Part shown: positions 1-27,887 of the stretch, piece by piece
Layout of the letters: the number at the start of each line of letters is the position of its first letter
Position numbering within the stretch: the stretch's first letter is position 1
From: a virus
Taxonomy: Duplodnaviria; Caudoviricetes
Virus record (IMG/VR): IMGVR_UViG_3300017903_000590
Location: 1 to 27,887 of that record
Strand: one strand, 5' to 3'
DNA: 27,887 bases
Translations under genes and position numbers: made by a program
The notes under the pieces: model-generated
What the model was told of the DNA's origin: nothing
Database searches by the model: none
What the model saw: only the letters and a program-made list of their open reading frames with translations

Positions 1-1647
1 ATACTCTTTTGTGTTGCTATACACTTTGCTATTAAGTTGATTTATCTTAACTTGTAAATCTACTTCATCTGTTTTTATTTCTACAATTTGTTTTGCATAA
101 GTAATCAATTCGTTTGGTGTTGGTTTTCTTGTACCACCTTGACCATCATCAATATCTGATCTCATATAGTCATAAAGTTCTAATGACTTCTTTCTATATT
201 GTTCGTAAGCTAAAGTTTTCTCTTCACTATCACCTATAGATATTCTTGTATCTTCATATGCTAATTCTTTTTTAAGAATGTCATCTGCATCTGTAAATGC
301 CTTTGATGTTCTTTTATCAATAGCAAGTTTAAAATAACTTCTTTGTTTTGCAGTAATCTGTCTTTTACCATATGCTTCATCAACATCTGCAAATGTTAAA
401 TCACCAAACAATAGTGATACTTCTAAACTGTCATATGCTGCACTATCAGTAAAAGTATTGTCATCATCTTTAGCTGTATTAAAATCTTTTAGTAACTCCA
501 GGTAAGCTGTCTTATCAGTATTTTTCATTTCATCTAATGCAGCTTTAGCAGCTAGGAAATCTCCTTCTTCTTTCGCTTCATGATAATTAATTCTAATATT
601 TTTAATAGCACCACTAGCATCTAATACTCTTGCCTTTTCTTTATCTTCTATTTGTTGTCTTACACCCGTTGCCCAGGCATCAATCTTATCTAAGTATGCC
701 TCTTGCTCATTCTCTGGCAAACTGTTGTAAATATTTTGTAGTTGTGTGTTACCACCAAAGGTTCCGTTCTCTGCTTCGTCTACCATCTCCATAGCCTGGG
801 TAGCAGTTTCTTCAATACCTGGTGTATCATAGTAAGTAGTTAAAACATTTTGTTTTTGTTTTATAACTTCTGCATCATAGTCTTTACTCCATTGATCTAA
901 GTTTTTGTATCCTTGGAGAATTAACTCGTTTTTAATTCTTTCTTTTTTCTGTGCTAAGTGTTGGTCAATAGTAAGTGTTACTTCTTGGTCATTAATATCA
1001 TCTGCAATTTTTATTGTATCCATATATGCATTAACTTCTTTAGCTACACTATCAATAGAAGTTTGTGCGTAGTCATCTACTACAGCAGTCTTAATATCTT
1101 TTGCTTTCTTAATAGTGTCACTTAAATAACTATTGTAAGAAGTGTGAGCCATTGTAGCTAACTTAGCTTTTACTGTTACAGCTCCTTCAGCATCAATCTC
1201 TAAGAATGATTGTGTGTAACCATCAACAATAGAATTTAATCTGTTTTCAAATTCATCTGCTGACATATCATAAGTTACAGCTTCTTGTTCCAAGGCAGCA
1301 ATATCTTTAGAGGCTGCCATAGAAATATCAGTAGCCATAAAATTAATCTGTGCGTTTCTTAAAACTTGTTTATATTTGTTAGTACCTTTAGGTAATAGCT
1401 TTGATCTTTCTACAGGATCTGCATTTAAATATTCACTAGCACTTAATGGATTGGATGCTGCATATTCGTATGCTGCAATTTCACTTTCGGTCTCAACTTT
1501 ACCTAATGCAAATCGTAAAGTTCTATCAATGTTAGCAGCCAGGTTAGAAAAACTTTGTGCCTGTTGTTGTTGCTCAACACCAGTCGAAGTTCCACTTAAT
1601 GGAAAGTATTGTACATTCAATCCTCTAAATACTTGTCTCTTAGCCAT
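1..1647 (-). CDS. Internal virion (ejection) protein, 3'-truncated by the window edge
   Basis: Not in the ORF track because it lacks a stop. ATG at 1647 overlaps the upstream TAA (TAATG); reads MAKRQVFRGLNVQYFPLSG... and the frame appears open to position 1. Helical composition and position after nozzle and gp14-like genes. Confidence 0.8.
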   Translation of the reverse strand, partial: MAKRQVFRGLNVQYFPLSGTSTGVEQQQQAQSFSNLAANIDRTLRFALGKVETESEIAAYEYAASNPLSASEYLNADPVERSKLLPKGTNKYKQVLRNAQINFMATDISMAASKDIAALEQEAVTYDMSADEFENRLNSIVDGYTQSFLEIDAEGAVTVKAKLATMAHTSYNSYLSDTIKKAKDIKTAVVDDYAQTSIDSVAKEVNAYMDTIKIADDINDQEVTLTIDQHLAQKKERIKNELILQGYKNLDQWSKDYDAEVIKQKQNVLTTYYDTPGIEETATQAMEMVDEAENGTFGGNTQLQNIYNSLPENEQEAYLDKIDAWATGVRQQIEDKEKARVLDASGAIKNIRINYHEAKEEGDFLAAKAALDEMKNTDKTAYLELLKDFNTAKDDDNTFTDSAAYDSLEVSLLFGDLTFADVDEAYGKRQITAKQRSYFKLAIDKRTSKAFTDADDILKKELAYEDTRISIGDSEEKTLAYEQYRKKSLELYDYMRSDIDDGQGGTRKPTPNELITYAKQIVEIKTDEVDLQVKINQLNSKVYSNTKEY

Positions 1648-2108
1648 TATGTTTTTTCAAAACCTCCAGCAGTTCCTATTGTTGCTATGTCAGTACCAAA
1701 ACCAAATATAGCTCCCATAATTCCAGCTTGTTTAGCATTCTTACCAGCAGCTTTTAAATTAGTAAATTCTACTAATCCTAAATTTTGCATTAACTCCTGG
1801 TTAATCATAGAGATAGCAAATTCTTCTGAGCCAACTCTTAATGATGCAATCTGTGCTGTAGCAGCAGAACCTTCCATTGGCATAATTCCACTTGCAGCAG
1901 CTTTAGCTATCATAGTAGATAAATTATCATTAGTTGCTTTTATAACTTTGACACCTTGTTCTTTAGCTTCAATTCTTTTAGATTTATATTTTAATAGAGC
2001 CTCATCAGCTTTACTATCGTAGTAGGCCTTTTGAGCCATACCACTTTGATAAGTTGCGTATGATTTACCTACTGATGCTATTACAGCTACTATTGTCCAA
2101 GGGCTCAT
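1647..2108 (-). CDS. Small internal virion protein (T7 gp14-like position)
   Basis: 153 aa, Ala/Gly-rich with hydrophobic N- and C-terminal segments, directly after the nozzle gene. Confidence 0.7.
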   Translation of the reverse strand: MSPWTIVAVIASVGKSYATYQSGMAQKAYYDSKADEALLKYKSKRIEAKEQGVKVIKATNDNLSTMIAKAAASGIMPMEGSAATAQIASLRVGSEEFAISMINQELMQNLGLVEFTNLKAAGKNAKQAGIMGAIFGFGTDIATIGTAGGFEKT

Positions 2109-4069
2109 TGTCCTACACTCACTTTATATTCTATTCCCAATAATGTAAAAAATAGAGGTTGTGACTGGGAAAATGTCAACTGTCCTCTTCGATCATAACC
2201 TAATATTGGTTTTCTTCTTTTTAATCCTGTATAGAAATCACCAGCAGTAAAAGTAAAGTCATTACCATTTAATGTTAAATTTTGTGTTAAATACATATTT
2301 GCTGTTGCCTCTAATATTCTTTCCTGCTGTGCTAATACATTACCACTTGGTAATTTTAATTCTACCGGTAAAGTTTTAATCTCTGGTGTAAAGTCAATTC
2401 CTATTTCTACATAAGTTGTAGGAACACTATCTAAAGTAATTTGACCAGAGGAAACTGTTTTATTACTTTGCATAACATCATCAGCAATCACCTTAACTGT
2501 TTCACCTTCTAGATGACTAAGGCCTGTAACAGTTGTTGTACTGGGTTTTGATGCACCAAATAACAAAACATTACTATCTGTTGTATTGTCATCATTAAAT
2601 GCTTCAACATAATATTTAGTTGTACTGTTAATAGTTCTTTTAATTACAAAATAAATTGTGTCTACATCCACAGCAACATTTACAAAATCTCCATCAGTAG
2701 TAGATAGAGAAGGTGCGATAACATTTTGTCCTCTTAAAATAGAGTAAGTTGCTAAAGATCCATCGGTACTATTCACTAACAGAAGAAGGTCTCCATCATC
2801 AGTAGAAGTAGCTTTTCGCAGAGCCATGTCAGACGGAGACCGGAGCAAGTGAGAAGATAACAATGAAATATTATTAGAAATGTAAGATAACTCTACATCA
2901 GAAAATAAAAACTCTCTTAATGATTTACCAGCTCTTTGTATAAATAAAGTTCCACTCTCAGCACCAACTGGTTTAATACCTTCTTTAGATCCTCTTCTAG
3001 TTGCTGTACTTACAACTAGGTTGTTTGGTGTAATAGGATCTAGTGATGCCTGAGAAATAAAAAATTCACCACCTTTAGTAAAGATTTGTAAGTCTCTACC
3101 AGCAAACATTCCTGTTATAGCATTAACACTATCAGTAGCCAGGGTAGCTTCGATAGCATCATCGTCTAATGTTTCGCCAGGATTAAAATCAAAAAATCTT
3201 GCAACTCTAGATGCAAACAAAGTATTAGGTCTAGATTTAGAACCACCAAAATATAATCTGCCCTGGTGAAAGGTTACAGTTCTTGGCCATCCTTTTGATG
3301 AGCTCCAGGTATCTTCATAACCACTTTCTATAAACCATGATCCAGATGCAATAGCATCCGTATTAAAAAAAGGTATTTCAACAATAGCTTCAACTTCATT
3401 ACTAGCAACAAATCTTGTAATTCTTGCTCTACCTAATCCGTCATTAGCTTCTACATATTGACCAACATCAGCAGCAGCAAAAGATCCACCACCAGCACTA
3501 AGAGTAATGTTACCATCTACTTCACTAGGTGTTAAAGAATGACCACCCGATGTTGTGGTAAGTGTAAATGCATACTTAGGAATGTACTCAAAACTTATAT
3601 TAGATATTGTCCAGGAGCTATCACTTGCACCTCTAGTAATTTCTACTGGGTTCATATCTTCGTGTACTACAATTAATGTATCAGCAGATTGTGCGTAATC
3701 CATTGTTGGAATGTATGCACTTGCTATAGTTGTAGTTAAATAATCATTACCACTTCCATTTATATTTGTTACTAAGTCTTTATCTTTATAGACATACATT
3801 CTGTTGTTAACAAATAACAACATATAACTTTGTGTAGTCGAAAATTCAAAAGGTACTAATCGACATCCACTACTTGGATTAGCAGCAGAAGGAATTTCTG
3901 ATACATACTCTAGACCTGGTCTACGAATTGCACCACCTTGAGGTTGGATTAAAATATTACGAGCTTTGTCTAAACCATTATAGTATTGATTAATATCAAT
4001 CCTGGAGTTTAGTAACGGATCTACTTCTCCTGTAGTGAAGTTTGTTTGTATGCTTGTAGCTCTGCTCAT
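2105..4069 (-). CDS. Tail tubular protein B / nozzle (T7 gp12-like)
   Basis: 654 aa; N-terminal QTNFTTGE...P and PQGGAIRRPG motifs, RLVPFEFS, WPRTVTFHQGRLYFGG; beta-propeller-like sequence. Confidence 0.88.
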   Translation of the reverse strand: MSRATSIQTNFTTGEVDPLLNSRIDINQYYNGLDKARNILIQPQGGAIRRPGLEYVSEIPSAANPSSGCRLVPFEFSTTQSYMLLFVNNRMYVYKDKDLVTNINGSGNDYLTTTIASAYIPTMDYAQSADTLIVVHEDMNPVEITRGASDSSWTISNISFEYIPKYAFTLTTTSGGHSLTPSEVDGNITLSAGGGSFAAADVGQYVEANDGLGRARITRFVASNEVEAIVEIPFFNTDAIASGSWFIESGYEDTWSSSKGWPRTVTFHQGRLYFGGSKSRPNTLFASRVARFFDFNPGETLDDDAIEATLATDSVNAITGMFAGRDLQIFTKGGEFFISQASLDPITPNNLVVSTATRRGSKEGIKPVGAESGTLFIQRAGKSLREFLFSDVELSYISNNISLLSSHLLRSPSDMALRKATSTDDGDLLLLVNSTDGSLATYSILRGQNVIAPSLSTTDGDFVNVAVDVDTIYFVIKRTINSTTKYYVEAFNDDNTTDSNVLLFGASKPSTTTVTGLSHLEGETVKVIADDVMQSNKTVSSGQITLDSVPTTYVEIGIDFTPEIKTLPVELKLPSGNVLAQQERILEATANMYLTQNLTLNGNDFTFTAGDFYTGLKRRKPILGYDRRGQLTFSQSQPLFFTLLGIEYKVSVGQ

Positions 4070-4704
4070 TAGTTTCTAACATCTGTTAATGGGAAATCAA
4101 CTATTGCGTAGTTTGGTTTACCCCTTCCGTCAACATTGGTTGCTTGTCGAAAATACCCACCCCTTCCATTTTCGGCCTCTGTTCCCACAGCTACTTTTCT
4201 CCAATAATCAGATTTTGTAATTTGATCTGTTACTGGTTCAGCAAGATGCCAAGCCATCATATAAACAAGAAGCTGTACAAAATATGAGGGCATTAATCCT
4301 TCTGTAATAACACTAGAGATATAATCGACATAAATACTTTCTTCATTAGTAGCAATGGCTGGGCCAGATGATGTATATAAAATTTCGTAATTTTGCATTG
4401 GTAAAATGCTTGTAGCACTTGAGTTATAAACTTGTAATGGTGTAGATGAAATTGCAGTTGATGGCATAACATATTGATATGCCCATTCATTAATAGGTGT
4501 AGTAGAAGATCGTGCTAGTTGAGATTTAGTTAGAGCAAAGGACCAGGGATACAATGACAATGCCTGTCTTTTAACTGTGTCATAAATTTGATTACAAACA
4601 GTTGATGCATCGTTTGTTGTATCAGTAAATGATGAAATAGTTTCTGAACCAAGTAACACTAATGCCTGGTTACAGATTGAAACATTCGTATCTCCACTTG
4701 CCAT
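4069..4704 (-). CDS. Tail tubular protein A / adaptor (T7 gp11-like)
   Basis: 211 aa; ICNQALVLLG...I and YPWSFA motifs typical of this family; located between capsid and nozzle genes. Confidence 0.88.
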   Translation of the reverse strand: MASGDTNVSICNQALVLLGSETISSFTDTTNDASTVCNQIYDTVKRQALSLYPWSFALTKSQLARSSTTPINEWAYQYVMPSTAISSTPLQVYNSSATSILPMQNYEILYTSSGPAIATNEESIYVDYISSVITEGLMPSYFVQLLVYMMAWHLAEPVTDQITKSDYWRKVAVGTEAENGRGGYFRQATNVDGRGKPNYAIVDFPLTDVRN

Positions 4705-4721
4705 TCTAATCCTTTTCTATG

Positions 4722-4747
4722 GAGAAAGGGCCCGAAGGCCCCCTCTC
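4722..4747 (-). terminator. GC-rich UUCG hairpin, probable leaky terminator after the capsid genes
   Basis: Minus strand GAGAGGGGGCC-TTCG-GGCCCTTTCTC in the intergenic gap; position analogous to T7 Tphi; U-tract is weak. Confidence 0.75.
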
Positions 4748-4756
4748 GATTAGTTA

Positions 4757-5038
4757 TTAGTCTGCGTCTGCAACTGATAGAGCTGTTCCATCAGATACAT
4801 CAACAACACCACTTGCATTTGATAATACAATACAAAGTGTGCCTGTTGGTACAGAGCTATCCCATACATAGATTAAGTCACCAACTTTTAATACATCTGA
4901 TGCACTATTGAAGTACCCTTCTGTATTAATGTCAGCGATGGCATCTGTGCCAGGTGCTGTGTAACTCCACATTTGAGGAGCATTACCAGCTTTAGCTTGA
5001 CCACCGATTGGTTGTAAGTTGTCTTTTGAATAAGCCAT
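4757..5038 (-). CDS. Putative capsid decoration / minor head protein
   Basis: 93 aa, strong SD (AGGAGG), immediately after the major capsid gene and before the terminator; GYFN...LKVGDLI motif. Confidence 0.6.
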   Translation of the reverse strand: MAYSKDNLQPIGGQAKAGNAPQMWSYTAPGTDAIADINTEGYFNSASDVLKVGDLIYVWDSSVPTGTLCIVLSNASGVVDVSDGTALSVADAD

Positions 5039-5056
5039 AATTAATATCCTCCTCTA

Positions 5057-5908
5057 TTAGCTTTCGTCACAAGTTATTTTAACGATACCTTCGTCATCAA
5101 TAGCAACTGCACCAGCAGAGAACATTGAGTTCACTAAGAAAGAAGTTTTCTCTGGAACATAGTTGATCTCAGTTTTCTGGTTCATGTTTACAGCCATACC
5201 CATTGCTGATCTGTGGAACGCAAAACAAGTTCTGTCGTTAGTTGATAATGGTAGACCACCTTCGTCTCTGTCTCCGATTACATAAAATCTGAAACCTAGG
5301 AAAGTGTTGATCTCACCAGCAACAAGAGCTTTCACAGTTGCGAAGTCTCCAGAGATTGCTCTCTCATCACCTAATAAACCAGAAAGGTTATTAGCATGAA
5401 CAATAATGTGTCTGTCATCAAACGGAACATTATTTGCGTCAAGAGCTTTCTTAGCAGCAATTAACTTACCAACATTTAAGTTAGAAGCAGTTGCTGATCC
5501 AGATGTCACAACAGTTTTTGCAACAGTTGAAGGTGAAGAAGCTGCATCTAATCCATCAAGGATTAATTGATCCATTCTTCTACCGATTGCTTTTGATACT
5601 ACTTGAACTAACTCTTGTCTTTCATCAAAGTTTACTTTTGCTTGATGGAAGATGTCTGAGTATTCAGCAGCATTGTAGTCTGACATAGTCGCAGTCACTT
5701 GGCTGTATGTTACATTAAGTGGAGTAACATCAGTTTGTGGAATACGAGCTGTGGCAGATCCCTTACCAAGTTTTGGGAACTTGTAAGTGTTACCTTGTAC
5801 ACCTTGTCTTAGCCTTACACATCCAAGAATTGAACTTTCTCCCTGGTATGCTTGTTTTACCTCGGCATCAAAAAGTGTAACAAAGGCATTAGTTATTGAT
5901 TGTGCCAT
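5057..5908 (-). CDS. Major capsid protein
   Basis: 283 aa; FVTLFDAEVKQAYQ start, AIGRRMDQLI helix, G.INTFLGFRF motif; SD AAGGAG; follows the scaffold gene. Confidence 0.92.
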   Translation of the reverse strand: MAQSITNAFVTLFDAEVKQAYQGESSILGCVRLRQGVQGNTYKFPKLGKGSATARIPQTDVTPLNVTYSQVTATMSDYNAAEYSDIFHQAKVNFDERQELVQVVSKAIGRRMDQLILDGLDAASSPSTVAKTVVTSGSATASNLNVGKLIAAKKALDANNVPFDDRHIIVHANNLSGLLGDERAISGDFATVKALVAGEINTFLGFRFYVIGDRDEGGLPLSTNDRTCFAFHRSAMGMAVNMNQKTEINYVPEKTSFLVNSMFSAGAVAIDDEGIVKITCDES

Positions 5909-5949
5909 AGTATTTCTCCTTTATTAACACATTTATATTACTTAACTTG

Positions 5950-6032
5950 CAGTTGTCGGGTAAAAGCCCGGCTGACAAAATGGTGTCTTTGCTCACCAGC
6001 CAGAAGGCCATAAAAAAAATTTGGTTATCTTC
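5950..6032 (-). ncRNA. Structured 5' leader of the capsid mRNA (candidate cis-regulatory RNA)
   Basis: Three hairpins: GAAG-AUAA-CCA...UGG-C-CUUC; UGGUG...CACCA; CAG-C-CGGG...CCCG-ACAA-CUG. Confidence 0.65.
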
Positions 6033-6039
6033 GATGAGT

Positions 6040-6068
6040 AGGATAATCGAAAATTAAAAAATTAGCAA
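6040..6068 (-). promoter_or_regulatory. Sigma70-like promoter for the capsid operon
   Basis: TTGCTA (6068-6063), 17 nt spacer, TATCCT (6045-6040); predicted start near 6032-6035. Confidence 0.55.
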
Positions 6069-6074
6069 GACTAA

Positions 6075-6881
6075 TTAATATTCGTTATTCACTTGCCCAG
6101 GGAATGCTCTAGCAAACTGTTCTTCTACTTTTCTACGGAAAGCTGGATCTGTTTTATATTTAGGATCTGCTACCATTTCATATAGTTCTTGTTTACTTAC
6201 TGAGCCATCAACATCAGTTGGAGCAGTAGGAATTGTTTGTTCACCATAATATTTTCTGATTTTATTTAGAGCATTAATACCATTCGCTGTAGCAGCAAAT
6301 ACTTTAAACTCTTCAAAGTCATCATCTGACCAAACACCTTTACTAACTAAACCTTTACCCCAATCACTAATACCTTTGATAATTTGATCTGCATTAGGAC
6401 CAAGAGCTTTTTGTTCTGCCTCCAGGTCAATACTTTCTTCGGCAGCTTGTTGTTGAGATAGTGTCTTAAATGTGGTTACTAACTTATCGAATGCAGCCTG
6501 GGTAGGTTTATTCTCTTTTGCCCAGTCTAAAAATTCTTTAGCTAGTTCATCCTCTTCAACATCTACATCTTCCATTACAGATAAATCATATTCAGCCGGA
6601 GCTTTATGTTTACCCATAGAGAATTGTTTTTGTAACTCTTTATAAGAATGATTTAAATCTTCTACCTTTACACCATTCTTTTCATCCCAGAATTTATCTT
6701 CCAGGTATTCTGGTTTTTCTAATACAGGAGCTGCTTCTTCTGTCTTAGCTTGTTCTACAGTCTTAGTATCTTCTTCTTTATGAGGAACATAAGTCTCTTC
6801 TGGATTAGGAGCCTCTTGTTCTTCTTGTGGATTGACATTATCCATTAGGCCTTCTGCCTGGTTAGTGTTTTCTTCACTCAT
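6075..6881 (-). CDS. Capsid assembly scaffolding protein
   Basis: 268 aa, very acidic N-terminus, KPEYLEDKFW motif, C-terminal DPKYKTDPAFRRKVE; located between portal and capsid genes. Confidence 0.85.
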   Translation of the reverse strand: MSEENTNQAEGLMDNVNPQEEQEAPNPEETYVPHKEEDTKTVEQAKTEEAAPVLEKPEYLEDKFWDEKNGVKVEDLNHSYKELQKQFSMGKHKAPAEYDLSVMEDVDVEEDELAKEFLDWAKENKPTQAAFDKLVTTFKTLSQQQAAEESIDLEAEQKALGPNADQIIKGISDWGKGLVSKGVWSDDDFEEFKVFAATANGINALNKIRKYYGEQTIPTAPTDVDGSVSKQELYEMVADPKYKTDPAFRRKVEEQFARAFPGQVNNEY

Positions 6882-7141
6882 TGTTTTGCCCTCTCTATGC
6901 GTTGTTGGATTTCTCTGATGATACTATTCTGCCCTTCTCTAGCATATCCATAGCTGTTATCACCACCAGGAACCCAGGTTGGTTGTTCTAGAGTTTTCTT
7001 AATTAAAAACTCTAATACTTTTTTTCCTTCTTCTGTTTCAAATGTTCTAGCAAATGCTTTATTAATTTCTACTTCAATATCTTTAGGTTCGTTCTTAGAC
7101 TTAACATCTAGGAACTCTATCCCATCCCATCCTTGCTTCAT
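6878..7141 (-). CDS. Bbp19-like phage head protein
   Basis: 87 aa; F.TEEGKKVLEFL...AREGQNSII motif; usual position after the portal gene. Confidence 0.7.
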   Translation of the reverse strand: MKQGWDGIEFLDVKSKNEPKDIEVEINKAFARTFETEEGKKVLEFLIKKTLEQPTWVPGGDNSYGYAREGQNSIIREIQQRIERAKQ

Positions 7142-8739
7142 GATCTAAGTTGCTCTTCTACTGCCTCTACTGGTTCTTGTGTTTGTGGTTGACTAGGTTG
7201 AGCTCCTGGAGCTGCACCTTGCATCATTGCCGATTGTGCTGACATCATCTGCATACTCTGTTGTATGATTGCTTCCTTCTCTTGTGGTGAAGTTCTTAGT
7301 TCACTAGGGATACCAAGTTTATCTCCAACAAAAGTTGCAATAGCATCTGGTTTTAATTCAGCAACACCACCAGGGCCAAGAGCATTAGCAATCTGAAAGA
7401 ATTGCATTACCTCATTTACCTCATCTAAGTTTTGTGCTTTTGCTAATGGGCTAACAGGAGTAACTTTAACCTGGAGCCCATTAACCTTCAAAGGGAGCTG
7501 GATCATTCCTTTTTGATCCATAATGAAGAGGGTTCTACGAATGATTGGAACCATTGTCTCAGTTATAAGTCTACCAAATGCAGCACCCATATTCTGAGCA
7601 AGTTCTTTCATTCTTTCTACAATCTCTGTAGCTGACCTCGCTGACATATTGTCTGGAGGTAAAGTATCATCAAGTAATTGTTTTTTAATATTCATTCTTA
7701 AATCATTAATAACAATTTGAGATACATTGAAATCTCCGGATCTTGGTAATGGAGCTAGTGATGCACCTTGTGGTCCACCATTTCTAGCAACAGGAATAAT
7801 TGATCCAGGTTGAATACGAATATTAGAAGGATTGATTACACCATCATCTGCTGCTGTATAAACACCAGCACAAGCTATTGATGCATTCTTTAATAGAAGT
7901 TCTAAAGTTTTGTTTAGAGTTTTAATATCTGGCAATGCAGTTACTAATGGACCTCTACCAAAAACTTCTCCAGGTATTTTCATATAACGAGAAACAATCC
8001 AAGGTGATTGATCCATTCTACGGAATACTAATTCCTCTTTAGATTTCTCATGTAATATATGGTAACAATAGTCACCTCTATCTAAATCATAAATAACAGC
8101 TTCAATAAGTTCTATTTGCTCTTGTGGTTTTTCATCTATTTGTCTTTGTAATGTAATAGGAATATTAGCATCTGGAAATTCTCTAGTAATAGTTTCAGCT
8201 CTTAATTTATATTTACGATAAACATTATCTACAGTTCCACTCGGTCCTTCTTCTAATGCAATTAGATATTGTGGTACTGGTGTAAACTTAATTGGATTTA
8301 AATCATCTCCTGGTTGGATTAACATTGCTGCTGTTCCCACAGAAAGATCGAGTAGAAATTCTCCTATAGCTAAATCAAAGTTGGATTGTCGGAGTACACT
8401 AAACATTTTATCAAGATATAAATCTAATGCTGACTGAACTTCTGCTCGTCTTTCTTTTGGGATTTCATTACCAGGTTCAAGTCTGCACCATTTTTTGTAA
8501 GGAGGAAATAATCCGGATTGTATCCGGTTGGCAAATCGTTGAACGGAATGAACTGCTGTACTGTCGAAGATCATGTTCATTTTATTTTGACCAGGAACAT
8601 TACCTTCGTAGTAACCTTCATATAAATTTCTTTGTGGGAGAGCATAACGATAACAATCTTCGTAGATAGTTCTCCATAACTCTTTTCGGGTAAATGCTTT
8701 CCCGGATCTATCTAATACTTGTTCTGGTTTTAAATGCAT
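7138..8739 (-). CDS. Portal (head-to-tail connector) protein
   Basis: 533 aa; FDSTA, GEVFGRGP...ALPDIKTLN, SATEI.ER and SPLAKAQ motifs of the T7 gp8/Bbp21 family. Confidence 0.95.
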   Translation of the reverse strand: MHLKPEQVLDRSGKAFTRKELWRTIYEDCYRYALPQRNLYEGYYEGNVPGQNKMNMIFDSTAVHSVQRFANRIQSGLFPPYKKWCRLEPGNEIPKERRAEVQSALDLYLDKMFSVLRQSNFDLAIGEFLLDLSVGTAAMLIQPGDDLNPIKFTPVPQYLIALEEGPSGTVDNVYRKYKLRAETITREFPDANIPITLQRQIDEKPQEQIELIEAVIYDLDRGDYCYHILHEKSKEELVFRRMDQSPWIVSRYMKIPGEVFGRGPLVTALPDIKTLNKTLELLLKNASIACAGVYTAADDGVINPSNIRIQPGSIIPVARNGGPQGASLAPLPRSGDFNVSQIVINDLRMNIKKQLLDDTLPPDNMSARSATEIVERMKELAQNMGAAFGRLITETMVPIIRRTLFIMDQKGMIQLPLKVNGLQVKVTPVSPLAKAQNLDEVNEVMQFFQIANALGPGGVAELKPDAIATFVGDKLGIPSELRTSPQEKEAIIQQSMQMMSAQSAMMQGAAPGAQPSQPQTQEPVEAVEEQLRS

Positions 8740-9011
8740 TATGCTTTTCCTTTATTGTTTGCAGCAAACTTAGCTGCTGCTTCTTTAGATGCAAACCCCC
8801 ATTTTTTTAATGCAAGTTTTAATCTTGTTGGTTTACCATCTTTCATTAGTGGCCCCTTCATACCAGAAAATCTAGCAGCAAAGGAAACCCTTCTGCCATC
8901 CGTACCAGAGCTCTGTGGTCTTTTTAAATTACTACCTTCTGTTCTTTTGTAGTAATCTCTACCAGCTTGGTTTAATCCACCACTTTTATTCTGATACTTC
9001 TTAGCTACCAT
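8739..9011 (-). CDS. Small basic phage protein (DUF6321-like)
   Basis: True start is probably MVAKKYQ at 9011 (TAATG coupling); GGLN.AGR...RRVSFAARFSGM...ALKKWG motif; 90 aa. Confidence 0.75.
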   Translation of the reverse strand: MVAKKYQNKSGGLNQAGRDYYKRTEGSNLKRPQSSGTDGRRVSFAARFSGMKGPLMKDGKPTRLKLALKKWGFASKEAAAKFAANNKGKA

Positions 9012-9121
9012 TAAAAAATCGCAGCTCCTAACGCAAAAGATACAACAGCTACAATGATACAAGTTTTATGCAACATAGCTCGTCTCTTCCACTCTCTAGG
9101 AGTATGTCCAAAAATTAACAT
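9011..9121 (-). CDS. 36-aa membrane microprotein (not in ORF track)
   Basis: MLIFGHTPREWKRRAMLHKTCIIVAVVSFALGAAIF; TAATG-coupled at both ends; C-terminal transmembrane helix. Confidence 0.75.
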   Translation of the reverse strand: MLIFGHTPREWKRRAMLHKTCIIVAVVSFALGAAIF

Positions 9122-9246
9122 TATGATTTTTCCTTTTTCTTTTTAGCAGCAGCAATAACATCGCCCCTGGTTATCTTTTTCTTATCACCATACATCGCAG
9201 CTAGTTTCTTTTTAGCTGGAGATTTTTTCATTTTCATTTTGTACAT
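9121..9246 (-). CDS. 41-aa Lys-rich microprotein (not in ORF track)
   Basis: MYKMKMKKSPAKKKLAAMYGDKKKITRGDVIAAAKKKKEKS; TAATG-coupled at both ends. Confidence 0.8.
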   Translation of the reverse strand: MYKMKMKKSPAKKKLAAMYGDKKKITRGDVIAAAKKKKEKS

Positions 9247-9437
9247 TAGACTAATCCTTCCCTTCTTTTTTTCTTCTTAGGAAACCCAGCTTTCATATTT
9301 GCATAGGCCTCATCAGAAATTGTTGATTTAGATTTTGGTTTTGAAGTACCCTCTTTTTTTTTCTTATTGATATAATAATACAAACCCTTCTTAGCCATCT
9401 TGCCAGATTTAGTTTTGTGGTATCCTTCTTTAGCCAT
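9246..9437 (-). CDS. 63-aa Lys-rich protein
   Basis: Probable start MAKEGYHKTKSGK at 9437 behind a GGGAG SD; GLYYYINKKKK motif. Confidence 0.75.
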   Translation of the reverse strand: MAKEGYHKTKSGKMAKKGLYYYINKKKKEGTSKPKSKSTISDEAYANMKAGFPKKKKRREGLV

Positions 9438-9522
9438 TGTTTTGCTCCCTCTCTCGTTTCTCTTTTTCAAGATCACGATGTCTAGGATTTCTTACAAAAA
9501 CTTGTGGTTGTCTATCTGCCAT
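9430..9522 (-). CDS. 30-aa microprotein (not in ORF track)
   Basis: MADRQPQVFVRNPRHRDLEKEKREREQNNG; fills the gap between the neighbouring genes. Confidence 0.65.
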   Translation of the reverse strand: MADRQPQVFVRNPRHRDLEKEKREREQNNG

Positions 9523-9524
9523 GA

Positions 9525-9839
9525 TTAAGATCCTAATGTTGATCCATCTCTTGGATTTCTAATTGGACTTAAATCTTTTGTAGCAGCTTCAGCACCTGGA
9601 GTTGGAAACAATCTACCACCTACTAAACTTCTAGTTCCTCTACGGATCTTTGAAGTTCTTCGTCTAAGAGTTCTAGTAATATCTCTTTTCTTTTCTGGTA
9701 CAGTTTCTTTTGCAACTTCAGCAGCTCTAGTTTGTTGAGTTCTTTTTTTCTTTGGTGTAATTCCTACAGCTTCGCCAACACCACCAACTACATCTTCAAC
9801 TACATCAACAGCTTTATCTATGATTGGTACTCCACCCAT
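9525..9839 (-). CDS. Small basic putative virion protein (MGG start)
   Basis: 104 aa; amphipathic N-terminus, RRGTRSL segment, C-terminal TLGS; SD AAGGAG. Confidence 0.7.
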   Translation of the reverse strand: MGGVPIIDKAVDVVEDVVGGVGEAVGITPKKKRTQQTRAAEVAKETVPEKKRDITRTLRRRTSKIRRGTRSLVGGRLFPTPGAEAATKDLSPIRNPRDGSTLGS

Positions 9840-10105
9840 TATGCACTCCTTTCATCTTCATACGGATTTCTTAAATACGATTGTACTGTAGACATTTTAC
9901 CTCCCACACCTAATTGTGGGATAGCTCGGTCTTGTGAGAACAATAATCTTCCACCACCTCTACTAGCTCGTCTCTTAGCAGCAAGTTTTCTTAACTCTTT
10001 TTTCTCTGATGCTTCAGCTCTAGCTTCTCTCTCATCCAACAACTTATTAGCTTCTGCTTGTTGTGGAGGAGGAGAATAACTTGGTGTCTTAAATAGTGAT
10101 CCCAT
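9839..10105 (-). CDS. Small basic putative virion protein (T7 gp6.7/7.3-like position)
   Basis: 88 aa; MGSLFKTPSYSPPP start, RRASRGGGRLL segment. Confidence 0.7.
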   Translation of the reverse strand: MGSLFKTPSYSPPPQQAEANKLLDEREARAEASEKKELRKLAAKRRASRGGGRLLFSQDRAIPQLGVGGKMSTVQSYLRNPYEDERSA

Positions 10106-10107
10106 AA

Positions 10108-10611
10108 TTACCTCTCGAATATTCTACTATACATTATCATATCATTTTTATTAAAAGTATATTTTTTTAATACACCTTCTCTTTCAAAATATATACTTTC
10201 AATCCATTTGATAGCACGAACATTAAGAGCACTAACTGTTACATGAAGTCTATGCAGATTTAATTCTTCAGCACAAGTCTCCATAAACTTTAATGCACCT
10301 TTATGAAATTTTAATCTGTGTTTAAAAATTAATTTCATATCTGGTATTAGCCATAGTTCTGCAACTCCTGGCCATTGTGGTGATACACCAAAACAAACTA
10401 TAGGTTTACCATTGTCAACAACTGTATATGCAAATCCTTTTTTGGCAGCTTGGTCTAAATAATTTAAATAACCAGGTATCTGATCCATGTTAGCTTTATC
10501 TTCTGGATGTAAATCCATTAAGGTCAATAGGTAAGATTTAAATGGTAATACTGTTAATGGTCCTTTGGCTCCATCAATTCTAAATATACTTTCAAGTGTC
10601 GATAGGTTCAT
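10108..10611 (-). CDS. GNAT-fold acyltransferase-like protein (T7 gp13/RimJ-like)
   Basis: 167 aa; GVAELWLI, LHRLHVTV...NVRAIKWIESIYFEREGVLKKY GNAT motif. Confidence 0.75.
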   Translation of the reverse strand: MNLSTLESIFRIDGAKGPLTVLPFKSYLLTLMDLHPEDKANMDQIPGYLNYLDQAAKKGFAYTVVDNGKPIVCFGVSPQWPGVAELWLIPDMKLIFKHRLKFHKGALKFMETCAEELNLHRLHVTVSALNVRAIKWIESIYFEREGVLKKYTFNKNDMIMYSRIFER

Positions 10612-10759
10612 AAGTTAATCTAAATCTTTTCGGAAACCTTAACTGCTTTAATTTTTTTTCTGTGCATTCTAGAACAACTTCTGTTTCTAATTGCATTTCG
10701 TTTGTTAACCAAACTTTTACTCTCCATTTTCTTTTAGTATCTTTGCTATGTTCTTCCAT
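10592..10759 (-). CDS. Hypothetical protein (55 aa)
   Basis: Probable start MEEHSK behind a GGAG SD; overlaps both neighbours. Confidence 0.55.
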   Translation of the reverse strand: MEEHSKDTKRKWRVKVWLTNEMQLETEVVLECTEKKLKQLRFPKRFRLTYEPIDT

Positions 10760-11040
10760 AAACTCCAGTTCATTAAGACACAAGGTTCATCATAATCTTC
10801 TACCATTATTAGCAGATCGGCTGAACCTTTCCATCTTTTAATTGTTGCAAATCCTTTTCCATCTTTTCTTGCTTTCACTTCACAATTTAATCCACCCATT
10901 AATTTAACCTGGACATCATGAGGAAAGTCTTGCAAGGCACCGGATAGTGGTTGTCTCCTGGCATCAATACCAATATCTTCAAATAGTTTAACTATCTTTC
11001 TTTCTACTCTGGTTCCTTTTATTTTTGATTTACTACTCAT
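10717..11040 (-). CDS. Holliday junction resolvase, Hjc-type PD-(D/E)XK nuclease
   Basis: KG...ER, R.PLSGA, PHDV and EVK motifs. Confidence 0.8.
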   Translation of the reverse strand: MSSKSKIKGTRVERKIVKLFEDIGIDARRQPLSGALQDFPHDVQVKLMGGLNCEVKARKDGKGFATIKRWKGSADLLIMVEDYDEPCVLMNWSLWKNIAKILKENGE

Positions 11041-12557
11041 GCAAATATATCAAAGTCCGTATTAGCTGTTGCTTGTTTAAAGTTTGGATTACTTCCTCTT
11101 GTTAGAGCTCTGTGTTCACCACCACCTAACAGTAAATACATATACGCATCACCGACATGGGAATGTTCATTCTTGTTTGGTTGATCTCTAAATCTTTCTG
11201 CTCCAGATACTTGAACTCGTTTGAAGTGATAACCACCACTCAATGCCTTACGCAATCTTTTACACTTACTGTCAATCAATAGACCTGGTTTACCATCAAT
11301 CAATCTATTCATTGGCATTGCACCAGCTTCTCTTCTAACTTTAAAATCGTTAGTGGCAGTTGGTCTAGCAGTTAAACCTATAGACCTTAAATGATCGAAT
11401 GCAGTCACTTCGTAAATCTCATCTCTCTTTTGTCCGGCTGGATCACCCCATACTAATACATCAAACTTTGGATACCTACTAGCTAATTCTGTTTTTAACA
11501 TACTACCAAATCTTTCTAGGCCCATATCAAAAGTTACTAACTCATGTAATACTACCCACCTACCATTAGATAATCTTTGTCCAAAGATAGCTGCTGGAGT
11601 TAAACCAAAGTCAACACCTACTTGAATTGGTACAGATGGATCTGGTTCTAAATGTTCTTGAGACATAATGTTGTCATCGTATTCACTAATAATGGGTTTG
11701 CCTTCTTGGACATAAGTATAAAGGCCCTGGGCATAACATCTTATCCAATCAATATTCTTTCCAAGTAATGTTTGCTCATAGTAGCCAGTCGGTAAATTTT
11801 TTTTATTTTCTGCTTTAGGGTTTGCCATCCACCACTTCTTAGCACTATAGATAAATCCATTTGCTTCCGGGTTTTCTGGTAAATCATCTTTCATGTATTC
11901 AATAACTGCTCCAGGCTGTTTGTAAAACTTCCAGGCATAAGGACCAGACATCTTTTCTTTTTCTGATAATCGATACCACCAATGGTCATCATCCATCGGG
12001 TTTGTATCCATAATAATTCCTCTCCAGGGTTTTGCTCCTCCATCCGATAATGTGGGGTAACGACCAACACGATGCGTAAGACCATCGATAACTGCTTTAG
12101 GTAATTCTCTGGCCTCGTTAACCCACGCACCAGTAAGTTCCATTGATAATAACTTCCTAACATCTTTGGGCTGGTCAAGGGCTAAGAATATTACTTCACA
12201 ATCTATTCCTGGAGCTCCATCTCTAGGTGGTAACTTAATGTGATGCGTTAAGGGAGGGCTCCATCTAAATGGCCCCCAAATGTTCTCTGGAAAAAGTTCT
12301 TGCCATGTTTTTATAGTAGTTGTCCTCAACTCGGGATAAGAGTTACGCACTACAACAAACCTAGAATACTTAATCCCGTCACGAGGACTTTGTACTTGGC
12401 TAACAGCTTTTAACATTATCTCTGCTGCACAGGCATAAGATTTACCACTTCCTACCGGGCCCATCAAACCTCTAACAAAAGATTTATCTTTAAGAAACTT
12501 CCATACTGTAGGTGAAGTAGAAAAGTCTAAATTAAGATTTGTTATTGCATCACTCAT
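11037..12557 (-). CDS. terL: Terminase large subunit
   Basis: Walker A GPVGSGKS, Walker B-like WVNEARE, DTNP coupling motif, nuclease GVDFG and SHVGDA motifs. Confidence 0.95.
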   Translation of the reverse strand: MSDAITNLNLDFSTSPTVWKFLKDKSFVRGLMGPVGSGKSYACAAEIMLKAVSQVQSPRDGIKYSRFVVVRNSYPELRTTTIKTWQELFPENIWGPFRWSPPLTHHIKLPPRDGAPGIDCEVIFLALDQPKDVRKLLSMELTGAWVNEARELPKAVIDGLTHRVGRYPTLSDGGAKPWRGIIMDTNPMDDDHWWYRLSEKEKMSGPYAWKFYKQPGAVIEYMKDDLPENPEANGFIYSAKKWWMANPKAENKKNLPTGYYEQTLLGKNIDWIRCYAQGLYTYVQEGKPIISEYDDNIMSQEHLEPDPSVPIQVGVDFGLTPAAIFGQRLSNGRWVVLHELVTFDMGLERFGSMLKTELASRYPKFDVLVWGDPAGQKRDEIYEVTAFDHLRSIGLTARPTATNDFKVRREAGAMPMNRLIDGKPGLLIDSKCKRLRKALSGGYHFKRVQVSGAERFRDQPNKNEHSHVGDAYMYLLLGGGEHRALTRGSNPNFKQATANTDFDIFA

Positions 12558-13711
12558 CTGATCTCACTAAATATGTGTTTAATTACTTCAACAGTCCATC
12601 CGTTACCTAACATTCTATATCTTTGAGTATTAGATACACCTTCAGTATAACCATCTGGTACAGTTTGTAATCTTTCACATTCTGTTGGTGTTAACTTTCT
12701 ATAATATAATTCTGTGCCTTTATTACCAACACTATCCCATTCATGTCTATCGTAACTACCTCTACCACCAGTTCTAACTGTCTTAGATTTTTCTCTAACT
12801 AATACATTATCTTTTTGTACTGTAGTTAAAGTATTTGTTTTTTCATCATCTCTAATTTCTAAATTTTGTTTAATAGTTCCATCTTGGTCATATCTACCTC
12901 TATATGCACCACATAAAATTTTAGGAATAGATGCTGCTTGAGCAGCTAAAGTTCCACTAGGTTTATCTAGTTTACGGACACGATCTTGTTGCGAGTTATA
13001 TCCTTTACCACTTACATCAAATTGAAAATAAGTAGTTCTTTCTTTTATTCGTTCTGGATTTTTTATTGGAACTAAAGTCATTCCATTATTGCCAGCACCT
13101 TTGTACATAGTAGATGTCATGCACAATGATTTTTCATCTACCTCTTTACAATGTCTTTGATTTCTTTCTGTGTCTTTTAGTGGATCTACATCTTCTAAAT
13201 TTTCTAATATATCTTTTAAGATTAAACCTTTGTCTTGAGGCTGAGTAATATTAGGGATGTTAGTCCAATATAATCTAACTCTATTCTGAGCTGATACCAA
13301 TGCACTATTAATCATAATAGGTTCAACACCTAGATGTTCAGTAATTACATCTTGATACTGTTGTTTCATTCTAACATTCTCTAATAAAAAATATTTAGGT
13401 TTGCATTCTCTTAGTAACCTTACAAACTCAAAAAACAATGCACTTCTAGGATCATCAAAATTTAATTGTCTACCAGCAAAACTAAAACCCTGGCAAGGTG
13501 AACCACCCATTAATAAATCTATAGGTTCTAAATCTTCTGCTTTAACTTTGGTTACATCACCTAAATGGATTGTATTAGGGAAATTTTTTTTTGTAATACT
13601 AATGGCATACTTGTCGATTTCACTTGCATAATATTTATCAACTTTAATACCTAATTGATTTAATGCTATCTGCCCACAGGACATTCCATCAAATAAACTT
13701 AATACATTCAT
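12554..13711 (-). CDS. DNA (cytosine-5) methyltransferase
   Basis: Motif I LFDGMSCG, catalytic GSPCQ, ENV, QNRVRLY, RKLTPTECERLQ and LGNGW motifs. Confidence 0.95.
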   Translation of the reverse strand: MNVLSLFDGMSCGQIALNQLGIKVDKYYASEIDKYAISITKKNFPNTIHLGDVTKVKAEDLEPIDLLMGGSPCQGFSFAGRQLNFDDPRSALFFEFVRLLRECKPKYFLLENVRMKQQYQDVITEHLGVEPIMINSALVSAQNRVRLYWTNIPNITQPQDKGLILKDILENLEDVDPLKDTERNQRHCKEVDEKSLCMTSTMYKGAGNNGMTLVPIKNPERIKERTTYFQFDVSGKGYNSQQDRVRKLDKPSGTLAAQAASIPKILCGAYRGRYDQDGTIKQNLEIRDDEKTNTLTTVQKDNVLVREKSKTVRTGGRGSYDRHEWDSVGNKGTELYYRKLTPTECERLQTVPDGYTEGVSNTQRYRMLGNGWTVEVIKHIFSEIR

Positions 13712-13713
13712 TA

Positions 13714-13911
13714 TTAGTAGTTTTCTAAAGTATGTAACATAGAAACTATACGATAGCTATCCTCTGATTTCTTTTTCATAACAATATTTTTCCAATCCTT
13801 TGTTGATCGACCTACAATCCTGGCACAATGTTCGTCACTCAGTTTCTTCCTTAACATCACCACTTGAACTCGGTCTATCTCCTCCGGTGTCATTAGTCTG
13901 TTCTTCGGCAT
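13714..13911 (-). CDS. Hypothetical protein, possible HTH
   Basis: 65 aa; LSDEHCARIVGRSTKDWKNIV resembles an HTH; overlaps the terS 3' end. Confidence 0.55.
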   Translation of the reverse strand: MPKNRLMTPEEIDRVQVVMLRKKLSDEHCARIVGRSTKDWKNIVMKKKSEDSYRIVSMLHTLENY

Positions 13912-14350
13912 CTGTTACATCTCCATCAATTATTTTTGGTTCTGGCCCATGCATGACAATACCCACTACTGAAGGTTTATCAATATCCTCTTGTTGTTCT
14001 AATAAACCAGAAGCCTTCGCTAATGTTCTTAGAACTGATACCTTGTCATGTAGTTCTACTTCTAACTGAGGACCAGCTTTTGTCGGTATCATCTTAATTT
14101 TTTTTATAGCCTTGATTGCTGCTTTCGGTATGTTTTTAGGATCTTTTACAGAGACATTACCCTGGTCATCCCACCAAACAATATCGGCAATATTAGCTGT
14201 TGCTATATCAATTAGTTCTTGAGCAACATTCTCTTTGTTGTGCTCAATGACTTCAGATTTCTTTAATCTCCTCTGGACCACTCGGATACCACCGAAACGA
14301 TCCAAAGGAGGTTTTACTATCCTTTTCTTTTTAGAAGGGGATGTCGTCAT
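13835..14350 (-). CDS. terS: Terminase small subunit
   Basis: ELIDIATANIADIV.W...AIKKIK...VELHDK...L..LAK pattern of Terminase_2-like TerS; upstream of terL. Confidence 0.8.
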   Translation of the reverse strand: MTTSPSKKKRIVKPPLDRFGGIRVVQRRLKKSEVIEHNKENVAQELIDIATANIADIVWWDDQGNVSVKDPKNIPKAAIKAIKKIKMIPTKAGPQLEVELHDKVSVLRTLAKASGLLEQQEDIDKPSVVGIVMHGPEPKIIDGDVTDAEEQTNDTGGDRPSSSGDVKEETE

Positions 14351-14648
14351 CTAACTGTTCTTTTCCCTTATCTGCTGCTGACTGCTGGTGTTGAGGAATA
14401 TTTCCTGTTCCTTCATTATTATTCTCAAACACTCTAAAAAATATAACAGCATCTCCTTTGTTATACTCTTTACTTGGATCTTTGTTGTATATCTTAATAT
14501 CCAAAGCTCCAGGTACTGGTGTTCTTACACCGGTTTCTTTATCGTAGTTGGAACCTTCCCAAGTCTCAATAATAAACTCACCCTCTGAAAGAGTAGTTGT
14601 TTTCATTAGCTTGAAAGTTCGGTTACTGTGTGTAGGTCCGTTAGACAT
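14331..14648 (-). CDS. Putative ssDNA-binding protein with an acidic DDDIPF tail
   Basis: 105 aa with a beta-rich core and C-terminal LDDDIPF matching the bacterial SSB tip; SD GAAAGGA. Confidence 0.6.
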   Translation of the reverse strand: MSNGPTHSNRTFKLMKTTTLSEGEFIIETWEGSNYDKETGVRTPVPGALDIKIYNKDPSKEYNKGDAVIFFRVFENNNEGTGNIPQHQQSAADKGKEQLDDDIPF

Positions 14649-14683
14649 ATATTTCCTTTCTGTTATGTTTCCGATTTGTTTCT

Positions 14684-14711
14684 ATTATACTGATTAATGA
14701 AATTTCTGCAA
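14684..14711 (-). promoter_or_regulatory. Sigma70-like promoter for the packaging/head operon
   Basis: TTGCAG (14711-14706), 16 nt spacer, perfect TATAAT (14689-14684). Confidence 0.65.
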
Positions 14712-14726
14712 AAAAATTGTGAGGAA

Positions 14727-14768
14727 CCCCCCATATATAGACAGACGCCCCACCCCCCAAGGTGCGTC
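14727..14768 (-). other. G-tract/hairpin element, candidate packaging (pac) or terminus signal
   Basis: Minus strand GACGCACCTTGGGGGGTGGGGCGTCTGTCTATATATGGGGGG followed by a T7 tract, in an AT-rich genome upstream of terS. Confidence 0.4.
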
Positions 14769-14833
14769 ATTCTGGACCAACTGCCTCTTCGTAAATAATC
14801 GTGGGTTATAAAGTGTAAAGGTTCGTTTACCAT

Positions 14834-15721
14834 TTATAAATACCTCATGTTCTTGCTTCTAGATATTTTCTTTATCATTCTCTGTAGCTCTTCCTTCTTA
14901 TCTACTGGTGCTGCTTGTCTAAAGAATACATTCTCAAAGAATACAATACTTTTAACACTATCCTTTTTATTATCTCTTCTCCATATCAAGACATCCTTTA
15001 TCTTCTTTACAGCAGTATCTGGATCTAGGTTCCTGTCCTTTATCCAGGAACACAGAATGTCCAGGTGTCCTTGACTGTACTGAAGATGTTGTCCGAATAT
15101 TTGTTCGGTTAGTTTCCTAAACTCATTCATAACATATTTACCTTTAGGGTATATATCATTGTTAAGTTTGTTGTTATGTATCGTCTCTGAATGAATATCT
15201 ACATATTCCTTGGAGTGAATATCTACCTTATCTCCCTCTTTTACAGTAGGCTTTACCTCTATCTTTGTATTCCTTCTGAGTGAATACTTAGTCTTGTCAT
15301 CCATCTTAGGTCCTTTAGGTATTTCTGGTTTCTCTTCGTAGCTTCTATCATCAACAGTAGCAGTCGCTTTGGCATCCTCTTCCGTTATCTCTGGATCGAA
15401 TACCATGAAGTATTTATTGCCTTTGAGCCCAGGATGTTTCTTAGCATATCGTATGTAACCCATATCAATTAGTTTCTTAATATGTTTACTCACAGTAGAC
15501 TGAGACTTAATTCCTAGGACCTTGGCAATAGTTACTTGGTTCGGCCAACACACACCTTGTCTCGATGTATAGTTACCTAACGCACACAGAACCATAAAAG
15601 TCCTGGGGTATTGTTTGAACCTTATATCAGCAACAGCTCTCTGTGGAATGACACAGAAGTGGCCAGGAGTTCTGCCGGTTCCGTAATCTGCTTTATCTTT
15701 ATTTTTCGGAGCAGTAGCCAT
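14834..15721 (-). CDS. Replication initiator with N-terminal winged HTH
   Basis: GVCWPNQVTIAKVLGIKSQSTVSKHIKKLIDMGYI (HTH_36-like); low-complexity linker containing DNA repeats. Confidence 0.75.
   Translation of the reverse strand: MATAPKNKDKADYGTGRTPGHFCVIPQRAVADIRFKQYPRTFMVLCALGNYTSRQGVCWPNQVTIAKVLGIKSQSTVSKHIKKLIDMGYIRYAKKHPGLKGNKYFMVFDPEITEEDAKATATVDDRSYEEKPEIPKGPKMDDKTKYSLRRNTKIEVKPTVKEGDKVDIHSKEYVDIHSETIHNNKLNNDIYPKGKYVMNEFRKLTEQIFGQHLQYSQGHLDILCSWIKDRNLDPDTAVKKIKDVLIWRRDNKKDSVKSIVFFENVFFRQAAPVDKKEELQRMIKKISRSKNMRYL
15189..15286. repeat. Iteron-like repeats inside the replication gene (candidate origin)
   Basis: GARTGAATA at 15189, 15213 and 15278; TGAATATCTAC at 15192 and 15216; TATTC-N8/9-GAATA inverted repeats at 15204 and 15268. 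Confidence 0.6.
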
Positions 15722-16235
15722 GCGTGATGTTATTCAGTAGTTCTTGTTTTACTTTCGTATAATCTGACCACAGTCCAATACCTTCCTTTGTATTTTGAGA
15801 CCAATGTTTCTTCTTCTCTAGCTTCATCTTATGATGATGGCATACAGTTGTGTGATCTCTGTCTCCACAAGTTCTGGCAATGTGAGTAACACCATGTTTA
15901 GTTAAGTCTAGACACAAGTTAAGATACAAGGACCTAGCTCGTACTAAATCTTTATATCGTCTATCGGATTGTATTTCTTCTGGAGTAAAATCCATGTAAC
16001 GACACACAGCCAACAGAATATCTTTTAACCATATTCTGCCTTCTGCTTTCTCTGGATAGTAATTAATCTCCACCTTGAGTAAGTTTATCTTTTCCTGGAT
16101 TAAGTCTCGTCTCTTCTCCAGGTTCTCTATCTCAATAATTTTTAGTTCTCTTGGAGATAGCTGCTCTAGTTCTTTTAATGGTTTAGCTGGTCTCATGACT
16201 GGATTATTTATTAGGTTCATTGTCATCCTTTCCAT
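15699..16235 (-). CDS. Protein containing only the DnaA C-terminal (domain IV) DNA-binding domain
   Basis: ILLAVC.Y...EEIQSDRR...LVRAR...IARTCGDRDHTTV matches Bac_DnaA_C; N-terminal coiled coil; no AAA+ domain. Confidence 0.85.
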   Translation of the reverse strand: MERMTMNLINNPVMRPAKPLKELEQLSPRELKIIEIENLEKRRDLIQEKINLLKVEINYYPEKAEGRIWLKDILLAVCRYMDFTPEEIQSDRRYKDLVRARSLYLNLCLDLTKHGVTHIARTCGDRDHTTVCHHHKMKLEKKKHWSQNTKEGIGLWSDYTKVKQELLNNITHGYCSEK

Positions 16236-16497
16236 GAATGTTTACTACATTCCCTTGTTGTTTATTGATTAAGTCAGTTAAAGTTTTCAAAAGATACTCT
16301 ACGAACCAATGAGCTTTAGCTACATCTTCTCTTGCACCCTTGAGTGTTGGAACTTTCAATCCCATTCTCGCAATGTACTTCATGATGGAACCTTTCAAGT
16401 AACCGATGAACTCAGCATCAGTTAGTTGTGATTTGATAGCTTCAATAGTTTCGATTGTTTTCTTTTTGTAATGGTCTGGGTTAATCTTGTCCGACAT
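16204..16497 (-). CDS. DUF3310 family protein (T7 gp1.7-like)
   Basis: INPDHYK...ETIEAI...GYLKGSIMKYIAR.G.K...EDVAKAHWF motif. Confidence 0.85.
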   Translation of the reverse strand: MSDKINPDHYKKKTIETIEAIKSQLTDAEFIGYLKGSIMKYIARMGLKVPTLKGAREDVAKAHWFVEYLLKTLTDLINKQQGNVVNIHGKDDNEPNK

Positions 16498-16702
16498 GAG
16501 CCCCCACCATTCCAGCAGCTTCGACTAACTTGTCGATGTTGTCTTGTTTCATCTTAGGTCTAATCATTAGTCCTTGTTCCAGGAGTTGAGACACTAAAGT
16601 TACCATTGGAATGCGTTCCAACTTCGCTTGAGCTTGTAATCTGTCTTTGAGATCCTGGGAGATTTTCATGTAGAAAGGTGTTAATTCCTTGTTTTTAGGC
16701 AT
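16481..16702 (-). CDS. Ribbon-helix-helix (Arc-like) regulator
   Basis: TPFYMKISQDLKDRLQAQAKLERIPMVTLVSQLLEQGL strand-helix-helix pattern; first gene of the leftward arm; SD AGGAG. Confidence 0.75.
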   Translation of the reverse strand: MPKNKELTPFYMKISQDLKDRLQAQAKLERIPMVTLVSQLLEQGLMIRPKMKQDNIDKLVEAAGMVGAHVGQD

Positions 16703-16800
16703 ATTTTTCTCCTATGGTTAATATATCTTGCAAATATACCATAGATATCTTATAAGTATTCATGTACAATACGAGAACAACAATGAAAGGAAATATAACA
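16703..16800. promoter_or_regulatory. Divergent promoter/operator region
   Basis: Plus strand TTGCAA-N17-TATAAG and TAGATA-N17-TACAAT; minus strand extended -10 TGGTATATT; inverted repeat CTATGGT (16712) / ACCATAG (16738). Confidence 0.65.
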
Positions 16801-17445
16801 ATGAAACAAATAGTAGCTCTTGTACGAGTAAGTACCGATAAGCAAGATGTAAACAATCAAAAGTTTGCAATCGAAAAAAAATATCCTAATCAAGAAATCA
16901 TTTGGTTTGAAGAACCTGGTGTATCTGGTGCAAAGAAATTTCAGAATAGACCGGTGTTACAGGATGCAATCAAAACAGCTAAGAGAATGAGATGTCCGTT
17001 AGTTGTGTATTCATTATCTAGACTTGGTAGAACTTACGAGGTTGGCCAGTTCTTAGAAGATACAAACTTACAAGTTGATGCATTGGATACTCCAAACTTA
17101 GATGATGCAATCGCTGGGTTCCATGTAGCTATCAATAGATTAGAAAGAATTAATATCTCTAATCGTACCAAGGCAGCATTACAAAGAAAAAAAGCTGAAG
17201 GTAAATTGTTAGGCAACAGAACTAACTTAGATGAAGTTAGAGTTAGAGGTCATGAAACTTCTAAAGCTAACGCAAACCAATACGCAAAAAATATTTCAGA
17301 AATTATTTCTGGCATCAAAGCTACAGGCATAACTACATTGTCTGGTTTAGCTAATGCCTTGAATGATCGTGGTGTCAAAACTTACCAGGACAAAGTTTGG
17401 TATCCGACAACAGTTAAGAATGTCCTAGAAAGAGTGGGAGTATAA
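16801..17445 (+). CDS. Serine recombinase (resolvase domain plus short C-terminal recombinase DNA-binding domain)
   Basis: RVST catalytic motif, GVSG...RP.L, SRLGR, ER..IS.RTKAAL...G..LG, LANALNDRG...WYPTTV; probable start 16801 behind GAAAGGA. Confidence 0.92.
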   Translation: MKQIVALVRVSTDKQDVNNQKFAIEKKYPNQEIIWFEEPGVSGAKKFQNRPVLQDAIKTAKRMRCPLVVYSLSRLGRTYEVGQFLEDTNLQVDALDTPNLDDAIAGFHVAINRLERINISNRTKAALQRKKAEGKLLGNRTNLDEVRVRGHETSKANANQYAKNISEIISGIKATGITTLSGLANALNDRGVKTYQDKVWYPTTVKNVLERVGV

Positions 17446-17636
17446 TGAAAAGACAAACAATTAAAGTCAGAGCAGAAAGAGCTCTTGAGTATGCTAAGTC
17501 TAAATTTAAACATTGGGAAGATAAAGAGTGGGATGCCAATGATGGTACATCACAATGTACTAATGAAGATGGAATTTATTTTCATGCACAATGTGAAATT
17601 TTAGATGAATTAATTAACACAGAAAGGAGTAGATAA
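17445..17636 (+). CDS. Hypothetical protein
   Basis: 63 aa, TAATG-coupled, GGGAG SD. Confidence 0.65.
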   Translation: MKRQTIKVRAERALEYAKSKFKHWEDKEWDANDGTSQCTNEDGIYFHAQCEILDELINTERSR

Positions 17637-17637
17637 T

Positions 17638-17865
17638 ATGTGGTCTCAAATTGTTCATGTTATCAAGAACCAAATAATGACTAAAGTGAATACAGAAGAT
17701 AAACAATATGTTTACAAGGAACAATTCAATATGAGAGAGTTCTTTAAAATGATCCTGGAGGGATTTGTTTTTATCCTATTCATGATTGTGTTATTCGCAG
17801 CAGTCGGTGTCTCATGTCTAATGATAGATAGATGTTATTATTTTTATGTACCAGGAGGATTTTAA
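17638..17865 (+). CDS. Hypothetical membrane protein
   Basis: 75 aa with one hydrophobic helix; AAGGAG SD. Confidence 0.6.
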   Translation: MWSQIVHVIKNQIMTKVNTEDKQYVYKEQFNMREFFKMILEGFVFILFMIVLFAAVGVSCLMIDRCYYFYVPGGF

Positions 17866-17866
17866 T

Positions 17867-18847
17867 ATGAAAGATAGTGGAAGAAAAACTTCTTTAGCAA
17901 GAAAAGAATTAGGTGCTAGTGTTATCGGTTCGCTGATACCTGGCATAAAAGGTTTCATTACTCCAAACGATGTAATGAAGAATGCTCTTAATGAGCATGA
18001 AGGAAAGGAGGCTATCAATGACATAGCTAACAATCCGAAAGTTATTGCTGGTAAGGCATTGGAACCAGCTATAACGCAAATGTTTGTCGATGAATTACAA
18101 ATCCTCGCAGATAATCAAAGGGCCAAATTTAAAATCTCTGTTCCGGAGAAGGCCAACTTGTATTCATTAGACAACGGAAAGCTAGGCAGCTCTCTGGATA
18201 ATCTTTTAACTATTAACAATGGTAGTCTATTAATTACTGACCACACTAATACAGAGAATGTTCTAAGCAAAAGTGGTCCAGTAGAGATTAAGAATTATTC
18301 TGGAGCTGCTAGTGATCCTGTAAATCCATTATACATTTATCAGTTACAACAACAGATGTTATGTACCGGGAGTACCTGGGGTATCATTGTTAGATTGGTA
18401 AAAGGTTGGGAACTACAATACTTTGTCTATCAAAGAAATACTGAGATGTGTAATGACATCATTAATGCAGCAACAGATTTCTGGAATAGATTTGATGGAA
18501 TACTAGAAGGTAAAGACTATTGGTATCCACCAGAAAATACTAAAGAGGCATCAGATATATTTAAAGGTAATGGAGTTAAAGAACCAGTTAACCTGGATGG
18601 TAACAATATGTTGTCTCAACTGATTGATGATTTTATGAAAGCAAGTGAAGATGAGAAGAGAGCCAAAGAAGAAAAAGATGAGGCCTCAAAAGCTATCAAG
18701 TCTATCATGAAAGAACATGAAGTAGTATCTTTTAATGGGTATGTAATTAGTCATACAACAATGACTAGGAAAAAAACTAAAATGGTAGAAGTACCAGGTG
18801 CTGATCCTATAGTAATGAGGAGGTTCAGCATAAAGGATGCAAGATGA
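17867..18847 (+). CDS. YqaJ / lambda-exonuclease family protein
   Basis: LGAS, GKALEP, SSLD, EIKN and YQLQQQMLCTG motifs; probable start MKDSGRK behind AGGAGG. Confidence 0.85.
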   Translation: MKDSGRKTSLARKELGASVIGSLIPGIKGFITPNDVMKNALNEHEGKEAINDIANNPKVIAGKALEPAITQMFVDELQILADNQRAKFKISVPEKANLYSLDNGKLGSSLDNLLTINNGSLLITDHTNTENVLSKSGPVEIKNYSGAASDPVNPLYIYQLQQQMLCTGSTWGIIVRLVKGWELQYFVYQRNTEMCNDIINAATDFWNRFDGILEGKDYWYPPENTKEASDIFKGNGVKEPVNLDGNNMLSQLIDDFMKASEDEKRAKEEKDEASKAIKSIMKEHEVVSFNGYVISHTTMTRKKTKMVEVPGADPIVMRRFSIKDAR

Positions 18848-19112
18848 TAATCAATTCCAATGGTTCAATGCTTATATCACAGCTCGTAAGTACACAGCTA
18901 AAATGCTGCGTGAAAAAATCTTACAAAAGACTGGTTACGATATTGAGCAAGAGATCCTGGAAGAAATTATCGAAGTCATGGGCCAAACAGCTTATGAGTT
19001 TATGCGATTACAACAACAAGTGTTTACAATTAATGTCGTAAAGGAGGACAAAATAAATGACACAGAAAAAACAGACGGAGAAGATGATGACGAAGGACCA
19101 AACTACCACTAA
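18837..19112 (+). CDS. Hypothetical protein with acidic tail
   Basis: 91 aa ORF between the exonuclease and ERF genes. Confidence 0.6.
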   Translation: MQDDNQFQWFNAYITARKYTAKMLREKILQKTGYDIEQEILEEIIEVMGQTAYEFMRLQQQVFTINVVKEDKINDTEKTDGEDDDEGPNYH

Positions 19113-19755
19113 CATTTATACAAAGATGCATAGTGTTATGGCTAATGCTGGTTATGTACAAAAAGAAAAAAGTAAGGGTATGCCTTACACATTTGCAAGT
19201 CACAATGCAATTACAGAAGTAGTAAGTAAGGAACTAATAAGAGTTGGTTTAGTTATCTTACCTTTTGTAAAAGAACATATGCACGATGGCAATCAACACA
19301 AGGTAGTCATGGCTGCTAAGATAATAGACATCGAAACAAAAGAAGAAATTGTTGTCGGTGATTTCCCAGGGATTGGTAATGATAACCAGGACAAAGGTTA
19401 TGGTAAGGCAATCTCTTACGCATACAAATATATCTTACAAAAATTATTTATGTTGGATATTGGAGATGATGAGGAACCAGATCATAACAATGTACCTACA
19501 GAGACAGCAGATCAAAAAAGAAAAATGACTGTGTGGGTTAACACCATGAAACAATCTGTCAACAGAACACTTGAAGATAAAGAGATGACTGATGCAGAAA
19601 AAATTCATGACTTGATTGCACTTGAAAAAGAAAACAAAGCTGCACTTGAGAAGTTAATGGAGCTAGACAAAGGTCAATGGGATATGCTCATGAACTTTAT
19701 TGTTGAGGCTAAGAACAAATTAGGAGGCAAGGATGAGCAATCTAATGCTGACTAA
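19057..19755 (+). CDS. erf: ERF-family ssDNA annealing protein
   Basis: DKGYGKAISYAYKYILQKLF...DDEEPD ERF motif; paired with the YqaJ exonuclease. Confidence 0.85.
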   Translation: MTQKKQTEKMMTKDQTTTNIYTKMHSVMANAGYVQKEKSKGMPYTFASHNAITEVVSKELIRVGLVILPFVKEHMHDGNQHKVVMAAKIIDIETKEEIVVGDFPGIGNDNQDKGYGKAISYAYKYILQKLFMLDIGDDEEPDHNNVPTETADQKRKMTVWVNTMKQSVNRTLEDKEMTDAEKIHDLIALEKENKAALEKLMELDKGQWDMLMNFIVEAKNKLGGKDEQSNAD

Positions 19756-19948
19756 GAAACAGTTAAGGTTGTACGACTACATCAATAAACATATTGAGAA
19801 AGAGAGAGTACCACCTACTGTAAGAGAGATAGCTAGAGAGTTCGGTTGTGTTCATAGTAATGTACACCGAATGCTGAAGCTATTAGAAAGGGATGGATAT
19901 ATCAAAGTCCATCCAGCTAGACCAAGAGGAATAGAGGTAATAAGGTAA
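19733..19948 (+). CDS. Protein containing only the LexA DNA-binding domain
   Basis: LTKKQ...PPTVREIA..FG...NVHRMLKLLERDGYI...RGIEV; no peptidase domain. Confidence 0.88.
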   Translation: MSNLMLTKKQLRLYDYINKHIEKERVPPTVREIAREFGCVHSNVHRMLKLLERDGYIKVHPARPRGIEVIR

Positions 19949-19949
19949 T

Positions 19950-20234
19950 ATGGCTACTGTCTTTAAATCTAGGTTCAGTAAATGGTTTATAAAAGAATTG
20001 ATTAAGGCATTTGATGGGGAGCATGATGTTGTTGTGATTGCAGTTGATGAGCACGATGACCAGGGCCACCCCCATCAAAAGTTTTATTCAGCCGATGATA
20101 TTGATTTAGAGGTCATGCATAAGACAGCTACAATTAATATTAGACCATACGAAGAATACTGGATTGAGAAACATAAAGATAAATTAGAGATTGAGTTGTT
20201 GAAGAAACCGACAGAAAATTCTACTGGCAACTAA
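19950..20234 (+). CDS. Hypothetical protein
   Basis: 94 aa, coupled within the operon. Confidence 0.65.
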   Translation: MATVFKSRFSKWFIKELIKAFDGEHDVVVIAVDEHDDQGHPHQKFYSADDIDLEVMHKTATINIRPYEEYWIEKHKDKLEIELLKKPTENSTGN

Positions 20235-20461
20235 TGAAACTATTTATCATTGTATTATACCTGGGTATGGGCCCGGATCTGATGTTCATGCATCCAGTCC
20301 AGGTAACAGAAGAGCAATGCGAAGATCCTCATGCTCACAATTTATTTGAGCACAAGATTATAAATGATGGAGATGCACAACTCCACAGATATTTTTATAA
20401 AGATTATGTAGTATTCGGCAGCTATTGTGCTGGTTTACTAGGTGCAATAGAGAACAAATAA
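20234..20461 (+). CDS. Hypothetical protein with hydrophobic N-terminus and two Cys
   Basis: 75 aa, TAATG-coupled; last gene of the plus arm. Confidence 0.6.
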   Translation: MKLFIIVLYLGMGPDLMFMHPVQVTEEQCEDPHAHNLFEHKIINDGDAQLHRYFYKDYVVFGSYCAGLLGAIENK

Positions 20462-20532
20462 GACACTTTCCGTTTAAATCCAATATAAGGACCATACAGA
20501 GGCATTAATTATTTGATGACAGATGTATCGGA

Positions 20533-20844
20533 TTAACCTTTAATCATAGCTCTATGAGCTTCTCTGATGGCTTTTTGTGAGTGTTTATCAAAGACTTCTA
20601 TTGGATATGCATTTCTATCTCCGAAACCAGGATCTGGATCTAATGAGTAGGATGCAAAGGTACGAACATACTCTCTTCCTCCCTCTTCAAAGATGTCATA
20701 CAAGTACCCCTCAGTAATTATGTTAGCACATTTTAGTTTATCAAATTCAGTATTGCCTTCTAATGTAGATGTACCTACAATATCTACCCACTTTAATTTT
20801 AGAAAAAAATATTTTTGGCCATCAATAGTTATTGACTTCTTCAT
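20533..20844 (-). CDS. Conserved-type phage hypothetical protein
   Basis: 103 aa; W.DI...C...TEGYL...FASYS...GDRN.YP pattern; ATGA-coupled. Confidence 0.7.
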   Translation of the reverse strand: MKKSITIDGQKYFFLKLKWVDIVGTSTLEGNTEFDKLKCANIITEGYLYDIFEEGGREYVRTFASYSLDPDPGFGDRNAYPIEVFDKHSQKAIREAHRAMIKG

Positions 20845-20966
20845 CTACCCTGGCCCCGGTATACTTTCCTATCGTCTCTTTTGTTTAATCTTTTCTTGTG
20901 TCTCCACTTTCTTTTTTGTCTAACTCTTTCTCTATTGTTTAAACCTATAACAGCATTCTTGGCCAT
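20841..20966 (-). CDS. 41-aa Arg/Lys-rich microprotein ending YRGQGR (not in ORF track)
   Basis: MAKNAVIGLNNRERVRQKRKWRHKKRLNKRDDRKVYRGQGR; TAATG and ATGA coupling on either side. Confidence 0.8.
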   Translation of the reverse strand: MAKNAVIGLNNRERVRQKRKWRHKKRLNKRDDRKVYRGQGR

Positions 20967-21676
20967 TAAACTAATTCTCCAGTCCACCTACCATTGTCAT
21001 TAAGTTGCATAGGATACAACACCGGCTGCCCATTGATAATAGCTCCAGTAGAAATAATAAATCTCATCTTAAAATTACGAGCATACTGAAATGCCAGGCT
21101 AGATTGTTTTGTAAGACATCCCACCTGGAGTGACCACACTAACTGTGATGGATTACTAAAATAATTTATAGCTGCTTTTGAATGAAAGTGTCCTTGGATT
21201 GTGTGGCAGCCCATCTGCATAGAAAGTTTTAAACCATCTGCTGCCATGCCATGCGTAGCAAATACTTTGGAACCATCTGATAATTTAAATGTTAAGTCAT
21301 CTACCCATTTCCATCCTGGTCCAACTTGTAAGAACTCATTGTAGTTTCTAAGATATGCTCTAGGCATTCCATGTTTGAGAGCTCTTCTATATATTAATGA
21401 TGAGTGATTAGAATGTAGGAGTGTCATTTCTGGAAATATTTTTTCCAGTTCATGCATAACTTCTCTAGCTAGTTTTAATTCATCACCGGCTGATGGTAGG
21501 TCCGGATCACTATCATGCATTGATAATGCGTGGGCATCACATTCATCTCCCACATTCAAAATAAATTCTGGTTTGATTTCTTTCTTGATTGCTTTTAAAA
21601 ATTCTAATGCATCGGGATGCTGCCATGGTGCGTGTAAATCAGATATTACCAGGACACTAGAATAACCTTTAGCCAT
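20966..21676 (-). CDS. Calcineurin-like metallophosphoesterase
   Basis: SDLH, GDECD, SNH, THG and GHFH metal-binding motifs. Confidence 0.9.
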   Translation of the reverse strand: MAKGYSSVLVISDLHAPWQHPDALEFLKAIKKEIKPEFILNVGDECDAHALSMHDSDPDLPSAGDELKLAREVMHELEKIFPEMTLLHSNHSSLIYRRALKHGMPRAYLRNYNEFLQVGPGWKWVDDLTFKLSDGSKVFATHGMAADGLKLSMQMGCHTIQGHFHSKAAINYFSNPSQLVWSLQVGCLTKQSSLAFQYARNFKMRFIISTGAIINGQPVLYPMQLNDNGRWTGELV

Positions 21677-22085
21677 AAAATTCGTCTTTAACCCATTGGC
21701 CTACATCGAACCCTGGACAATTTGGTTTGTTAGGTTCAACATCACAATGACCAATAATTTTCAAATCATCTCCATACATATCTTTAGTTGTATTAATTAA
21801 ATTATGCAATGTTATAAATTGTGCATCTGTAAAGTTGTCGCCCCTACCGACAAGACAAACTCCAACTGAGTTTCCATTAACTGCAACTGCGTGAGCTCCT
21901 TGCATTCTTAAATCTCTTCCAGGTTCTAACTTACCAGATCGAGTAATCACCCAATGGTATCCAATGTCATCCCATCCTCTTTCTTCTGTATGCCATTTAC
22001 GAATTGTCTCTGCACCTATATCCATATCTGCTGGTGTATCTGCACAATGTATTACTAATGTATCTGTTGATTGTCTCTCTCTCAT
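21669..22085 (-). CDS. Endolysin, N-acetylmuramoyl-L-alanine amidase (T7 lysozyme-like)
   Basis: VIHC, WH..RGWDDIGYH, GAH, GH.D...K.CPGF Zn-amidase motifs. Confidence 0.95.
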   Translation of the reverse strand: MRERQSTDTLVIHCADTPADMDIGAETIRKWHTEERGWDDIGYHWVITRSGKLEPGRDLRMQGAHAVAVNGNSVGVCLVGRGDNFTDAQFITLHNLINTTKDMYGDDLKIIGHCDVEPNKPNCPGFDVGQWVKDEFYG

Positions 22086-22087
22086 GT

Positions 22088-22330
22088 TTATCCTTTCGAC
22101 ATTATTATTTTATTAATGTGTTCTTTTCCTGTTTGATCTGTTTCTATTAGAGCTTCTACTTCACCACAAACAAATCTAATTCTTTCTGGGTTTACATTCC
22201 TCTCAGCTTTTCTTTTCATCTCCAAACATTTACCATATCCTTCTTCTACATATAAATGTTCTTCCGGATATTCACCAGATGATGCTGTGAACATACACAA
22301 AGCTATTACTATTTTAGTGACCATTTCCAT
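22088..22330 (-). CDS. Hypothetical exported protein (possible outer spanin component)
   Basis: N-terminal hydrophobic stretch containing Cys, two further Cys; overlaps the upstream TM/coiled-coil gene. Confidence 0.55.
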   Translation of the reverse strand: MEMVTKIVIALCMFTASSGEYPEEHLYVEEGYGKCLEMKRKAERNVNPERIRFVCGEVEALIETDQTGKEHINKIIMSKG

Positions 22331-22724
22331 TTGTATATTTTATTTCTCTGTTACTATCTTTTAATTTTTCTACATCAACTAACAGTTTCTCAACTTGTTT
22401 CTGTAAAAATTCTATATTAACTTTGTTGGTCATGTTCATTTCTTGAGTAGCTTGTAGTTTTTCTACTTGTTTATATAGATCCTCGATTAACATGAACTGC
22501 TCACTATCGGCTGGAAGTGAACCCATCAATCCTCTAGGCCATTTAATTCTAAACTCTGTATTCTTTTCTAGATCGCTTTCCATAAGCTGCAATCTAGTAC
22601 CATGTGCGTTAAGAGTTTCTATGATTTGAAAGTAACTCATTGTGCCAATAGCTACGATAGCTATCAATGACAAAACTGTTTTCATTGGCATTGAAACTTG
22701 AGTTTTATCTGGATCTATTTTCAT
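22314..22724 (-). CDS. Membrane-anchored coiled-coil protein (possible inner spanin)
   Basis: N-terminal TM (VLSLIAIVAIGTMSYF) followed by heptad repeats; lies between holin and endolysin. Confidence 0.6.
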   Translation of the reverse strand: MKIDPDKTQVSMPMKTVLSLIAIVAIGTMSYFQIIETLNAHGTRLQLMESDLEKNTEFRIKWPRGLMGSLPADSEQFMLIEDLYKQVEKLQATQEMNMTNKVNIEFLQKQVEKLLVDVEKLKDSNREIKYTNGNGH

Positions 22725-22725
22725 C

Positions 22726-23139
22726 TTACTTCTTGTTGTTTATATTTTTTAACTTGTCAAATGATCTGGCTCCTGTAAGGCCGAGTAATGAAAATAAAAC
22801 AGTCATCAATGTTGAACTGTCCAGGGTAGGTAAATTAATCACTGTACCATTTAATGCACAGTACCAGTTAGTGATTGGTATGACTAAGAATTGAAATGCG
22901 AATGCTAGGACACACACCCATGCAAGTGTAGGTCTCCACAATCTTTGTATCCAGGACAGAGCTCCAGTAGCCTGGGCATCTGCTCTATTTATTTTTGCTT
23001 GTTCTTTATCTACATCAACAAGAGCTTTAACTAATTCTTTTTCTAAATCTGCTTTGTGTTTTGCAACTTTGTTTTTATCTGGAACTAGGTCAACTGCTTT
23101 GTTTAGTATTGGTAGTAATGCTGTTAGTCCTTGTATCAT
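22726..23139 (-). CDS. Holin (3TM / GTA-type holin family)
   Basis: PDK...Q..IN..DA...WRPTLAWVC...LLGLTGARSFDK signature. Confidence 0.88.
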   Translation of the reverse strand: MIQGLTALLPILNKAVDLVPDKNKVAKHKADLEKELVKALVDVDKEQAKINRADAQATGALSWIQRLWRPTLAWVCVLAFAFQFLVIPITNWYCALNGTVINLPTLDSSTLMTVLFSLLGLTGARSFDKLKNINNKK

Positions 23140-23375
23140 ATACTTTGTCCTTTCAATTTAATTAGATCGTAATTAACACAATGAAATTTTACACCTTGTC
23201 CTGGATGTTTATTTATTTCATCTTTTAAATCGTCTACTACTTTGTAAGAAAATTCATTGCACGATTGATAACTATTGAACTTTATATCACTAGCAATCCT
23301 TACACATTGTAAGCTATTAGGATCGTTAACTTGTGTAAGTAAACAAAGAGTTCCTACTAGCATCCAGTACATCAA
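23136..23375 (-). CDS. Hypothetical exported Cys-containing protein
   Basis: 79 aa, hydrophobic N-terminus, four Cys. Confidence 0.6.
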   Translation of the reverse strand: MMYWMLVGTLCLLTQVNDPNSLQCVRIASDIKFNSYQSCNEFSYKVVDDLKDEINKHPGQGVKFHCVNYDLIKLKGQSI

Positions 23376-23617
23376 ATAATCTTTCCAATTTTCAAAACTC
23401 CTATAATAATTGAAACAACACCACCAATATAGAAGATCACTTTAAGACCACCTCTACCCATAGCTACTTGTTGTTTGAGTTGTGAGATGTCTTTGCTGTT
23501 TTGTTCTAAGTCTTTGTGAATGTGTTCTAACTTTTCATTAATATGTTGTAGGCTAATAGCAGTAACTGACTGTCTGGTTGTTGTTCTTTTTTTTTGTGTT
23601 ATTTTTTTTCTAGTCAT
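23372..23617 (-). CDS. Coiled-coil protein with C-terminal TM helix
   Basis: 81 aa; basic N-terminus, heptads, MGRGG then a TM helix; at the start of the lysis cassette. Confidence 0.7.
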   Translation of the reverse strand: MTRKKITQKKRTTTRQSVTAISLQHINEKLEHIHKDLEQNSKDISQLKQQVAMGRGGLKVIFYIGGVVSIIIGVLKIGKII

Positions 23618-23618
23618 A

Positions 23619-25226
23619 TTAGTAATTAATAACTATTACTCCATGATCACCATCTGTTGCGATAGCACCACCATCACCTAAACCACCTCTTTGAGAGGCA
23701 CTTGAATTTGCAACTGTTTGCCCAGAACCTTGATATAATGTTCCATTAGAAACTAGAGTTGGATGTTTGTAGCCAGAGCCACCTCCACCACCACCCATCA
23801 TGTCAGTAGCACCTCCGATATAACTACCACAGCCTCCTCCGTAGTAGCCTCCACCACCACCTCCACCATAGTTAGTGCTTGGATTTTTACCACCCTGTAA
23901 TGCACTACCTTCGGAAGCAGAATTTGTGTTACCAGCATTAGAACCCCCTCCGGTTTGCGAACCACCACCACCTCTAGCAGCCGTATCATAGGTACAGAAA
24001 CCATCTTGTCCGTCAGTACCACCACCAGCACCACCATTATTGTTAGTGCTATTAGTATTTCTAGCACCACCACCTCCACCACCTCCAGCGATTAGAAGTG
24101 AGTTTGCATGAGTGTATGAACCATTGAATATTCCCGATAGTCCACCACCACCCCCGGTGTATCTGTTGTCAGAAGTAGTATTATTTCCACCTCCACCCCC
24201 AAATGCGTCTCTAACTGTTGTGTTTTGATCGCTGTCTTGTCCAGCACCACCTTGACCAACAATCATAATAAGTGATGTAATGCCACTAACATCTATTGTT
24301 CCGACAGCAGAGCCACCTCCACCACCTGGAAAACCAGCCTGCCAACCACCAGCATTACCACCTCCACCTCCGGCACCCCACATATAAGCTGTAATTGATG
24401 TAAGACCTGTAGGTACTGAGAATGTTTGGTTTGAACCAGTATAAGAAAATGTTTGCGTTACTGGTGCTTTAACTGTAATTGAAAATGCTCTATCAGCCGT
24501 TTCAGAATTTGCTGTTGCTCTTAAAGTAAATGAAGAAGTTGTATCTGAACCAACAGCACTTGCTGTTCCTGTAATTGCACCAGTTGAACTGTTTAAAGAT
24601 AATCCAGTAGGTAGCGTACCAGATTGAACTGAATATGTTACTGTGTCACCATCTGAATCTGTTGCTGTTACAGATATAGATATACCACTTCTTGAGCTAT
24701 CATAAATAGTTGCTAAAGAACCACTAGCTGTACTCCAAACTGGACTATTATCTACATTAATTTGATTATCAAGTGTAGCTTCTAAGTTAGAAGGATTAGT
24801 AACAATAACATCATAAGGTTCATTAGCATTTGAAAAGCTAGACCTAGTTTTAGTCACAGTAATTTGCGTACTAGAATTTACTGTTGTTGTATCTGGTGTA
24901 ATTAATGTTCCACCATTATCTCTAAATTTAACAGTAGCACTATTATTAAATAATGAGCCACTAATTACAAAAGTTTGAGTACCACCCAAATCAGTTGCAA
25001 TATTTGTAACATCAATAGAGGTTATTATTGGTGGTGTATCAATAGCTTTAAATACTGTTCCAGTATAATATTCAGCTAATCCAGTTGTGGTATTAAATCT
25101 AATTTGACCAGTCGTGCTGCCTCGTTGAGCAGTTGTACCACTAGCAACTTTTGTACCCTCGGTACCAGTATCAGTTATGTTTACAAATCCTGTTCCTAAG
25201 TCTGCAATAGTTCTAGCTTTAGTCAT
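23619..25226 (-). CDS. Tail fibre / receptor-binding protein 2 (Ig-like plus Gly-rich domain)
   Basis: MTKARTIADL start, GTTAQRG..GQIRFN module, IPT/Ig-like and LPTGLSLN..TGAITG domains, WGAGGGGG Gly-rich C-terminal domain ending GVIVINY. Confidence 0.85.
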   Translation of the reverse strand: MTKARTIADLGTGFVNITDTGTEGTKVASGTTAQRGSTTGQIRFNTTTGLAEYYTGTVFKAIDTPPIITSIDVTNIATDLGGTQTFVISGSLFNNSATVKFRDNGGTLITPDTTTVNSSTQITVTKTRSSFSNANEPYDVIVTNPSNLEATLDNQINVDNSPVWSTASGSLATIYDSSRSGISISVTATDSDGDTVTYSVQSGTLPTGLSLNSSTGAITGTASAVGSDTTSSFTLRATANSETADRAFSITVKAPVTQTFSYTGSNQTFSVPTGLTSITAYMWGAGGGGGNAGGWQAGFPGGGGGSAVGTIDVSGITSLIMIVGQGGAGQDSDQNTTVRDAFGGGGGNNTTSDNRYTGGGGGLSGIFNGSYTHANSLLIAGGGGGGGARNTNSTNNNGGAGGGTDGQDGFCTYDTAARGGGGSQTGGGSNAGNTNSASEGSALQGGKNPSTNYGGGGGGGYYGGGCGSYIGGATDMMGGGGGGSGYKHPTLVSNGTLYQGSGQTVANSSASQRGGLGDGGAIATDGDHGVIVINY

Positions 25227-25611
25227 TTGTTACCTCCACCCATCCCTGGGTATTATCACTTTGATATAATTCTTCATCCCATACATATCTTCCATCTGGT
25301 TTTACAATAGGAGCTTCCCATAAACAAGTCGTTTCATTAAGTGTCCAAGATGCAAATGGTTGTGGTGAATAAAATGCATCTCTTGTTTGATCGTAAATAT
25401 ATCCGATACCAGCAAAGTTTTTTCTAAGAGCTTTTGATTGATCTGTACTAGGTGTGTTTGTATTAGGTTGGTAATGTGTTCCCCCTCTTGTATTGTACGA
25501 TGTTTGTATCCATTCACCTGGACTGTCATCAACAAAATTATTGAAAAATTCTGCTTCAGCAACAATCACTTTAATAACTTTTCCGTCTAATACTTTTGCA
25601 TAATGTGCCAT
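25219..25611 (-). CDS. Tail fibre-associated protein (possible chaperone)
   Basis: MAHYAKV...WIQTSYN...RKNFAGIGYIYD..RDAF..PQPF.SW.L....WEAP family, commonly next to Gly-rich fibres. Confidence 0.75.
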   Translation of the reverse strand: MAHYAKVLDGKVIKVIVAEAEFFNNFVDDSPGEWIQTSYNTRGGTHYQPNTNTPSTDQSKALRKNFAGIGYIYDQTRDAFYSPQPFASWTLNETTCLWEAPIVKPDGRYVWDEELYQSDNTQGWVEVTND

Positions 25612-25620
25612 TTGCCTATC

Positions 25621-27887
25621 CTATAATTGATACCTTATAATTACAATACCAGAGCCACCGTTTGCTCCACTTGAACCACCACCGCCGCCTGTATTTGCTG
25701 AACCTGCTGAACCGTTGTTACCGCCTCCGCCAGAACCACCGTTTCCACCTGTTCCGCCGTTAGTGTGTCCACCACCACCGCCTGCGTATGTTACAGATGA
25801 ACCAGTAATAGAATATGCTAATCCGTCACCACCGTCACCTGCTCTAAATGTTGACCCATATACTGATAAAGGTGATTCACCCACTTCACTAGCTCCGCCG
25901 CCGCCGCCACCACGAAATTGACCTGAAACATTAAATCCACCATCACCGCCTGCAAAACCTTGACCAGATGTTCCTGCACCTCCTGCACTCGATCCACCTG
26001 CGGAAGTGTTACCACCACCTCCACCGCCAGAGCCGCCAGAATTACCTTGACCAGTACCATTTCCAGGGTAGCAACCACCAGAACCGCCACCAACAGCAGT
26101 TGTTAATGACAAACTTCCTACAGAACTATTACCACCATCTGTATTTGTTCTTGGCGCATAAGTAGGTGAGCCAGTACCACCTGCTCCAACTGTTACTGCA
26201 TAAGTACCAGAAGATATTGAAACTGCTGAACCTGTAGGTGTTTTAGGTGTTTCTGCTCCATAATAAATAAGTCCACCTGCACCTGCACCACCACCTTCAC
26301 CACCGCTAGAACCTCCGCCGCCACCTCCTGCAACAATCAAAATTTCTGCTGATAACGCAGTTGATGTTACAAAGTTAGCAGATGAAGTAAAACTATGTAT
26401 TCTATATCCACCAGAATTTGAAATAGTACCGCCTGTTGGTAAAGCTAATACTGTAACACTTTGTGTGCCAGAACTAGCATTATCACTATTAGTAACTTTA
26501 ATAGTTACTGTATCACCTGCTGAAACAGCACTATCTAATGCACTTGGTGTTGTAACTGTAGCCGAAGTATCACTTGATGGTGTTACTGTCACTGTTCTAT
26601 CAGTTGAACTGTGAGTAAAAGTAACTACTAAATTAGAAGTTAAAAATCCAGTACCTGCTAAAGTAAAAGTTGTTGATGTTGCTGCGTAGTAATTTCCAGT
26701 AACACCAGTTAATGTAGGAATAACTGAAGAAACTTTATACCATGTAGAACCATCAGAATACATTACTGCTGCTTTATCAGTATCGTATCTTATTTGACCT
26801 GCATCTGCTGATGGCTGTTGTGCTGTTGAGCCTACTGGCAATCCAAATGAAGTATTGTTTGCTCCTAAATCTATTGTGTTTCCATTACCATCCAGGTCAG
26901 CTCCTAATTGTGGAGATAGATCCGAAACTAAATCTGTATTAACTGTAGCCCAGGATGAATTAGTTCCATCAGTAGTTAAAAATTTACCAGCATTACTTGT
27001 TTGTGTTGGTGTAATCTCATCAAAACTTTTTGGTACAAAATTTGTTCCATCGTATCTTAATAAATCATTAGTTGCTAAACCAGTTGTGTTTACATCATTA
27101 GCATCATTAATAGAAAAGTTTGCAAGTTCAAATGTTCCATAGGCCACGATTTGTAAAATATCATTTAGAGCAGCTCCAGAATTTAGGACCACACTTGTAC
27201 CATTAGTAGCGACATAGTCATTGGATGCACCCGAAACTAATTTTATTCCGTTTAGATAAATGTCAACAAACCCGGCATCGTAGGATAAAGTGTTTGAATT
27301 ATCATCAGAACCACTAAATGTAGTTTGTCCAGCAGTTGCTGTGTATTGATACCTCTGTGCAGTTCCGTTAACAGCAGACGCAGCCGTAATCCACCCGGAT
27401 GACGAATAGACTTTCATTACATTGTTTGTTGTGTCAAACCATAAATCTCCAATATCAAGACTTGTTGTTGGAGCTGTTGCAGAAATACGATAAGTCTCAG
27501 CAAAATTATTTACATCACTAAGATTTGTAGCAACTGTATTAACATTAGTTATTGAACCTCCAACATTATTAACATTAGTAATATTAGTAGCTACTGTATT
27601 TATACTAGAAATATTTGTAGTTACTGTATTTATATTACTAATTGATCCAGCAACAGTTGTTATATTAGCATCATTACTTGCTACTGTAGTTACATTACTA
27701 GAAATACCAGAAACAGTAGAAATATCAGAGCTTATTCCAGCAACTGTTCCTATATTGTTTGTTGGTGATATTTGACCAGCGACTGTTGTAATGTTTGTAT
27801 TATTATTAGCAACAGTATTAATATTAGTAGAGTTAGAGGCTACAGTATTAATATTTGACTGCATCGCTGCAACAAAAGTAACATTTC
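25621..27887 (-). CDS. Tail fibre / receptor-binding protein 1, 5'-truncated by the window edge
   Basis: Frame stays open beyond the tracked Met at 27864; 10-aa repeats, GDLWFD, ATAGQTTF...VDIYLNGIKL, DLSPQLGADLD, and a Gly-rich tip ending GSGIVIIRY. Confidence 0.88.
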   Translation of the reverse strand, partial: NVTFVAAMQSNINTVASNSTNINTVANNNTNITTVAGQISPTNNIGTVAGISSDISTVSGISSNVTTVASNDANITTVAGSISNINTVTTNISSINTVATNITNVNNVGGSITNVNTVATNLSDVNNFAETYRISATAPTTSLDIGDLWFDTTNNVMKVYSSSGWITAASAVNGTAQRYQYTATAGQTTFSGSDDNSNTLSYDAGFVDIYLNGIKLVSGASNDYVATNGTSVVLNSGAALNDILQIVAYGTFELANFSINDANDVNTTGLATNDLLRYDGTNFVPKSFDEITPTQTSNAGKFLTTDGTNSSWATVNTDLVSDLSPQLGADLDGNGNTIDLGANNTSFGLPVGSTAQQPSADAGQIRYDTDKAAVMYSDGSTWYKVSSVIPTLTGVTGNYYAATSTTFTLAGTGFLTSNLVVTFTHSSTDRTVTVTPSSDTSATVTTPSALDSAVSAGDTVTIKVTNSDNASSGTQSVTVLALPTGGTISNSGGYRIHSFTSSANFVTSTALSAEILIVAGGGGGGSSGGEGGGAGAGGLIYYGAETPKTPTGSAVSISSGTYAVTVGAGGTGSPTYAPRTNTDGGNSSVGSLSLTTAVGGGSGGCYPGNGTGQGNSGGSGGGGGGNTSAGGSSAGGAGTSGQGFAGGDGGFNVSGQFRGGGGGGASEVGESPLSVYGSTFRAGDGGDGLAYSITGSSVTYAGGGGGHTNGGTGGNGGSGGGGNNGSAGSANTGGGGGSSGANGGSGIVIIRYQL
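27499..27887 (-). repeat. About 12-13 degenerate 10-aa (30-nt) repeats in the fibre shaft
   Basis: Consensus [ST]N[IV][NT]TVA[GST][NS]I, e.g. SNINTVASNS TNINTVANNN ... TNVNTVATNL. Confidence 0.85.

Follow-up and report, generated by a model that had tools for sequence, protein, structure and literature searches.

Why should the distal part of a single tail fibre gene be crowded with short restriction-like motifs that the rest of the same phage sequence scarcely contains? The window examined here is the complete 27.9-kb contig (27,887 nucleotides) of a marine podophage, in which profile searches identified genes for portal, capsid, terminase, tail nozzle, C5 methylase, serine recombinase, YqaJ/RecE-like exonuclease, Erf, and lysis, together with two fibre genes separated by a gene of 130 aa. 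The sequencing runs that contain window sequence are seawater metagenomes. The nearest isolate is the OM43 phage MEP301 (capsid, 66%; portal, 64%; terminase, 68%), with a similar gene order; membership of the MEP301 type, as described in PMC8024684, entails at least 40% of genes in common with MEP301 and at least 25 kb of sequence, and MEP301 shares 16 of the 44 window genes by tblastn, which lies below the 40% rule. Because the contig is incomplete and the shared fraction too low, we term the window MEP301-related only. MEP301 differs from it in showing weaker avoidance (105 CCGC and 108 GANTC sites) and in carrying different fibres. The genes needed for the argument are as follows.

25621 to 27887, minus strand: tail fibre 1 gene (phrog_21412, tail fiber; phrog_2295), its 5' end cut by the contig end
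25219 to 25611, minus strand: 130-aa partner gene (phrog_7759) of the resident type (81% aa identity to the site-avoiding relative L025; 53-66% to non-avoiders)
23619 to 25226, minus strand: fibre 2 (He_PIG and ALK_LTK_GRD), the internal control, with no CCGC and a few isolated exceptions
12554 to 13711, minus strand: C5 cytosine methylase (PF00145)

Since fibre 1 is truncated by the contig end, the 747 aa read from the first ATG at 27864 are a partial product, the full length in relatives being 1045 to 1166 aa. The methylase gene contains no avoided motif; it is absent from several relatives, and others have a 28% identical one instead.

Computed counts bear out what the initial annotation had reported from a manual scan, namely, that some 19 CCGC/GCGG sites are confined to distal fibre 1 and that the lone GCGC and one of two GANTC sites lie there also. 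CCGC occurs 18 times and GCGG once, all between 25682 and 26429 and nowhere else in the window; the sole GCGC is at 26154, and the GANTC sites are at 24655 and 25874. The backbone is without, or nearly without, ACGT, CGCG, GANTC, CACTG, CCTGA, CCTGC, ACCGT, GGGAC, and many six-base palindromes, and about twenty short restriction-like motifs are avoided in total. Positions 1 to 23618 hold zero ACGT, CCGC, GCGC, CGCG, GANTC, ACCGT, and GGGAC and lack many six-base palindromes; AGATCT, CAGCTG, GGATCC, and GAATTC are missing from the same region yet found in most relatives. Against a null built by codon resampling at backbone codon usage (100 runs for the backbone, 1000 for the fibre 1 tip), backbone genes had 0 CCGC/GCGG sites versus a mean of 19.3 (minimum, 10), the fibre 1 tip had 19 versus a mean of 6.4 (maximum, 16), and the fibre 2 tip had 0 versus a mean of 5.9. 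Under-representation is strong beyond codon and dinucleotide bias, the pattern by which restriction-site avoidance is recognized. The fibre 1 tip also carries CCTGC 11 times (null maximum, 9) and ACCGT four times, the latter count being within the codon null and notable only against zero elsewhere.

A compositional effect of a glycine-rich protein, with no transfer of DNA, would be the simplest account, in that 17 of the 19 sites are GGC-GGN, that is, Gly-Gly codon pairs. We regard this account as almost certainly wrong. GGC stands before Gly in 17 of 47 cases in the fibre 1 tip versus 0 of 51 in fibre 2 (Fisher p, 6e-7); over twelve Gly-rich genes of the site-avoiding lineage the figure is 12/501, and it falls to 2/415 in the ten that we classed as resident after the counts had been seen, the others being those of L023 (3/46) and L102 (7/40). 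With the codon null exceeded as well, the earlier claim that glycine content does not explain the pattern holds, and the sequence mosaicism described below is independent of motif counts.

The avoidance itself is shared by relatives. In all 37 loci with a phosphoesterase identity of at least 75%, the counts of CCGC, GANTC, CCTGC, ACCGT, CACTG, and CGCG are zero or close to it. Exceptions were counted in 19 loci, obtained from 33 avoider-lineage loci by removing 14 near duplicates; ten more were left out because they were short, came from a contig already represented, or nearly duplicated a locus in the count. Of 46 motif exceptions, the fibre cassettes (57 kb) held 42 and the backbone (169 kb) held 4, a length-based comparison that overstates significance for CCGC and CCTGC because cassettes are Gly-rich, and at least one exception was present in 9 of the 13 loci whose cassette exceeded 1.5 kb. 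Observed and expected backbone counts were 0 versus 545 for GANTC, 1 versus 242 for CACTG, 0 versus 154 for CCTGC, and 3 versus 105 for CCGC. Independent footprints are visible in the cassettes of L102 (2018-2366; 8 CCGC), L130 (5900-7883; 11 CCTGC), and L023 (4681-6082; 4 CCGC). Restriction-site avoidance in phages is already in print (PMC6286503; PMC8594841), as is GANTC depletion in pelagiphages (PMC9516812), and the window resembles the cases described in PMC6286503 and PMC9516812 in its near-complete, lineage-structured loss of type II-like sites, GANTC among them; it differs from what those reports describe in that some twenty motifs are affected at once and the exceptions are confined to the fibre cassette.

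Not every close relative avoids these sites. Thirteen of 38 loci with a capsid identity of at least 84% are non-avoiding, with 21 to 88 such sites each; non-avoiding close relatives with capsids 86-95% identical are L293, L295, L296, L301, L302, and L310-L314, and in the capsid tree L293, L296/301/302, and L310/312/313 are nested among avoiders. Avoidance has therefore been gained or lost within the clade, and perhaps switches along with the host.

It is improbable, in our estimation, that the motifs were lost through methylation-driven mutation instead of restriction, leaving the tip sites harmless and decaying neutrally. Such a process would fit the genome-wide shortage of CG (ratio, 0.38), the presence of a C5 methylase gene in the phage, and the description of Pelagibacter GANTC as methylated mostly without a partner nuclease (PMC9516812); however, relatives without the window's methylase avoid the motifs equally, the products of deamination are not in excess (CTGC, 1.12; ATGT, 0.94; GTGC, 0.74), and near-absolute zeros over 169 kb, many of them for non-CG motifs, point to selection. 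The phage's own methylase was also considered as a cause of avoidance and rejected, there being no match to it in the equally avoiding L111, L115, L126, and L149, which cover both flanking terminase genes.

Alignment with relatives divides fibre 1 and its border into the following parts.

26900 to 27887, minus strand: resident shaft of the avoider-lineage type, with no core avoided motif (171/181 nt to L024 over 26950-27130; 380/441 to L025)
26860 to 26950, minus strand: conserved hinge motif PQLG-x-DLDGNGNTIDL, the putative left crossover (about 26890), where identity switches from L024 to L171/L033
26410 to 26860, minus strand: probably imported beta-rich spacer domain with three CCTGC and one CACTG (420/451 nt to the non-avoider L171; 411/451 to L033)
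25621 to 26439, minus strand: probably imported Gly-rich tip, the predicted receptor-binding domain (Pfam PF21722, Gly_rich_2), with all 19 CCGC/GCGG, 11 CCTGC, and 4 ACCGT sites and the only GCGC
25600 to 25660, minus strand: conserved junction of fibre end and partner start, the putative right crossover from alignment; L025 matches 25211-25659 at 79%

The shaft is 94% identical to that of the site-avoiding relative L024. The spacer, which had no Pfam match and which may be Ig/IPT-like, follows L171 and L033, members of another group whose 2367-aa virion protein is 33% like that of the SAR11 phage Baldr and whose loci carry 54 to 67 CCGC each. The tip parts from L171/L033 at about 26375 and agrees with the protein P0123 at 237 of 250 aa, versus 136/250 for L033 and 120/250 for L024. 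P0123 (520 aa), compared here as a protein, matches the window fibre at 20/145 in the shaft region and at 104/130 in the spacer. At its N-terminus it is similar to fibres of the Bcep22 type and has 68-74% likeness to those of a third group, itself non-avoiding, in which the capsid had no significant match to the window capsid. Adjacent parts of one gene thus have different closest relatives, as in a mosaic fibre. In quick trees of 11 rows, with groups named after the identities had been seen, the shaft rejected a grouping of the window with L033 and L171 (p-AU, 0.0036) that the spacer supported at 99, so the shaft and the distal part do not share one phylogeny. A sister phage (capsid, 98%) shares this shaft but ends differently, with no Gly-rich tip. 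The hinge (26949-26860) is 71-86% identical to both parental types, and on the right the border falls within the final codons of fibre 1, where the stop/start junction is conserved.

Because the distal 1.2 kb matches non-avoiding phages and the rest is without the motifs, a recent swap is the likely explanation: very probably, this segment of fibre 1 (about 26890 to 25660) was exchanged by homology-guided recombination, with the donor's predicted restriction sites retained. The foreign origin proposed in the initial annotation is therefore upheld by an avoiding genome whose shaft and distal fibre have different closest relatives, but its geometry needs revision. A boundary had been placed at about 26432, whereas the main left crossover lies near 26890, some 450 bases upstream, and avoided motifs continue past 26432 (CCTGC at 26516, 26654, and 26798; CACTG at 26590); the last CCGC marks the onset of Gly-Gly pairs, not the left edge of foreign DNA. 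A second discontinuity, at about 26410-26375, does lie close to the earlier boundary and may be older than the import. Neither a repeat nor a recombinase site was found at the TGG boundary that had been suggested as the point of recombination, and the drop in coverage anticipated at about 26430 did not appear, which fits a real mosaic.

This evenness of coverage also bears on whether the contig is an assembly chimera of two phages joined at conserved motifs, which we consider very improbable. It is a metagenomic contig with a crossover inside a shared motif, and the bridging contigs come from one study that is possibly the window's own source; against this, a contig of run X3 covers 26139-27039 with 0 differences at a depth of 7.4 (neighbours, 6.8-7.9), and one of run X1 covers 25192-27604 at a depth of 17.4 versus 17.5. 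Both junctions are bridged at flat depth, no stop interrupts the fibre 1 reading frame, and footprints of this kind recur in relatives. At 27262-27522 in the shaft there is a cluster of sites where the X1 and X3 contigs differ from the window, matching it elsewhere (among the matches listed); this is a polymorphic patch within the population. Runs X5, X7, X10, X11, X13, and X19 (of which X10 and X11 are apparently a single data set) yielded backbone or fibre 2 pieces but, at the likeness applied, no long stretch of the module; since contigs show presence only, we give this absence no weight.

The donor was sought directly. For the Gly-rich tip, no donor DNA was found in IMG/VR (two query sequences), in phage isolates, or among the matches listed in the metagenome scan (39 of 64 parts), and the best nucleotide matches among the loci compared were about 70%. 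That two imports took place, a hinge and spacer from an L171/L033-type phage, followed at about 26410-26375 by a tip from a phage of the P0123 type, is a possibility to which we give somewhat less than an even chance. The spacer is nearest to L171 (93% nt) and the tip is not, and the tip is 95% identical to P0123, whose spacer is the poorer match; but P0123, L171, L033, and the window fall in one spacer sub-lineage (SH-aLRT 90, not starred), so that one unsampled donor already carrying the two parts would be equally simple, and avoided motifs persist on either side of 26410-26375. The immediate donor might instead have been a close non-avoiding member of the same clade and not a distant phage group, which we think doubtful. 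With 13 of the 38 close capsid relatives non-avoiding, import through such a relative is possible, and those nested among avoiders would have long homology available; the best matches to both parts nevertheless come from groups that, over the stretches compared, share little with the window beyond fibre, partner, and holin genes; the loci used from the non-avoiding close relatives cover genes other than those for fibres.

Whichever donor supplied the 1.2-kb segment, the direction of transfer can be read from codon pairs. The share of GGC before Gly in the tip does not differ from that in seven donor-group fibres (147/348; p, 0.53), and this donor-like share places the direction as into the avoider and suggests that few tip sites have been purged since import. 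The series runs from about 36% in the window tip through 18% in L102 and 7% in L023 to 0-2% in residents. As a weak hint, the module has fewer ACGT, CTGCAG, and CCTGA sites (0, 0, and 1) than four modules of the donor type (0-3, 1-3, and 3-8), which may reflect some purging or an intermediate donor. Of the earlier claim of recent acquisition, import into an avoiding genome with little or no purging stands, whereas "recent" rests on an uncalibrated purging rate; at 93-95% identity, the immediate donor is unsampled. Fibre 2 has isolated exceptions of its own (GANTC at 24655, CCTGC at 24338, TGATCA at 23644, GGTACC at 25161, and ACAGGT at 24405), possibly the remains of an older import that has been mostly purged.

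Two window genes are candidates for the recombination machinery.

17846 to 18847, plus strand: YqaJ/RecE-like exonuclease (phrog_434, E 6e-30; PF09588, E 8e-4, under the cut-off)
19057 to 19755, plus strand: Erf single-strand annealing protein (PF04404, E 6e-17; phrog_155)

The lineage has probably lost its type II restriction-like motifs, about twenty of them, under selection by hosts that as a population carry many restriction systems. We suggest that, during co-infection, homologous crossovers in the two fibre motifs that are conserved then exchanged the resident distal module for the imported one; the phage's own Erf/YqaJ pair may have carried this out. An Erf/Rad52-like recombinase would be compatible with the product, in that an annealing protein and an exonuclease are encoded and residual homology is present at both borders. 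Erf with its exonuclease is described as recombining 78% identical DNA efficiently (PMC3945230), and the mosaics attributed there to Rad52-like recombinases (Erf, Red-beta, and RecT) likewise have borders in conserved, partly diverged DNA; unlike the 800-base test substrate of that report, the homology arms in the window look much shorter, and with Erf a candidate enzyme, RecA could also have acted. An invertase shufflon of the Gin/Cin type, or another site-specific switch, was rejected: both fibres are on one strand, and of three weak inverted pairs none flanks the module. The serine recombinase is more than 6 kb from the fibre module. The new Gly-rich tip would either change or preserve receptor binding, the retained sites would cost fitness only in host strains with matching enzymes, and synonymous changes would remove them over time; were restriction systems distributed patchily across host strains, survival with 19 CCGC sites would be no surprise.

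The putative receptor-binding role of the tip accords with its family. It matches Gly_rich_2 at 59.2 bits (cut-off, 24.3), the top Atlas clusters are all viral Gly_rich_2, and a phmmer search of the PDB gave no match; a single-sequence fold model reached a pLDDT of only 35.5. In the fibre of phage Pam3, variable distal loops of the Gly-rich domain have been proposed to bind the host (PMC9608196), and the window tip, like the TNF-like/glycine-rich tip of Pam3 gp24, S16 gp38, and the ALK/LTK domain as treated in that report, consists of C-terminal Gly-rich repeats with variable loops and, like the gp24/gp38-type tips, is followed by a small partner gene, although its likeness to the Pam3 fibre is drawn from a weak profile match (E 0.012). 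A matching partner-gene start lies behind 49 of 50 Gly-rich tips checked, a placement from which the product could be a chaperone or cap. The phrog_7759 family occurs across Roseobacter, OM43, SAR11, cyanobacterial, and freshwater phages.

Exchange of host-recognition modules between unrelated phages has been described for Alteromonas phages A5 and V22 (PMC10579305), where, as here, a distal fibre module and a small downstream partner are common to distant groups under different N-terminal anchors. In contrast to the A5/V22 case as reported, the partner gene in the window stayed resident, the crossovers fall within the fibre gene, and it is motif content that gives the direction, our evidence being sequence only. 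Fibre swapping is itself textbook; broken avoidance as a marker is the useful part, not a new system. In the open-access literature, supplements aside, we found no paper that maps fibre imports by broken site avoidance.

The host is indicated less directly. Capsid matches in GTDB bins are scattered across unrelated taxa. Three SAR11 phages resemble the window in being without CACTG, GCGC, and CGCG, and most motifs with a zero count in the window are also absent from the Pelagibacter phage Baldr, although it tolerates CCGC, CCTGC, GANTC, and GACCC; MEP301 and the Roseobacter phage CRP-143 hold CACTG and GCGC freely. Among these five genomes, the motif profile would hint at a SAR11 host. In Baldr (L290), the cassette at 24713-25630 contains its sole CACTG (25079) and one of its two ACCGT sites (25239).

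We offer, tentatively and as something less probable than not, a wider reading: that the host is probably SAR11, that the forbidden motifs are a readout of hidden and diverse host restriction systems, and that each fibre swap pays a restriction toll, with the residual sites serving as fingerprint and clock; the set of motifs broken in the window (CCGC, CCTGC, GANTC, and GACCC) is the set tolerated by Baldr, which would imply a shared-host exchange network of at least three podophage groups. The part most worth following is the recurrence of the footprint across the clade. With so few of the motifs in the backbone, one contig is enough to locate imported DNA, to give it a direction, and to rank it roughly by age. 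The trade-off between a new receptor domain and new restriction targets thereby becomes testable, and methylomes from candidate hosts can be searched for the listed motifs, the marine phage group concerned being common but uncultured.
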